This document shows positions 1-55,003 of a DNA stretch of 55,003 nucleotides, piece by piece. Source of the DNA: a virus. Its lineage: Duplodnaviria; Caudoviricetes. Both the position numbers and the translations under genes were made by a program. The stretch lies in IMG/VR virus record IMGVR_UViG_3300042837_000038, positions 1 to 55,003 of that record; one strand, written 5' to 3'. The notes beneath the pieces are model-generated. The model saw nothing but the letters and a program-made list of their open reading frames with translations. It did no database searches and was not told where the DNA came from. Each line of letters begins with the position of its first letter. Position 1 is the stretch's first letter.

Positions 1-81
1 AGGTAGGTACAGGTACCTGTTACATAGGTACCTAGGTATCCCTTGTTACTTGCGGGTAGGGGGGGTGACTAGGTGGGTGAC
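1..81. repeat. Left copy of perfect 81-bp inverted repeat (may extend beyond window start)
   Basis: 1-81 is the exact reverse complement of 6257-6337; rich in GGTACC and CCTAGG palindromes. Confidence 0.97.
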
Positions 82-201
82 ATACCCCCCGGGGGTATAC
101 CCGCTACCTGGTGCCCTGGTACCCATCCACTGTACCCCAACGATGGAGTGGGTACTAGCCGAACGGGTAGTGTAGACTGACGGTATGGGGGATGGCCCCC
201 G

Positions 202-256
202 GTGATCTTCATTTCCCCTGGTCAGAGACTTGTGATCTCCATTTCCCCTGGTCAGA
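202..256. repeat. Two 25-bp direct repeats GTGATCTYCATTTCCCCTGGTCAGA, putative operators
   Basis: 202-226 and 232-256, one mismatch, 30-bp period, just upstream of a TAGACT -10 box. Confidence 0.85.
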
Positions 257-263
257 CGGAGTG

Positions 264-269
264 TAGACT
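264..269 (+). promoter_or_regulatory. Putative -10 box (TAGACT) of early operon
   Basis: TANNNT upstream of first ORF; a second TAGACT at 173-178. Confidence 0.5.
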
Positions 270-314
270 AGGGAGTGTTCCACCCCCCGCCCCACCGCCC
301 CGAGGGAGATCGCA

Positions 315-695
315 ATGACCATCGAGACGATCAAGGAACTGTTCGCCAGCGACCCGAGCGAGGCCCTGTACCGCGCCGAGGAGAGGTTGAGCCGGAGCGA
401 GTTCATGGCGTTCATCGAGTGGACCACGGCCGAGAGTGAGGCGCCAGACGACATGACCCAGCAGATCCCCACCGACGACCGTCAGCTCGCTGCCATGCTC
501 CGCATGGCCGAACGCGAGGCGTACCGCCACGAAGCAGAGCGAGAGACGTACCGCCAGTTGGAGAACGAGATCCTGGCCTGCGACCCGACGCTCGACCCGA
601 GCAACACGACCGAGTGGGCCAACCACTACCGCGAGGTCGCCGCCCAGATCCGAGACCACCGCGCGAACGGTAACTACACCACGATGCACCGCTAA
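315..695 (+). CDS. Hypothetical acidic early protein
   Basis: 126 aa, GAGGGAG RBS, strong GC3 bias. Confidence 0.85.
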   Translation: MTIETIKELFASDPSEALYRAEERLSRSEFMAFIEWTTAESEAPDDMTQQIPTDDRQLAAMLRMAEREAYRHEAERETYRQLENEILACDPTLDPSNTTEWANHYREVAAQIRDHRANGNYTTMHR

Positions 696-757
696 GCGTC
701 CCCGGTGGTGCCCCGTTACGGCGGGGTGCACGCCGAGGGTACTTAGCCCGCAACCCC

Positions 758-777
758 GTTCATTGAAAACTCCACAG
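758..777 (+). promoter_or_regulatory. rRNA-leader/boxA-like motif GTTCATTGAAAACTCCACAG
   Basis: AT-rich island resembling the actinobacterial rrn leader motif TTTGAGAACTCAACAG; recalled similarity only. Confidence 0.45.
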
Positions 778-958
778 CGACAGGTTTGCGCCACCCACGG
801 AAGCGACCTACCGGCATTGACATGTCTGCTGGTGACTTAGCGTTAGCCTCACGGCTTTGTCTCCGTGTTTCGGTACCAGGCGCACACACACCCTACGTGG
901 GTGCAAGTGACGGCATGGACGTGTGGTTCGTGCCGCGACTCACCCCATGGAGGGGATC

Positions 959-1516
959 ATGGCAACTCGCAAAAAGATCACGTCAATGCAGCGGTTCACC
1001 CACTCGCTGGCACGGATCGCCGCAGCCACCAACGCGCGCACCGGCGGTGCCGGCCTGGTGGCTCTGGTGGCCCTGTATACCTCCTACTGGCACATCTCCG
1101 CTATGGCCCTGGACGCGGGCCAGAGGGTTGACATCGCCTACCTGTCGCCGCTGGCGGTTGACGGGTTGATGCTGGTGGCCGGTGCCTACGCCATGGCACC
1201 GAGGATGACCCATGCGACCAGGATGACCGCCTACTTGTTCTTCGCGCTCGGTTGGGTCGCCTCCCTGGTGGCCAACATCCAGAGCGCCGGTGCTGGTGCC
1301 AGCACGTGGCACCAGAGTGTGGCCGCCTGGCCCGCTATCGCCACCCTAGGCACCGCCCTGGTGCTGCACCTAGGCTCACACAAGCCCGCCCGTAAGGCGG
1401 CTAAGACTCCGGTGCCGGCGCAAACCCACGTGAGCGCGTCGGCACCGGTTCCGACCAACGGCTACCGGCCTCAGATCGCCTACATGCCTAACCGGCTGGT
1501 TGAGGCTGCCCGCTAG
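959..1516 (+). CDS. DUF2637 (SpdA-like) membrane protein
   Basis: SYWHI..MA..AG...AYLSPLAVDGLML and SLVANI...VAAWPAIA motifs, about 4 TM segments; ATG 959 after GGAGGGG. Confidence 0.8.
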   Translation: MATRKKITSMQRFTHSLARIAAATNARTGGAGLVALVALYTSYWHISAMALDAGQRVDIAYLSPLAVDGLMLVAGAYAMAPRMTHATRMTAYLFFALGWVASLVANIQSAGAGASTWHQSVAAWPAIATLGTALVLHLGSHKPARKAAKTPVPAQTHVSASAPVPTNGYRPQIAYMPNRLVEAAR

Positions 1517-1597
1517 CCCGTCATGGTCCCCCTGGTGCCTGCCGGTACCAGGGGGAGCCATGTCTCCCGGTCACGGTGACCGGGGGGAGGGAGAGCA

Positions 1598-1969
1598 ATG
1601 GATCGTGACCTGGTTCAGTCCGTTGACCGGGGTGCACGCTGGTTGGATGAACATCGGCCTGGTTGGGCATCCCTTGTGGATACCGACGCACTGAACATGA
1701 TCAGTGCGACCAGGTGTGTTGCTGGCCAGGTGTTCACAGAGAGGACCAAGGCCAGATATCGGGGACGACAGTTCCTGACCGGCTACCACGCGATGACCAC
1801 TCTTGCAGCCGACTCGGGGATTGCTGGTCGAGTGGATCATGTTCTGGGATTCACTCATCCGGATTTTCGTCTGTATTTCGGGGAGGCTGACTCTCCGGGG
1901 CTGATCGCGCTCCGTGACTTGTGGATTGCACAGGTCAAGATGCGGGTGACCGAGGAGAGCAATGCCTAG
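1598..1969 (+). CDS. Hypothetical protein, paralog of 2652-3041
   Basis: RGARWLDE..PGW...VD...LNM.....CVAGQ; GGAGGGAG RBS. Confidence 0.85.
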   Translation: MDRDLVQSVDRGARWLDEHRPGWASLVDTDALNMISATRCVAGQVFTERTKARYRGRQFLTGYHAMTTLAADSGIAGRVDHVLGFTHPDFRLYFGEADSPGLIALRDLWIAQVKMRVTEESNA

Positions 1970-2117
1970 GCTCACAACGTTAGCGATTTTGATCATCACG
2001 CTGGCCACGATAGTTGCCATGGTCGTGGTGAATCAGCAACGGATCTGTCACAGCGCCACTGAAGACAGTCCCATTGTGGACTGTGACTTCCACAATGGAG
2101 GGTGGTACCCGAGATGA
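1962..2117 (+). CDS. Small membrane-anchored protein (51 aa)
   Basis: Manual translation MPRLTTLAILIITLATIVAMVVVNQQ...; stop overlaps next ATG. Confidence 0.6.
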   Translation: MPRLTTLAILIITLATIVAMVVVNQQRICHSATEDSPIVDCDFHNGGWYPR

Positions 2118-2314
2118 CCTTGGGACAATTGATCTCTCAGCTAGCGACCACGATCGGTGATCCACGGATCTACATGAGTGACTACCGGGTGACCGGCGTC
2201 ACCTATGGTGACGAAATTGATCACGTCACCATCGACCACGAGAGCCGAACGGTCCACCTGGAAAGTGAAACCCACTACCACCTGGTCCATGGTGGTCAAT
2301 GTCCTGAGTTCTGA
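2114..2314 (+). CDS. Hypothetical protein
   Basis: MTLGQLISQL...; ATGA overlap with upstream gene. Confidence 0.7.
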   Translation: MTLGQLISQLATTIGDPRIYMSDYRVTGVTYGDEIDHVTIDHESRTVHLESETHYHLVHGGQCPEF

Positions 2315-2327
2315 TCTGGAGATCTGA

Positions 2328-2567
2328 ATGCCTTACGTAACAACGGTTTCGACGCCTGCACTGGATCCAGAAGACACTGAGTACCTGGTCAGCCAATTGG
2401 AAGAGGCGGCATACGCGGCCCAAAGGGTGACTGAGGAAATTGACAGGATGCTGGAACTAACTCTCCCCCACGAAACAGCCGTTGCGCTGCAACGGATCCG
2501 TGAAGAGGCAGAGCAGCAACGCGTCACCCTGCAAGGCATGTATCAATGGGAGGCACCTGCGTCCTGA
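2328..2567 (+). CDS. Hypothetical helical protein
   Basis: 79 aa, GGAG RBS. Confidence 0.75.
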   Translation: MPYVTTVSTPALDPEDTEYLVSQLEEAAYAAQRVTEEIDRMLELTLPHETAVALQRIREEAEQQRVTLQGMYQWEAPAS

Positions 2568-2651
2568 TCCACGGTTGCCCTGGTCCCCTTACGTACCAGG
2601 GTTTCCGTGGCTACCGGTACCAGAAACCGGTGGAAGGAAAGGGGATCCACA

Positions 2652-3041
2652 GTGGACAGTGTAGAGGTACGGGTCAAGCGTGGTACCCGGATCATGGACG
2701 AGACAGTTCAGGGCTGGTACCAAAACGTCGACCTGAGCACGCTCAACATGACTAACGGTGACTTATGTGTTGCCGGTCAAGCGGTTCCGCTGGGAGGCGG
2801 TAACGAGGTCGCCCGTAGGTATGAGAACGAAAGTGGCTACTGGGCCATGAAGATCTACCTCGAAAAGCGGGTTGAAATGGGGACCCTCCCCCCGGAGGCT
2901 AGTGTCGTCTGGGCGGGCTTCTCTCCCATCTTCTCTCGCGCAACCCTCCGGGGAACAGACGCGGACGACCTAGCCGAGGCATGGACCGCAGAGATCCTAG
3001 AGCGCCGTCACCGTGACGCGGCCAGCATTCTGGAGGCGTGA
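2652..3041 (+). CDS. Hypothetical protein, paralog of 1598-1969
   Basis: RGTRIMDE..QGW...VD...LNM.....CVAGQ; GTG start after AAAGGGG. Confidence 0.8.
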   Translation: MDSVEVRVKRGTRIMDETVQGWYQNVDLSTLNMTNGDLCVAGQAVPLGGGNEVARRYENESGYWAMKIYLEKRVEMGTLPPEASVVWAGFSPIFSRATLRGTDADDLAEAWTAEILERRHRDAASILEA

Positions 3042-3230
3042 GTGGACTTGTTGATAGCACTCGCGGATGAGTTCCGATCCTTCGAATCGGCACCTGGCCG
3101 GACAGGCATGATCCTGCGGTTCGGCACGTTCGTGCTGGCCGTGAGTGGCGCTGGTGTCGCCACTGGATTCACGTATGCCGACGAAGCCACAGCCGGCGCT
3201 GTGTATGCCGTTGCCGCCGATCGTCCCTGA
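3042..3230 (+). CDS. Small membrane protein
   Basis: 62 aa with hydrophobic segment; GGAGG upstream. Confidence 0.55.
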   Translation: MDLLIALADEFRSFESAPGRTGMILRFGTFVLAVSGAGVATGFTYADEATAGAVYAVAADRP

Positions 3231-3320
3231 CCCATGGTCCTGTTGGTTCCATTGTGGACCCAACAGGAGCCATGGCCAACCGTCCACATGGGACGGTTGG
3301 GTAAAGGGAAGGAAGGGCCT

Positions 3321-4343
3321 ATGCCCGTCCAACTGAACGATCCGGTAAGTGATCCGGAATACGGGGGTGAGCGCTGCCCCTGTGAGGCCTGTAGGGGTGC
3401 GCGGGAGCGGCTGCAACGGTCACAGCGGGCGGAAGCGTTCTCATGGTCACAGCAGGCGACGGAGGAGCCCTGCGAGGACTGCGGCTGCTGGGACTGTGCA
3501 TGCGATGAGTGCGGGGACTGCGGCGATCAGCCGTGCACCTGTAACGAATCCACCGACACACCCACCCTGTTCCAGCGCCCCGACGTCCGCAGCGACGATG
3601 ACCTGTTTTCGTACGGGTACCGGCCACGTCCCATCTTCAACGGCACCGGGCCTGTATTCCTAGGCATGGAACTGGAAATCGAAACCAGGGACATGTACCG
3701 GTCGCTGCGGGTAGCCAACCGCGCCATGGGACCGCTCGGTTACATGAAGGAAGATTCCTCCATCAACCAGGGCTTCGAAATCGTTACGCACCCCATGGAC
3801 TACGAATACGCCATGGCGGCCTTCCCTTGGGAGATGCTGTCCGACCTGCGTGACTCTGGTGCGTACGTCATGCAGCGCAACAACGGGCTGCACGTACACG
3901 TGTCACGCAAAGGGTTTGCCGACCCGTGCCACATGTACCGGTGGATGAAGTTCTTCTACCGCAACCAGGATCAGGTCATCCGACTGGCCCGTCGAAACAG
4001 CACGTGGGGTGCGTTCCATCCCGACGCGCGTAAGGCGGTAGCCAAGCTGGTCAAGGATCCGTGGCGTGACCACGCCAAGCAACTGGACCGCTACCAGGCA
4101 ATCAACACCCAACCGAAAGACACGTTCGAGGTGCGGGTGTTCGCTTCATCCCTTGACCCTGAAGAGGTTCAGGGGAGCCTGGCGCTCACGGCGTCCACTG
4201 TGGAATTCACACGGGACCAGAAAGCGAATGACATCATCGCCCGTGGTGGGTGGAGATGGGACACGTACCGGAATTGGCTAACAGACCAGGGTGACAAGTA
4301 CGCCCCGGTCATCAACCAAGTGGAGAAGCTATGTGCCTCTTGA
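3321..4343 (+). CDS. Putative amidoligase (glutamine synthetase-like COOH-NH2 ligase) with Cys-rich N-terminus
   Basis: GMELEIE, KEDSSI..GFEIVTHP, GLHVHVS, RYQAIN, TFEVRVF motifs. Confidence 0.85.
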   Translation: MPVQLNDPVSDPEYGGERCPCEACRGARERLQRSQRAEAFSWSQQATEEPCEDCGCWDCACDECGDCGDQPCTCNESTDTPTLFQRPDVRSDDDLFSYGYRPRPIFNGTGPVFLGMELEIETRDMYRSLRVANRAMGPLGYMKEDSSINQGFEIVTHPMDYEYAMAAFPWEMLSDLRDSGAYVMQRNNGLHVHVSRKGFADPCHMYRWMKFFYRNQDQVIRLARRNSTWGAFHPDARKAVAKLVKDPWRDHAKQLDRYQAINTQPKDTFEVRVFASSLDPEEVQGSLALTASTVEFTRDQKANDIIARGGWRWDTYRNWLTDQGDKYAPVINQVEKLCAS

Positions 4344-5218
4344 CCTTCTTCAAGCCCGGTGCCTATCCCGACGTAGCGGCTCTGTATAACGGATCCGTCT
4401 TCAATGACGACGGTCATGGTTGGGCCATTGTGGACAGTGACCGGATCATCCAGGGTCGGTCCATGGACGCCAACCGGGCCATCGACGAATTCTGCGATGC
4501 CAGGATCCTGCACCCCGGCGGACCGGCCCTGTTCCACAGCCGGTTCGGCACCCATGGTCTGACCACCCTCAACAACGTCCACCCGTTCTGTGTGGATGGT
4601 GACGGCCGTACGGTGCTGGCACACAACGGGGTCCTTCCCGCCACGTGTCAGCCCCGCAAGGGTGACCCCCGATCCGACACCAAGATCCTCGCCGACACGT
4701 TGGCGAGCCGGTTCGGCTCCATGAGACACCGACGCAACCGTCTCAAAGTGGAACGATGGCTCACCCCGGCCAACAAGGTCGTCATCCTGACCGTCAACCG
4801 GCGGTTCAGGGATGACGCGTACATCCTCAACGAGGATGCGGGGACGTGGACCAAGGATGGCGTCTGGTACTCAAACAATGGCTATAAGCCGTATGTGACC
4901 AGGTACCGCCACGTCGGCAACCAGTGGGTAGGCGCCGACGCGGACTGGGCAGGGTGGTCGCCGCAGGTCGGCACCAGCGTGTCTGTGTCTGCCGATCTGT
5001 GTAACGACTGTGGTCAGGACTTGGACGGGTGTACCTGCGCCGAGCCCACCTGGTCATCGAAACTGGTGTGCCGCATGTGCAGCGCACCAGCCGGAGAATC
5101 GGACCTGGTCGAAGGCTACTGCGCCATGTGTGGCCTGTGTTTCGACTGTGATGAGATGCCACCTGCCTGCCTGTGTTACATGCCGGCAGCCATGGCGGAG
5201 AAGAAGAAGATCGGTTAG
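4331..5218 (+). CDS. Class II (Ntn) glutamine amidotransferase with C-terminal zinc ribbons
   Basis: Cys2 nucleophile (MCLL), NDDGHGW, HSRFGTHG, NVHPF, AHNG, SDT; multiple CxxC at C-terminus. Confidence 0.9.
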   Translation: MCLLTFFKPGAYPDVAALYNGSVFNDDGHGWAIVDSDRIIQGRSMDANRAIDEFCDARILHPGGPALFHSRFGTHGLTTLNNVHPFCVDGDGRTVLAHNGVLPATCQPRKGDPRSDTKILADTLASRFGSMRHRRNRLKVERWLTPANKVVILTVNRRFRDDAYILNEDAGTWTKDGVWYSNNGYKPYVTRYRHVGNQWVGADADWAGWSPQVGTSVSVSADLCNDCGQDLDGCTCAEPTWSSKLVCRMCSAPAGESDLVEGYCAMCGLCFDCDEMPPACLCYMPAAMAEKKKIG

Positions 5219-5300
5219 TGACCTAGGCGTCACGGCGTCCACCTGGTGGGCACCGTGGCGCCGAACCGGTAACCGATTACCGGAGATTGGGGCCTCAACC

Positions 5301-5573
5301 ATGAGGCGCACACACAAGGCCATCCTGACCGCTGGCGTGATCCTAGGAGCCCTAACGTTGACCGGGTGTGTACCGGGCAACGAAAGGGACCTGGAAGGCG
5401 TCACGGGCAAGGATCCGGACCGGGCAGAGCTCTACATCAACGTGGATGGGCACCCCAACGTGGTGCGGCTGTGTATCGGGGGTGCGGGTTTCGCCACGAC
5501 CAGTCGTGAGAACGGGCAGAATTTCCTGCGGGTTCCGGAGTGGGATCCGTGGTGCGGTTCGGCGGCAAAGTAG
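5301..5573 (+). CDS. Lipoprotein
   Basis: MRRTHKAILTAGVILGALTLTG-C signal peptide with lipobox. Confidence 0.8.
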   Translation: MRRTHKAILTAGVILGALTLTGCVPGNERDLEGVTGKDPDRAELYINVDGHPNVVRLCIGGAGFATTSRENGQNFLRVPEWDPWCGSAAK

Positions 5574-5606
5574 ACCACCTATCCGTCGCGCTCCCGGGTA
5601 CGCAGG

Positions 5607-5768
5607 GTGCTCAACCGGGCGGTAGCCGAATGGAACGCCGGGCGGCCTTACGGGGCCTGGCAGGTGCTGGCCGATGCCGGCATGAGTGACCAGTGGGTGA
5701 CGTTCCAGCGGGAGGCCTTCACCAGTGCCCGTCGGACGTTCACCCTCCGTATGTCTCAGTACACATAG
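5607..5768 (+). CDS. Small hypothetical protein, start uncertain
   Basis: GC3-biased frame VLNRAVAEWNAGRPYGAWQVL...; open from 5574, in frame after the lipoprotein TAG. Confidence 0.5.
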   Translation: MLNRAVAEWNAGRPYGAWQVLADAGMSDQWVTFQREAFTSARRTFTLRMSQYT

Positions 5769-5771
5769 GAC

Positions 5772-5814
5772 ACACACCCTGGATCCGTTGCCCCGTAACG
5801 GATCCAGGGTGTGT
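5772..5814. other. Perfect 18-bp hairpin
   Basis: ACACACCCTGGATCCGTT, 7-nt loop, AACGGATCCAGGGTGTGT. Confidence 0.85.
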
Positions 5815-5840
5815 CTGTTCCGGATCCCTTGGGGGGAGCC

Positions 5841-6176
5841 ATGTTCCAAACCATTGCAGACATCAAAGATGCCAACGCCAAAGTGGACGGTGTGTGGTTC
5901 AGCGCCGGTACCATGCGCTGGTTCCGTAGCCGGGTATCATCGCGGATCTACCCGCTCCCCGATGGGGGAGCCCTGTTCATCTCATCCGAGCAGGTCAACA
6001 GCACCCCCCGTAAGTACACCATCCGTCGTGCCCGGCCAGGTGGAACAATCGACACCGTGGGAGCCTTCCAGGCGCACCGTACGCTGGCACGGGCTCACCA
6101 CCATGCCCGCCAGTTCTGCACCCACCTGCACTATGCTGCCGCCCGTGCGGCGCGCACCTGTGGCACGGTGACGTGA
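5841..6176 (+). CDS. Conserved-looking phage hypothetical protein
   Basis: TIADIK.AN...G.WFS..TMRWFRSRV...FISSE pattern; GGGGGAG RBS. Confidence 0.8.
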   Translation: MFQTIADIKDANAKVDGVWFSAGTMRWFRSRVSSRIYPLPDGGALFISSEQVNSTPRKYTIRRARPGGTIDTVGAFQAHRTLARAHHHARQFCTHLHYAAARAARTCGTVT

Positions 6177-6292
6177 TGGGACCTGATCCGGTCACGGTGG
6201 GAGTGCTGGCCCTGGTGGCGCTGTGGATATGGGGTCACCTGTGTGTGGTGCCTCTGGTCACCCACCTAGTCACCCCCCCTACCCGCAAGTAA
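6176..6292 (+). CDS. Small membrane peptide (38 aa) whose 3' end lies inside the inverted repeat
   Basis: MGPDPVTVGVLALVALWIWGHLCVVPLVTHLVTPPTRK; TGATG overlap. Confidence 0.55.
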   Translation: MGPDPVTVGVLALVALWIWGHLCVVPLVTHLVTPPTRK

Positions 6293-6337
6293 CAAGGGAT
6301 ACCTAGGTACCTATGTAACAGGTACCTGTACCTACCT
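6257..6337. repeat. Right copy of perfect 81-bp inverted repeat
   Basis: Exact reverse complement of 1-81. Confidence 0.97.
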
Positions 6338-6724
6338 AGTACCTTCGGGTACCTAGGTATCCCCCTTTCAGCTGATACCTAGGTAACCCCCCTGTGTCTA
6401 TTCCCTACTCAACTGGTAGGGATAGTAGGCCACCAGGATGGGGGGGTTGGATCATGAGGACCTGTTGTTACAGGACATGACAGGTCCAAGATCCAAAAGG
6501 GAGCAGGCAACCCCGAAACCGTTAGAGGATCATGGTGAGGGGGTGGATAGCAGGACCCCTAACCGGACCCACTGTACCCCTGTAGCTAGCTTCTTCGATG
6601 GAATGGTACTGGGTCTGACCTGGGGTTTCTTTGTGGTGTCTCCCAACTAAGTCATGATACCAGCCATATACCTGTGCATGTTAATATGCATCTTTGTCTA
6701 TGGGAGTGGATAGATATGCATCTC

Positions 6725-6770
6725 TGTAACAGTAACTGAATCTGTTACATCTGTTACAGGATCTGTTACA
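6725..6770. repeat. ATCTGTTACA iterons (3 direct) plus one inverted TGTAACAG
   Basis: 6740-6749, 6749-6758, 6761-6770; inverted 6725-6732; CTGTTACA also within the 81-bp repeat. Confidence 0.8.
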
Positions 6771-6786
6771 CAAGTATCATGAGAGG

Positions 6787-7119
6787 ATGCTGGAACTGGG
6801 AGCGGCGGCACAGATCGACGACACGTCCCTGTCGCAAGACGCCCCATACATGCGCGCACTCCTCGCCGCCCGGCTCGAAATGGTATGGCAGGTGTGTCAG
6901 CCCCACATCGACGGCACCCGGGAAAAGGACGGCTGGAACCCCGACCCCCGGTTCGTCCTCGCCGGGCTGCGGGCACTCCAGGCCATCGGGAAGCTGTACC
7001 GGCTCGACGAACCCGCCAAACAGGCACCCAAGCAGGTAGCCGGGACCGGGCCGGACACCCGGGCCCTGGTCGCCGGCTACCTGGAACGAGTCGAGGAACG
7101 GGAAAAGGAACGGTTCTAG
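6787..7119 (+). CDS. Helical protein, candidate terminase small subunit
   Basis: GKLYRLDEP resembles the KLLGLDAP motif of actinophage TerS-like proteins; adjacent iterons; no TerS next to TerL. Confidence 0.5.
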   Translation: MLELGAAAQIDDTSLSQDAPYMRALLAARLEMVWQVCQPHIDGTREKDGWNPDPRFVLAGLRALQAIGKLYRLDEPAKQAPKQVAGTGPDTRALVAGYLERVEEREKERF

Positions 7120-7177
7120 TCCGAGGAGCAAAGCGACGAGGGCTTGGCCTGGATTTGGCCTGGATCCAACCCCGGAC

Positions 7178-7435
7178 CTACCGTTGGGCGGACACCAGCA
7201 GCAGCACCCGGTCCTCGCGGGCCACCGTCTTGGTCCGCACCTTCACCCCGGCCCGGGTGGCGGCCTGGTTCACCCACCGCCGGATCGTGTTGATGGTGGG
7301 GGTGGGGCTCACATCAGCGAAGTCGGTGCCGGGATCCAACGCGCGGGTCTGCCCGTCGAGCCACTCATCCCACGGGTACCGCTCCGCCACACCCGTCGCC
7401 TGCCAGTTAACTGGTTCTGTATAAATTTCAGCCAT
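7178..7435 (-). CDS. Small putative DNA-binding protein (YPWxEWxDG), paralog of 7428-7745
   Basis: RYPWDEWLDGQTRALDPGTDF. Confidence 0.8.
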   Translation of the reverse strand: MAEIYTEPVNWQATGVAERYPWDEWLDGQTRALDPGTDFADVSPTPTINTIRRWVNQAATRAGVKVRTKTVAREDRVLLLVSAQR

Positions 7436-7745
7436 CCGTGGATCTTACATCAATCGGGTCAGGTGGCTCACCGTTGTAGCCACACACCTGGAGCCATACT
7501 GTTCCACCTCCATACTTGGAGGTGGTGCGCAGGAAGTATCCAGTCTCCGGTTGGAGCCGGTAAATCCTTGCCTGTGTGTGCGCCATCCGTTGGAACCGGG
7601 CCTTGTCGCAGTGGAAGTCGACGCCCTGTTCCAGCTCCCAGACGCGTCCATCAAACCACTCATACCACGGGTAGCCTGCCGATTCCTTGACGTGGCGCCA
7701 GGAACTCCAGCCCTTGCTGGGAGGGTCGTTCGAAACCTTAGCCAT
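7428..7745 (-). CDS. Small putative DNA-binding protein (YPWxEWxDG), paralog of 7178-7435
   Basis: GYPWYEWFDGRVWELEQGVDF; TAGCAT 6 nt upstream of ATG. Confidence 0.8.
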   Translation of the reverse strand: MAKVSNDPPSKGWSSWRHVKESAGYPWYEWFDGRVWELEQGVDFHCDKARFQRMAHTQARIYRLQPETGYFLRTTSKYGGGTVWLQVCGYNGEPPDPIDVRSTDG

Positions 7746-7789
7746 GTTCTGATGCTAGCACAAGGCTAGTGAAACCACCTTTGATGATT

Positions 7790-7930
7790 GGTTACCGGGT
7801 TATGGGTTGTGAGCTACTGGAATAGGGACGTTCTGTTCCGCAAGGGCTAGGTTTGGGTAAGGAATATTGAATCTAGATTACGTCCCGTTGTTGCTGGTAG
7901 GAGCTTCTTTCTAATCCTTAGTTTCTAACC
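7790..7930 (+). ncRNA. Candidate structured non-coding RNA
   Basis: ORF-poor AT-rich region; nested pairings GGTTA/TAACC, GGGACGT/ACGTCCC, CC-GCAA-GG tetraloop, G-U-rich CTAGGTTT/GAATCTAG stem. Confidence 0.35.
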
Positions 7931-8217
7931 ACAGGGTATGCCGTGCCCATATCGAAAAATGATACACCACCTGAATGTCCAGTTTGATGTGATTGCCATG
8001 TAGCCTCCAAGCCGGGGGCGCATTCCTGGGAATAGGAAATATGGGTTACAAGCTAGTAGGCTAGCAGTGTCGGCGGAACGGACTCGCCAGACACTGGTCT
8101 AGTCCAGTCTGGATCATGAAACGGATGGCCGATACACGTGAGTGGATCATGGTATGACAGGCGAGGCCTGGTGTAGGATGGGGGGATGAAGGAGCTGGAG
8201 GAGGGGCAAGAGCTGGA

Positions 8218-8388
8218 ATGAATCATGTAGACAGAAGGATATTTGCACTGAGTACAAGAGCGTTGCAGGAGGAGTTGTGGTTGAACGACGAAGGGAACAT
8301 CACGCATGACAGTGGCAACTACGTACGTCTGGGCAGTTTCATCTATTGGGAAATTAGACGCCAAGTAACAGAGAGGAATAAACAGTGA
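8218..8388 (+). CDS. Small divergent protein (56 aa)
   Basis: MNHVDRRIFALSTRALQEELW...; stop overlaps next GTG. Confidence 0.55.
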   Translation: MNHVDRRIFALSTRALQEELWLNDEGNITHDSGNYVRLGSFIYWEIRRQVTERNKQ

Positions 8389-8774
8389 GAGCCTGGTATT
8401 CGCTCCTCACCGGAATCATGATCTCCGGGATCTTCTTGATCTTCCTGGGTCTCAGTAACACCCTCCCGCCCACCGGCTACCCATCCGGCGCGGAGGAGCC
8501 CCTTGTGGCCGCCACCCCCAAAGCCACAGGAGCCCCCGTTGGCTCGGACGGTACCTGGGTGGTGGGCCGGGAACTGAAGCCCGGCACCTACACGACCCGG
8601 GTCCCTGGAACGGACCGCTGCTTCTGGGTCCGGCTATCCGGGTTCGGGCTCACCATGGAGGAGGTCCTGGCCGTAGGTACCGCCGAGCGGGGACAGCGGC
8701 TGTCAGTCAGAGTGCTAGCCACCGACAGGGGCTTCGAATCACACGGATGTGGAACATGGAACCGCACCGGCTGA
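8385..8774 (+). CDS. Membrane-anchored/secreted actinobacterial protein
   Basis: N-terminal TM; DGTWVVG..LKPGTY...CFW.RL...FESHGCGTW pattern. Confidence 0.8.
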   Translation: MRAWYSLLTGIMISGIFLIFLGLSNTLPPTGYPSGAEEPLVAATPKATGAPVGSDGTWVVGRELKPGTYTTRVPGTDRCFWVRLSGFGLTMEEVLAVGTAERGQRLSVRVLATDRGFESHGCGTWNRTG

Positions 8775-8914
8775 TCTCGGACGTTTTTTTCGTGTCGGTA
8801 ATTACGGCAGTTCATTGCCGGACGGCATATGTCGTGGACAAGGCGCTTGTGCCGCTGGGGGGTCACAGCATCCACCTTGTCGATTATGTCAAAACACGGG
8901 ACTGGTTGCGATGA
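8756..8914 (+). CDS. Small divergent protein (52 aa)
   Basis: MEPHRLISDVFFVSVITAVH...; ATGA overlap with next gene. Confidence 0.45.
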   Translation: MEPHRLISDVFFVSVITAVHCRTAYVVDKALVPLGGHSIHLVDYVKTRDWLR

Positions 8915-9123
8915 AAAGAATCGACCATCAGATACTGAAAGCAGTGGCGGACCCCCTGCTCCATTCGACCCTGCCCCGGTATGGTGCGCGTGTTCCCCGG
9001 GTCCCTATCCGGCGCATTGTGTGGCAAGGCACCGGCTTTAACAATCAACCGGAAGGGTGCGTCTGTGACTTGTTTAATTCACCGAGACATTCAACAACTC
9101 TTGATCGGAGCAATAATAGATAA
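8911..9123 (+). CDS. Small divergent protein
   Basis: MKRIDHQILKAVADPLL... Confidence 0.5.
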   Translation: MKRIDHQILKAVADPLLHSTLPRYGARVPRVPIRRIVWQGTGFNNQPEGCVCDLFNSPRHSTTLDRSNNR

Positions 9124-9250
9124 CAGAACAACGGTGTCCAGGATGGCGTACGGGCCGGTCCTCCGTTCGGTCCGGAATCTGAGCGACGGGCTTGACCGTC
9201 CGATTAACGGACTTATCGTAATCGACCTCCAGGGGAGGATCCTCCGATGA
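9065..9250 (+). CDS. Small divergent protein
   Basis: GTG start after GGAAGG; ATGA overlap with 9247. Confidence 0.5.
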   Translation: MTCLIHRDIQQLLIGAIIDNRTTVSRMAYGPVLRSVRNLSDGLDRPINGLIVIDLQGRILR

Positions 9251-9456
9251 TCAACGATCTTGGTGATGCACGGCGGGCCCGAAAAACGTGGCTGCCCCCT
9301 GACGATCGTGACGTCACCAATGGCCTCGTGTATGAGGACCAGCACGGCAAACCAGCCTGCCGTGATCACGGTGCGATGAACCGTGTCGATTCGGTCAATC
9401 GGTTCTATCGCTGCTCCGAGCAGCGATGTGGAGTAGGGGCCCAGGTGATCTTGTGA
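9247..9456 (+). CDS. Small zinc-finger-like protein
   Basis: CRDHGAM...YRCSEQRCG; GGAGG RBS. Confidence 0.7.
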   Translation: MINDLGDARRARKTWLPPDDRDVTNGLVYEDQHGKPACRDHGAMNRVDSVNRFYRCSEQRCGVGAQVIL

Positions 9457-9461
9457 ATTCC

Positions 9462-9737
9462 ATGACGACTCAGTACACCGTGAGCTTGCTTGCCGAGGAG
9501 CACACTGACTATGATAAGTATGCGGTCAAGGTAACTAGGGTCCGCGTCAACCCGGAACAGTGGGAAGTATCCACCATGGGCAACTATCTGGGCAGGCACC
9601 TGGAAGCGTGGGAGTTCCGCCCACGCACCATCGTCCAATCCACCTGGGACACCCGACAAGCCGCGCTCGACGCAGCCACCCAGATCGCACCATACGTGGA
9701 GGTCAACGGCATACTTGCCATAGACGTGGAGCCCTAA
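9462..9737 (+). CDS. Hypothetical protein
   Basis: MTTQYTVSLL...; tiles within operon. Confidence 0.7.
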   Translation: MTTQYTVSLLAEEHTDYDKYAVKVTRVRVNPEQWEVSTMGNYLGRHLEAWEFRPRTIVQSTWDTRQAALDAATQIAPYVEVNGILAIDVEP

Positions 9738-9937
9738 TGCAACTAACGATGACCATCATCGTCACCACCTGGTTGATCCTGGTCCCAGGCCACTCCCTAG
9801 CAACCCGGTACTTGGAGCGGCGGTACGGATTCTGTTCCCGGTGCCGGCGCCCCTACCCCGATCACCCGTCGAAACCCCTACACCAACGGGAACGACGCCA
9901 ATGGAAGAAGATCGTAGATCGGGAGAGCCAGTCATGA
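9737..9937 (+). CDS. Small membrane protein with CxxC
   Basis: TAATG overlap; TM segment then CSRC. Confidence 0.6.
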   Translation: MQLTMTIIVTTWLILVPGHSLATRYLERRYGFCSRCRRPYPDHPSKPLHQRERRQWKKIVDRESQS

Positions 9938-10170
9938 TCCAGGAAGGCTGGGTCAGTGTCCTGGCCCTATTCGCCATCGGCTCCCTGCTGCTGTCACTGC
10001 TGCTCGGAGTGCTAGCACTGCGGGTCCTGTGGGCACGGCCCCAACCGCAAATCCAGGTTCAGGCCAGGCGCCGGCACCGGGCTACCCCCCAGGTGGTCCG
10101 TCACCCGCAGGAAACCCAGGTCCAGGAGCCGGTGACCCGGTCCTACACGCTAAGGAGGGTACTGCCATGA
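9934..10170 (+). CDS. Small membrane protein
   Basis: Leu-rich TM segment; ATGA overlaps. Confidence 0.65.
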   Translation: MIQEGWVSVLALFAIGSLLLSLLLGVLALRVLWARPQPQIQVQARRRHRATPQVVRHPQETQVQEPVTRSYTLRRVLP

Positions 10171-10559
10171 AGTCCCCAGGACCGTGGGCCAAACAAGCCC
10201 GGTGCCGGCGCTCCCCGGCGAACCCTGACGTGAACCCGGAACTGTGGGTCCACGAGCACCCCGGCAACTCCCATAACGGATGCGACCACCGGGAGGCCGC
10301 GCACCTGTGCCGATTCCATTGTCCCGTTCAATCCGAATGTTTCGAATGGGCTAGCGAAAGCCCACGCCGCTGGCAAGGAATGGTTGTGGGCGGACACCTG
10401 TGGCTGAATGTCAGACTGGGGAGGCGGATGATTCAGTCCACCATTCTTCCCCCTCCGCCGGAATGTCATTCATGTGGGATTCGGGCTTTGCCCGTCCGTG
10501 TCGTTTCAGATACGACGCGTCTGAGCGCGCTTCTCGACATGGTAAACAGCGGCAGTTGA
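10167..10559 (+). CDS. WhiB-like transcription factor
   Basis: W..QARC...PELW...AAHLCRFHCPVQSECFEWA...GMVVGG (four Cys plus GVWGG-like turn). Confidence 0.8.
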   Translation: MKSPGPWAKQARCRRSPANPDVNPELWVHEHPGNSHNGCDHREAAHLCRFHCPVQSECFEWASESPRRWQGMVVGGHLWLNVRLGRRMIQSTILPPPPECHSCGIRALPVRVVSDTTRLSALLDMVNSGS

Positions 10560-10776
10560 AGTTGGTGTAAGCATTGTCCGAGCCGTGTCGTGGGTCTTCC
10601 GGGGCCAGCGACGCGGCTCGCCGCTTCTTGGCCATGTCCCGGACATAGTCGGAATGTATGCGTGTGCATTCACCACACTTGCACTTCAGGTTCGAGTAGC
10701 CGTTGAGGGATCCGTGGCGGCGGTCTCCTGGACCGATCCGACACTTATCTGATCTACATCCACAGGGTTCTGCCAT
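10411..10776 (-). CDS. Zn-binding protein with two HGxxxxYxxxxCxCxxC repeats
   Basis: RHGSLNGYSNLKCKCGEC and RHGSDNAYTNFNCRCLPC; TATCAT 6 nt upstream of ATG. Confidence 0.75.
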   Translation of the reverse strand: MAEPCGCRSDKCRIGPGDRRHGSLNGYSNLKCKCGECTRIHSDYVRDMAKKRRAASLAPEDPRHGSDNAYTNFNCRCLPCREARSDASYLKRHGRAKPESHMNDIPAEGEEWWTESSASPV

Positions 10777-10792
10777 AACACCATGATACACC

Positions 10793-10821
10793 GGAGGGGG
10801 CCCCGGCCTGGGACCCCCTCC
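10793..10821. terminator. Putative intrinsic terminator hairpin
   Basis: GGAGGGGGCCC...GGGACCCCCTCC downstream of the leftward replication operon. Confidence 0.6.
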
Positions 10822-10852
10822 ATTAACTCGTCGCCGAAAGCAGGCTAACGCG

Positions 10853-11659
10853 TCATGAGCGCTTGCGCCACGACGGCAGCTTCCGGGCCCGCAGACCGAC
10901 GTTGTACGCGTCGGTGATGATGTCCGCAACGGCCATCGGAGCCCGGACCTTCTTCGCCGACTTCCAGGTACGCATCTGGACCGTCAGACCCTCAGGACCG
11001 CCACGCCAGTTCTTCAGCACGTCGATGAGCCGGTCCAGTTCGATGCTCGAACCGTACTCACCAAGGAACCGACCGATACCCTCCATGATGGGACCCTGCA
11101 CCCCGTGCCGGTCCTGACCCCAGGCGCTGTTGATGACCAGGACGGTGAGCTGCACCAGGTTCGGGTCAGCCTCGATCTCCTGGGACAACTTGTACACGCG
11201 CTCCAGGGCGGCCACGGCGTTGATGTTGCCGTTGCCGACCGTTCCGGTGACCGCGAAACCGTACGGCTTCACGATCTCGTTGATAGCGATCGCCACCTCA
11301 TCACCAGCCGTGACCCGGACCTTGTACTTGTCCACGTACCGGGGCTTGGTGGTGTTGTTGAGGGCCAGGAACATCATCGCCTCCTGGAGGAGGGTGAGTC
11401 CCGTGAACACGCGGCAGTAGACGCTGCCCATGGCGCCGGTGACCCGACGGACAACCTCGACCCGGTGCTGGCCGTCGACGATGATGTTGCTGCGGTCCTT
11501 GCGACGTGACACGGTGATGGTCCCGACCGCGTCGGGGTTGAAGTTCTTCACCATGGTGCCGACCTTGTTGGGGTCCAGCGGGCGCTGGATCCTGGAGTCG
11601 GTGTCCAAATCGGACACAGCGATTTCAGCGTACGTCGAATCGAATTGATTAGTGTCCAT
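10853..11659 (-). CDS. ParB/Srx-like protein (DUF6551-like)
   Basis: IQRPLD, GTITVS.R, IVDGQHR, EAMMFLALN motifs. Confidence 0.85.
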   Translation of the reverse strand: MDTNQFDSTYAEIAVSDLDTDSRIQRPLDPNKVGTMVKNFNPDAVGTITVSRRKDRSNIIVDGQHRVEVVRRVTGAMGSVYCRVFTGLTLLQEAMMFLALNNTTKPRYVDKYKVRVTAGDEVAIAINEIVKPYGFAVTGTVGNGNINAVAALERVYKLSQEIEADPNLVQLTVLVINSAWGQDRHGVQGPIMEGIGRFLGEYGSSIELDRLIDVLKNWRGGPEGLTVQMRTWKSAKKVRAPMAVADIITDAYNVGLRARKLPSWRKRS

Positions 11660-12465
11660 TACCTGGTCTGCGCCTCTCTGATACGTGCTCGGACAGCTCG
11701 AAGGGTTCGGGCCACCTTGTTGTATTCCCGTTCCCATCGATCCAGGTCCTCTGTGGACAGACCTGGATCCAGTTCACGGGGCAGTGTTTCCAGCTTGCGA
11801 CCGAGAATGAGCAGTGGACCGATGCTGGCATCCAGTAGCTCTCTCTGCTCCTTGAGGGTGTTGATTTTGCCCTTCTCCAGGAGCCTGGTCTGAATGAAGC
11901 CACGACCCTGGTAGGGAGTCCACAATGAACCGTCCATTTTGGACCGTGCGGCTTCCGCTAGAGATCTGCGGATTTCCGGATCGTTGATCCGGTGTGGTCG
12001 GTACACGTCCACACACCCCTGCAACCAGCCCGAGGAGGGTAGGTTCAGGACTGCGGCGACCGCCTCCCGGGCCCGCTCCGTCTTGAGGAGCCCCTTGCGG
12101 GATTCCCCTCGGGAACGTCCCCGTTGGATGACGGCGAGCCGGCTCCAGATCTGATCCTGGAGGGCGGTGAAGATCTCGTACACCGTCCGGGGGTGGGGTC
12201 GGCGACCATCGGCGTGCATGTGCCTCAGGTAGTCCAGGGAGTCTTCCAAGGTGTCTGACACGGTCACCTTGACCAGCTTGATCCCCTGGTCTTGGGCAAC
12301 CCTCCAGCGCCGGTACCCGTCGATCAGGTTGTACTCGTGGTCGACGAGCAGGGGCTCCAGGATGCCCTTCTTCAGGATGGACTTTTCCAGCTCCACCAGG
12401 CTGTGTCCGGGAACGAGGGTTCGTCCCCTCACCTTCACCTTGTCAACTGTGACAAGTTCTTCCAT
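11659..12465 (-). CDS. ParB N-terminal domain protein
   Basis: LEKSILKKGILEPLLVD...LIDGYRRWRVA. Confidence 0.8.
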   Translation of the reverse strand: MEELVTVDKVKVRGRTLVPGHSLVELEKSILKKGILEPLLVDHEYNLIDGYRRWRVAQDQGIKLVKVTVSDTLEDSLDYLRHMHADGRRPHPRTVYEIFTALQDQIWSRLAVIQRGRSRGESRKGLLKTERAREAVAAVLNLPSSGWLQGCVDVYRPHRINDPEIRRSLAEAARSKMDGSLWTPYQGRGFIQTRLLEKGKINTLKEQRELLDASIGPLLILGRKLETLPRELDPGLSTEDLDRWEREYNKVARTLRAVRARIREAQTR

Positions 12466-12529
12466 GGTGCTCCTTCCCGTGTGCATCTATTACTACGATA
12501 CACGGGGGAAGCCCAGGATGCAAACTTCC

Positions 12530-14971
12530 CTAGGGGAAGTTCTGAAAACTTCCGAGAATGCTAGATGTTGGGGATCTTTGTAATCCATACACATGACCTT
12601 GATCCATACGTACATCCGCACCCAGGGCGGTGGTCAGACGGTTCATGAACCGGCGATGACCCAGCCCGCGCTCCCCCGAGTCCTTACACCAGAGCGTGTA
12701 CATGCCGTACAGCTCCACAGCCCGGATCTGACCGTGCGGCACCACCTGCAAGGTCCCGATGTCCTGCGTGTCCGCGATGAACCGGCTCACCGAGTCCGAC
12801 TGGTTACGGAACTCCTTGCCGCTCGTAGTAACCGTCTCAGGTTCCATGAGTCCACTCTCCTGGTAGTCACGGAGCCCAGCGAGGAGCCAGTTCAGGATCC
12901 CGTTGGCTTCCGGGATCAGGATGTTCCGGGCCATGTCACTGATCTCGCCAGGACCAAAGAACGAGTTTACCAGCGGGATCAGTTTCGCTCGACGCCAGAT
13001 CGCATCATCGTCCGAGTTGAACTTGGGGGGGAAGTTCGTTGCCAACCAGATCGTACATTCCGGCGTCCACTCCTGTGGCAGTTCGTACAGATCACGTGAA
13101 GACACCCGATCCCGGCCGGTCAGTCGTTTCAGTAGTTCCTCATCGAACGTGGTTGTTTCCGCTGTTTCACTACTCGCCACGAACCGCTTTCCCCTGAGGG
13201 TGTGAAGCTCCGGACTCGGGCCACCCTCCTTACCCTTAGCTCGGAAGGCACCCGTCGCTGCGGTCATCCCGTAGTCCCCGAACATGGCCCGCATGGTTTC
13301 CAGGAACGTCGACTTACCCGTACCGGACGGGCCGTGCAGGATGAACAGTGCCCGCTGATCGTTCACCGAGGCCAGGGAGTAGCCCAGGACCCGCTGCACA
13401 TACTTGCGGACCTGCTCGTCTGGCAACATCTGCCCAATGAACCGCTCCCAGTTGGGGCATGTTGCCGAAGGATCGTAATCGGCCGCGAACTGTCGGGTGA
13501 TCAGGTCCTGCGGTGAATGCGGGAGAAGCTCGTGATTCTTGAGATCAAGGGTGCCGTTGCCCAGGTTCAGTAGCCACAGGTTCCGGTCGAACTCCTCGGC
13601 CCGTTTCGTCATGCCGGGGATGGCCTTCGCCAGGGTCATCGCCGCCTGGATCCGGGACGCGGACTGGGAATTCAAGCCCCACTTGGCAAGTTTCTCATCG
13701 TCCAGGCGTACACCGTGGTCCACCATCTTCTCGGTCATGTCCATGACCTCGCGGGTTAGGGCTCCCGAGTAGTCCTGTTCCCACTTCTTTCCGGTCCAGT
13801 ATCGGTTACCCTTTTCTTCATGTACCCAGTGAAAGAGTCCTTTGACGGTGGGCCGGTCCGCCAGTCGGAGCGCATTACCGAGATCCGAGAAGCTGTAGGA
13901 ACGGTCCGCTGGGACAGCGTCGGGTGTGCCTTCGTCAACGGGACTAGAATCGGTATATCTGAACTCTTCGATGGTCTGGCGTTGGGGCAAAAGTTGCAGT
14001 TTCTGCAACGCGGCCTTTATATCCCCACCATGATCGCTGTAGGCGACGAACTCAAACGGAGTGTAGTACCGGTCGGAGTCAACTCCCGACGAGGTGGAGA
14101 AGACGTATAGGCGCCCCGACCCGTCGTGGTCCAGGGTGGCTGAGATCCCATCCCTGGCCTCCTTGCCCGGCCGCACCCAACTACGGGCACCGGCCGGCGT
14201 CCACCCCCGCTCACGCAGCAACGTCGGGAAGTGCTGGCCCTGGTCCCACTCGTCCCACAGGTGCCCGGTCCCCGTCACTGACCTGGGGAGGTTGGGTGTG
14301 ACAGGAACCGGGAGCACCTCAGGCATCCGGTCCAAAGCCATCCGAACCGCCCGATGGATGTTAACCCGCGTCTGCCAGTACATGGTGACTATGTCGCCAT
14401 ATTCACCACGAACCTTCAGCCACTGCCGTCCCGTGGGGTGACAGATCCCCGGGGTCGGGGCCACGATCACATAGCCGCCCTCACCCCGCGTCTCGGCGAG
14501 CACCTTGATCCGGTCGTCGGGGTTCGTGTGGAGCTCATCCATCGTCGCGGGTCGCCGGGCGACCTTCTCGTTCCCGGGAACCTCCCGGTCATAGATACGG
14601 TAGATGAAGTGCAGGCCGCCGTTGGGGGACTCTTCTGTGTACGCCGACGAGATCAGCTTCAGCCACGCGTCCAGGCAGCCCAACTCGGCGGCGGCGGTCT
14701 CGATCGCCATGAGCGAGTCCGGGTCACAGGCCCGGCCTTCCAGCTCCAGCATTTCCAGGTTCCCGGAGATCCGACCCATGATCAGGGCCAGTCCGTACTC
14801 GTGTCCGTTACCCCACCAGTGGTCCATCTCCCCGAACTCGGGAAGCCTGATCTGGTAGTCACCCCACTTCACCGCAGGGCGTTTCGTGCCCCCGGGGAGA
14901 ATCGGAATGGTCGATACCCCTGCCTCGTGCCAGATCCTCGCGACCTGTGCTACGGTGGGGCCTGAGTTCAT
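12530..14971 (-). CDS. Bifunctional primase/polymerase fused to D5/P4-like SF3 helicase
   Basis: SPNGGLHF, ETRGEGGYVIVAPT (prim-pol); DLGNALRL, NLGNGTLDL (D5_N); GPSGTGKST Walker A; DDAIWRR. Confidence 0.95.
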   Translation of the reverse strand: MNSGPTVAQVARIWHEAGVSTIPILPGGTKRPAVKWGDYQIRLPEFGEMDHWWGNGHEYGLALIMGRISGNLEMLELEGRACDPDSLMAIETAAAELGCLDAWLKLISSAYTEESPNGGLHFIYRIYDREVPGNEKVARRPATMDELHTNPDDRIKVLAETRGEGGYVIVAPTPGICHPTGRQWLKVRGEYGDIVTMYWQTRVNIHRAVRMALDRMPEVLPVPVTPNLPRSVTGTGHLWDEWDQGQHFPTLLRERGWTPAGARSWVRPGKEARDGISATLDHDGSGRLYVFSTSSGVDSDRYYTPFEFVAYSDHGGDIKAALQKLQLLPQRQTIEEFRYTDSSPVDEGTPDAVPADRSYSFSDLGNALRLADRPTVKGLFHWVHEEKGNRYWTGKKWEQDYSGALTREVMDMTEKMVDHGVRLDDEKLAKWGLNSQSASRIQAAMTLAKAIPGMTKRAEEFDRNLWLLNLGNGTLDLKNHELLPHSPQDLITRQFAADYDPSATCPNWERFIGQMLPDEQVRKYVQRVLGYSLASVNDQRALFILHGPSGTGKSTFLETMRAMFGDYGMTAATGAFRAKGKEGGPSPELHTLRGKRFVASSETAETTTFDEELLKRLTGRDRVSSRDLYELPQEWTPECTIWLATNFPPKFNSDDDAIWRRAKLIPLVNSFFGPGEISDMARNILIPEANGILNWLLAGLRDYQESGLMEPETVTTSGKEFRNQSDSVSRFIADTQDIGTLQVVPHGQIRAVELYGMYTLWCKDSGERGLGHRRFMNRLTTALGADVRMDQGHVYGLQRSPTSSILGSFQNFP

Positions 14972-15044
14972 GTTTCCTCCTTGTCAGGGAAACATCCTGA
15001 TCCTTAGGTTCTATTGGAACCAGGATCAACAGTTTCACAGTTTA

Positions 15045-15079
15045 TGAGGGGCCACCGGAGGCGATGCCGGTGGCCCTCA
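15045..15079. terminator. Putative intrinsic terminator hairpin
   Basis: TGAGGGGCCACCGG...CCGGTGGCCCTCA. Confidence 0.6.
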
Positions 15080-15118
15080 CTATAGGCCCGTTTGAGCCGA
15101 CGGCCCAGTGATCGCCAC

Positions 15119-16291
15119 CTAGAACGGCGGTTCGGCAGGTTGTGCCAAATTGGGGGCCGGAATGTTGTGGGTTTTACGCAACGAATCCAGGGTGGCGTTG
15201 TGCTCGTGCTGCTGGGCCAGCCGCTCCGTCACCTGCACCGGCTCCAAGGTCATCCCTTGCTGGGCGAACATCTGAATCACATCCCCCACGCTTGGTGGCG
15301 GTGGGAGTGTAGACTGAGGGGATGGATAATTTACCCCCGGAATGGGCGGGGACCCGAATCCAGCACCAGGTCCAGTACCGGGTCCAGCGTGAGTGGGACT
15401 GGATGGGACCACCGTGGGATATTCCTGCGATTGACCTCCCGCTGGCGAGGCGGGGGTGGCAAATCCACCAGCGGCTTCACCGTGAGGAGCAGTAGATGGA
15501 AATGGAGTTGTCTGCCACCCAGCGTTGGGCTCACTCGAATGATGACCTGGCAGACCGGATTGAACTGGCCGTCCAGGTGAAGTGGGAGGGGGACTGGCGA
15601 GTGGAGTTTGACCCGGTGCCGACGTTTGACCTCCCTGATGCGTCATGGCTGGGAGTGGAGCACCATTTCCAAACTGGGGGTAACTAGATGGTGAACCATG
15701 AGATTGAGTCGGCATGCTCGGCGGAGCTGAGGTCGGGGTGGGTCCTGGCACAAAGCCCCCTGGCCCTTGAGCCGTTGTGGGGTATGGGCCTGACGAGCCT
15801 GCCGAATACCCTGCTTGAAGCTCTTGCGGACCGCCTTGACGGCTGGTCTGCTGTGGCGCGGTCCGGGTGAAGTTCGGATTCCACTGACCCCAGGTGTGGG
15901 CCTTCTGACTCACCGAGGGGTCACCCATCACGTTCGTCACGGTGAACGGGTTTGGTGCCTGACCGCCGGAGAGTCGGATCACGATGGGTCCACGTCCGAT
16001 GAACGGGCGCAACTTCCCGATGATGGAGCCGGCCCGCCACCAGTAGTTGTGCTCCACCAGCCCCCAGTGGGTGTTGTCGTCACTGGGTAGGTCCAGGTCC
16101 ACGACGTCCACCATGATGGCGTCAGGGGCCTTGCCATCGGCCCGGGGCATGCCACCAGGGGCGTCGGGGATGTGCTCGTTCACGAAGACGATCAGGTTGT
16201 GGCCCTGGGCCGCCAGGTTCTTCGGAGTGAAGTGGGCCCTGCGGGGATCGGTTTCCTGTTGCTGTGGCTGATCAGAGTACGACTCGAACAT
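15119..16291 (-). CDS. Putative ssDNA-binding protein with long Pro/Gly-rich tail
   Basis: Folded N-terminus (DAIMVDVVDLD), low-complexity tail ending EPPF; lies between Cas4-like nuclease and primase. Confidence 0.6.
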   Translation of the reverse strand: MFESYSDQPQQQETDPRRAHFTPKNLAAQGHNLIVFVNEHIPDAPGGMPRADGKAPDAIMVDVVDLDLPSDDNTHWGLVEHNYWWRAGSIIGKLRPFIGRGPIVIRLSGGQAPNPFTVTNVMGDPSVSQKAHTWGQWNPNFTRTAPQQTSRQGGPQELQAGYSAGSSGPYPTTAQGPGGFVPGPTPTSAPPSMPTQSHGSPSSYPQFGNGAPLPAMTHQGGQTSAPGQTPLASPPPTSPGRPVQSGLPGHHSSEPNAGWQTTPFPSTAPHGEAAGGFATPASPAGGQSQEYPTVVPSSPTHAGPGTGPGAGFGSPPIPGVNYPSPQSTLPPPPSVGDVIQMFAQQGMTLEPVQVTERLAQQHEHNATLDSLRKTHNIPAPNLAQPAEPPF

Positions 16292-16296
16292 GTTTC

Positions 16297-17067
16297 CTAC
16301 TTTCCTGGGCATCCTTCGTCGGACGCTCCCTGTTCCAGTGACAACCTGAAGTTGTAGTACGGACAGTACCCACAGTCGTGTGACGGTTTCGCGTCCACCT
16401 GCTCCCACCGGTGCGGGTTGTTGATCACGTCCAGTTGGATCAGTTGATGCTCGATGATCGGGAGCTGGTCCAGGGACCGGAAGGCCCGGGCCCGGTCGTA
16501 GTCCTCGACCCAGGCGACCACGTCTTTCAGCCGTCCCGCGCGTGGATAGAATACCAAACCTACCTTGGTTACGGTATACCCAAGCAGCTCGTATCCCAGA
16601 CCATAAATGTTTACTTGGTTAATGTACTTTTCCGGTGGTCCTTGTTTTATCACTTCCGTCATACGATCCTTGCCGGCTGACTTGTGGTCCACCACCCATC
16701 CCCGACCCACATGAAACAGGTCCCCGTGGCCGGTGAGTTGCTCCGTGAATGGCAACTCCACCTCGGTCCGCCAGTTATGGTCCCGGTGCGCGATGGCCCA
16801 CCCTTTCACCGCCTGCTCCAACCACATGTGAATGCCCGTACCGACGATGGCGGGCCATGGATCGGCTCCCTCGTTGATGACCGGGATCCTGGCCATCCGC
16901 ATCCCGATGGCCCGCTTGCAGCCACTGCTTATTTCCGAGGGCCCCAGGTTCGTCTGGAGCGTGCGGGGTGACCGGGAATCGGCCCACTTGATGATCTCCG
17001 TCATCTCGGCCTTCAACAGGTCCGCCTCGGGGCTGGAATTAGGGTCACCGAAATGTTCGAACATCAT
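16297..17067 (-). CDS. Cas4-like / RecB-family PD-(D/E)xK exonuclease
   Basis: GPSEI..C, GTGIH, GHGDL, VDHKS, QVNIYG, CGYCPY...GCPG (Fe-S Cys). Confidence 0.9.
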   Translation of the reverse strand: MMFEHFGDPNSSPEADLLKAEMTEIIKWADSRSPRTLQTNLGPSEISSGCKRAIGMRMARIPVINEGADPWPAIVGTGIHMWLEQAVKGWAIAHRDHNWRTEVELPFTEQLTGHGDLFHVGRGWVVDHKSAGKDRMTEVIKQGPPEKYINQVNIYGLGYELLGYTVTKVGLVFYPRAGRLKDVVAWVEDYDRARAFRSLDQLPIIEHQLIQLDVINNPHRWEQVDAKPSHDCGYCPYYNFRLSLEQGASDEGCPGK

Positions 17068-17073
17068 CCAGTG

Positions 17074-17110
17074 ACTCTATTCCCCCCGTGTGACGAAACC
17101 TGTTTAGACT
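17074..17110. promoter_or_regulatory. Divergent leaderless promoters for replication and packaging operons
   Basis: TAGAGT (- strand, 17074-17079) and TAGACT (+ strand, 17105-17110), each 6 nt from a start codon. Confidence 0.65.
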
Positions 17111-17116
17111 GATCAT

Positions 17117-18547
17117 GTGGGTTTGTCGCTGGCGCAGAGAATGGCACGGTTGTCACGGCGGGAGCGCGTGGACATCCTGTCAAACCTGTCCGATGACGTT
17201 GTGCAAGAAATGCTCAATGGGGAATGGTGGTTCGTCGCACGCCCGGAACAGATCCCCCCCCAGGGCCAGGAGATGATCTACCTGTTCTGTGCCGGCCGTG
17301 GAGCGGGCAAGAGCAGGTCAGGCTCCGAATGGATCGTCGACCAGGTCCTCCGCCACCCGTTCGACCGCCAGGGCACCCCCACCGAGTGGCTGGTGGTGGC
17401 CGACACCCTGGCCGACGCCCGGACCATTAACACCGAAGGCCCGTCAGGGATCCTCAACGTGCTCCACCGGCGCGGCATCGACCACCGGTACAAGCAGGTG
17501 CCCCGGCCGATGATCCTGTTCCCGGACGGCGCCCGGATCTACATGGAAGGTGCCGACAACAAGGACACCGGCCGGGGCTACAACGCCGCTGGCGTGCTCT
17601 GTGACGAGATCGTCAAGTGGCGGTGGCCCTACGAGACCTGGTACGAGGGGCTGATGCCGTCCCTGCGGGCGGACCTGGTGGACGACCATCCCCGGGCGTT
17701 CGTCACCACCACCCCGAAGCCGATCAAGTTGCTTCAGGAGTGGATGTCCCGGCAGGACGGGACCGTACATGTCATTACAGGTTCAACGTTCGACAATGCC
17801 ATCAATCTGTCCTCGCACGTGCTCCATGAGCTGAAGGTCCGGTATGCGGGCACTGCTCTCGGGGAACAGGAGCTCTATGGGAAACTTCTGGAGCTCTCCG
17901 GTGGTGGCCTGTTCAAGCGCATGGACATTGTCAACAACCGCCTCCAGGATTCGCCAGACGGTATCGTTTCTACTGTCGTAGGAATGGACCCGAACCTCAC
18001 CGGCGAAGACGCTGAGACGGGGATCGTAGTGATGTGCAGGGATGCGGAAAATCACCTGTACATCCTAGCTGACCGTAGCGTTCAGGTTTCAGGACGAGCG
18101 GCAAGTCTTGCCGCATGGCGAGCTGTGGCGGAGTTCGGTGCGGATCTTCTGGTCTATGAGGAGAACCTGGGTAAACGGTTCCTGCAGGAAGTAATGCAGG
18201 ACGCTTACAAGGAACTGTGTGATCAGGGATTGTTCCCACCCCGCACCACACCACCAATGAAGCCAGTTCACGCCAAGCACGGAAAAGCAACCCGGGCAGA
18301 ACCAGTTGCCAACCGGGCGGAACAAGGAAAGTTGCACGTGGTGGGAGAGTGGGAAGAATTGGAGGACCAGATGGTTCTCTACGATCCGCTTTCCACCCGC
18401 GAATCCCCCGACCGGATGGACGCAATGGTCCACGCCGCCCTCATGCTTATGACCGGTGAGAAACGGCAAATGCGGATGGGCAACCCAGGTTCCTACACTT
18501 TGCCAAGGTCAGGTCTAGAATCTGATTACTACCGCGTCGGATTCTAA
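17117..18547 (+). CDS. terL: Terminase large subunit
   Basis: AGRGAGKSR Walker A, LCDE Walker B, TTTPKP, VGMDP, SPDRMDA nuclease motifs. Confidence 0.95.
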   Translation: MGLSLAQRMARLSRRERVDILSNLSDDVVQEMLNGEWWFVARPEQIPPQGQEMIYLFCAGRGAGKSRSGSEWIVDQVLRHPFDRQGTPTEWLVVADTLADARTINTEGPSGILNVLHRRGIDHRYKQVPRPMILFPDGARIYMEGADNKDTGRGYNAAGVLCDEIVKWRWPYETWYEGLMPSLRADLVDDHPRAFVTTTPKPIKLLQEWMSRQDGTVHVITGSTFDNAINLSSHVLHELKVRYAGTALGEQELYGKLLELSGGGLFKRMDIVNNRLQDSPDGIVSTVVGMDPNLTGEDAETGIVVMCRDAENHLYILADRSVQVSGRAASLAAWRAVAEFGADLLVYEENLGKRFLQEVMQDAYKELCDQGLFPPRTTPPMKPVHAKHGKATRAEPVANRAEQGKLHVVGEWEELEDQMVLYDPLSTRESPDRMDAMVHAALMLMTGEKRQMRMGNPGSYTLPRSGLESDYYRVGF

Positions 18548-18565
18548 GGGCCTTATAGTAACCAC

Positions 18566-18847
18566 ATGATCGTCACTTGCCTTATCGTGGCCACAGTGGC
18601 GGTGACCCGACTGACCAGACTGCTCGTCACAGACAAACTGATGGTCGGGTACCGCCAGTTCATCGTGCGCAAGTGGGGCAAGGATTCGCTCGCTGCTTAC
18701 TGGGCCCATTGCCCGTGGTGCACCTCTATGTGGGTGGCGCTTTTCGTGATGCCACCGGCCGTTTTCTGGCCCAACCAGTGGGTGCTCGCCGCCCTCTCCG
18801 TGCCGGCTGCCTCCATGGTGGCAGGACTCCTCCTCGATAAGGAGTAA
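18566..18847 (+). CDS. DUF1360-like membrane protein
   Basis: RLTRLLVTD...CPWCTSMW. Confidence 0.8.
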   Translation: MIVTCLIVATVAVTRLTRLLVTDKLMVGYRQFIVRKWGKDSLAAYWAHCPWCTSMWVALFVMPPAVFWPNQWVLAALSVPAASMVAGLLLDKE

Positions 18848-18849
18848 CC

Positions 18850-20748
18850 ATGCCCCGACTGGGCCGGCAGCGGGTCCCCGACGTCACCCCACCGCCCCAC
18901 GAAGCCCCCAAATCTTTGGTGGCGTCCGCCGCTCGCATCAAACTGGGCAACGCCGGCTGGTCCAAGTACCGGTTCGGCGATGATGGTTGGCAGCAGGAAG
19001 CGTGGCGTTTCTACGACACCATCGGTGAGCTTCGCTTCGCCGCCAACTGGATCGGTTCATGCTGCTCCAGAGTGCGTCTGTACATTGCGGAAGTAGATAA
19101 GAACGGACGCATTCAACAGGAGACTGAGAACAAGAAGGTCTCAGCCCTGGCGGACACCCTGTTCGGCAACCCGGCCGCCAAATCCGAAGCTCTCCGCATG
19201 ATGGGTATCAACCTCACCGTCGCTGGCGACGTATACGTCGTAGGCCGCAGCGTAAGGGATGCCGAAAGCGACGAGTGGATGGTGATGTCCTGCTCGGAAC
19301 TGAAGCGCATCAGTGCCCGAGGTGGCCCCTACTACGGGTTTGTGGACTCCGAAGGAAAGTTCCTCGGCGGGGACGAGAACAAACTCGATCCCGAGAACGA
19401 CATCATCATCCGCATCTGGACCCCCCACCCGCGCCGTAACCTGTGGGCAGATTCCCCCACCAAGGGTGCCTTCGCGATGCTGTGGGAGATCGAGAAACTC
19501 ACCCGGTACGTGTTCGCCCAGATCGATTCCCGCCTGGTGTCCGCCGGCCTGCTGTGGATCCCCAAGGAGGCGTCGTTCCCGGACCAGGACGGGGAACAGA
19601 CCGGAGCGGTCGCCCTCACCGACCACCTGGTCCAGATGGGGTCGCTGTCGCTCAAAGGTGAAGGCACGGCGGCGGGTGTGGTTCCCACCATCGTGGAGAT
19701 CCCCAACGAAGCCCTGGGCAAGGTGCAACTGACCCAGTTCATCAGCGAACTGTCCCAGCAGGCCCGGGAACTGCGCGAGGAAGCCCTGGCCCGGTTCGCC
19801 ACCGCCATGGACATGCCACCAGAAATCCTGAAAGGGACCGGGGACACCAACCACTGGTCCAGTTGGCATGTGGAGGAGTCGGCGGTCAAGGTTCACATCG
19901 AGCCACTGCTGACCCGTATCTGTGACGGCCTGAACATCGGGTACCTGAAGGCGGCTCTCAAAGCCATCAACGTGGACCCCGACAAATACATGCTGTGGTA
20001 CGACACGGCACCGTTGACGGTGCGGCCACAGAAGCTCCAGGACACCCACAACCTGTACAAGGACGGGATCGTGTCCCGGGAGGCGGTCATCCTCGCGGGG
20101 GACTACAAGCTCAGTGACATGCCCGACGAAGAGGAAGAGACCAAGCGGTTCGTCAAGGAACTAATGCTCCGGGACCCGAACCTGATCAACTCCCCGTCGA
20201 TCCGGGAACTGGTCGGGCTCCCCGCCGACATGTTGCCGGCCCCCACCCAGAACGGTCAGGGTCCGCCCCCGCCACCGGCACCGCCCACCGGTATCGCTCC
20301 CACGGGTGCCCCGGTGCCGATCCCGGTCGGCTCCACCGCCGAGGGTGCACCCACCGAGGTGGCCCCACCGGTCGTCGCCGCCGCGTCGATCCCGCAGTGG
20401 GCCAACACCATGGTGGTCGCCAACGCGGTAACTCTGCGGGCAATGGAACTGGCCGGCAAGCGGTTGCTGACTTCAAGTAACCGGGGCCAACACAAGGAGA
20501 CCAGCCCGCAGGAGCTACACACCAAGATCCGGGTCCTGGGTGTGGACCACGCCAAGCGGTTGCTCCATGGGGCCTGGGACATGCTGCCGTCACTGTCCAC
20601 CCACCTGGATCCCAGTATCGACGCCATGGCCTTGCAGTCCACGCTGGAGACCTACTGCACGCAGATCCTGGTAGCCGGGGTGCCGCACGACGTCAACAAC
20701 CTGGGTATCCGGCTGCGGGAGCGGGACCTCATCCATGAGCACGCGTGA
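18850..20748 (+). CDS. Portal protein
   Basis: WQQEAWRFYDTIGELRF, IRIWTPHP, DMPPEIL.G.GDTNHWS; position after TerL. Confidence 0.9.
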   Translation: MPRLGRQRVPDVTPPPHEAPKSLVASAARIKLGNAGWSKYRFGDDGWQQEAWRFYDTIGELRFAANWIGSCCSRVRLYIAEVDKNGRIQQETENKKVSALADTLFGNPAAKSEALRMMGINLTVAGDVYVVGRSVRDAESDEWMVMSCSELKRISARGGPYYGFVDSEGKFLGGDENKLDPENDIIIRIWTPHPRRNLWADSPTKGAFAMLWEIEKLTRYVFAQIDSRLVSAGLLWIPKEASFPDQDGEQTGAVALTDHLVQMGSLSLKGEGTAAGVVPTIVEIPNEALGKVQLTQFISELSQQARELREEALARFATAMDMPPEILKGTGDTNHWSSWHVEESAVKVHIEPLLTRICDGLNIGYLKAALKAINVDPDKYMLWYDTAPLTVRPQKLQDTHNLYKDGIVSREAVILAGDYKLSDMPDEEEETKRFVKELMLRDPNLINSPSIRELVGLPADMLPAPTQNGQGPPPPPAPPTGIAPTGAPVPIPVGSTAEGAPTEVAPPVVAAASIPQWANTMVVANAVTLRAMELAGKRLLTSSNRGQHKETSPQELHTKIRVLGVDHAKRLLHGAWDMLPSLSTHLDPSIDAMALQSTLETYCTQILVAGVPHDVNNLGIRLRERDLIHEHA

Positions 20749-21454
20749 CAGCGACGAGGCCAGCCTCGGTGCCACGGTCACCGGGGCCCTGAAACGCTGG
20801 CTGGGTAAGGCCCGGGACGCGGTGATGGCCCCCTGGCGCCAGTACAAGATCTCCCCATCGCCGGTGGCGATCTTTACCACGCAGCAGGACTGGAACTCCG
20901 AGGTCGGCACCATTCTCACCGAGATCGGGAAGATCGGCGCCGGGGCCTGGTCACGGGCCAGTGACGTGCCGTTCGTTTCCCGGCACTCGTTCGTCGTGGC
21001 ACAACTGGCCCAGACTGAGAACCTACTGGTCCGGATCCCGGACGAGATCTACAACCGGATCTTCGCCGTGATCACGGACGTGGTCAACAACGGTGGCGGC
21101 ATACAGGAGGTCGCAGACGGAGTTGACGATGTTCTCTCCTGGACCGGCTCCGAAAACTGGCCAAGTCGTGCCAAAACCATCGCCACTACCGAGGTGACCC
21201 GGGCCTATGGTGGCGCTACAGTCGCAGCCGGCATGGAACAGTCGCGTGTAACCGGCAAATTGGTCTTCAAGGAATGGCTCACGGAAGCCGATCGCCACGT
21301 GCGGGCCACCCATCGAGCGACTAATCATCTGCGGGTTCCTCTCGCATCAGTTTTCCCTGTTGGTGAGGCGTATCTCCTCTATCCTGGGGATGCGTCTGGG
21401 CCACCGAACGAGGTCATCAACTGTCGGTGTGATCTACAGATTGTGGAGGGGTGA
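20735..21454 (+). CDS. MuF-like minor head protein
   Basis: RAKTIATTE, KEW...D..VRATH, YPGD..GP.NEVINCRC. Confidence 0.9.
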   Translation: MSTRDSDEASLGATVTGALKRWLGKARDAVMAPWRQYKISPSPVAIFTTQQDWNSEVGTILTEIGKIGAGAWSRASDVPFVSRHSFVVAQLAQTENLLVRIPDEIYNRIFAVITDVVNNGGGIQEVADGVDDVLSWTGSENWPSRAKTIATTEVTRAYGGATVAAGMEQSRVTGKLVFKEWLTEADRHVRATHRATNHLRVPLASVFPVGEAYLLYPGDASGPPNEVINCRCDLQIVEG

Positions 21455-21455
21455 C

Positions 21456-23852
21456 ATGGACCCGAATCCGGGTAGAGGGATGCCCCTCCAGCTACAAAGA
21501 TACTGGCTCCTTGGGAAAGGTGCGGCAAAGATTCGCTGGGACACTCCCGGTGATTTCTTGAGGTGTGTACGTGCGCTTCGGAGTAAGTTCCCTAAGAATC
21601 CCGAAGGTCTTTGTAACATCCTACACCAGAAGGCCACCGGAGGCCCCCCAGGTCACGGGCGCGGGGAACACAGTGCCCACACCGAGGAGGCTCTCACCCT
21701 CCTGGCGTCCCAGCCTGTCCTCGGCACCAACCTGTGGGCCGGACCCATGGCGCCCATCAACAAACCCACCGGCGAACCCAGCCAGGTACGGATGTTTGTG
21801 CCCGGTTCCATCAAGCACCGGGACCTGCCGTTGCCCCTCCGCCACCGACGTGTGGAGGGCATGGGGCACCAGGGGGCGGTCACTGTAGGCCGGATCCTGG
21901 GCCTCACCACCGGACCCGACGAAGGCGGCACCGACTGGGTGTACGCCTGGGGCGACTGGCTCGACTCCGAGATCATTCCCGAGGTCACCGAAGCCCGGTA
22001 CCTCGTCGACCAGGGCGTCGCCGGTGCCAGCCTCGACCCCGGTGGTCGGGTGCGGGCCATGGTGGACCCGGAAACCGGCGCCCATCACATGATGGAGTAC
22101 ACGATGGGCGGCGCCACGCTGGTGGCGATCCCCGCCTTCTCGGCAACCCGGCTGTACAACCTCATTGATGGCGAGTGGCCCGACGATGATCCTGACATGG
22201 ATGTTTCTGGGGACGAGTCTGACGATTGCGGGTGCGCTTCTGTTGTGGCGGGCGCTGCGGACACCTTCACGGTTAACCCGAATGGGTGGCGGGGTCTACC
22301 GCTCGCACCACGCGAGAGCGTCTTTGACAACGACGATGCGATCAAACGGATCTCGGCGTGGGCAAACGTGGAAGCAAAAGGAACGGATGTAGGAAAGCTG
22401 CGAAAGGCGTTCATGTGGCACGACAGCACCAAACCTGACGCGGACATCTCCACATATCGGCTCCCCGTCGGCGACATCGTCAACGGTCGCCTGACGCTCA
22501 TCTACCACGCCATCTACGCGGCAGCCGCTCTCATTTCCGGTGCCCACGGTGGCCTTCCCGACATTCCTGACGAGGACAAGAACCAGTTGCGCACCGTCAT
22601 TTCCGAGATCTACCCGGAGATGGCGAAAGCGTTCAATGACCAGTCGATCCGGGCACCGTGGGACCGGCCAGCAAACGTGGCCGCCCGCGAGGACGCCATG
22701 AGCATGCAGGAGGAGTACGCGGTGGCTGACAAGGAACCGTACGGGGACGTGACCTATGCGGACCCCGGCTACCAGGAAGACGGTAAGAAGCGGTACCCGC
22801 TCGACACGGAGGAACACATCCGGGCGGCGTGGACGTACATCAACCAGTCGGAGAACGCGGGTGCGTACAGTCCGGCACAGCTCAAGACGATCAAGGCGAA
22901 GATCTCGAAGGCGATGAAGAAACTCGGTGCCCAGGTGGAGGACTCCGGGGACTATTCCATGGCGTTCGGCTACCCGCTGGAGCCGCCACGGGCCTGGTTC
23001 GAGAACCCGGCGCTGACCGGGAAGACCCCGGTGACCGTGGATCCCAACGGGCACGTGTACGGGCACCTGGCCGCCTGGAACGAATGCCACCGTGACGTGG
23101 CGCAGAACTCCTGCGTGCTGGCACCCAAGTCGCGCAAGGAGTACGCACCGTTCCACCTGGGTCACGTGTTCACCGCCGAAGGTGACCGGGTGGACGTGGG
23201 CAAGATCGTCATGGATACCCGTCACGCCAGTGTGAACCTGCGGTACGCGGCGGCGGCCATCCACTACGACAACACCGGTGATGAGGTGGCGGTTGTCCGG
23301 GCCGGTGAGGACGAGTTCGGGATCTGGGTGTCTGGTTCGATGATCCCGGAGGCGAGCCCGGAGAAGGCCGCCAAGTTGCGTCGCTCGCCGCTGTCGGGTG
23401 ACTGGCGGTCGGTGGACGGCAACCTGGAACTCACCGCCGCCCTGGCCGTCAACGTCCCCGCCTTCCCGGTGTACGCCATGGACGGGGACGAGCAGTTGGC
23501 TCTGGTGGCTGCCGGCATGGTGGCCGCTGTGGACGAAGAGGACCCGGACGAGCAGGAGATGCGGGCCTGGGAACTTCGGGAACTGCTGGACGAGGATGAG
23601 CGACTGGAGCAGCGGGACCGGGCACGTCGGTTCTCGCAACTGTTCGCCATGGACGGAGAGGCAGCACCAGAGGTGCCTGGCGAGGACCCGTTGTATGGGG
23701 CACAGGGAATGACCAGCCGGCAGTTGGACGCCTTGTTCTCGATCATCGAGGAACCAGGGGGAGGTACAGAAGATGGCAGCGAACCCGAACCCGTCCCGGC
23801 AGACGGACGCCCAGTGGTACCTGTGGGAGGAACTGCACCGGCTGGAGTCTAA
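21456..23852 (+). CDS. Multidomain capsid maturation protease-like protein
   Basis: LPLPL...GHQGAVTVG, GATLVAIPAF, YADPGYQ.DGKKRYPLD (DUF6582-like), LSGDWR...LAVNVPAFP. Confidence 0.8.
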   Translation: MDPNPGRGMPLQLQRYWLLGKGAAKIRWDTPGDFLRCVRALRSKFPKNPEGLCNILHQKATGGPPGHGRGEHSAHTEEALTLLASQPVLGTNLWAGPMAPINKPTGEPSQVRMFVPGSIKHRDLPLPLRHRRVEGMGHQGAVTVGRILGLTTGPDEGGTDWVYAWGDWLDSEIIPEVTEARYLVDQGVAGASLDPGGRVRAMVDPETGAHHMMEYTMGGATLVAIPAFSATRLYNLIDGEWPDDDPDMDVSGDESDDCGCASVVAGAADTFTVNPNGWRGLPLAPRESVFDNDDAIKRISAWANVEAKGTDVGKLRKAFMWHDSTKPDADISTYRLPVGDIVNGRLTLIYHAIYAAAALISGAHGGLPDIPDEDKNQLRTVISEIYPEMAKAFNDQSIRAPWDRPANVAAREDAMSMQEEYAVADKEPYGDVTYADPGYQEDGKKRYPLDTEEHIRAAWTYINQSENAGAYSPAQLKTIKAKISKAMKKLGAQVEDSGDYSMAFGYPLEPPRAWFENPALTGKTPVTVDPNGHVYGHLAAWNECHRDVAQNSCVLAPKSRKEYAPFHLGHVFTAEGDRVDVGKIVMDTRHASVNLRYAAAAIHYDNTGDEVAVVRAGEDEFGIWVSGSMIPEASPEKAAKLRRSPLSGDWRSVDGNLELTAALAVNVPAFPVYAMDGDEQLALVAAGMVAAVDEEDPDEQEMRAWELRELLDEDERLEQRDRARRFSQLFAMDGEAAPEVPGEDPLYGAQGMTSRQLDALFSIIEEPGGGTEDGSEPEPVPADGRPVVPVGGTAPAGV

Positions 23853-24570
23853 GTCCCAGTTGGGCGGGATCTACGCGTTCAAAAGTGGGTACCACGGGAC
23901 CAGGGACGACAACAAGAAGAACTGGCCCGGCAACTACTCCATTGTGGACTCCGAAGACAAGGGAGGTCCCAGTGATAAGTCAGGAGCCCTGGACTGGACG
24001 TTCCCGGACGCCCAGAGTGGCCGCTACGACACCATTATCAAATACACGAAACGACTTCTCGCTTCAGCTCAGGATCCCAAAGACACCCGGCTGTCTGGGT
24101 GGCGGGAGTTCTACGGGCAGGCGGACAAGGATACCCACGTAGAGGGGTGGGATTGTCGTTACTGCCTGCCGGCGACTTCCGATCCTTCCCACTTGTGGCA
24201 TCTACATTTCTCAGAGGATAGAGACAAAGTCGAATCGTACGACAACAAAAACGCCCTATTGTCGGTACTGCGGGGCGAAACTTGGGAGGATTACATGTCC
24301 GGTCTCACGCCACAGCAGGCTGACAACCTCACTGCCATTGACAAGCGGCTCTACGGAATCTTCGACAATGAGCCCACCGTCACCTTCAAAACCGCTGACG
24401 GTGTGTCGCGTACCGAAACGAACAACAACTACGTGGTCCTCAAGGATCTACAGGACCGGATCGCAGTCCTGGAAGTGGGTGGCGTGGACGAGGACGCCCT
24501 CGCTCAGAAGGTTGCTACCCTGGTCGTGCAGCAGCTCGGGGGACTCGTCTACAAGCCAGAGGCAGCGTGA
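23773..24570 (+). CDS. Putative endolysin (Zn peptidase-like)
   Basis: SGYH, ALDWT, SDPSHLWHLHFS HxH motif typical of M15-like actinophage lysins. Confidence 0.65.
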   Translation: MAANPNPSRQTDAQWYLWEELHRLESKSQLGGIYAFKSGYHGTRDDNKKNWPGNYSIVDSEDKGGPSDKSGALDWTFPDAQSGRYDTIIKYTKRLLASAQDPKDTRLSGWREFYGQADKDTHVEGWDCRYCLPATSDPSHLWHLHFSEDRDKVESYDNKNALLSVLRGETWEDYMSGLTPQQADNLTAIDKRLYGIFDNEPTVTFKTADGVSRTETNNNYVVLKDLQDRIAVLEVGGVDEDALAQKVATLVVQQLGGLVYKPEAA

Positions 24571-24573
24571 CGT

Positions 24574-27500
24574 ATGGCAGGTGTCGGGGATTCCTGGGGA
24601 ACCGCAGAGGAGCTGCTGCACCCTCGTGACTCCCATGGCCGCTTCCGTTCTAGTTGGAAAATGTCGGCGGCGGCCGTCAAGAACATCCTCGGCATCCTGT
24701 CCTCTTTTCAGCCGCGCACCTTCGAAAGCGACGACCACGCCTCCAATTACCTGCGGGGAATTTCCCAGTCCCGCAGACCCAAATACGGTGCCAACGCCAT
24801 TGACAAGTTGGTTCGCAACTTCGCCGAAATCAACGGCAAGCTTCGTAAAGGTGACAGCTCCGGGCCGGATATCAAAGCCATCGACGCCGAGATGGAACCC
24901 CTCCCGGACAACCTCATCCTCAGCCGCGTGGTGGGTCCGGAAGCATTCGGACTGACCCCGGAAAACATTTCCCAACTGGAGGAATACACTGGGAAACTGG
25001 TGGCCGACCGGGGCTACTCGTCCACCAACATCGGCACCCCACTGCCGCACCAGGCGGGACAGATCACCATGGTGATCGCCACCCCGAAAGGAACCCGGGC
25101 AGCCCTGTCGGGTTCGGGGAACAAGCCGTCCCGGGAGGTGTTCCTGGACCGGGAGCAGCCACTACGGATCACCAAAGTGGATTCCGACGGCCAGGGTGGC
25201 TTCTACGTGCTGGCCGTAGCCACCGAGAAGGGTTCCAAGGGGAACATCCGGTCTAAGAAGCTAGGTCCCGCAGCCAAAGCACCGGCCGTTTCCCCAGCGG
25301 AGGAGGCGGGGGTACCGCAGGCCGCACCCGTACCGGGCCCCCCAGCGCCTGTACCGCAGGCACCCAACCCGGAAGCCCCTCAGGCCCCGGCTCCGGGGGC
25401 GTTGGTGGTCCCGAAGAAGCAGGGACGGCCGGCCGGACCACCACCGGCTCCACGGTCAGACGGTCACGTGGCGGAGAATCTGGGTGGGCAGGGTCAGTCA
25501 CGGGCTGAGGCTTCCGCTCCAAGTGCTCCGCGAGGAGCTGAAACGCCATCGCCAACAACTGAGACGCCTGAGCCAGCTCCTCATACACCTGGGCCAGAGG
25601 TGGCTCCTCAGGAGCCTTTCCGGGACGCATTCCGTAAAGCTAACATCAACGGACCGTCGTCCACGAGTCCCCGGCGTAAGGACTTCAACACCGCGTTCCT
25701 GGGTGCTTCTTCCGGAAAGCGGGAACCAACTTCCATTGTCGGGGAACTGGAAGATCGCATCTCCCTGTACGAGTCACAGTTGAAGGCCGACAAGGAGGAT
25801 GGCACCGATTCCGGCACCCTACCCAAGGACATCGGCCAGCTTCAGCAACTGGCACAGTTCATCCGTAAGCACTTCGGGCTTGGTGGAGTTAAAGAGGAAA
25901 AGAAGGAACCAGCCAAGAAGGCTCCGGCCAAAAAGGTAGCTGCCCCTGCGAAAAAGGTGGTCGCTCCGAAGGCGGCTCCCTCTACCCCAGAAGCCGCTGA
26001 CCAGGCCATCAAGGAGGCTGAACGGCCCAGACGCCCCCACCGTGCCAAGGTGGCCAAGAAGGCATCGGAGCCGGTATCGCTGGCCGAACCCACCAAGGAT
26101 GGCCGCAGTCTCGGTGACCGGTGGCTGGAAGCCGCCGACATGAAACGGGACGACCTCTCCGAGGTGGAACAGGTGGGTCTGAACCTGCTCGCGGACCAGG
26201 TGGCTTCCGGTGCCCTGTCCCGGCCTGAGGCGGCCAAGCGGTTGGGTGGCGGTAGCTCCACCAAATTGACCAAGGTTGCTGACGGGCTGGCCAAGGTTCC
26301 CCGCAACGCTGGTCCTAAGAAGGTTGCTAAGCGGTTAACGGAGCAACCAGTTCCAGACCGCAAGAAGCCTGGATTGGCCGCCGGAAAGACGAACGCAAAC
26401 CAGGTAACCAATGGGGACCGGATCCTGGTCCGCAAGAATGCTGCCGGAGACTGGGAAGCGTCATCCACCAAAACTGGTGCCACCACTCTCACGGTGACCG
26501 GGAAGGCGTCCACTAAGGGGCGGCGTTCTGGTATCCAGATCACGGGTACCGACGAGGACGGCAACCAGATCACGGTGAAGCCGGGGCCTTCGCATCAGAC
26601 CTTCTGGAAGGCGGAAATAAAGACCGCTCCTCCCAAAAAGGCTCCTGATGCCCCCCAAAAGGCTCCTGATGCCCCCCAAAAGGCTCCTGATGCGGGTCCG
26701 AAGATGAGTACCAAGCCACTGCTCCCCAATAACTGGGATCGGGGAGGTGGAGGTGGAGAGATCGATTTCCATGGTGACGGTGACATCGGTGTGGCTCTGG
26801 ATGCCCTCGGAGATGACAAGAAACTGGATGTTGACGGGGATGCTCTGGCGAATGTGTGGGGACGCCTGGCCACCAGGGCGGTGAGCGGGGACATCACCGA
26901 GCGGCAGTTGATAGATGAGACGAAGAAGTTGCGGGACAAGTTCCCAGCGGACTCGAAACCCTACAAGATCATCAACCGGGCCGCTGAGTCAATGGACGCA
27001 CCAGAGATGACAGCCCCGTCCCTGCCCTCTCAGGCACCAGCTCCCCTCAAGAAGCTGGCCCAGGATCTGGTCAAGATCCCGCTGGCACGCAAGGACCGCC
27101 CAGGAGATGGCCCATCGGAACTGACCATGCTTCAGGAGTTGATCCGCGACTGGATGGCCGGGGAGCTTTCACCACTGCGGTTCAAGACCCGGCTCGTTGC
27201 CCTGTCCAACAATCGTCACGAGAGTAGGGAAGGCAAGTTCGAGGTAGATCGTGTCATCAAGGAAGCCATTGACGCGATCGGGAAGATGGATCGTAAGGAT
27301 CTTCTGCCACCCACTCCACCGTTGCCCTCCCGGATCACCGCAGACGACATCGACAAGGCCCGTAGTGTTGAAACTATTTCCCAGGGTAACGTGGGCGATA
27401 ACCGTAAGATTGTCCTAGCTAACGGTAAGGAAGTCTTCGTCAAGCATTCCAAAAAATGGGGACTACGCAGCGGAGCCGAAATTACTGACGCCGAAGAGAT

Positions 27501-28047
27501 GGCTAATGCGTTGGCTCAAGCCATTGGAGCGCCCGTCCCTGACTTCGTGCGAGCCAATCGTGACACCATTTACACCGATTGGATTAACGGCACAGTTGGT
27601 TCCGAGATTATTGATGCCATCAATAACCCACTCCCCGGCAAGAAGGAGTTGTGGGGAAAGATTCTCAATAGTAAGGAATCCAAAGTCCTGGGGTTGTTCG
27701 ATGCCCTGTCCTTGAATCCAGATCGTCATCATGGAAACTGGATGATTGACGAGAAGGGGAAACTCAAGGCAATTGATCATGGTCAGACGTGGCACAAGAC
27801 GGCTCTGACCCCTCAGGAGCGGTTAAGCCTAAACGATTCTCCGTTCCTAAATAAGTGGATCTACGAGTATGGAGAGTTCAAGGACAATCCATTTACTCTT
27901 GATGATATTCAGAAGTTACAGGATCGAATCACGGCCATCCGGAACAGGTTTGAGGATCTGGATCGGGTTGACTGGTACAATAGAACTCTGGTTGTCCTGA
28001 AGCTGCTCAAGTCGCATGCCACAGGAACGGAGGATCTGATCACATGA
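24574..28047 (+). CDS. Large virion-associated protein: VIP2-like ADP-ribosyltransferase, low-complexity linker, PI3/4K- or HipA-like kinase
   Basis: HPRDSHGRF N-terminus; ART motifs NGKLR, LILSR, GYSST, SREVFL; kinase motifs VFVK, DRHHGNWM, AIDHG. Confidence 0.85.
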   Translation: MAGVGDSWGTAEELLHPRDSHGRFRSSWKMSAAAVKNILGILSSFQPRTFESDDHASNYLRGISQSRRPKYGANAIDKLVRNFAEINGKLRKGDSSGPDIKAIDAEMEPLPDNLILSRVVGPEAFGLTPENISQLEEYTGKLVADRGYSSTNIGTPLPHQAGQITMVIATPKGTRAALSGSGNKPSREVFLDREQPLRITKVDSDGQGGFYVLAVATEKGSKGNIRSKKLGPAAKAPAVSPAEEAGVPQAAPVPGPPAPVPQAPNPEAPQAPAPGALVVPKKQGRPAGPPPAPRSDGHVAENLGGQGQSRAEASAPSAPRGAETPSPTTETPEPAPHTPGPEVAPQEPFRDAFRKANINGPSSTSPRRKDFNTAFLGASSGKREPTSIVGELEDRISLYESQLKADKEDGTDSGTLPKDIGQLQQLAQFIRKHFGLGGVKEEKKEPAKKAPAKKVAAPAKKVVAPKAAPSTPEAADQAIKEAERPRRPHRAKVAKKASEPVSLAEPTKDGRSLGDRWLEAADMKRDDLSEVEQVGLNLLADQVASGALSRPEAAKRLGGGSSTKLTKVADGLAKVPRNAGPKKVAKRLTEQPVPDRKKPGLAAGKTNANQVTNGDRILVRKNAAGDWEASSTKTGATTLTVTGKASTKGRRSGIQITGTDEDGNQITVKPGPSHQTFWKAEIKTAPPKKAPDAPQKAPDAPQKAPDAGPKMSTKPLLPNNWDRGGGGGEIDFHGDGDIGVALDALGDDKKLDVDGDALANVWGRLATRAVSGDITERQLIDETKKLRDKFPADSKPYKIINRAAESMDAPEMTAPSLPSQAPAPLKKLAQDLVKIPLARKDRPGDGPSELTMLQELIRDWMAGELSPLRFKTRLVALSNNRHESREGKFEVDRVIKEAIDAIGKMDRKDLLPPTPPLPSRITADDIDKARSVETISQGNVGDNRKIVLANGKEVFVKHSKKWGLRSGAEITDAEEMANALAQAIGAPVPDFVRANRDTIYTDWINGTVGSEIIDAINNPLPGKKELWGKILNSKESKVLGLFDALSLNPDRHHGNWMIDEKGKLKAIDHGQTWHKTALTPQERLSLNDSPFLNKWIYEYGEFKDNPFTLDDIQKLQDRITAIRNRFEDLDRVDWYNRTLVVLKLLKSHATGTEDLIT
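26637..26692 (+). repeat. 21-bp in-frame tandem repeat (KAPDAPQ, about 2.7 copies)
   Basis: AAAAGGCTCCTGATGCCCCCC repeated. Confidence 0.9.
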
Positions 28048-28271
28048 GACGCATCAACTTCGTCAAGACGGATGATGATAAGAAAATCCTAGGATCAATC
28101 ATCGAATCATCTGGTGAGTTGCATTTCAATGGGATGGGATTTACCGTATACAACTCCCTAAAAACGGCTTACGGTGAATCTCCTCCTACAGACAAGAAGA
28201 TATTTGATACCCTTGCCTCGGGTTGGTCTAACGGGCCAGTAAAGACTGTCATGGAAGGGGAGGCCAAGTAA
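28044..28271 (+). CDS. Small AT-rich protein, possible immunity partner
   Basis: ATGA overlap with the ART/kinase gene; same low-GC codon usage as the kinase domain. Confidence 0.7.
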   Translation: MRRINFVKTDDDKKILGSIIESSGELHFNGMGFTVYNSLKTAYGESPPTDKKIFDTLASGWSNGPVKTVMEGEAK

Positions 28272-28432
28272 TGGCATGTGCGTGCAACGGCGGGACGTCC
28301 GAAGTGGTGCCGGCCGTGGAACCCCAGTACATGGTGTCCCTCCCCAACGGTCAGACCGTCGTGGTCCAGGGTGAACACGCCGCCAAGGTAGAGGTCACTA
28401 TGGCTGGCGGAGGAAGCTACGTCAGGCGTTAG
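28271..28432 (+). CDS. Small MxCxC protein (53 aa)
   Basis: MACACNGG...VSLPNGQ...AGGGSY; typical of genes upstream of capsid in actinophages. Confidence 0.7.
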   Translation: MACACNGGTSEVVPAVEPQYMVSLPNGQTVVVQGEHAAKVEVTMAGGGSYVRR

Positions 28433-28443
28433 AATGGGCACAT

Positions 28444-28518
28444 ACCGGGGTGGAGCAGGTCGGTCAGCTCACTGGGCTCATAACTCAGAGGTCACAGGTT
28501 CAAATCCTGTCCCCGGCA
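28444..28518 (+). tRNA. tRNA-Met (CAT), initiator-like
   Basis: Cloverleaf; TGGAGCAG D-arm, CTCATAA loop, GGTTCAAATCC T-arm, 1:72 mismatch; TAGAAT at 28430-28435. Confidence 0.9.
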
Positions 28519-28522
28519 CAAG

Positions 28523-28590
28523 TGGATCGGATGGGAATCGAACCCACCTCCTCGGCGCTATGACCAGCTCAGCCACTGAGCTACCGACCC
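28523..28590 (-). tRNA. tRNA-like gene with truncated anticodon arm
   Basis: GGGTCGG acceptor, GCTC/GAGC D-stem, GTGGG-TTCGATT-CCCAT T-arm; only 19 nt between D and T arms. Confidence 0.65.
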
Positions 28591-28716
28591 AGGTATCCCC
28601 TCCCACCTACGGTGGAACGCAACTCTCGGCCTCATCACCGATTTTGTCCACATTTCCTTGCGGTTTATGTCCGGTGGTAAAACGGGGATACGACTAGTGT
28701 ACCATGAAGGTGTCCA

Positions 28717-28799
28717 GGATCGGTGCTGTTGGAACAGCTCCCAAGCCTCGAAAACTTGGGAAACCCCGGGCGTGGGTTCGATTCCCACCCGATCCACCA
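28717..28799 (+). tRNA. Atypical tRNA-Ser (CGA) with encoded CCA
   Basis: GGATCGG/CCGATCC acceptor, CTCGAAA loop, GGTTCGATTCC T-loop, ACCA end; short D-arm. Confidence 0.7.
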
Positions 28800-28923
28800 G
28801 AACTTTTCACCAGCACCATGTAAGTGCTACGATCCCCTTGATCTTCATCCTGCGCTGTGTGCCGGGACCGAGGGTGGCTGTGCTTGAGAGCCGCGCCAAT
28901 ACGCGACTCTTTGGAGCACTCTC

Positions 28924-30633
28924 ATGTTTGTCATCCCAGAGGACCTGAGTACCTTCTCCACGAACGCCGTGCAGGGGTTCATCGAGCAGGCGACCCAGGA
29001 ATACAACACCCTGAAGGCCCAGTTCACCACGGACAACGTCACCGACGAAGCGCTTGACCAGCTCAAGGCCCTGCGGCAGTTCGTCAAGGTGGACGGTCCA
29101 GCGGAGATCACCTCCCGCCAGCAGCGTCAGGCCGACTTCACCGCCCTCGACGACGAGCCCGAGACCCCCGAAACCGAAGAGGTTGAAGAGGTTGAGGAGC
29201 CGGAGGCCGAGCCGGAGCCGGTAGTGGCTGCCGCGAAGGCGAAGGCGCCACGGATCAAGGACATCGCCAAGGACACCCCGGAGCCAAAGGAGTCGCCGGC
29301 CCAGGCCCGGCCGCAGTATTCCTCACTGGTGGCCGCAGCCGGTGTCCCGAACTACAACACCGGGGATCAGTTCAACACGCTCCTGGACGTGGCCAAAGCG
29401 TTCGAGGCACGCACCGCAGGCTTCACCTCCATGGTGACCAGCGGACGCGGCCACGAAGTGCAGCAATACCCGGTGGCGGTGCTCCAGCGCAACTACCCGG
29501 ACGAGTTCTCGGTCAACGGTGACGAATCCGACTACGAGAAGCTGCTCAAGGTTTCCGACGAAACCCGCCTGCCCGGTGGTTCGCTGCTGGCCAGCGTGGA
29601 CCTGCGCCGCAAGGAGATCCTGGCCACGCAGCCCGAACGGGATGCCCTCGTCGCCGCCGCAGGCTGGTGCGCGCCGTCGGAGACCGACTACGACATCTGT
29701 CTCCAGATCACCACCGACGGTCTCCTGGACGTGCCCGAGGTGCAGGCCCGCCGTGGCGGTATCCGGCACAACACCGGTATCGAGTTCGACTCGATCTTCG
29801 GTTCGGGTACCGGCTTCTTCGACCTCACCGAGGCCCAGGTCGCCGCTGGCACCACGAAGACGTGCCTGGAAATTCCCTGCCCATCGTTCGTGGACACCCG
29901 GCTCGGTGTCACCGGCCTCTGCCTGACCGGAAACATCCTGTCGATCCGGGGCTACCCGGAGTTCACGGCGGCGTTCACCCGTGGCGCTCTGGCCGCGTCG
30001 GCTCACCAGGTCAACCGGGAGCAGATCCTGGACATGATCGCCGACTCGACGGCAGTGGACCTGACCGGCCTGGCTCCGTGGGCCACGGACGGTTCCACGG
30101 TGTCTCAGGTCATGTCGGCGGTGGAACTGGCAATCGTGGACATCAAGTACCGGCTGCGGCTCCAGCGTTCGGCCACCCTTGAGGTGGTTATGCCGTTCTG
30201 GATCCTGGCCCAGATGCGGGCGGACTGGATCCGGCGCACCGGCATGGACAACGGGCAGATCGCGCTGGCGGATTCGGCGATCAACTCGGCGTTCTCGGCC
30301 CGGGGTGCCCGGGTCCAGTACGTGTACGACTGGCAGGACGCCTTCAGCAACGGTGCGGCGACTGGTACCGGTGCGGACACGCCGGTGTCGATCTTCAACC
30401 GGTCGCTCCAGTTCCTGGTCTACCCGGCCGGCACCTGGGTGCGCGCTGTGTCCGACGTGATCACGCTGAACTCGGTGTACGACTCGACCAAGCTGGCCAC
30501 CAACCAGGTGACCCACCTGTTCACGGAAACCGGTTGGGCCATGGTTCGCATGTGCCCGGTTTCCCGGGTCTACACGGTGCCTGTCTGCCCGAGCGGTAAG
30601 ACCACCATCGCCGGCACTCTCACCTGCCCGTAA
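28924..30633 (+). CDS. Major capsid protein (hexamer type) with N-terminal scaffold-like domain
   Basis: LVAAAGWCAPSETDYD, LLDVPEV..RRGGI, KTCLEIPCP, YPAGTWV; resembles cluster-B-like actinophage capsids. Confidence 0.9.
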   Translation: MFVIPEDLSTFSTNAVQGFIEQATQEYNTLKAQFTTDNVTDEALDQLKALRQFVKVDGPAEITSRQQRQADFTALDDEPETPETEEVEEVEEPEAEPEPVVAAAKAKAPRIKDIAKDTPEPKESPAQARPQYSSLVAAAGVPNYNTGDQFNTLLDVAKAFEARTAGFTSMVTSGRGHEVQQYPVAVLQRNYPDEFSVNGDESDYEKLLKVSDETRLPGGSLLASVDLRRKEILATQPERDALVAAAGWCAPSETDYDICLQITTDGLLDVPEVQARRGGIRHNTGIEFDSIFGSGTGFFDLTEAQVAAGTTKTCLEIPCPSFVDTRLGVTGLCLTGNILSIRGYPEFTAAFTRGALAASAHQVNREQILDMIADSTAVDLTGLAPWATDGSTVSQVMSAVELAIVDIKYRLRLQRSATLEVVMPFWILAQMRADWIRRTGMDNGQIALADSAINSAFSARGARVQYVYDWQDAFSNGAATGTGADTPVSIFNRSLQFLVYPAGTWVRAVSDVITLNSVYDSTKLATNQVTHLFTETGWAMVRMCPVSRVYTVPVCPSGKTTIAGTLTCP

Positions 30634-30638
30634 GCAAC

Positions 30639-30672
30639 CTGGGGCCCCCGGGCAACCGCTCGGGGGCCTTAG
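30639..30672 (+). terminator. Hairpin after capsid gene
   Basis: CTGGGGCCCCCGGGC...GCTCGGGGGCCTTAG. Confidence 0.6.
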
Positions 30673-30690
30673 CCCAGGCCAGATACGGAG

Positions 30691-31545
30691 GTGACAGCAA
30701 TGGCCTACTTCAACGGACCGGCACTCATTGATCCACCGATGGCACCAGCGGCGCCGATGGGGATCTTCGACGTTGCCCTGGGCCCGATGTCCTTCCCGGT
30801 GGAAGCCGCCCAGGGTGGCGGGGTAATCCTCGTTCCCGACGACTGTGCCAGCGACTTCTACCTGATCGCCATGGACTGCCCACCCATCACCGGGGCTAAG
30901 ACGTTCACCGGCGTGGAGGCCCCGATCTCCGGGTCCCCGTTCACTGTCATGACGTCCTACACCTGCGGTTCGATCGGTTTCTCGTTCGAGGAGGCGACCC
31001 AGCGGGTCCGTACCCGGATGCAGTTGCGTGAGCAGCGGGCGGTGGAGCGCCGCATCTGGGGTGGTTCCACGGGCGTCCTGGGCACCATTCCCGGCCTGTT
31101 CGCCAGCGCCACCAGCCTCGGTTCCGCATCGTGTGTCACCGAGGCCCTGGAGATGCTGGAACAGACGTTGGCCGACAACGGGGTGCTGGACGGCATCATT
31201 CACGCCCGTCCCGGCATGGCCGCCCACCTGGCCCAGTCACATCTGATCTACGACCAGGCGCCACGGGTGCGACGTACGGCCATCAACACCCGACTGGCGT
31301 TCGGTCAGGGCTACACGGGTGTGGGTCCCACCGGCCAGGCGGTGTCCACGGACACGGAGTGGATGTACGCCACTGGTCGGGTGCTGATCTGGGGCGGCGA
31401 CACGTTCGTGTCGGACCCGGGGATGGGCCTGAACCGGACCACCAACCAGTTGTATCTGGTGGCTGAGCGGACATTCGCGGTGGCGATCGAGTGTGGGATA
31501 TGGGCTGTCCAGGTAACCCGAAACTGTACGACGGCAGGGGCCTGA
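30691..31545 (+). CDS. Second capsid protein (pentamer type)
   Basis: PFTV...YTC, EQRAVER, IIHA, GQGY, WMYATG, N....VAERT; follows major capsid. Confidence 0.75.
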   Translation: MTAMAYFNGPALIDPPMAPAAPMGIFDVALGPMSFPVEAAQGGGVILVPDDCASDFYLIAMDCPPITGAKTFTGVEAPISGSPFTVMTSYTCGSIGFSFEEATQRVRTRMQLREQRAVERRIWGGSTGVLGTIPGLFASATSLGSASCVTEALEMLEQTLADNGVLDGIIHARPGMAAHLAQSHLIYDQAPRVRRTAINTRLAFGQGYTGVGPTGQAVSTDTEWMYATGRVLIWGGDTFVSDPGMGLNRTTNQLYLVAERTFAVAIECGIWAVQVTRNCTTAGA

Positions 31546-31546
31546 C

Positions 31547-31777
31547 GTGGCTTACATGTACCCGAAATCTGAGGAGTTCGCCCAGGTGTTCCAGGACCTG
31601 GCGGCACTGGCGGGCAGGCCTCGCGACATCCGTACCACCACGGACGGACCGGTCCCGTTGGGTCTGGTTGTTCCGGACGATCTTTTTGAGCGTTACCAGG
31701 CCACGTTGGAGTTGCCCGTAGAAGCGGAAACTCCGAAGAAGCGTGGTCCGGGTCGGCCGCGTAAGGAGCAATCATGA
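31547..31777 (+). CDS. Small virion/assembly protein
   Basis: 76 aa with KKRGPGRPRK AT-hook-like tail. Confidence 0.75.
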   Translation: MAYMYPKSEEFAQVFQDLAALAGRPRDIRTTTDGPVPLGLVVPDDLFERYQATLELPVEAETPKKRGPGRPRKEQS

Positions 31778-32484
31778 CCTCTGTTTGTTACACCCCCATC
31801 AAGATCCCTACGGTGCGGGTGACGAAACTGAACGCCTGTGGCCAGGCGGTCACCGGCACCTGTTCCACGGTGACTTCCAACGGCATCATCTCCGTGGCGA
31901 TGACCAAGGAGTACGAGGACCGGCAGGAGTTCTTCGTCAAGAACGGTGACGGCACGTTCTGTGTGCGGGCCACCAACCCACCGATCCTGAAGTGGATCAA
32001 CCTGGTGGTGACGTTCTGCAACGTGGACCCCGAGTTGGTCAACCTGATGACTGCGGAACCGATGGTGGCCGACGACGCTACCGCTCCCCGCAACACCGGT
32101 TTCTCCACCGACCAGGACTCGGCGTCCAACTCCAACTTCGCCCTGGAGGGGTGGACGCGGATCACCGGTTCCACGGCACCGTGTACCGGTACCAACGCGT
32201 TGGAGTACGGCTACGTCCTCTTCCCGTGGGTCATCGAAGGAACCGTCGGTGACATCACCTACCAGAACGACACCGTCTCGTTCATCGTGAACGCCCGTAC
32301 CACGAACAACTCGGTGTGGGGCCTGGGTCCGTACTTCGTGGACCTGTCCGACGCCACGGGAACACTGAACAACCCGATCAAGCTGCTGACACCGATCACG
32401 TCGACGCAGCATCACCGGATGTTCCTGACCCGGCTCGCACCGCCCACGGGTGCCTGTGGCTGTGTTCCTCTCTTCAACATCTAA
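31774..32484 (+). CDS. Major tail protein
   Basis: RVTKLNACG, FCNVDPELV, FALEGWT, YGYVLFPW. Confidence 0.85.
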   Translation: MTSVCYTPIKIPTVRVTKLNACGQAVTGTCSTVTSNGIISVAMTKEYEDRQEFFVKNGDGTFCVRATNPPILKWINLVVTFCNVDPELVNLMTAEPMVADDATAPRNTGFSTDQDSASNSNFALEGWTRITGSTAPCTGTNALEYGYVLFPWVIEGTVGDITYQNDTVSFIVNARTTNNSVWGLGPYFVDLSDATGTLNNPIKLLTPITSTQHHRMFLTRLAPPTGACGCVPLFNI

Positions 32485-32518
32485 CCCAAGAACCATATGA
32501 ACGTGAGAGGGTGGCGGC

Positions 32519-33322
32519 ATGGTCGATGTTTTCGGTGATGCCGTCACCGCTCCGTGCAACTTCACGGTAGATACGTCCTGCTGCGATGACTGGGACACCT
32601 ACGACCCCGAGTTGCAGACCAACGCGGCCGAGTACGGTGCCCTCGTCATGTGGGCGGCCACCGGGCGCCAGTACGGGCTGTGTACCAAGACGGTGCGCCC
32701 CTGTGGACGCACGTGCGGCCCCAACCCCTACGGTGGGTACTTCTGGTCCGAGGGCACCTGGCTCCCGTACACCGTGGGCGGGCTGTGGTTCAACTGCACC
32801 TGTGGCTGTAACGGGTCCCTGGGATGCTGCTCGTGCGTGCCCCGCTGCCAGGTGTGGCTGCCCGGGCCGGTGGCAGCCGTGTCCGGGGTGTCGGTGGACG
32901 GCGACATGGTCCCGGTGGACTCGTGGCGGGTGGACAACGGTCGCTGGCTGGTCCGCACCGACGGTGACTGCTGGCCGGAGTGCCAGGACTACAACGTCGA
33001 CTCCGGTGAGGGCACCTTCTTCGTCACCTACCAGGTGGGTATCCCCGTCCCGTCGGTGGTGGCCCGGGCGGCTGGGGAACTGGCCTGCGAGTGGGCCAAG
33101 TCGTGCCAGGGGCAACCGTGCCGGCTTCCCCAGCGGGTCCAGTCGGTGACCCGGCAGGGCGTGTCGGTGTCGATGGTGCCGATCGATGTGCTGCTGTCAC
33201 ACGGTTTTACCGGGATCGAAACAGTGGACCAGGTGATCCGGTCCCTGAACCCGTCAGGGTTGACCGGGCGGATGCGGATCTCCAGCCCCGACCTTCCCGT
33301 GACCCGCATGGTGACGGGATAG
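32519..33322 (+). CDS. Head-to-tail adaptor (Cys-rich)
   Basis: WAATGRQYG, LVRTDGDCWPECQ, AAGELACE, CRLP.RV.SVTRQGV. Confidence 0.85.
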   Translation: MVDVFGDAVTAPCNFTVDTSCCDDWDTYDPELQTNAAEYGALVMWAATGRQYGLCTKTVRPCGRTCGPNPYGGYFWSEGTWLPYTVGGLWFNCTCGCNGSLGCCSCVPRCQVWLPGPVAAVSGVSVDGDMVPVDSWRVDNGRWLVRTDGDCWPECQDYNVDSGEGTFFVTYQVGIPVPSVVARAAGELACEWAKSCQGQPCRLPQRVQSVTRQGVSVSMVPIDVLLSHGFTGIETVDQVIRSLNPSGLTGRMRISSPDLPVTRMVTG

Positions 33323-33324
33323 TT

Positions 33325-33852
33325 ATGGATCTTCAACTGCGGGTGATCACGGCCCACGCCCTGGCGTGCCTGTGTACGGCGGTGAACGCCAACCCGAATC
33401 CACCACAACACTGTTGCAGACGCATCGAGTTTGACATCACCCAGGACCTGTCACCCGAGGTGGATCTGTGCTGTGAGGGCATCGCCTACGTCACCATGGG
33501 GGACGTGTGGCCCTCCTCGGCGTCGTTCCCGGAGGCGGACATCGTCCGCCAGGTGGCCGGCTCCTGCTACCCGCCCGCATGGGGGGTGCAACTTCGGTTG
33601 GGGATCACCCGGTGCGCACCGTCCGGGCTGGCACCCACGTGTGAGGAGGAGGAGGTGGCGTTCCTCCAGGACCTGGACGACTCGCAGGCGTTGAGAGCGG
33701 CAAGTTGTTGCGTGCGCAACTATATCCTCACCGACCCGCAGTGGTTGGGATACAACGTGGTCATCGAGCGTCAGGTCAAAACCATCGGTGGCGGCTGCGT
33801 GGACCGGTACGCACCGATCAGCATCCAGTTCCCGAACTGCGACTGCGGGTAA
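33325..33852 (+). CDS. Tail terminator-like protein (Cys-rich)
   Basis: Position; LGITRC and GGC motifs. Confidence 0.65.
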   Translation: MDLQLRVITAHALACLCTAVNANPNPPQHCCRRIEFDITQDLSPEVDLCCEGIAYVTMGDVWPSSASFPEADIVRQVAGSCYPPAWGVQLRLGITRCAPSGLAPTCEEEEVAFLQDLDDSQALRAASCCVRNYILTDPQWLGYNVVIERQVKTIGGGCVDRYAPISIQFPNCDCG

Positions 33853-33856
33853 TGAC

Positions 33857-34282
33857 ATGGCCCGGGTGGAGATCAATTCCGCTCAGGCCCGGCTCACCGC
33901 TACCCGGCTCTCCACCAAGGCGGTTCGGGAAATGGTCCGGGCTGTTGAGATCCAGGCCAAGGTCCGGGCCTCCGTGGGGGAGTACACCACCGGGCGCCTC
34001 ACCAGATCCATCACCAGCCGGGTCTGGGTTTCCGGGGTAAGGGTCAACGGTTCCGTTGGATCCCTCCTTCCCTACGCCCACCTGGCGGACTCAGGTGCCA
34101 AGCCACACCGTATCGAACCCGGGCGTCCACCATGGGCGCTACGGTTCTACTGGCGTAAAGTGGGAAGGGTGGTTTATCGTTCACATGTCAATCACCCTGG
34201 ACAGTCCGGGAAAGGTTGGCTCACCGGTCCATTGACATCTGAGGCGCGTCGGCGCGGATGGAAGGTCATCATTCATGACTGA
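33857..34282 (+). CDS. HK97 gp10-like neck/tail completion protein
   Basis: TGRLTRSI, YA.....GAKPH.I.P, LRF, VNHPG. Confidence 0.75.
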   Translation: MARVEINSAQARLTATRLSTKAVREMVRAVEIQAKVRASVGEYTTGRLTRSITSRVWVSGVRVNGSVGSLLPYAHLADSGAKPHRIEPGRPPWALRFYWRKVGRVVYRSHVNHPGQSGKGWLTGPLTSEARRRGWKVIIHD

Positions 34283-34616
34283 GCCAGTAACCATCAAGGG
34301 TCGCGAGATGGAAATGAAGTTCCCGACCCCGCTTCAGATGACGTTGCTGGGACGGGAACTGAGCGTCCTGCAGCGGGCCCAGAACAACCCGGAAATTGTC
34401 GCAGACAATGCGATCAAATACTTCGCCAGCATCGCCCGTGTCCTGGACATCATGGAAGCGTTGATTGTCAAGGAAGCCGACCGGGATTTCCTCACCGAAA
34501 AGATGCGTGACGGTGACCTGAGCCTGGACGAGTTGAAGCCGCTGTTTACTTCGGTCCTCGCCGGGGATCCGGAATCAGCCCCGGTGGTGCGTCGTGCCCG
34601 TGTTAAGCGAAGCTAA
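34275..34616 (+). CDS. Tail assembly chaperone (putative)
   Basis: Position two genes before tape measure. Confidence 0.65.
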   Translation: MTEPVTIKGREMEMKFPTPLQMTLLGRELSVLQRAQNNPEIVADNAIKYFASIARVLDIMEALIVKEADRDFLTEKMRDGDLSLDELKPLFTSVLAGDPESAPVVRRARVKRS

Positions 34617-35166
34617 CGAAGCACCGCCTTACATCATTCCTAAACTGGTCACCGATCCCGTCGCCTCACTGACCCCGTGGCCGATCGAAATACAGGTGGG
34701 ATCCGTGCACGCCACCATTCCCGCCACCTATGCCGTGGACTGGCTCAGCATCCTCATGGTGGGGGACAAGTTGTGGCTGGAGGACGTGTTCCCGGGAATG
34801 ACCTTGGACCCGGACGCCATGGAAGAGGCCCTGGAAGCCGGCCAGTTGGACGCCATCGACTTTCAGGACCTGGCCCTGGCCGCCATCTCCTCGGCGTCCG
34901 GGCGGCCATGGTGGGTGGCCCTGCGGTTGATTGAGACAGTCCGGGCCAACTGGGACCAGTTGGGACCCGAGTTCGTGTACCGCAACATCGACGCCACCAG
35001 GGTGTCGCTGTCGGCGTGGCTGGACGTCACCATGTTGCTGGCCCTGAAGAGCGTGAAGCAGGATCAGATCCCTATGTTCCTGGCCCAGTTGGAGGCACCA
35101 CCACCTGGCGAGGAAGCAGCGGACGACGGTGGGATGAACGCGGACCAGTTCCTGTCTATGATGTAA
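34594..35166 (+). CDS. Second tail assembly chaperone (putative)
   Basis: GRPWWVALRL, SLSAWLD; directly before tape measure. Confidence 0.65.
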   Translation: MPVLSEANEAPPYIIPKLVTDPVASLTPWPIEIQVGSVHATIPATYAVDWLSILMVGDKLWLEDVFPGMTLDPDAMEEALEAGQLDAIDFQDLALAAISSASGRPWWVALRLIETVRANWDQLGPEFVYRNIDATRVSLSAWLDVTMLLALKSVKQDQIPMFLAQLEAPPPGEEAADDGGMNADQFLSMM

Positions 35167-35218
35167 CTGGTAGCGCCTCCCTTACGCCTACCACTTCCAG
35201 TTGTCTGGTGGTGGATAC

Positions 35219-37240
35219 ATGGCGCTCGGTGACGCCTTTATAGATGTTCACGCCAACACGGATCCGTTTGAGAAAGATCTCCGGACCAAACTCCCTACCG
35301 CCGCCAAAGACGCTAACTCGATCATGGATCAGATCGGGGAAGGCTGGGGCGACAAAGTAGCCAGTTCCATGACCAAGGAGCTGGGCAGCCACGGCAAGGA
35401 CTTCGCCCAGGCGGTGGAGCGGTCCACCGAACGTACCGTCATCCACCCCCGGTCCGACATCAAATGGGACGCCAACGTCGGCCGGTTCCGCAACTCGGCC
35501 GGTGAGTTCGTCGCCATGTTCGCCGACGAGACACAGAAAGCGTTCCAGCGTCAGGCCGGTCCCGGCGGCCCGTTCGCCAAAGTGGGGGAAGCCTTCTCCG
35601 ACGCCGTTGGTGCCGGGTTCAGTGTCAGCGGCAAGTCACCCCTGATCGCCCTGCTGATCCCGTTGGTCGGTGAGATCGGGCTCCTGATCGCCGGAGCCCT
35701 CCAGGGAGCCAACGCCCTGGCCGCCGTACTTACCACCCTGCCGGCCCTGATCACCGCCGTCGGGTTGCAGGCCACCGTCCTGTTCGCCGCCTTCCACGGC
35801 ATCGGAGACGCGATCCAAGGTGCGTTCGCTGCCAAGAACGCCCAGGAACTCAACGACGCGATCAAGGGACTCACCCCGGCAGCCCAGTCGTTCGTGGTGT
35901 CTCTGCTGCCCGTCCGGGACCTGTTCAAAGAGATCTCCGCGATCGCGCAGCAGAACTTCTTCAAACAGCTCGGTGACACGGCGGGTCAGGTGGCCCGTGC
36001 GCTGGGCCCGATCCTGACCGGGAACAACTTCGCCGCCCTGGCCCGCTCCCTGGGTGACCTGTTCGCCGGGGTCGGGGTTCTGTTGCGGTCACCGCTGTTC
36101 AGTGACTTCATCAACAACACCCTGAAGCAGACGGTCATCTGGCTGCGGGAGTTCGGGTTGGCGTTCACCAACGCCCTGACCGGACTGGTGCGGATCGCCA
36201 ACGCGTCCCTGCCGTTCCTGCGCACCATCGGTGGTTGGATCAATGAGGCGCTGAACGAGTTCGGTGACTGGCTGGGCGAGGTGGCCACCAACGGATCGTT
36301 CTCGGCGTGGCTGAAATCGATGACCCCGACGTTCCTGCAACTGCTGGAGCTGTTGAAGGCGGTCGCCAAGTTCGTCGGAGCCTTCTTCTTCGCCCTGGAC
36401 AAGGCGGGCGGCGAGGACGCACTGTCGGAGATCATTGGTCAACTGATGGTCTTCGCCGCCATTCTTTCTTCCGACTTTGGTATCGAAGCCATGCGTGGGC
36501 TGCTCTTCGTCCTGGGAACTCTGGGAATTGTGTTCATGGGGCTGGCCACGGCGATCATGGCGGCTGCGGCACTCATTTCCGTTGCCTACCGGTCCATCCG
36601 GGAGTTCTTCATCTGGCTGATCGACTACGCGGCTCCGGCGGTGGGTCAGGCCTTTGAGGAAGCCTGGTTCCGTCTCCAGTTGGCCTGGGCCGGGATCGTC
36701 AACGGCCTCCAGAATCTGGGTAAGTCGATCGGTGACTTTTTCGTCGGCCTCTGGAACTCGATCAAGAACAACTGGAACCGCATCATCGGCATCTTCCTGA
36801 GTGTCCCGATGATGATCTGGAACGCGCTCAAAGGTCTGCCAAGCCTGCTGTGGAATGCCGGCAAGAATGCGGTGAACAGCTTCCTCGATGGTGTCAAGAG
36901 CATGTTCGGGGCGGTCGGAAACGTAGCCCACGACCTGATCAGCAAGGTGACCGACCTGCTCCCGGGTTCCCCCGCCAAGGAGGGACCCCTATCCGGTCAC
37001 GGATACGCCAAACTCCGTGGCCAGCGGATGGTTCAGGACCTGATGGTGGGCATGAAAGGGCAGGCCACGGACCTGCGGAACACCGCCACGAACACCGTGT
37101 CGCAGGTAGTCAACTTCGGTGGGATCAAGATGGAATTCGGTGGCGTACCCACCGAGGCGCAGGCACGTACCGCTGGAGCGGCAGTGGGGGCCGGCATCAC
37201 CAACCAGATGGAAGTCGCTCTAGCAGTTAGGGCCCTGTGA
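35219..37240 (+). CDS. Tape measure protein (short, about 673 aa)
   Basis: MALGDAFIDV start, Ala/Leu helical repeats, LPGSPAKEGPLSG. Confidence 0.9.
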   Translation: MALGDAFIDVHANTDPFEKDLRTKLPTAAKDANSIMDQIGEGWGDKVASSMTKELGSHGKDFAQAVERSTERTVIHPRSDIKWDANVGRFRNSAGEFVAMFADETQKAFQRQAGPGGPFAKVGEAFSDAVGAGFSVSGKSPLIALLIPLVGEIGLLIAGALQGANALAAVLTTLPALITAVGLQATVLFAAFHGIGDAIQGAFAAKNAQELNDAIKGLTPAAQSFVVSLLPVRDLFKEISAIAQQNFFKQLGDTAGQVARALGPILTGNNFAALARSLGDLFAGVGVLLRSPLFSDFINNTLKQTVIWLREFGLAFTNALTGLVRIANASLPFLRTIGGWINEALNEFGDWLGEVATNGSFSAWLKSMTPTFLQLLELLKAVAKFVGAFFFALDKAGGEDALSEIIGQLMVFAAILSSDFGIEAMRGLLFVLGTLGIVFMGLATAIMAAAALISVAYRSIREFFIWLIDYAAPAVGQAFEEAWFRLQLAWAGIVNGLQNLGKSIGDFFVGLWNSIKNNWNRIIGIFLSVPMMIWNALKGLPSLLWNAGKNAVNSFLDGVKSMFGAVGNVAHDLISKVTDLLPGSPAKEGPLSGHGYAKLRGQRMVQDLMVGMKGQATDLRNTATNTVSQVVNFGGIKMEFGGVPTEAQARTAGAAVGAGITNQMEVALAVRAL

Positions 37241-40200
37241 TGGCTAACTACAACCCGAACTCCCCGTACATTCTGGGTCAGGAATGGGTGCCCATCCAGG
37301 AAGACGATTACAGCCTGGTCGGCGGAGTGGACGCCCTGGAAGTGGGTCATTCCTTTTCCCTGGCCACCACTCGCGTGCTTCGGGATGGCCGCTACTACAT
37401 CAAGGACTTCCCCGCAGGTCAGGCCGGCTACCCGGAAATCATCAGCATCTACCCGAACGGTGGGGAAGGTCTGAGTGGACCCATTCAAAGGGTTCTGATT
37501 CCGGTGAACAACGGGGTAGTGACCGGGGCTGAGACGTCGTTCACCGTCAACGCGGCCACCGACCTGTTCAATCCCGCTGACGGTATTGCCGCTTCCACCG
37601 CCATTGACAATGTCAACAACAACGGTTTCACCGCCTATTTCGCCACCAACCAGTACGCCCAGTTGCTGAACGGCAAGCGGATCCTGGGTATCAACCTGTT
37701 GTACTCGGTGGCCACCACCAACGAGTTTGAGCTGGCGAACGTACTTGCCGGTAATGGTGGGATCATTTCCTCCATTGACCTGGTGGCGAACAACTCCGCC
37801 GTGTTCACGCTGGCACTTCTGTTCGGGTCCACCACCAGCGGTCTGTACAACTTCGGGTACAAGTATTTCCCCACCGCCACCGCGTCATCGGACCCGCAGC
37901 GTGGGGTGACCCGCAACCGGCTCCCCAACTACAACCCGTACTTCGGGTCTCCGCCGTCCACTGCCATTTCCGAGGTCCAGCCGTGGAGCTATGCGGACCT
38001 TCAGCGGTTTGAGATCAGTGACAGCAGCCGGTACGGGATCCGGGTGTGGAACACCGCCAGCGGTACCACCTCCACCACCTTCAACCCCAGCTTCTTCTGG
38101 TACTACATGGCACTGGAAGTGCTGTTCTGTGAGGAAACCAGGCTGGCGGTGGGAGGGTTCCAGCGGGCCAACACCGCCGGAGCCAACTTTGTTCCCATCT
38201 ACAACGCCAACGTGATCCCGTTGCGCACCATGGGAACCCGGACGGTGAACCCGGTCCTTCTTCCCGGGGACTACACCGTCACTGTCATGAAGGGTGACTC
38301 GGGAGAAACGTCTGACTTCAACGGGATCTTGTACGGGGTGAAGCCGGAGCCGATCAACGCGATCCGGCAGTTGTACCCACTTCCCACGGTGGAGGGGGTC
38401 CGGGTTCAGCTCCCCAACCCGATGAACGACACCGCCGTGGGCAAGGTGTTCACCCGGGAAACGACCCAGATCCTGCCCATGCTGTCACTGCACACCTCCG
38501 GTGGCCCGCTCACCGAGGTGCACGTGTACGGGCGCCAGTCGGTGGCCCAGGTGTACGGCACCATCACCGCCACCCAGGACATCAACGAGGACGCCGACGG
38601 CGGTGTCTCATACGACTACGACCAGGTTCGTTTCTATGCCCGACGGTTCGGTAACACGTCCGTCCCGCTGCTCCTGGATTCTCCGGACATCGCCGGGTTC
38701 TCGGCCCGCATCCTGCCAGTGACCTTCGATGCCCTGGAAGACATGGTGGACGGCTGGAAGGAGATCACCCTCCCGGTGAGTCCCAGCGCCGTTCCCATGG
38801 GTGCTCAGGCGGTTGCCTCACCGTCCTGGCGTTGGTCGGCGGCAGGGGAACTGGCCGGTAACCGGTGGGAGGTCCTCGGCGCCTCGGCACCGTCACTGTC
38901 CGGTCAGCCGGGGAACCTGCTCAACCTGATGGCTTCTGGCCAGCGTCTCGGGGACGCCACGTACGGCATCGGTTCCACCACGGAGACCGGAACCACGATC
39001 ACCGAGTCGTGGGTTCCTGGTATCGCTCCTCCGGTGTCGGCAACCACGGCGGACGGGTTCTCCGACGCGACTGTCCTGTTCAGCGTCAACCCGCCTGCGG
39101 TGTCGGGGCTGGCGGTGACGGCCATGAGCCAGGCCCTGACCTACACCACCCCAAACTGTTCCGGGTTCGTTCCGGGATGCGTACCCACGTCCCTGACTTA
39201 CAACAAACTGTCGTGGACGCTGCGCCGCAGCGTGGTCCAGGACCTGTTCGCCCGGGTAGCAGCCTCCGGGTGGGGGTCGGCGGACACGGGGCAGGCATGG
39301 GCCCTCACCGGCACCACAGGTCTGTTCACCGTGGACGGCTCCTACGGGGAGATGTTCCACACCGGGGGGGCGGTCAGCACCCTGACCCAGGCCCTGGTGG
39401 GGATCAACTCCCCGGACAGTGATGGTGGGTTCTCGTGGTTGATGGACGCCACCGACTCCACCGGTACCAACACCATCGAGATCCTGGCCCGGTACGCCGA
39501 TGTGTCGAACTTCTACCGGGTGACCGCCACGATCAACGCGAACCAGACCATCGATTTCTCCATGACCAAGCGGGTTGCCGGCGTGGAGACCACCCTGGTG
39601 ACACAGGCGGCCAAGTATGGGCTGGTGCAGACGACGGCTACCTGGTTCTCGATGCGGTTCCGGGTGGCGGGGGCCACGTTGCAGGCCAAGATCTGGGTCC
39701 GTGACCTGCCGGAGCCACCTACCTGGGACCTGGATATCAGGGACACGTCTCTGACCACAGGCAACTCGTGGGGGGTCCGGTCCGCTGACAACACCACCGG
39801 TCCGGCGTTCACCTTCTTCGTTGACAACCTGTTGGTGTCGCCGCCGAACTTCGGGATCCTGGAACTCCAGCGGTACGACCCGGTGGATGCGGCGTTCAAC
39901 ACGATCATGTTGTCCACCACTCCGGCGATCACGGCCTTCAACGACTACGAGGCCCGGGTGGGCCAGACGTCGGTGTACCGGATGCGGGAACGCAACATGT
40001 ACGACTTCGCCGGCCTGTGGTCGCCTCAGGTGTCCGGTTCGGTGGCCACTCCCGGTGTGGTGGGAGCCAGTGTGGCTCTGACCATTTTTACTACCAACTA
40101 CTTCCAATCTGGCAGTTCCAACCTGGCGTACTCGGCGGAATGGGAGGGGCAGCCGCAGGAGGACTTCACCTGGCCCGAGAGTAATGATCTTGTCATCCAG

Positions 40201-40518
40201 GAGATGTACGACAAGAACTTCGTCACCACCTTCCATCCGTTGGAACGTGGCGGCGAACGGTTCACCCGCAACATCCTGGTGAACGCCGCCGGGATCCCAC
40301 CGGTGACGTCCCAGAACGGCTTCGAGTCGTTGCGGGATATGGCCTGGAACGTGGCCCCGTACATTTGTGTCCGGGACGAACTGGGCAACCGCTGGTACTC
40401 CACGGTGGTGGTACCGGAGGGTAACCGCAGACGGATCCGGGCCCAGGGTCACCTGACCATCGCCCAGGTGGCGGTCATTGAGACCAGCGAGTTCCCGTTC
40501 CCGGTGAATCCGGCATGA
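37237..40518 (+). CDS. Large minor tail / receptor-binding protein
   Basis: 1093 aa, Thr/Ser/Gly-rich beta content, GWGSADTGQAW module, FNDYEAR. Confidence 0.8.
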   Translation: MMANYNPNSPYILGQEWVPIQEDDYSLVGGVDALEVGHSFSLATTRVLRDGRYYIKDFPAGQAGYPEIISIYPNGGEGLSGPIQRVLIPVNNGVVTGAETSFTVNAATDLFNPADGIAASTAIDNVNNNGFTAYFATNQYAQLLNGKRILGINLLYSVATTNEFELANVLAGNGGIISSIDLVANNSAVFTLALLFGSTTSGLYNFGYKYFPTATASSDPQRGVTRNRLPNYNPYFGSPPSTAISEVQPWSYADLQRFEISDSSRYGIRVWNTASGTTSTTFNPSFFWYYMALEVLFCEETRLAVGGFQRANTAGANFVPIYNANVIPLRTMGTRTVNPVLLPGDYTVTVMKGDSGETSDFNGILYGVKPEPINAIRQLYPLPTVEGVRVQLPNPMNDTAVGKVFTRETTQILPMLSLHTSGGPLTEVHVYGRQSVAQVYGTITATQDINEDADGGVSYDYDQVRFYARRFGNTSVPLLLDSPDIAGFSARILPVTFDALEDMVDGWKEITLPVSPSAVPMGAQAVASPSWRWSAAGELAGNRWEVLGASAPSLSGQPGNLLNLMASGQRLGDATYGIGSTTETGTTITESWVPGIAPPVSATTADGFSDATVLFSVNPPAVSGLAVTAMSQALTYTTPNCSGFVPGCVPTSLTYNKLSWTLRRSVVQDLFARVAASGWGSADTGQAWALTGTTGLFTVDGSYGEMFHTGGAVSTLTQALVGINSPDSDGGFSWLMDATDSTGTNTIEILARYADVSNFYRVTATINANQTIDFSMTKRVAGVETTLVTQAAKYGLVQTTATWFSMRFRVAGATLQAKIWVRDLPEPPTWDLDIRDTSLTTGNSWGVRSADNTTGPAFTFFVDNLLVSPPNFGILELQRYDPVDAAFNTIMLSTTPAITAFNDYEARVGQTSVYRMRERNMYDFAGLWSPQVSGSVATPGVVGASVALTIFTTNYFQSGSSNLAYSAEWEGQPQEDFTWPESNDLVIQEMYDKNFVTTFHPLERGGERFTRNILVNAAGIPPVTSQNGFESLRDMAWNVAPYICVRDELGNRWYSTVVVPEGNRRRIRAQGHLTIAQVAVIETSEFPFPVNPA

Positions 40519-41579
40519 GCCTCATCGACCGCACCCTTCCCGACGTTGACCCGTTCTTTGACCTGACCACGGGGGTGGGTCAGCGTTCGGCCACGTTCCG
40601 GTTCAAGCTGATCGACGGGGTCACCGGTGGCCATCTCGGTGACATCACCCCTATCCGTAACGCCAGTTTGAGTCACGACACGACCCGCACCATCAAACGG
40701 AGCTTGAACCTGTCCCTGGGTGTGGCCGACACCATGGCCATCGATCCGGTCAACAACCGGGTGGAGCCGTTCATGGTGCTGCCCAACGGCACCGAGTACC
40801 CGCTGGGCCGGTATGTGTTCACCACGGCACCCAGGGACGTGTTCACGGCCGGCAAGTTGATGTCGGCCACGTTGCTGGATGAGATGTTCATCCTCGATCA
40901 GCCGATCCAGGCGGCTATCGCCGGTGAGGGGGTGCTGGCCTCGAAGGCGATCGTGAAGGTGGTTGCCGGGTTCGGGTTCGACCTGGAGGTGGAGGGCACC
41001 GAATACACCGCGCTCCAGTCCTGGGGTGCGGGTGCCGGCCGGGGTCAGATCCTGGCAGCCCTCGCCCTGGCCGGTGATTACTTCTCCCCTTGGTTCGATA
41101 ACCATCACAAGCTCCGGTTCATTCGTTCGTTTGATCCGGCGACAGCGATCCCTAACTTTGACTTTGATACCGGGAACCAGGTTCTGAGAGAACCCATTCA
41201 GGAGACGGACGATCTACTTACCTCTCCCAACAGGTTTATCGCTATCGCCAACAGCAGCAATGACCTGAGTTCTCCTGCCGCCGCCTTTGTTGACGTACCA
41301 GTTTCCGCTCCTCATTCCATCAAGAACCGGGGCTTTGTGGTAGCCCAGGTAGTGGATACCCAGGTGGCCGACACCGCGCAGGCGCAGGTGGTGGCCCGTA
41401 ATCTGGCAATCCGTCACACGGTATTCGAACGGGTTACTCTGACAACGCCACCAGATCCTCGCCATGACTCATATGATGTGGTGATATGGAACGGCCAAAA
41501 ATGGCTTGAGTTGGCATGGTCAATGGATCTGTTGGAGGGCGGGAGCATGGAACACACCCTCCGGAAGACATATTCATGA
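40515..41579 (+). CDS. Minor tail (baseplate hub-like) protein
   Basis: Position; YPLGRY, PDPRHD motifs. Confidence 0.8.
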   Translation: MSLIDRTLPDVDPFFDLTTGVGQRSATFRFKLIDGVTGGHLGDITPIRNASLSHDTTRTIKRSLNLSLGVADTMAIDPVNNRVEPFMVLPNGTEYPLGRYVFTTAPRDVFTAGKLMSATLLDEMFILDQPIQAAIAGEGVLASKAIVKVVAGFGFDLEVEGTEYTALQSWGAGAGRGQILAALALAGDYFSPWFDNHHKLRFIRSFDPATAIPNFDFDTGNQVLREPIQETDDLLTSPNRFIAIANSSNDLSSPAAAFVDVPVSAPHSIKNRGFVVAQVVDTQVADTAQAQVVARNLAIRHTVFERVTLTTPPDPRHDSYDVVIWNGQKWLELAWSMDLLEGGSMEHTLRKTYS

Positions 41580-42235
41580 ACCGGGAAATTGTTGAGTCAG
41601 TTGCCGCCGGTGCCAAGGCGATCAAAGACACCGCCCAACGTCTCGGCCTGACCTGGTCGTTGAGACCGGGAACCATTCAGCCCTCGGATAGTGGGGCGAT
41701 CCAGGTCAGCTTGGACGGTGACCAGGACGTCGCCCGGGTCACCGTGGTCAGCCTCATCGGACCCGTGGTACCCCTGTCCCGGGTCATGGTGCTGATCATC
41801 CCCGACGCGATGTTCGTCATCGGCAACGTCACCGGAGCCGTTCCCCGGGTCATGACCAACCGTGTCCTGATGGTGTCCAACGCCGACGTCACCCTCACCA
41901 CGTCGTACCAGGTGGTTCCTAACACGCTGGTCACGGTAGTCACGTCCGGGCTGGCCACCTGGGAAGTGATCGGGGACTTCGACATGGACACCACCGGTGC
42001 CGGCACCACCATCATGGTGGGCAGCCTGTTCGTGGACGGTGTTCAGCAGACCGGTGACGCGGTGTGGGGTTCCAATGCCGTTACTGAGCGGGTAAACGTG
42101 GTCCAGATGTGGGATGGCACATTCCATAACGCCGGAGCGCACAACTTCCAGTTGCAGGCCATCAAAACCGTCAACGTGGGCACCAACGTTGTTCAGGGAA
42201 TCGGTACCCGGATCAACGTGAAGACCTTCGAATGA
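41576..42235 (+). CDS. Minor tail protein
   Basis: N-terminal V.LDGD OB-like segment, beta-sandwich C-terminus. Confidence 0.75.
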   Translation: MNREIVESVAAGAKAIKDTAQRLGLTWSLRPGTIQPSDSGAIQVSLDGDQDVARVTVVSLIGPVVPLSRVMVLIIPDAMFVIGNVTGAVPRVMTNRVLMVSNADVTLTTSYQVVPNTLVTVVTSGLATWEVIGDFDMDTTGAGTTIMVGSLFVDGVQQTGDAVWGSNAVTERVNVVQMWDGTFHNAGAHNFQLQAIKTVNVGTNVVQGIGTRINVKTFE

Positions 42236-43296
42236 AGGTCTATGTCCTTCCCGCCGACGCCTACGGTTGCGGCCACAACAGGCTTATCTGGCCCGCCGAT
42301 GTGCTCCGCCACCAGGGCCACGAGATCGTCATCATCCCCCCGGACGGCAAGCAGGGGTTCCTGGCGAAGACGGAGACCCAACCGGACGGTTCGGAGCGGC
42401 TCCTGTCCGTTCAGGTCCCCGAGGACATGGACGTGTTGGTGATCCAGCGTCCCGCCCACCCGTTGCAGCCGCAGATGATCGAGGCGATGCGGGCCAACGG
42501 GGTGGCGGTGGTCATCGACATGGACGATGACATGTCCTCCATCCATCCCAGCAACGTGGCGTTCCACCTGTACCGGCACCGGTCCAACTCGCCCTTCTCC
42601 TGGCGCCACGCCATGGAGAGCTGCAAGCGGGCCACCATGGTTACCACTTCAACGTCGGCACTACAGAAGGTGTACGCCAAGCATGGACGGGGTCGGGTGA
42701 TCGATAACTTCGTCCCGGCCACCTATCTGATGTATCCGAAGCTGGAAACCGGATCGTTCGGGTGGGCCGGCACGATGAAGTCGCACCCCGACGATCCGCA
42801 GGTGATGGGTAACGCGGTCCGGGACCTCACCAACCAGGGGTACCTGTTCTCGGTGGTGGGTGATGGCAGGGGTGTGAAGCAGGCCCTGCGGCTGGCCCAG
42901 GATCCTCCGGCCACCGGTTCGGTCGCTCTGATCGACTGGGCGGCCCGGATCGGCGACTCGATGGATGTGGGCCTGGTGCCGCTGTCGGCCACCTCGTTCA
43001 ACACGAGCAAGTCCCGGTTGAAGGGAATCGAGTGCATGGCGGTGGGGGTGCCGTTTGTGGCTTCACCCCGTCAGGAGTACCGCAAGTTGATCAGGGAGGC
43101 CGGGTGCGGGTTCCTGGCCGACAGCCCCAAGCAGTGGTACACCATGGTCAAGGAACTTATGGATAATGAAACTCTCCGCAAGGAACAAGTGGAAGCCGGC
43201 AGAGCGTACATGCAGGACCAAACGTACGAAGCTAACGCCTGGCGCCAGTTGGAAGCCTGGGAGCACGCGCTCAAGCTCCAGAGAGGATCTACGTGA
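42232..43296 (+). CDS. Glycosyltransferase, GT-B fold (GT4-like)
   Basis: GCGHNRL, DMDDD, GWAG..SH, DVGLVPL...FN.SKS.LK.IE...GVP.VAS. Confidence 0.9.
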   Translation: MKVYVLPADAYGCGHNRLIWPADVLRHQGHEIVIIPPDGKQGFLAKTETQPDGSERLLSVQVPEDMDVLVIQRPAHPLQPQMIEAMRANGVAVVIDMDDDMSSIHPSNVAFHLYRHRSNSPFSWRHAMESCKRATMVTTSTSALQKVYAKHGRGRVIDNFVPATYLMYPKLETGSFGWAGTMKSHPDDPQVMGNAVRDLTNQGYLFSVVGDGRGVKQALRLAQDPPATGSVALIDWAARIGDSMDVGLVPLSATSFNTSKSRLKGIECMAVGVPFVASPRQEYRKLIREAGCGFLADSPKQWYTMVKELMDNETLRKEQVEAGRAYMQDQTYEANAWRQLEAWEHALKLQRGST

Positions 43297-43943
43297 GTCG
43301 TCCCAGAATCGCTGTCATACCCACCCACAACAGACCCCAGGAACTGGGGGTGGCAGTCACTGCCATCGGTCCCCAGGTCGACACCGTGATCGTGATCGAC
43401 AACGCTTCCGATCCACCGGTCAACGGGGTGGAAGCCATCGTGATCCGGGACCCGGAACAGCCACCCAACCTGTCCCGGCTATGGAACATCGGCCTGGACG
43501 CGGCAGCCGCGTGGGCAAAGGGGCACGACGAATGGGATGTGGCGATCCTGAACGACGACACCATCGCGTACCCGGACTGGATGGACAAGGTTTCCCGGGG
43601 TTTGCGGGAAACCACGGCGGCGGCGGCTTACACCAGCAACCCGTATATGAACCGCATCGTCATCCACGGCCCCCATTCCGGTTGGGGAACAGGTACCCGC
43701 GTACACGGGTGGGCGTTCGCCATGCGGGGAGAAACCACATTCCGGTTCGATGAGCGGTTCCGTTGGTGGGCGGGCGACGATGACGCGTCGGTGTGGTTCA
43801 GAAACAACGGAGGAATCGCCGCCGTTCCCGGTGACGAGGTGCTCAACACCCTGGCGAACTCGTCCACTGCCGGGGAACTGATGGTGCAGGCCGCCAAGGA
43901 CATGCAGACGTTCGTTGATAAGTGGGGGAGACGTCCATGGTGA
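43293..43943 (+). CDS. Glycosyltransferase family 2
   Basis: VIPTHNR, VIDNAS, WNIG, ILNDD, FDERF.WW.GDDD. Confidence 0.9.
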   Translation: MSRPRIAVIPTHNRPQELGVAVTAIGPQVDTVIVIDNASDPPVNGVEAIVIRDPEQPPNLSRLWNIGLDAAAAWAKGHDEWDVAILNDDTIAYPDWMDKVSRGLRETTAAAAYTSNPYMNRIVIHGPHSGWGTGTRVHGWAFAMRGETTFRFDERFRWWAGDDDASVWFRNNGGIAAVPGDEVLNTLANSSTAGELMVQAAKDMQTFVDKWGRRPW

Positions 43944-44563
43944 GCCGGTACGAGTTCCTTGCCGCACTGCACGCACTGCTGATCCCTCGGGGCTACCTGG
44001 AGGTGGGAGTGTATGCCGGTGGCTCCTTGAACCTGGCCAGTTGCCCGGCGATCGGGGTGGACCCGGCGCCGATGGTGGCCGCCCAGGGACGGCAGCGCAT
44101 CTATTCCACCACCAGTGACATCTTCTTCGCCAACGGGATCCCGGAGGATTTTCCTCCGATCGATCTGGGTTTCATCGACGGCATGCACCAGTTCGAGTTC
44201 GCCCTGCGCGACTTTCGGAACATCGAGAAGTTCGGTCACCGGAAGACGATCATAACCTTTGACGACGTGCTCCCGTACAACAAAGCAATCGCGGACCGCA
44301 ACCCGCTTCCGGGGGACTGGACCGGGGACATCTGGAAAATGGTTCCCATTCTGGAGAAGCGCGGGAATGTGGAACTTCGGCTGGTGGATGTATCGCCAAC
44401 TGGGGTTTTGCTGGTGAAAGGTCTTGATCCAACCGACCGGTTCCTGTGGGACAATTACGAGGAACTGGTAGCGGAGTGGATTGACAAAGACGTGCCGGAT
44501 TGGGCTGTTGACCGATCCACTTCCTACACTCCCGAATCTGTATTGGAGTGGCTGACTCAATGA
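43937..44563 (+). CDS. Class I SAM-dependent methyltransferase (Methyltransf_24-like)
   Basis: YLEVGV..GGSL, GVDP, FIDGMH.FE, WTGDIWK. Confidence 0.9.
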   Translation: MVSRYEFLAALHALLIPRGYLEVGVYAGGSLNLASCPAIGVDPAPMVAAQGRQRIYSTTSDIFFANGIPEDFPPIDLGFIDGMHQFEFALRDFRNIEKFGHRKTIITFDDVLPYNKAIADRNPLPGDWTGDIWKMVPILEKRGNVELRLVDVSPTGVLLVKGLDPTDRFLWDNYEELVAEWIDKDVPDWAVDRSTSYTPESVLEWLTQ

Positions 44564-45378
44564 CTGTTGCCATCACTGGCGGGGGAGGCTTCATCGGTCA
44601 AGCCACCGTGGATGCGATTCTGGCCAGTAGCAATGAAAAGGTAATCGTTTTCGACCGTCGTGATGGTAACGACATCCTGGGCCCATTGGACGCTCTCCAT
44701 GGTGCTGATGCGGTCATTCACCTGGCCGGCCTGCTGGGTACCCATGAATTGTTCGACGCGGTCCAACCGGCGATCGATACCAACATCACCGGCTCCTACC
44801 GGATCATGGACTGGTGCATCAAGAACGACGCCAACTATGTCGGGATCATGATGCCGGACGTGTTCCCCAGTGTGTACACGGCCACGAAGGTGGCGTCGAA
44901 GCGGCTCGCTGACGCCCTGCACCACTCCCGTGGGCTGGCATGCTCCCATGTGCGGGCCTTCAACGTGTTCGGGCCGGGGCAGGCTCATGGTCCAGGGCAT
45001 CCACAGAAGATCATCCCGACGTTCGCGGTGGCCGGTTGGAATCGGCAGCCGATGCCGATCTGGGGATCCGGGGAGCAGACCGTGGACCTGATCTCCGCCG
45101 AGGATGTGGGGCATCTCCTGTATGAGGCGTCTTCGTGCAGCGGCAATGAGGTTTTCGACGCCGGCACTGGGCAACCGTTCACGGTGAATGAGGTGGCCGC
45201 CATGATCATGAAGATCACCGGATCCACGGTGGCACCGCAGCACCTGCCGATGCGGGACGGGGAACTTCCCACCACCGTGGTCGCCACCGGAGATGGCTGG
45301 GAAGAGTTGGCCAGGGTACCCACGTTCAACTATGTGGATCTAGAAAAGACTGTCGTCTGGTACCGGGACAACGGGTGA
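44560..45378 (+). CDS. NAD-dependent sugar epimerase/dehydratase
   Basis: TGGGGFIG, HLAG, YTATK, FNVFGPGQ. Confidence 0.92.
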   Translation: MTVAITGGGGFIGQATVDAILASSNEKVIVFDRRDGNDILGPLDALHGADAVIHLAGLLGTHELFDAVQPAIDTNITGSYRIMDWCIKNDANYVGIMMPDVFPSVYTATKVASKRLADALHHSRGLACSHVRAFNVFGPGQAHGPGHPQKIIPTFAVAGWNRQPMPIWGSGEQTVDLISAEDVGHLLYEASSCSGNEVFDAGTGQPFTVNEVAAMIMKITGSTVAPQHLPMRDGELPTTVVATGDGWEELARVPTFNYVDLEKTVVWYRDNG

Positions 45379-45599
45379 TGGATGCTGCCACGATAACCGC
45401 ATGGGCGCTGGCAATCACCGCTACCACAAGCCTGATATCGGCGGTAGGGGTACTCCTTGTCCGGGTCGGGGTCAAGAAGGTTCACGTCATGGTCAACTCT
45501 CGGCAGGAGCGGATGGAAGCCCGGATCGAGCAGCTCAGCGAGAGCCTGCGGGGAGCCGATGTTGATGTTCCCGTGCCGCCGGAAAAGAAACAAAAGTAA
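45375..45599 (+). CDS. Small membrane protein (holin-like)
   Basis: One TM segment, VHVMVNS, coiled C-terminus. Confidence 0.6.
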   Translation: MMDAATITAWALAITATTSLISAVGVLLVRVGVKKVHVMVNSRQERMEARIEQLSESLRGADVDVPVPPEKKQK

Positions 45600-45682
45600 G
45601 TTGTGTATGCTGGAATAATGGCCCGAACTCTGAAGGAAGCTCTCCGAGGGATCAAAATCCATCATTAAGGACTTGACGCCAG

Positions 45683-46333
45683 ATGAGTAAAGTACAACTA
45701 TATTCCGCCCTTTACGGTGGGTACGACTGGCCTAAGGAACTTCCGGACGGGATCACTGGTGTCATGTACACCGACGATCCTGACCTGTCGATCAAGGGCT
45801 GGGAAACCCGGGTCGTGAACATGGAGCACATCGCTCCCGGCGACTCGATGATGCAGCACAAGTACTGGAAGACCCACCCCCATGAGGCGGTACCTGAGGC
45901 GGAGGTGTCGCTGTGGTTGGACGCCAGCATGACAATCGTGGTCCCGGACTATCTGGACCGATGCCTCGGCGCCCTCGGAGCGGACGACTGGTCCTGTGTC
46001 CGCCACCCAGCACGGGTATGTATCTACCCGGAAGCCAGCTTCTCTGCGTCGTTGTCCCGGTACGCCAGCCAGACGAAGATGATGGACCAGGTGGAGTTCT
46101 ACCGTTCCGCCGGCCATCCTCCTAACTGGGGCCTGGTCGCGACCGGCTCCAACGTGCGCCGGCACACACCGCTGGTGGAGAAGGTGTCGGAACTGTGGTG
46201 GGATGAGTGCATGAACTGGTCCCACCAGGATCAACTTTCCCTCCCGGTTCTTTTCCGTTTGTACCCTGAGTTAAAATGGAACTACAACTTTCCATGGTTT
46301 GAGTGGTGGCATCTTCACCCTCACCTGAAGTGA
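45683..46333 (+). CDS. DUF616-like glycosyltransferase
   Basis: YSALYGGYD, YWKTHPH, SLWLDAS, HPARVCIYPEA, DQLSLP. Confidence 0.85.
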   Translation: MSKVQLYSALYGGYDWPKELPDGITGVMYTDDPDLSIKGWETRVVNMEHIAPGDSMMQHKYWKTHPHEAVPEAEVSLWLDASMTIVVPDYLDRCLGALGADDWSCVRHPARVCIYPEASFSASLSRYASQTKMMDQVEFYRSAGHPPNWGLVATGSNVRRHTPLVEKVSELWWDECMNWSHQDQLSLPVLFRLYPELKWNYNFPWFEWWHLHPHLK

Positions 46334-46342
46334 GGAACGGTA

Positions 46343-46504
46343 ATGGGTCTATTCAAGAAAGCTGTTGACCTGATCAAGGCCGAGGACAGCGCCCGGGAAC
46401 TACGCAAAGCCGGCAAGGTGACGCAGGCGGACGGCAAGCGGGTCCGGGAAGCGCAGAAGAAGTTCGACGAAGCCAAGGCCAAGGCCGCCAAGGAGAAGAA
46501 GTAG
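46343..46504 (+). CDS. Small basic protein (53 aa)
   Basis: MGLFKKAVDLIK...; GAGGA RBS. Confidence 0.65.
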   Translation: MGLFKKAVDLIKAEDSARELRKAGKVTQADGKRVREAQKKFDEAKAKAAKEKK

Positions 46505-46506
46505 CC

Positions 46507-46800
46507 ATGGAGAAGTTGGTGCGCAACATGGTCCCCGCCCTCATGCGCCAGGTAGGGGAAAACCCGGCCCTGCGTACGGCCACCGAAGCCTGGGACCGGC
46601 ACCAACTTCTCCGAGCCAAACTCCTGGAGGAGGTCGGCGAGTTCCTGGAAACCGATGACCACCGGGAGTTGGCTGACATTCTGGAGGTCCTGGTGACCAT
46701 GGCCCAGGAATGGGGTCTGAACCTAGAAGCCCTACGGGAAGCCAAAACCCGCAATCGGGGCGACTTCAGCGACTGGCAGGTATGGATGGGACACCAATGA
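46507..46800 (+). CDS. MazG-like nucleotide pyrophosphohydrolase
   Basis: KLVR..VP, KLLEEVGEF, ELADILEV, K...RG.F. Confidence 0.85.
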   Translation: MEKLVRNMVPALMRQVGENPALRTATEAWDRHQLLRAKLLEEVGEFLETDDHRELADILEVLVTMAQEWGLNLEALREAKTRNRGDFSDWQVWMGHQ

Positions 46801-47045
46801 CCTACAACTTCACCGACCCCGAGATTCGTCTCATGGTCAAGACGCACCGCCCCCAGGAGCTGTGGCGCGACGCCGTAGGTGGAGCCGTTTCCGGAGGGAT
46901 CGCGTGTGACACCTGCCATCGGGCATGGCCCTGCCCACCGATCCGGGAACTGCGGGCCTGGCTGACCGAAGCCCGCGACGGGCACCTCAATCGGGTAGCC
47001 ACAGCGCTGGACCCGAACCAACCGTGGAAGATTGTCGAGGCATAG
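46797..47045 (+). CDS. Small Zn-binding protein
   Basis: HRP...CDTC..AWPC. Confidence 0.7.
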   Translation: MTYNFTDPEIRLMVKTHRPQELWRDAVGGAVSGGIACDTCHRAWPCPPIRELRAWLTEARDGHLNRVATALDPNQPWKIVEA

Positions 47046-47617
47046 TGACGTATCCAGGAATAACAGTCTGTATACCCAGCATCCCGCCACGGTCCCTGAT
47101 GCTCCAGCGGTCGGTCCGGTCGGTCATGACCCAGACCATGCCAGCCGCCGCCATCTCGGTGGCTATCGACGTGAACCGGGAGGGGGCTCCTCCGACCCGT
47201 CAGCGGGCCCTGGACGCGGTACGGACCGAATGGGTGGCGTTCCTGGACGATGACGATTTCTTCGAGCCACAGCACCTGGAGCACCTGTCCCAGCACGCGG
47301 AGGAGACCGGGGCCGACTTCGTGTACTCGTGGTTCACCGTGGTCGGTGGAGTCGATCCGTTCCCGAGTACCCATTTCACCAACCCGTTCAATCCGGAGGA
47401 TCCGATCGAGACCACGATCACGACCCTGGTCCGGACAGAGCTGGCACAACAGGTCGGTTTCAAGGCCATGAATCGGGGGGAAGTAAACACCGGCGAAGAT
47501 CGATACTTCACCCTGGAGTGCATGAAAGCCGGTGCCAAGATTTCCCACTTGGTCGAACGTACGTGGTGCTGGTCCCATCACGGAAAGAACACTTCTGGTC
47601 TCGCCACTAGATGGTGA
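47045..47617 (+). CDS. Glycosyltransferase family 2
   Basis: TVCIPS..PR, SV..QT, WVAFLDDDD, GED. Confidence 0.9.
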   Translation: MTYPGITVCIPSIPPRSLMLQRSVRSVMTQTMPAAAISVAIDVNREGAPPTRQRALDAVRTEWVAFLDDDDFFEPQHLEHLSQHAEETGADFVYSWFTVVGGVDPFPSTHFTNPFNPEDPIETTITTLVRTELAQQVGFKAMNRGEVNTGEDRYFTLECMKAGAKISHLVERTWCWSHHGKNTSGLATRW

Positions 47618-47657
47618 GCTAGGATATAGACGGACTAACTTCTCTCCTCTCCTGTCC

Positions 47658-47698
47658 GACAGAAACCCCGTTCCCCACAAGGGAGCGGGGTTTCTGTC
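47658..47698. terminator. Intrinsic terminator hairpin
   Basis: GACAGAAACCCCGTTCCC...GGGAGCGGGGTTTCTGTC. Confidence 0.75.
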
Positions 47699-47758
47699 TA
47701 CACTGATCATGTAACTGCTCCTTTGCGGGGAGGGGCCTCAGTGCCAAAGGAGAAGGCA

Positions 47759-48127
47759 ATGGAAAAGCTCAGTTGGCCTCAAGTGGTTTTATTCCTGGGA
47801 CTGGGGGTCCTGTTGATTGGCGGAACCACCACCCTTGTTGTCATGGACAAGGACGTGAACGCCATCCTGACCATTATCGGTGTGGCCATCCTGCCCATGC
47901 TCAGCGTCGCTGGTGCCAGTCTCTACCAGAAGGTGGACCAGAAACTGGACCGCTCCATAGACGTCGGGAACGGCAAGCTCACTGCGGTCATGACACTCCT
48001 GGAACAGGCCCACCAGCAGAACATCCAACTCGCCCTGAAAACTGACCCCGCTACCTACGTTGAGCTACCTTCAGTGGACCAGGCCATCGAGCCGCTGAAG
48101 AAGGTCCAGGATGCCAACCACCCGTAG
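47759..48127 (+). CDS. Two-TM membrane protein (holin candidate)
   Basis: Two hydrophobic helices followed by a soluble tail with an NG.L motif. Confidence 0.65.
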   Translation: MEKLSWPQVVLFLGLGVLLIGGTTTLVVMDKDVNAILTIIGVAILPMLSVAGASLYQKVDQKLDRSIDVGNGKLTAVMTLLEQAHQQNIQLALKTDPATYVELPSVDQAIEPLKKVQDANHP

Positions 48128-48509
48128 GTACTACTTCGAACACCCGGGTGCCTGGGATCGGGAGGACGGGTACCAGGTGGCCGCCGAGGTGCTGGCCCAC
48201 CAATGCGAACGCCGCTGGTGGTATAACGAACCGGTGGTGCAGGGGCAGCCGTTCGGTCGACTGGCGTTCGCGTTCACCGTCACCGGAGAAGACGCCTGGC
48301 AGGCACACAAGCGGGCCATGGGGGTGGCGTGTGCCATCTACCGGCGTCTGGGGTTGGCGGCCCGTGACGTCCCGGTCCCGGTGTGGGAAACGCTGGCCCC
48401 GCACACGAACCGGGGCAGGTTCCGGGTCCCCAAAGAGGTACCCGAACCTGCCCCGGACCTTGGTGCCGTCTTAGAGGACTTGGTGGAACGGTTAAGCGCC
48501 AATCACTGA
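48111..48509 (+). CDS. Hypothetical protein
   Basis: 132 aa, GC3 bias. Confidence 0.7.
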   Translation: MPTTRRYYFEHPGAWDREDGYQVAAEVLAHQCERRWWYNEPVVQGQPFGRLAFAFTVTGEDAWQAHKRAMGVACAIYRRLGLAARDVPVPVWETLAPHTNRGRFRVPKEVPEPAPDLGAVLEDLVERLSANH

Positions 48510-48869
48510 ACTGAACACGTTATCGGCGCCGGCTGCCAGATCCGCGATCTGCGTTCCGTTGTTGTACAGCACAAACGCTCCCGTGCAGTTGTAGCCGAAG
48601 TACAGCTTCCAGTCGTTGGCCGCCGGGCTGGCCGATACCTTCAGGGAGGTGATGTTCTCATCCATCGCCCCCGCGAAGTTCTGGCACGAAAAGAAAACGT
48701 TCGTCTTATTCGCCGTCCCTGTGTAGTTCGGTGATGTCCATACGCAGATGTAGCTACTTGCCGGGCAGGTGGTGTCGGCCATCGCCGGACTGGCCACCAC
48801 CGTGATGCCTGTGGCCACCAGGACGGCCACGAGGCCCATCTGCATGGCACGCATGAAACGCTGACGCAT
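48492..48869 (-). CDS. Secreted peptidase inhibitor I36-like (beta/gamma-crystallin-like) protein
   Basis: Signal peptide ending ASPAMA; CP...ICVW..PNYTG, ITSL, YFGYNCTG, DN..SS. Confidence 0.75.
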   Translation of the reverse strand: MRQRFMRAMQMGLVAVLVATGITVVASPAMADTTCPASSYICVWTSPNYTGTANKTNVFFSCQNFAGAMDENITSLKVSASPAANDWKLYFGYNCTGAFVLYNNGTQIADLAAGADNVFSSVIGA

Positions 48870-48895
48870 TCCTTCTCCTTTGTGGGGGTAAGCAA

Positions 48896-48939
48896 AGGAC
48901 CCCCGGTGACGGGCATCCCTCCACGTCACCGGGGGTCCT
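48896..48939 (-). terminator. Hairpin terminator
   Basis: AGGACCCCCGGTGACG...CGTCACCGGGGGTCCT, TTT follows on - strand. Confidence 0.7.
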
Positions 48940-48981
48940 GCGGGGCTAGCTCTGCCACGTGCTAGCACTCCTGGTAATGCT

Positions 48982-49392
48982 TCAGTCCGCGACGATCCGC
49001 AGTTCCTCCGCCTGCTCACGCTGGCGGCGGATCTCGTAGGTGCCGGGGACCAGACCAGCGTAGCCGTGCTCGGGGTGGCCCAGGTAGGCCGTGGAGCCCT
49101 CCGGGACCGTCAGGGTGCCCAGTGCCAGTTGGGTTGCGCTGGCGTCGGTACGGGCGTCGAAGAAGATCGGACCGTCGGCGCCGTGGAGGCGGTGGGTGTT
49201 ACCGCCGTTCTCGCCACGGACTACCGGGTAGCCCTCGGGGGCCACCAGGGTGGTGGCCGCCTTCGTGGTGCTGGGGCGAACGTACACGTCACCCTGACGG
49301 ACCCGGTCGCTGACGGGAACGCTCAGCTCACGGTCCAGGTGCTCGTGCACATCGTGACCGAAGTCCACGATCGCGTTTGCGAGAGTACGCAT
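48982..49392 (-). CDS. Conserved partner of DUF6745 proteins
   Basis: RQGDV, GE..GNTH.L, HPEH, PGTYEIRRQRE...VAD. Confidence 0.85.
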   Translation of the reverse strand: MRTLANAIVDFGHDVHEHLDRELSVPVSDRVRQGDVYVRPSTTKAATTLVAPEGYPVVRGENGGNTHRLHGADGPIFFDARTDASATQLALGTLTVPEGSTAYLGHPEHGYAGLVPGTYEIRRQREQAEELRIVAD

Positions 49393-49418
49393 GTTTCTCC
49401 TTTGTCAAGTTACCTGTT

Positions 49419-50135
49419 TCAGCAGGCGTACTTCAGTTTAGCATATTCTTGCTTGCTTTCCCCGAAAGTCCACGCTGCCGCTTCTACCGGATCCTTGATC
49501 GTGGCGGGCACGGTCAGGCCGAACTGATGCCGGGACCCGTCCCGCTCCCGGGTGGCGTTGGTACACATGAGCACCCGGATCGCGGTGTTGTAGATCTGCT
49601 CCGGCACATCGTACAACTGGAGCTCCTGACCCGGGTTCGCCGGATCTGGGGCCGACCTACCGACCGGCTTGAGCCCGGCTTTCACCACGAACTCCGGCCA
49701 GCCCATGTGCTCGATGGCACACCGACGGGTTTCGGTGTTCGTTTCCCGCAGGATGTCCTCCGTGGACCAGCGACCCATGATCAGGTCCTCGGGGACCAGG
49801 GTGCCGTGCCAGACGTACAGCTCGTACCCGTCCTCCCAGCGGATCGCTGGACCGTTCGGGCAGTGCAGTTGGTAGCTGTGCTCCCCGATCAGTTCCACGT
49901 GCAGGGCACGGGGGCGGTCACTGCACACCACGAACGACTCGTGCGGCCACCACCATCCGTTGTTGGACTGGGCCTTCTCGTACGCCCGGTCCCGGTCCCA
50001 GAGATCCCCGTCCAGTTCCAGGTTCAGTTCATCCCGGAAGAAACTGGTGTATGCCTGCCACGACACCCACCACTGGCCCCCCAGGAAAGTGGACCACCTG
50101 TTCCGTACGTGAGGCATGGGAATGTCAAATTCCAC
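49419..50135 (-). CDS. DUF6745-like protein, C-terminal half
   Basis: GWWWPHE..V..SDRP, LHC.NGPAI.W.DG..LY.WHG..VP, E.N.E.RR.AIE..GW. Confidence 0.85.
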   Translation of the reverse strand: MEFDIPMPHVRNRWSTFLGGQWWVSWQAYTSFFRDELNLELDGDLWDRDRAYEKAQSNNGWWWPHESFVVCSDRPRALHVELIGEHSYQLHCPNGPAIRWEDGYELYVWHGTLVPEDLIMGRWSTEDILRETNTETRRCAIEHMGWPEFVVKAGLKPVGRSAPDPANPGQELQLYDVPEQIYNTAIRVLMCTNATRERDGSRHQFGLTVPATIKDPVEAAAWTFGESKQEYAKLKYAC

Positions 50136-50313
50136 GACTCATCCTTTCGGTAATTGAAGTGTCCATAATTGCCTCTAACGCCAAATGCGGCCCCGGCGTT
50201 ACCCGAGGTAGGGGTATGGAATGAGCGGCCTGAGAAAGTTCCACAGCCACACGTAGGTATATGACTTTTCTAGCGAACCGTGCCTCGCGCGACGAAGACG
50301 TTAGCGGGGACAT
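50125..50313 (-). CDS. Small divergent protein between the DUF6745 halves
   Basis: 62 aa, GAGGAGGAGG RBS, lower GC. Confidence 0.6.
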   Translation of the reverse strand: MSPLTSSSREARFARKVIYLRVAVELSQAAHSIPLPRVTPGPHLALEAIMDTSITERMSRGI

Positions 50314-50656
50314 CGCCCTCCTCCTCGCCGGGCTTCACGATCCGGAACTTGAGCGTCTCATCCACCTGCCAGGCGAGCAAGGTAGATCCGGACGGGCACA
50401 TCTCCGCCAGCGTCTCACCTCGCTCGTGCAGGTGACTGAGGGCGCCGGTCAGGTAGGAGCCGGATAGCGGGGACGCGGTGGTGACCACCACGCTGGGGAA
50501 CTCCAGGTCCGCGAACCGGTAACACTCCCGGGCACCCTCCTCCCAGGTGTCGTAGTCGGCCGGCTTGGTGCTGTGGCCAACGGCGATCCACCGTTCCACG
50601 TGCGGGTTGATGGCCGCCTGCTGCTCGTCCGTAAGTCGATCAATGTACTTAGGCAA
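50270..50656 (-). CDS. DUF6745-associated N-terminal domain as a separate protein
   Basis: IDRLTDEQ...ERWIAVGHSTKPAD...Y.FA.L..P.VV...SPL; TTG start after GAGAGGA. Confidence 0.75.
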   Translation of the reverse strand: MPKYIDRLTDEQQAAINPHVERWIAVGHSTKPADYDTWEEGARECYRFADLEFPSVVVTTASPLSGSYLTGALSHLHERGETLAEMCPSGSTLLAWQVDETLKFRIVKPGEEEGDVPANVFVARGTVR

Positions 50657-50864
50657 CGTACCGTTCCTCTCTGGTGAGGACCCCGGCGATGACGTTGGGG
50701 TCCAGTCGCCCGACGTGCCAGCGGGGTACATCTTCCATGGTACCACAGAGGTACACACCCTTGTGGTGTTCCTTGTGTTGTTTTGCCACATACTTAGCAC
50801 TCTTACGATTTACATAACCCCACTTGTTGTGAAAGTTGCACCATTCTCTGTACACTTTGGACAT
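50649..50864 (-). CDS. Small Zn-finger-like protein
   Basis: C..H.KWGY..RK.AK, YLC, WHVG. Confidence 0.7.
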   Translation of the reverse strand: MSKVYREWCNFHNKWGYVNRKSAKYVAKQHKEHHKGVYLCGTMEDVPRWHVGRLDPNVIAGVLTREERYVA

Positions 50865-50865
50865 T

Positions 50866-51045
50866 TTATCTCCTTGATCTGAAGTGCTCCATGTGAGCCG
50901 TTAATACCAAAAGGTAACCAGTGCCGGCAGTACGGGGCCGGCGCAGAGTTAGGGGAAGCAGTAACCGAGTTTGTTGAGATATCCCATAAGCCACGGGGTG
51001 ATGGACGCGCGTGAAGATCCTGTCTTTGCGCTCGTCCCTGCTCAT
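50866..51045 (-). CDS. Small divergent protein (59 aa)
   Basis: MSRDERKDRIFTRVHH...; ATGA overlap with upstream gene. Confidence 0.5.
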   Translation of the reverse strand: MSRDERKDRIFTRVHHPVAYGISQQTRLLLPLTLRRPRTAGTGYLLVLTAHMEHFRSRR

Positions 51046-51446
51046 CGTTTAAATATCCTCACCGGGATGCCCGCCTCATCGGCGAGCGTCACACACCCCA
51101 CCGCCCCATGGCTACCGTGAGGTTTGGGCTTCATGCAGTCCACCCGCACGCAGGGGCTGATGAACGCCAGGCACAGGTAGGCACCCAGGTCCACCATGGC
51201 CTTGTTCCGGATCGGTCCAGCAGCGGCCCCGAAGGTGTCCCACCGGGCTGGGTGTGGTTCCAGGGTGACCAGGCGGCCACTGGCGATCATGGCTTTGGCC
51301 CAGGTCTCTGCCTGTCGGTCCACGCCCTGCTTGCACTCACCGTAGACCAGGGTGAAGGGACCCTGGGTGAGGATCCCCGCCAACTCCTGATGGACGATCC
51401 ACGGTGCGTCCCAGGTACGTGAGCCGGTGATCAGGATCCGTCTCAT
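51042..51446 (-). CDS. SLOG/YspA-like (DUF2493) protein
   Basis: ILITGSR.W, G.D..AE, PA.W...G.AAGPIRN.AM. Confidence 0.9.
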   Translation of the reverse strand: MRRILITGSRTWDAPWIVHQELAGILTQGPFTLVYGECKQGVDRQAETWAKAMIASGRLVTLEPHPARWDTFGAAAGPIRNKAMVDLGAYLCLAFISPCVRVDCMKPKPHGSHGAVGCVTLADEAGIPVRIFKR

Positions 51447-51889
51447 GCGGCCACCAGTTCAAGTTGCCGCTCGTAGATGGCGAACTGACCGGTGGGGGCC
51501 TTGAGCGCGGCCTCGTCAGTGTGGTGGCGGCCACGGTAGCCGTTGTCCAGGTGCGACACGTGGACCGGGATCACGGACCGGGGGGTGAGCACGTTGAGCT
51601 CAGCTTCCAGTTCCTCCCACTCGGCGTCGGAGAAGACAAGTTCCCCCTCCACTTCCTCCTCCACCGTGATCTTCTTCAGGTTCGGATCGGTAAGGTCGTC
51701 CCGCTCCGGGGGCAGGTTCTGAAACCACTCGGCGTGCTTGGCGGCCTCCGCTTCGGCCCGGTCGAGGCGCCGATCCCGCAGGTGCACCTGGATGTCGCTG
51801 ATGATGTAGCCCACGACGATGAATGAGAGCCCGACCAGTCCGAGCAGGAACATGTTGGTGCTCACGGTAAACCCGTTGATGCCGATCAT
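51443..51889 (-). CDS. Membrane-anchored protein
   Basis: N-terminal TM, acidic tail, YRGRH. Confidence 0.75.
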   Translation of the reverse strand: MIGINGFTVSTNMFLLGLVGLSFIVVGYIISDIQVHLRDRRLDRAEAEAAKHAEWFQNLPPERDDLTDPNLKKITVEEEVEGELVFSDAEWEELEAELNVLTPRSVIPVHVSHLDNGYRGRHHTDEAALKAPTGQFAIYERQLELVAA

Positions 51890-52080
51890 GATCCAACCTC
51901 CGAGTCAACGATGCTGCACAAAAGTCGCCGCAGAGCAATCCATTGATGATTTTCCATGTGAACGGTGGCGCTGGCAGGCCGGGGCCATAAGGCCACCAAT
52001 AGGTCTGCTGCGGTGTCACGCATCTGCTGAGTATCCATCAGGGGGCGATCCACCACCAGGGTCGTTGTCGAATCCTCCAT
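51886..52080 (-). CDS. Small divergent protein
   Basis: 64 aa, ATGA overlap. Confidence 0.55.
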   Translation of the reverse strand: MEDSTTTLVVDRPLMDTQQMRDTAADLLVALWPRPASATVHMENHQWIALRRLLCSIVDSEVGS

Positions 52081-52083
52081 GTG

Positions 52084-52257
52084 CTACCAGCCCCTTTCAC
52101 CATCGTTGACCGTTCTGACTAAGGCTTCTTCGATCACGGTGTCTATGTTATAGTTAATCCAACCAAAACCAAAACCCTCATTAAGCTCGCATCCTTTAAA
52201 AATTTCACCCTCTAGTTCACGGTAGATCAGTTCTTCGAATGTACGGTTAACGTCCAT
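52084..52257 (-). CDS. Small divergent AT-rich protein
   Basis: MDVNRTFEELIYREL...; GGAGGG RBS. Confidence 0.6.
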   Translation of the reverse strand: MDVNRTFEELIYRELEGEIFKGCELNEGFGFGWINYNIDTVIEEALVRTVNDGERGW

Positions 52258-52415
52258 TTCAATCCCTCCCGCACCATGCGAGGAACCGCCCTGCCGCCAC
52301 CCCGGACGTCCAGGGGGGCCGCGAAACACGCTATCCGAATGGCGTGTCGGATTCTGTTAACGGTATCCACTTCCATGGCTTCCCAAATCCTGAACTGGGC
52401 CATTCTATTTTCCAA
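52227..52415 (-). CDS. Small divergent protein
   Basis: 62 aa; GGAGGAG RBS upstream. Confidence 0.5.
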   Translation of the reverse strand: MENRMAQFRIWEAMEVDTVNRIRHAIRIACFAAPLDVRGGGRAVPRMVREGLKWTLTVHSKN

Positions 52416-52531
52416 GGTGCTCCTCCACCCGTCGATCGATGAACGAGCTAATCATGAAACCATGATTGAAAATGGTCCCAATGGTTTGCCTCCAGTGGAG
52501 ATTTAACATTTTCGAGACGCGGGAGTCGAGC

Positions 52532-52963
52532 TTAGTTTCCGTCCTGATCAGGTCCTTTACTGACACGCATTCTCCTCCGGGGTGGATCCTCCAGGTACCT
52601 GGCGAACCTGCGGAACGCCTCAGGATCGTCCCTCAAGTGTCCCACAATCTGATTACAAGTGCTACAGAGTAATCCTCTCACTTCCCCAGTTATGTGGTCG
52701 TGATCTGTGGCTAGTTTCTTCTTCCCGGTCCCGGTGGCCCGTAGGCACCCCGGGCACCTCCCGCCCTGGAACAGGTAGAGCTGCTGATACTCGCCTGGTT
52801 CCAGGCCGTACACCGTCTGGACCCGCTTGTCGTGGGCCACCTCCCGGCGCTCCTTCTTCACCAGCCGGTTGTGGGTGGCGCACCGAGGACCTGGGTACGG
52901 GGCCGGCCGGTCCCCGTTACCTCCGCCCGTCAGGCAGTCCTTGCATTTGCGTGTGGAGTTCAT
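52532..52963 (-). CDS. Endonuclease VII-like (His-Me finger) nuclease
   Basis: YGL...Y..L...QGGRCPGC, LATDHDH.TG.VRGLLC..CN. Confidence 0.92.
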   Translation of the reverse strand: MNSTRKCKDCLTGGGNGDRPAPYPGPRCATHNRLVKKERREVAHDKRVQTVYGLEPGEYQQLYLFQGGRCPGCLRATGTGKKKLATDHDHITGEVRGLLCSTCNQIVGHLRDDPEAFRRFARYLEDPPRRRMRVSKGPDQDGN

Positions 52964-53111
52964 TTCTTACCACTTCCTGACCAACCATGGTCATGTCCCG
53001 GCGAACCTCCAGAAACATGAGACGAATCCGAAAATCTACGGTTTCATTAAGTGAGGTAACCAAGAGGACAGCATTAGTAATTTCGATGATGGGTGACATG
53101 GTTTTTGACAT
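52917..53111 (-). CDS. Small divergent protein
   Basis: 64 aa, lower GC. Confidence 0.55.
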   Translation of the reverse strand: MSKTMSPIIEITNAVLLVTSLNETVDFRIRLMFLEVRRDMTMVGQEVVRNELHTQMQGLPDGRR

Positions 53112-53259
53112 GCGATTCCACCACTCTCCCTAACGTTTCTCGTATGAGATATTCCCTGGGTTGCGTGGCTTGAACAACTTTCCATCTCACCTGGTTCATT
53201 GCGACTTGTCCAATTTTAACGGTCATTTCCCTGACGATCAGGTCCCGAATGTTCCTCAC
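53074..53259 (-). CDS. Small divergent protein
   Basis: GTG after GGAGGA; ...NQVRWKVVQ... Confidence 0.6.
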   Translation of the reverse strand: MRNIRDLIVREMTVKIGQVAMNQVRWKVVQATQPREYLIRETLGRVVESHVKNHVTHHRNY

Positions 53260-53275
53260 AAATCCTCCAACCAAA

Positions 53276-53309
53276 AGAGGGGCCAGTTCCCGTGACGGCT
53301 GGCCCCTCT
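53276..53309 (-). terminator. Intrinsic terminator
   Basis: AGAGGGGCCAG...CTGGCCCCTCT with a T tract on the - strand. Confidence 0.75.
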
Positions 53310-53418
53310 GCGGATCATGCTACTACTTGTACCGGGACAGGATGATGATCAGGACCACGGCGACGAACACCGCCACCGTGACGTAGGCGTACGGAAGTGC
53401 CTGGTCCATTACGACTCC

Positions 53419-53787
53419 TCACTGCACTTCCCGGAACGACCGGATCCGGTACAGGTCCACCACATCCGGGTGGTGCTGGTGGAAGGCCTGGACGTCCAGC
53501 TCCTCCTTGAGCACCTGGCGCATGAAGTGGCGGGCCAGTGGCTCCTGCTCCCGCAGCAACCGGCTCGTGGCGTACCGGTTCTCGGGCCGGTACGTGAACA
53601 CCTTGACCCCGTTGACGGTGCCGGCGAACGTGTTCCCCACCTGCTCCATCAACATCTTCTTGAACTCGTCGGCACGCTCCTGCCACCCGTTGGCGAACGC
53701 CTGTGCCTGCACCCAGTTCTGGTACAGGTCCTCGTTCACCTCGGTGGTGGGTTCATTGGCGTGCGGATCTGGAAGTGGCACTGTCAC
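53419..53787 (-). CDS. Conserved-looking phage protein (coiled coil plus beta domain)
   Basis: G.VNG.KVFTY, LD...F...HPD....Y...SFR. Confidence 0.8.
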   Translation of the reverse strand: MTVPLPDPHANEPTTEVNEDLYQNWVQAQAFANGWQERADEFKKMLMEQVGNTFAGTVNGVKVFTYRPENRYATSRLLREQEPLARHFMRQVLKEELDVQAFHQHHPDVVDLYRIRSFREVQ

Positions 53788-53956
53788 CCCTTACGTCGGC
53801 ATATATCTGGTTTCTCACTGGTTGTGTCAATGACCAATGAGAAACGGTAAGGACGGAACCGATCCTCGGCCACAACGCGTGATGGCTGATAGCGCGATTG
53901 CTGATCGTATTAGCTGTTTTAATAGCTGCCAGTTCTAATTTCTGAACAACTTCCAT
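53753..53956 (-). CDS. Small divergent protein
   Basis: 67 aa, lower GC, PVRNQIYADVRG. Confidence 0.55.
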   Translation of the reverse strand: MEVVQKLELAAIKTANTISNRAISHHALWPRIGSVLTVSHWSLTQPVRNQIYADVRGDSATSRSARQ

Positions 53957-53983
53957 GTCACCAGAACCGTCCTAGGATAGTGG

Positions 53984-54127
53984 CTACTTCTCACATGTGG
54001 CCGCTACCATCCGCTGACCCCGGTCACATTCCGCTGGGGTCCGTTGCCGGGCCAGGTGGGCGATCCAGAGGGCGGCCACCGTAATGAGGACCACCCCCAG
54101 GACCAGGGTCTTTATCGCTTTGCCCAT
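53984..54127 (-). CDS. Small membrane protein (47 aa)
   Basis: MGKAIKTLVLGVVLITVAALWIAHLA... Confidence 0.55.
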   Translation of the reverse strand: MGKAIKTLVLGVVLITVAALWIAHLARQRTPAECDRGQRMVAATCEK

Positions 54128-54303
54128 CGAGGATCCATTCTATCCGTGATGCCGGTAGTCATCATTTCTTCGATATCGTCCATGTTGGGTATCGCTACGA
54201 AGAACTGAAGGTTCTTCACTCGGTGCGGGATGGCACCCACCACGGAGGTGTTAAGGATCTCATCGAAGAGATGGGACAGTTCCACTACTTCTGGATCTCC
54301 CAT
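54112..54303 (-). CDS. Small divergent protein
   Basis: MGDPEVVELSHLFDEIL...; overlaps RAMP gene stop. Confidence 0.55.
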   Translation of the reverse strand: MGDPEVVELSHLFDEILNTSVVGAIPHRVKNLQFFVAIPNMDDIEEMMTTGITDRMDPRWAKR

Positions 54304-54965
54304 TCCGTCACCTTGTAGCGACCAAAACCCTGACTGCGGGAGGCGCCGATACCCTGCTGCTCCCCGGTCAGCCAGAGTAGCGCCCACTGCTCGTTGGTGA
54401 ACTTGTAGTCCGTCGTCAACGTGAACGTCAGGTTGGCGTCCTCGATGTACTCCTCGTACTGGATGGCGGAGCCGAACCGGGAGTGAACGAACCGCTGGTT
54501 GATGCCGGTGGCTTCCTTTACCCCGAAGTAGACCCGGTCCTCCAGGACGAACACGTGCTCCGGGAAGAACGACTTGGCCGACTTACCCTTCTGCTTGCCG
54601 TCGGCGGTTTCGCCACCGAACTTGAACTCCGGCCACGGGAACCGAATACACGCCGACTCCTTGATGGCCGCCTTGATGCAGCGACCTTCCAGGTAAAGAC
54701 CGTTGGCGTCCTGCTTGAAGCCGGTGAGGTTGCGGTTGGCGGCCACCAGTTCAGCGGCCTCACCCTCTTCCACGCCACGCTCCACCATGGTTTCCAGGAC
54801 CGCGCTCTGGACCAGGGTCTCCTTGTCCACGAGCTTGGACTTGATCCAGCCCTCGGCAACCTTCGGGTCGGTGGGCGTGGCACCGGCGATCACCGGGATG
54901 TTCAGCGTCACCCGGTAGGTGAACGGGTACGCCTTGGGGATGAACTTAGCGAAGACGCTTTCCAC
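54285..54965 (-). CDS. Stand-alone Cas7-like RAMP superfamily protein
   Basis: YRVTL (beta1), GLYLEGRCIKAAIKESA (PYIPGSSxKG-like helix), thumb-like hairpin, C-terminal G-rich loop GIGASRSQGFGRYKV; AAGGAG RBS. Confidence 0.8.
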   Translation of the reverse strand: MESVFAKFIPKAYPFTYRVTLNIPVIAGATPTDPKVAEGWIKSKLVDKETLVQSAVLETMVERGVEEGEAAELVAANRNLTGFKQDANGLYLEGRCIKAAIKESACIRFPWPEFKFGGETADGKQKGKSAKSFFPEHVFVLEDRVYFGVKEATGINQRFVHSRFGSAIQYEEYIEDANLTFTLTTDYKFTNEQWALLWLTGEQQGIGASRSQGFGRYKVTEWEIQK

Positions 54966-55003
54966 GTATTGCTCCTTGACTAGATGAACGATTGGAACTG
55001 TTA

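Follow-up and report, generated by a model that had tools for sequence, protein, structure and literature searches.

VIPR systems, newly reported in two preprints (bioRxiv 10.64898/2026.04.26.720920 and 10.64898/2026.04.26.720927), are presented there as an RNA-based reading of double-stranded DNA and as a proposed ancestor of the RAMP proteins of CRISPR systems. According to the first preprint, a VIPR locus is composed of a minimal phage RAMP protein (Vipr), vrRNAs and an accessory vap gene; a vrRNA has 9-16 YNNGG repeats followed by a 3' tail, and double-stranded DNA is read by a one-base-skip code (10.64898/2026.04.26.720920). The same work catalogues 667 systems and distinguishes seven types, among which repeats of the form NNNGG, YNNNG or NNNNG also occur, as do arrays that are 'staggered' or interspersed with ribozymes; every type is written there with a G in the repeat, and some vrRNAs are said to target vipr genes themselves (10.64898/2026.04.26.720920). 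Type II is exemplified by Escherichia phage SUSP1. In the description given for its Vipr protein, the first guanine of the repeat (G1) is contacted by H17 and D177, the second (G2) by R138 and W178, and the pyrimidine Y3 by E71, M72, R179, C173 and T175, and the skipped base of the target is contacted by the helical bundle (K33) (10.64898/2026.04.26.720927). The original prediction for the gene described below had referred to phage RAMP proteins paired with short-period repeat RNAs of this kind, and the two preprints do describe such systems.

Here we analyze a gene located at the very end of a viral contig of 55,003 nt, which we refer to as the window and which comprises the whole of IMG/VR record IMGVR_UViG_3300042837_000038. 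The record is linear, has a G+C content of 61% and is estimated by CheckV to be 84% complete. Its gene set is siphovirus-like and includes, according to PHROGs, WhiB-like, ParB-like, primase/polymerase and endonuclease VII genes. We annotate positions 54285..54965 on the minus strand as a vipr-like RAMP gene, based on its open reading frame and translation, on the predicted structure and its fold matches, and on a profile alignment with the SUSP1 Vipr family. The predicted ORF of 226 aa is indeed present, and both peptides quoted in the prediction were found in its translation: GLYLEGRCIKAAIKESA corresponds to residues 89-105 and GIGASRSQGFGRYKV to residues 205-219. The gene starts with GTG and has a Shine-Dalgarno sequence, AAGGAG, 6 nt upstream of the start codon; parts of it are covered by contigs derived from RNA libraries. 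The reported absence of cas genes, of a CRISPR array and of a GGY-NN tract from the 55 kb was confirmed as well. No cas genes were detected in the window by PHROGs (47 ORFs) or PADLOC (18 ORFs), no CRISPR-like array was present, with Tandem Repeats Finder giving only one repeat of 21 nt in three copies, and the single YNNGG tract, a run of four units compared with 0-2 in 20 shuffled sequences, is at chance level.

The RAMP protein was modelled with AlphaFold2 from an alignment of 34 homologues (A1), which gave a mean pLDDT of 82 and a pTM of 0.75. The model shows an RRM core with strand beta1, helix 1 (residues 94-106) and a further helix at residues 191-204, together with an insertion of three helices (residues 34-76), a thumb formed by a long beta hairpin (residues 154-185) and a glycine-rich loop (G-loop; residues 205-217). 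Thus, the single RRM core, the G-loop and the thumb that characterize a minimal RAMP protein are all present in the model, and the top fold matches agree with this. A Foldseek search of the PDB returned 114 matches at E<=0.001, the best having an E-value of 1.6e-6, and the matches listed at the top are chains of CRISPR RAMP complexes, namely type VII Cas7, Csm3, Cmr and gRAMP; the AcrIIIA2 complex appears in this list only by way of its Csm3 chain. The all-against-all search with VIA, which is independent of Foldseek, placed CRISPR RAMPs at ranks 1-16 with Z-scores of 8.2-6.7, including SsoCsm (8.2), Csm3 (8.1, with an rmsd of 3.4 over 144 residues), type VII Cas7 (8.0) and Csf2 (7.7). A Z-score near 8 is not overwhelming taken alone, but the uniformity of the CRISPR RAMP list obtained with this predicted model is. 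The RAMP/RRM architecture that had been read from the letters was therefore reproduced by structure prediction and fold comparison. Curated family models, on the other hand, do not recognize the protein: Pfam contained no family for it at E<=10, PHROGs gave nothing meaningful and PADLOC gave no match, and the only NCBIfam models to appear, Cas6 (E 0.033) and Csm4 (E 0.06), matched the G-loop far below their cut-offs. Searches of the PDB with sequence profiles gave nothing significant; Cas proteins appeared only at E-values of 0.2-1, and no solved Vipr chain was recognized.

At the level of sequence, the nearest detectable relative of the RAMP protein is Vipr and not any Cas7. The family to which it belongs shows a sequence relationship to the characterized Vipr of SUSP1: when a profile of 43 diverse family members (A3) was aligned by hhalign with a second profile (A2), made from 30 proteins related to SUSP1 Vipr (195 aa), the probability was 91.3% and the E-value 9.4e-7 over 133 columns, extending from before helix 1 to the C-terminus, and the control alignment of A3 with an unrelated profile (A4) gave a probability of 1.7%. 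A comparison of the two single sequences, which gave an E-value of 0.066, brought out the same collinear motifs. Three of the four residues that read G1 and G2 in SUSP1 differ in the alignment: D177, W178 and R138 correspond to A208, S209 and E171 of the RAMP protein, and H17 falls outside the hhalign alignment with the RAMP family. R179 of SUSP1 aligns to R210, which is invariant in the family.

The family is a large one and originates from actinomycete phages and prophages. It includes 1032 proteins at E<=0.001, and a profile search of 1.84 billion representative sequences retrieved 842 clusters (at 50% identity). Of these, 203 reach E<=1e-30 and nearly all are unnamed; the motifs of the G-loop and helix 1 show strong conservation across them. 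Microcystis phage Mae-JY09, with 35% identity, is the sole isolated phage in which a relative was found. A genome collection yielded 14 loci with RAMP relatives, mostly from Actinomycetes of the genera Streptomyces, Nocardiopsis, Streptosporangium, Actinomadura, Streptacidiphilus and Pedococcus, with one metagenome-assembled genome labelled Burkholderiaceae and one labelled Caldilineaceae. Together with 44 loci from viral contigs, these 14 make up the 58 related loci that were compared; among them, L052 comes from Nocardiopsis tropica JCM 10877 and L058 from Streptacidiphilus carbonis NBRC 100919.

The flanks of the RAMP gene in the 44 viral loci, taken to at most 6 kb on either side, have a single recurrently conserved neighbour, a gene that we call c1; the others are variable phage genes. 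It encodes a protein of about 170-230 aa and is located upstream of the RAMP gene, in the same orientation, in 28 of these loci. The c1 protein was modelled with a pLDDT of 94 as a largely helical protein. No Pfam or NCBIfam family was found for it, PADLOC gave no match for the one representative submitted, and no similarity to SUSP1 vap1 could be detected. Its fold gave a best Foldseek E-value of 0.88, a best VIA Z-score of 5.8 that concerned a helical hairpin only, and unnamed viral clusters only in the ESM Atlas. A search of the window for c1 with profile A4 found nothing. An ORF at the other end of the contig (252-794, minus strand) was considered as a candidate for c1 and rejected, as its hhalign probability was 0.05%.

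The comparison of the flanks of homologues, which had been proposed along with the original prediction, revealed an array of short repeats that was recognized by direct reading of the upstream sequences. Arrays of at least four motifs are present in 38 of the 44 viral loci and in all 14 genome loci (52 of 58), mostly directly upstream of the RAMP gene, in regions that are C-rich and G-poor and in which a CCGACTACCC-like motif recurs. The motif CGACnnnCC occurs 9.2 times per kb in the 1.5 kb upstream of the RAMP gene; its density is 1.2 per kb in the remainder of that strand and 0.74 per kb on the opposite one. The most frequent unit lengths are 28, 33, 38, 43, 48 and 53 nt, and of the 421 units of 25-60 nt, 203 have a length congruent to 3 modulo 5 and 92 a length congruent to 4. 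When the units are anchored on the motif, C reaches frequencies of 0.95, 0.93, 0.86, 0.85 and 0.84 at positions 14, 19, 24, 29 and 34; one position before each of these sites C has a frequency of 0.60-0.71, two positions before them C or G is favoured, and the other two positions are near-uniform. Based on these base frequencies and unit lengths, the array can be read as a run of NN-S-Y-C pentamers that is broken by a 3-nt GAC insert followed by a pentamer with a fixed TA. The units hold 4-9 pentamers each, and the punctuation motif CC-GAC-TA-sCC breaks the phase between them. Thus, a five-base repeat composed of a conserved trinucleotide and a hypervariable dinucleotide is found in the noncoding flank of the relatives.

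The arrays extend over 300-1400 nt, with a strong asymmetry between the strands, and in at least 25 viral and nine genome loci they end within 60 nt of the RAMP start codon. In several loci the stop codon of c1 sits within the first motif, TGACTACCC, and the comparison of the upstream regions of 45 sequences showed that in the relatives the terminal CGACTAgCC motif abuts the Shine-Dalgarno site. The long N-terminal extensions that some of the relatives' RAMP ORFs appear to have are not coding; they consist of stop-free C-rich array sequence. The arrays are hypervariable between near-identical phages. In the case of loci L017 and L056, identity is 95% over the gene, 97% over the 30 nt preceding it and 83% over the 300 nt downstream of it, and that of the arrays is 65%, the floor value of unrelated pairs. 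At a finer scale, two adjacent units of locus L052 differ at one block of variable positions only. The motif scan found no array in three loci (L004, L039 and L046) despite their full upstream sequence; in three others (L011, L036 and L041) the upstream sequence is limited to 40-56 nt, and each of these short stretches contains one copy of the motif. Rfam recognized no family in four array loci, other than tRNAs.

It should be noted that the arrays are not of the canonical YNNGG form. Tracts of at least four tandem YNNGG units next to the RAMP gene were detected neither in the window beyond chance nor consistently in the 44 relatives: the YNNGG scan of these viral loci gave six weak tracts, with six matching units out of eight, at no consistent position, and no period-5 power of 6 or above was found near the gene. 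As a positive control, both scans were applied to SUSP1, whose locus was identified from its flanking repeats; exactly four vrRNA tracts (27614-27974 and 29160-29239) flank the vipr and vap genes at 28031-29061, and none was found elsewhere in the 50 kb. The arrays of the relatives escaped these scans because their units are short and because, at every boundary between units, the 3-nt insert puts the repeats out of phase. The expectation that guide repeats would be found was thus correct as far as period-5 repeats beside the gene in the relatives are concerned, and incorrect as regards the canonical GGY-NN motif, as the gene strand reads NN-S-Y-C. Read on the other strand, the arrays give G-G/A-S-N-N, possibly a case of what the preprint calls a 'related consensus' (NNNGG).

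Neither the array nor the c1 gene is contained in the window itself, which ends 38 nt upstream of the RAMP start codon. These 38 nt include the 5' leader with the Shine-Dalgarno sequence (CAAGGAGCAATAC; 54966..54978, minus strand), delimited by sequence and by the ends of RNA-library contigs, and 25 nt (54979..55003, minus strand) that we interpret, from the comparison of the 45 upstream regions, as the proximal edge of the missing array region; the latter holds CATCTAGTC, in which the terminal CGACTAgCC motif recurs in degenerate form. A second metagenome contig, L048, has the same sequence as the end of the window and continues for 46 nt, where it stops, and its extra sequence consists of C-rich pentamers (CCCCG, CCCCG, CCCAA, ACCCG and CCCCC, followed by ACTACCC). 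Logan contigs from DNA runs pass position 55003 by 46 nt (X1) and by 263 nt (X3). Position 54978 is where two contigs from RNA libraries of different studies stop (X9 record 14 and X11 record 5), which is a weak hint that it marks an RNA 5' end. A search of viral contigs with a 30-nt stretch of the window gave no other record. Breaks at this place are recurrent: of the 44 related viral contigs, eight stop no more than 400 nt upstream of the gene (five at 41-61 nt), an array is cut off by the contig end in three genome contigs, and the L042 contig begins inside one. The arrays of the relatives, the pentamers of L048 and the contig breaks thus support, to the extent that the data permit, the suggestion that a guide array lies just beyond the contig end and broke the assembly. 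Judging from these sequences, the array of this phage would lie beyond the contig end, where the assembly broke, and c1 is probably located there too. This also has a practical side: since such arrays break short-read assemblies, orphan RAMP genes at the ends of contigs in viral metagenomes may be truncated VIPR loci.

The question of which strand of the array would serve as guide deserves some discussion. In 51 of the 52 array loci, the gene lies on the C-rich strand, regardless of whether the array is located upstream or downstream of the gene, L042 being the one inverted locus. Provided that the system is VIPR-like, we lean towards the C-rich strand as the one that is transcribed as guide. 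On the one hand, the c1 stop codon and the Shine-Dalgarno site closely enclose the array. The ends of the RNA-library contigs at 54978, just after the last degenerate motif and at a place where DNA contigs continue, give a weak hint in the same direction. In addition, the loss of the guanine-contacting residues and the retention of the position-3 arginine would fit an S-Y-C/NN repeat with a C at position 3. In L042, a strong terminator (a 15-bp stem and a T run) separates vipr from the array, which starts about 10 nt after it; the array directly follows the terminator, so that there is no room for a promoter on the same strand. On the other hand, the G-rich strand has a conservation gradient (G 0.95, G/A 0.88, a weakly conserved position, N, N) that would mirror GGY/NN, the published types as presented in the preprint are all written with G, and on this strand L042 would be laid out like SUSP1. 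Scans for consensus promoters found nothing in L052 or L042, and the promoter-like hexamers discernible by eye in L042 are below threshold.

If the C-rich strand is the guide, the clade might represent a cytosine-type VIPR, a proposal that we make tentatively and consider somewhat less probable than not. In such a system, a C-rich guide would be co-transcribed between c1 and vipr and cut at GAC-TA into mini-guides of 33-53 nt, and the repeat would be S-Y-C/NN. This reading would agree with the alignment to SUSP1, in which the pocket for the position-3 pyrimidine appears to be kept (R210) and the two guanine pockets appear to be lost (D177A, W178S and R138E). A C-rich guide would mean that the repeat handle can be swapped from GG to a cytosine-based motif, which would widen the design space for programmable binders and would provide natural contrast pairs for the study of handle recognition.

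Possible targets were searched by comparing the variable dinucleotides of 254 well-phased units with 598 kb of local sequence in which the arrays were masked. The numbers of exact matches of seven dinucleotides were 1, 29, 2 and 4 when 0, 1, 2 and 3 bases were skipped, and the corresponding means for shuffled orders were 2.5, 3.3, 2.3 and 1.6. The excess for one skipped base comes essentially from one unit of locus L006, which matches a conserved gene in 38 sequences. This unit corresponds to the antisense strand of the RAMP gene's K/N-V-A-E-G-W-L codons, perfectly in 25 and with one mismatch in 13 of the 54 other sequences, and it matches the RAMP gene of its own phage in 14 of 14 variable bases; all seven skipped bases fall on wobble positions. 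In the window, the corresponding site is located at 54844..54864 on the plus strand, within codons K-V-A-E-G-W-I, and matches 13 of the 14 variable bases under the one-base-skip rule. As a single case, this match is suggestive of the published rule. The other searches gave no signal: the best matches of 182 individual guides showed no difference between skip rules or relative to shuffled sequences, targeting of the own locus was not enriched, guides with multiple hits other than the L006 unit scattered without pattern, and a guide of 15 dinucleotides from L030 had no hits, with up to three mismatches, in five source records and 401 genomes of Actinomycetes. Some units, like the one of L006, may target the K-V-A-E-G-W-L codons of vipr genes, including that of their own phage. 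Targeting of vipr genes would suggest autoregulation or warfare between VIPR systems.

Taken together, we regard it as quite likely that the product of the gene is a Vipr-type RAMP, namely the protein component of an RNA-guided, VIPR-like system found in actinomycete phages. This is in essence what the original prediction had proposed, a minimal phage RNA-guided RAMP, and the RAMP fold, the hhalign probability of 91.3% and the arrays of the relatives lend it support. The mechanism that we infer from homology and from the anatomy of the locus follows that of SUSP1. By this analogy, copies of the RAMP protein would line up along a repeat RNA so that each five-base repeat is occupied by a single protomer, which would hide the three conserved bases and expose the two variable ones; the exposed bases would jointly read the DNA target, with every third base skipped; and this reading would silence genes of competing phages or prophages. 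The guides would be provided by the dense array of short NN-S-Y-C units that is usually located between c1 and the ribosome-binding site of the RAMP gene.

It could be argued that the repeat region acts as DNA, for instance as an iteron-type origin, a partition site or an array of operators bound by c1, and that the RAMP protein is unrelated to it. Short conserved motifs spaced at 33-53 bp between two genes would be in keeping with such a role, and so would a c1 that is confidently modelled as an all-helical protein and a window that encodes ParB-like and primase functions. We nevertheless consider this unlikely. The gene strand is C-rich and G-poor over 300-1400 nt in 51 of the 52 loci, the repeats are quantized in steps of five bases with two hypervariable positions per pentamer, the array is completely turned over between phages whose flanks are 95-97% identical, and it is linked to a homologue of a proven repeat-RNA binder. 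The asymmetry, the quantization, the turnover and the linkage to a Vipr homologue are not expected of protein-binding DNA sites, which argues against this explanation.

The two other explanations concern CRISPR. The protein might be a Cas7 mimic that poisons class 1 CRISPR complexes of the host; AcrIF25 reportedly is such an anti-CRISPR, and compared by description it is likewise a phage-borne Cas7-like fold outside a cas operon. Our analysis gave no support to this alternative, which had also been raised at the outset. The RAMP protein is linked to a repeat array throughout its family, and by description it differs from AcrIF25 in travelling with that array and c1 and in being homologous to Vipr, its nearest relative in sequence; Cas proteins are matched by PDB profiles only at E-values of 0.2-1, and the putatively RNA-binding motifs of the G-loop and helix 1 show strong conservation throughout the 842 clusters. 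We consider a mimic very unlikely. Still less probable, to the point of being scarcely credible, is an ordinary CRISPR-Cas locus whose remaining genes lie beyond the contig end. Such a truncation is conceivable, given that the contig stops 38 nt from the gene at an estimated completeness of about 84%, but c1 is the sole recurrent neighbour in flanks of up to 6 kb on either side in the 44 viral loci, PADLOC gave no hit for the window protein or for the one c1 representative, and the repeats are units with a 5-nt period, not CRISPR repeats and spacers. The Vipr-type RAMP is thus the explanation that we prefer. Its clade is large, with 842 clusters in phages and prophages of Streptomyces-like bacteria and arrays that contain dozens of putative mini-guides.

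How, then, does this locus compare with known systems? The guide RNAs of class 1 CRISPR systems are bound by their protein backbones with a 6-nt (5+1) period. The backbone RAMPs of these systems (Csm3 of type III-A, type VII Cas7, Cmr4 and Csf2) are the best structural matches of our protein, with Z-scores of 8.2-7.3 over 124-162 aligned residues. The locus described here differs from these systems in that no Cas family reaches its cut-off, neither a CRISPR array nor other cas genes were found in the window and the relatives share only c1, and the period of the repeat is 5 and not 6 nt.

With respect to VIPR systems, the comparison is with the preprints as far as their text describes these systems. 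Four things differ: the repeat motif, the punctuated array of mini-units, the residues that would read the handle and the putative accessory gene. The repeats on the gene strand are NN-S-Y-C instead of YNNGG; the units are short, 33-53 nt with 4-9 variable pentamers, and are separated by a 3-nt phase break (GAC) and a fixed TA pentamer, whereas the vrRNAs described for VIPR systems have a tail of about 40 nt with a pseudoknot; and the array is usually located between c1 and the start of the RAMP gene. Unlike in SUSP1, residues D177, W178 and R138 are replaced here by A, S and E, the putative accessory gene is located upstream and has no detectable similarity to vap1, and the hosts are Actinomycetes. 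The words 'Streptomyces', 'Actino' and 'C-rich' do not appear in the text of the first preprint (10.64898/2026.04.26.720920); the actinomycete clade may nonetheless already be one of its seven types. On the other hand, the locus and that of SUSP1 share a small RAMP protein with a single RRM, a G-loop, a thumb hairpin and a helical insertion, in which the arginine of the G-loop is kept (R179 in SUSP1, R210 here). They also share a setting in phages or prophages that lacks cas genes, an organization in which noncoding repeat tracts flank a locus of two genes, and a repeat period of five bases with two hypervariable bases per repeat. Finally, one guide matches conserved codons of vipr genes in such a way that the skipped bases coincide with wobble positions, and targeting of vipr genes is described for some vrRNAs as well.

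In the related locus L006, the last full unit (5926-5969) of the array, the pentamer-periodic tract of putative guides, matches nucleotides 98-118 of the locus's own RAMP gene, which encodes a Cas7-like protein of the VIPR type. The match is 14/14 under the one-base-skip rule, in which the target is read by variable dinucleotides and every third target base is skipped. Among the guides tested, this unit gave the only self-match of such quality, and it could serve in autoregulation of the RAMP gene.

The position of the array relative to the RAMP gene differs in two other loci carrying relatives of this gene. In L030, two arrays, with 16 and 15 copies of the array motif, are present downstream of the RAMP gene rather than upstream; this family member belongs to a phage record of 163 kb (G005), which is complete and has direct terminal repeats. 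In L042, a very strong hairpin terminator (3005-3047; a 15-bp stem with 11 GC pairs, and a TTTT tail) is located after the RAMP stop codon and before an array; this is also the only one of the loci in which a G-rich array is present on the gene strand.

Near the left end of the window, at positions 202-256, the 25-nt sequence GTGATCT[T/C]CATTTCCCCTGGTCAGA is present in two direct copies, 30 nt apart, flanking the ORF at 252-794 (minus strand) immediately beyond its 3' end. These copies are a candidate binding site and may constitute an operator. The window also contains a large ORF of 1157 aa (24574-28047), of which residues 100-208 weakly match a PHROG of the ADP-ribosyltransferase family (E 5.6e-6), and which includes a threefold tandem repeat of 21 nt (26632-26693). 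Two phage tRNA genes, tRNA-Met (CAT) and tRNA-Ser (CGA), are located at 28444-28519 and 28717-28799, between this ORF and the leftward genes.

Proteins related to the SUSP1-type Vipr, named after the Escherichia phage whose Vipr has been characterised experimentally, were also identified in records from Gordonia, Rhodococcus and Streptomyces (P0325, P0330 and P0355; about 40% identity). Thus, two distinct clades of Vipr are apparently present in Actinomycetes.
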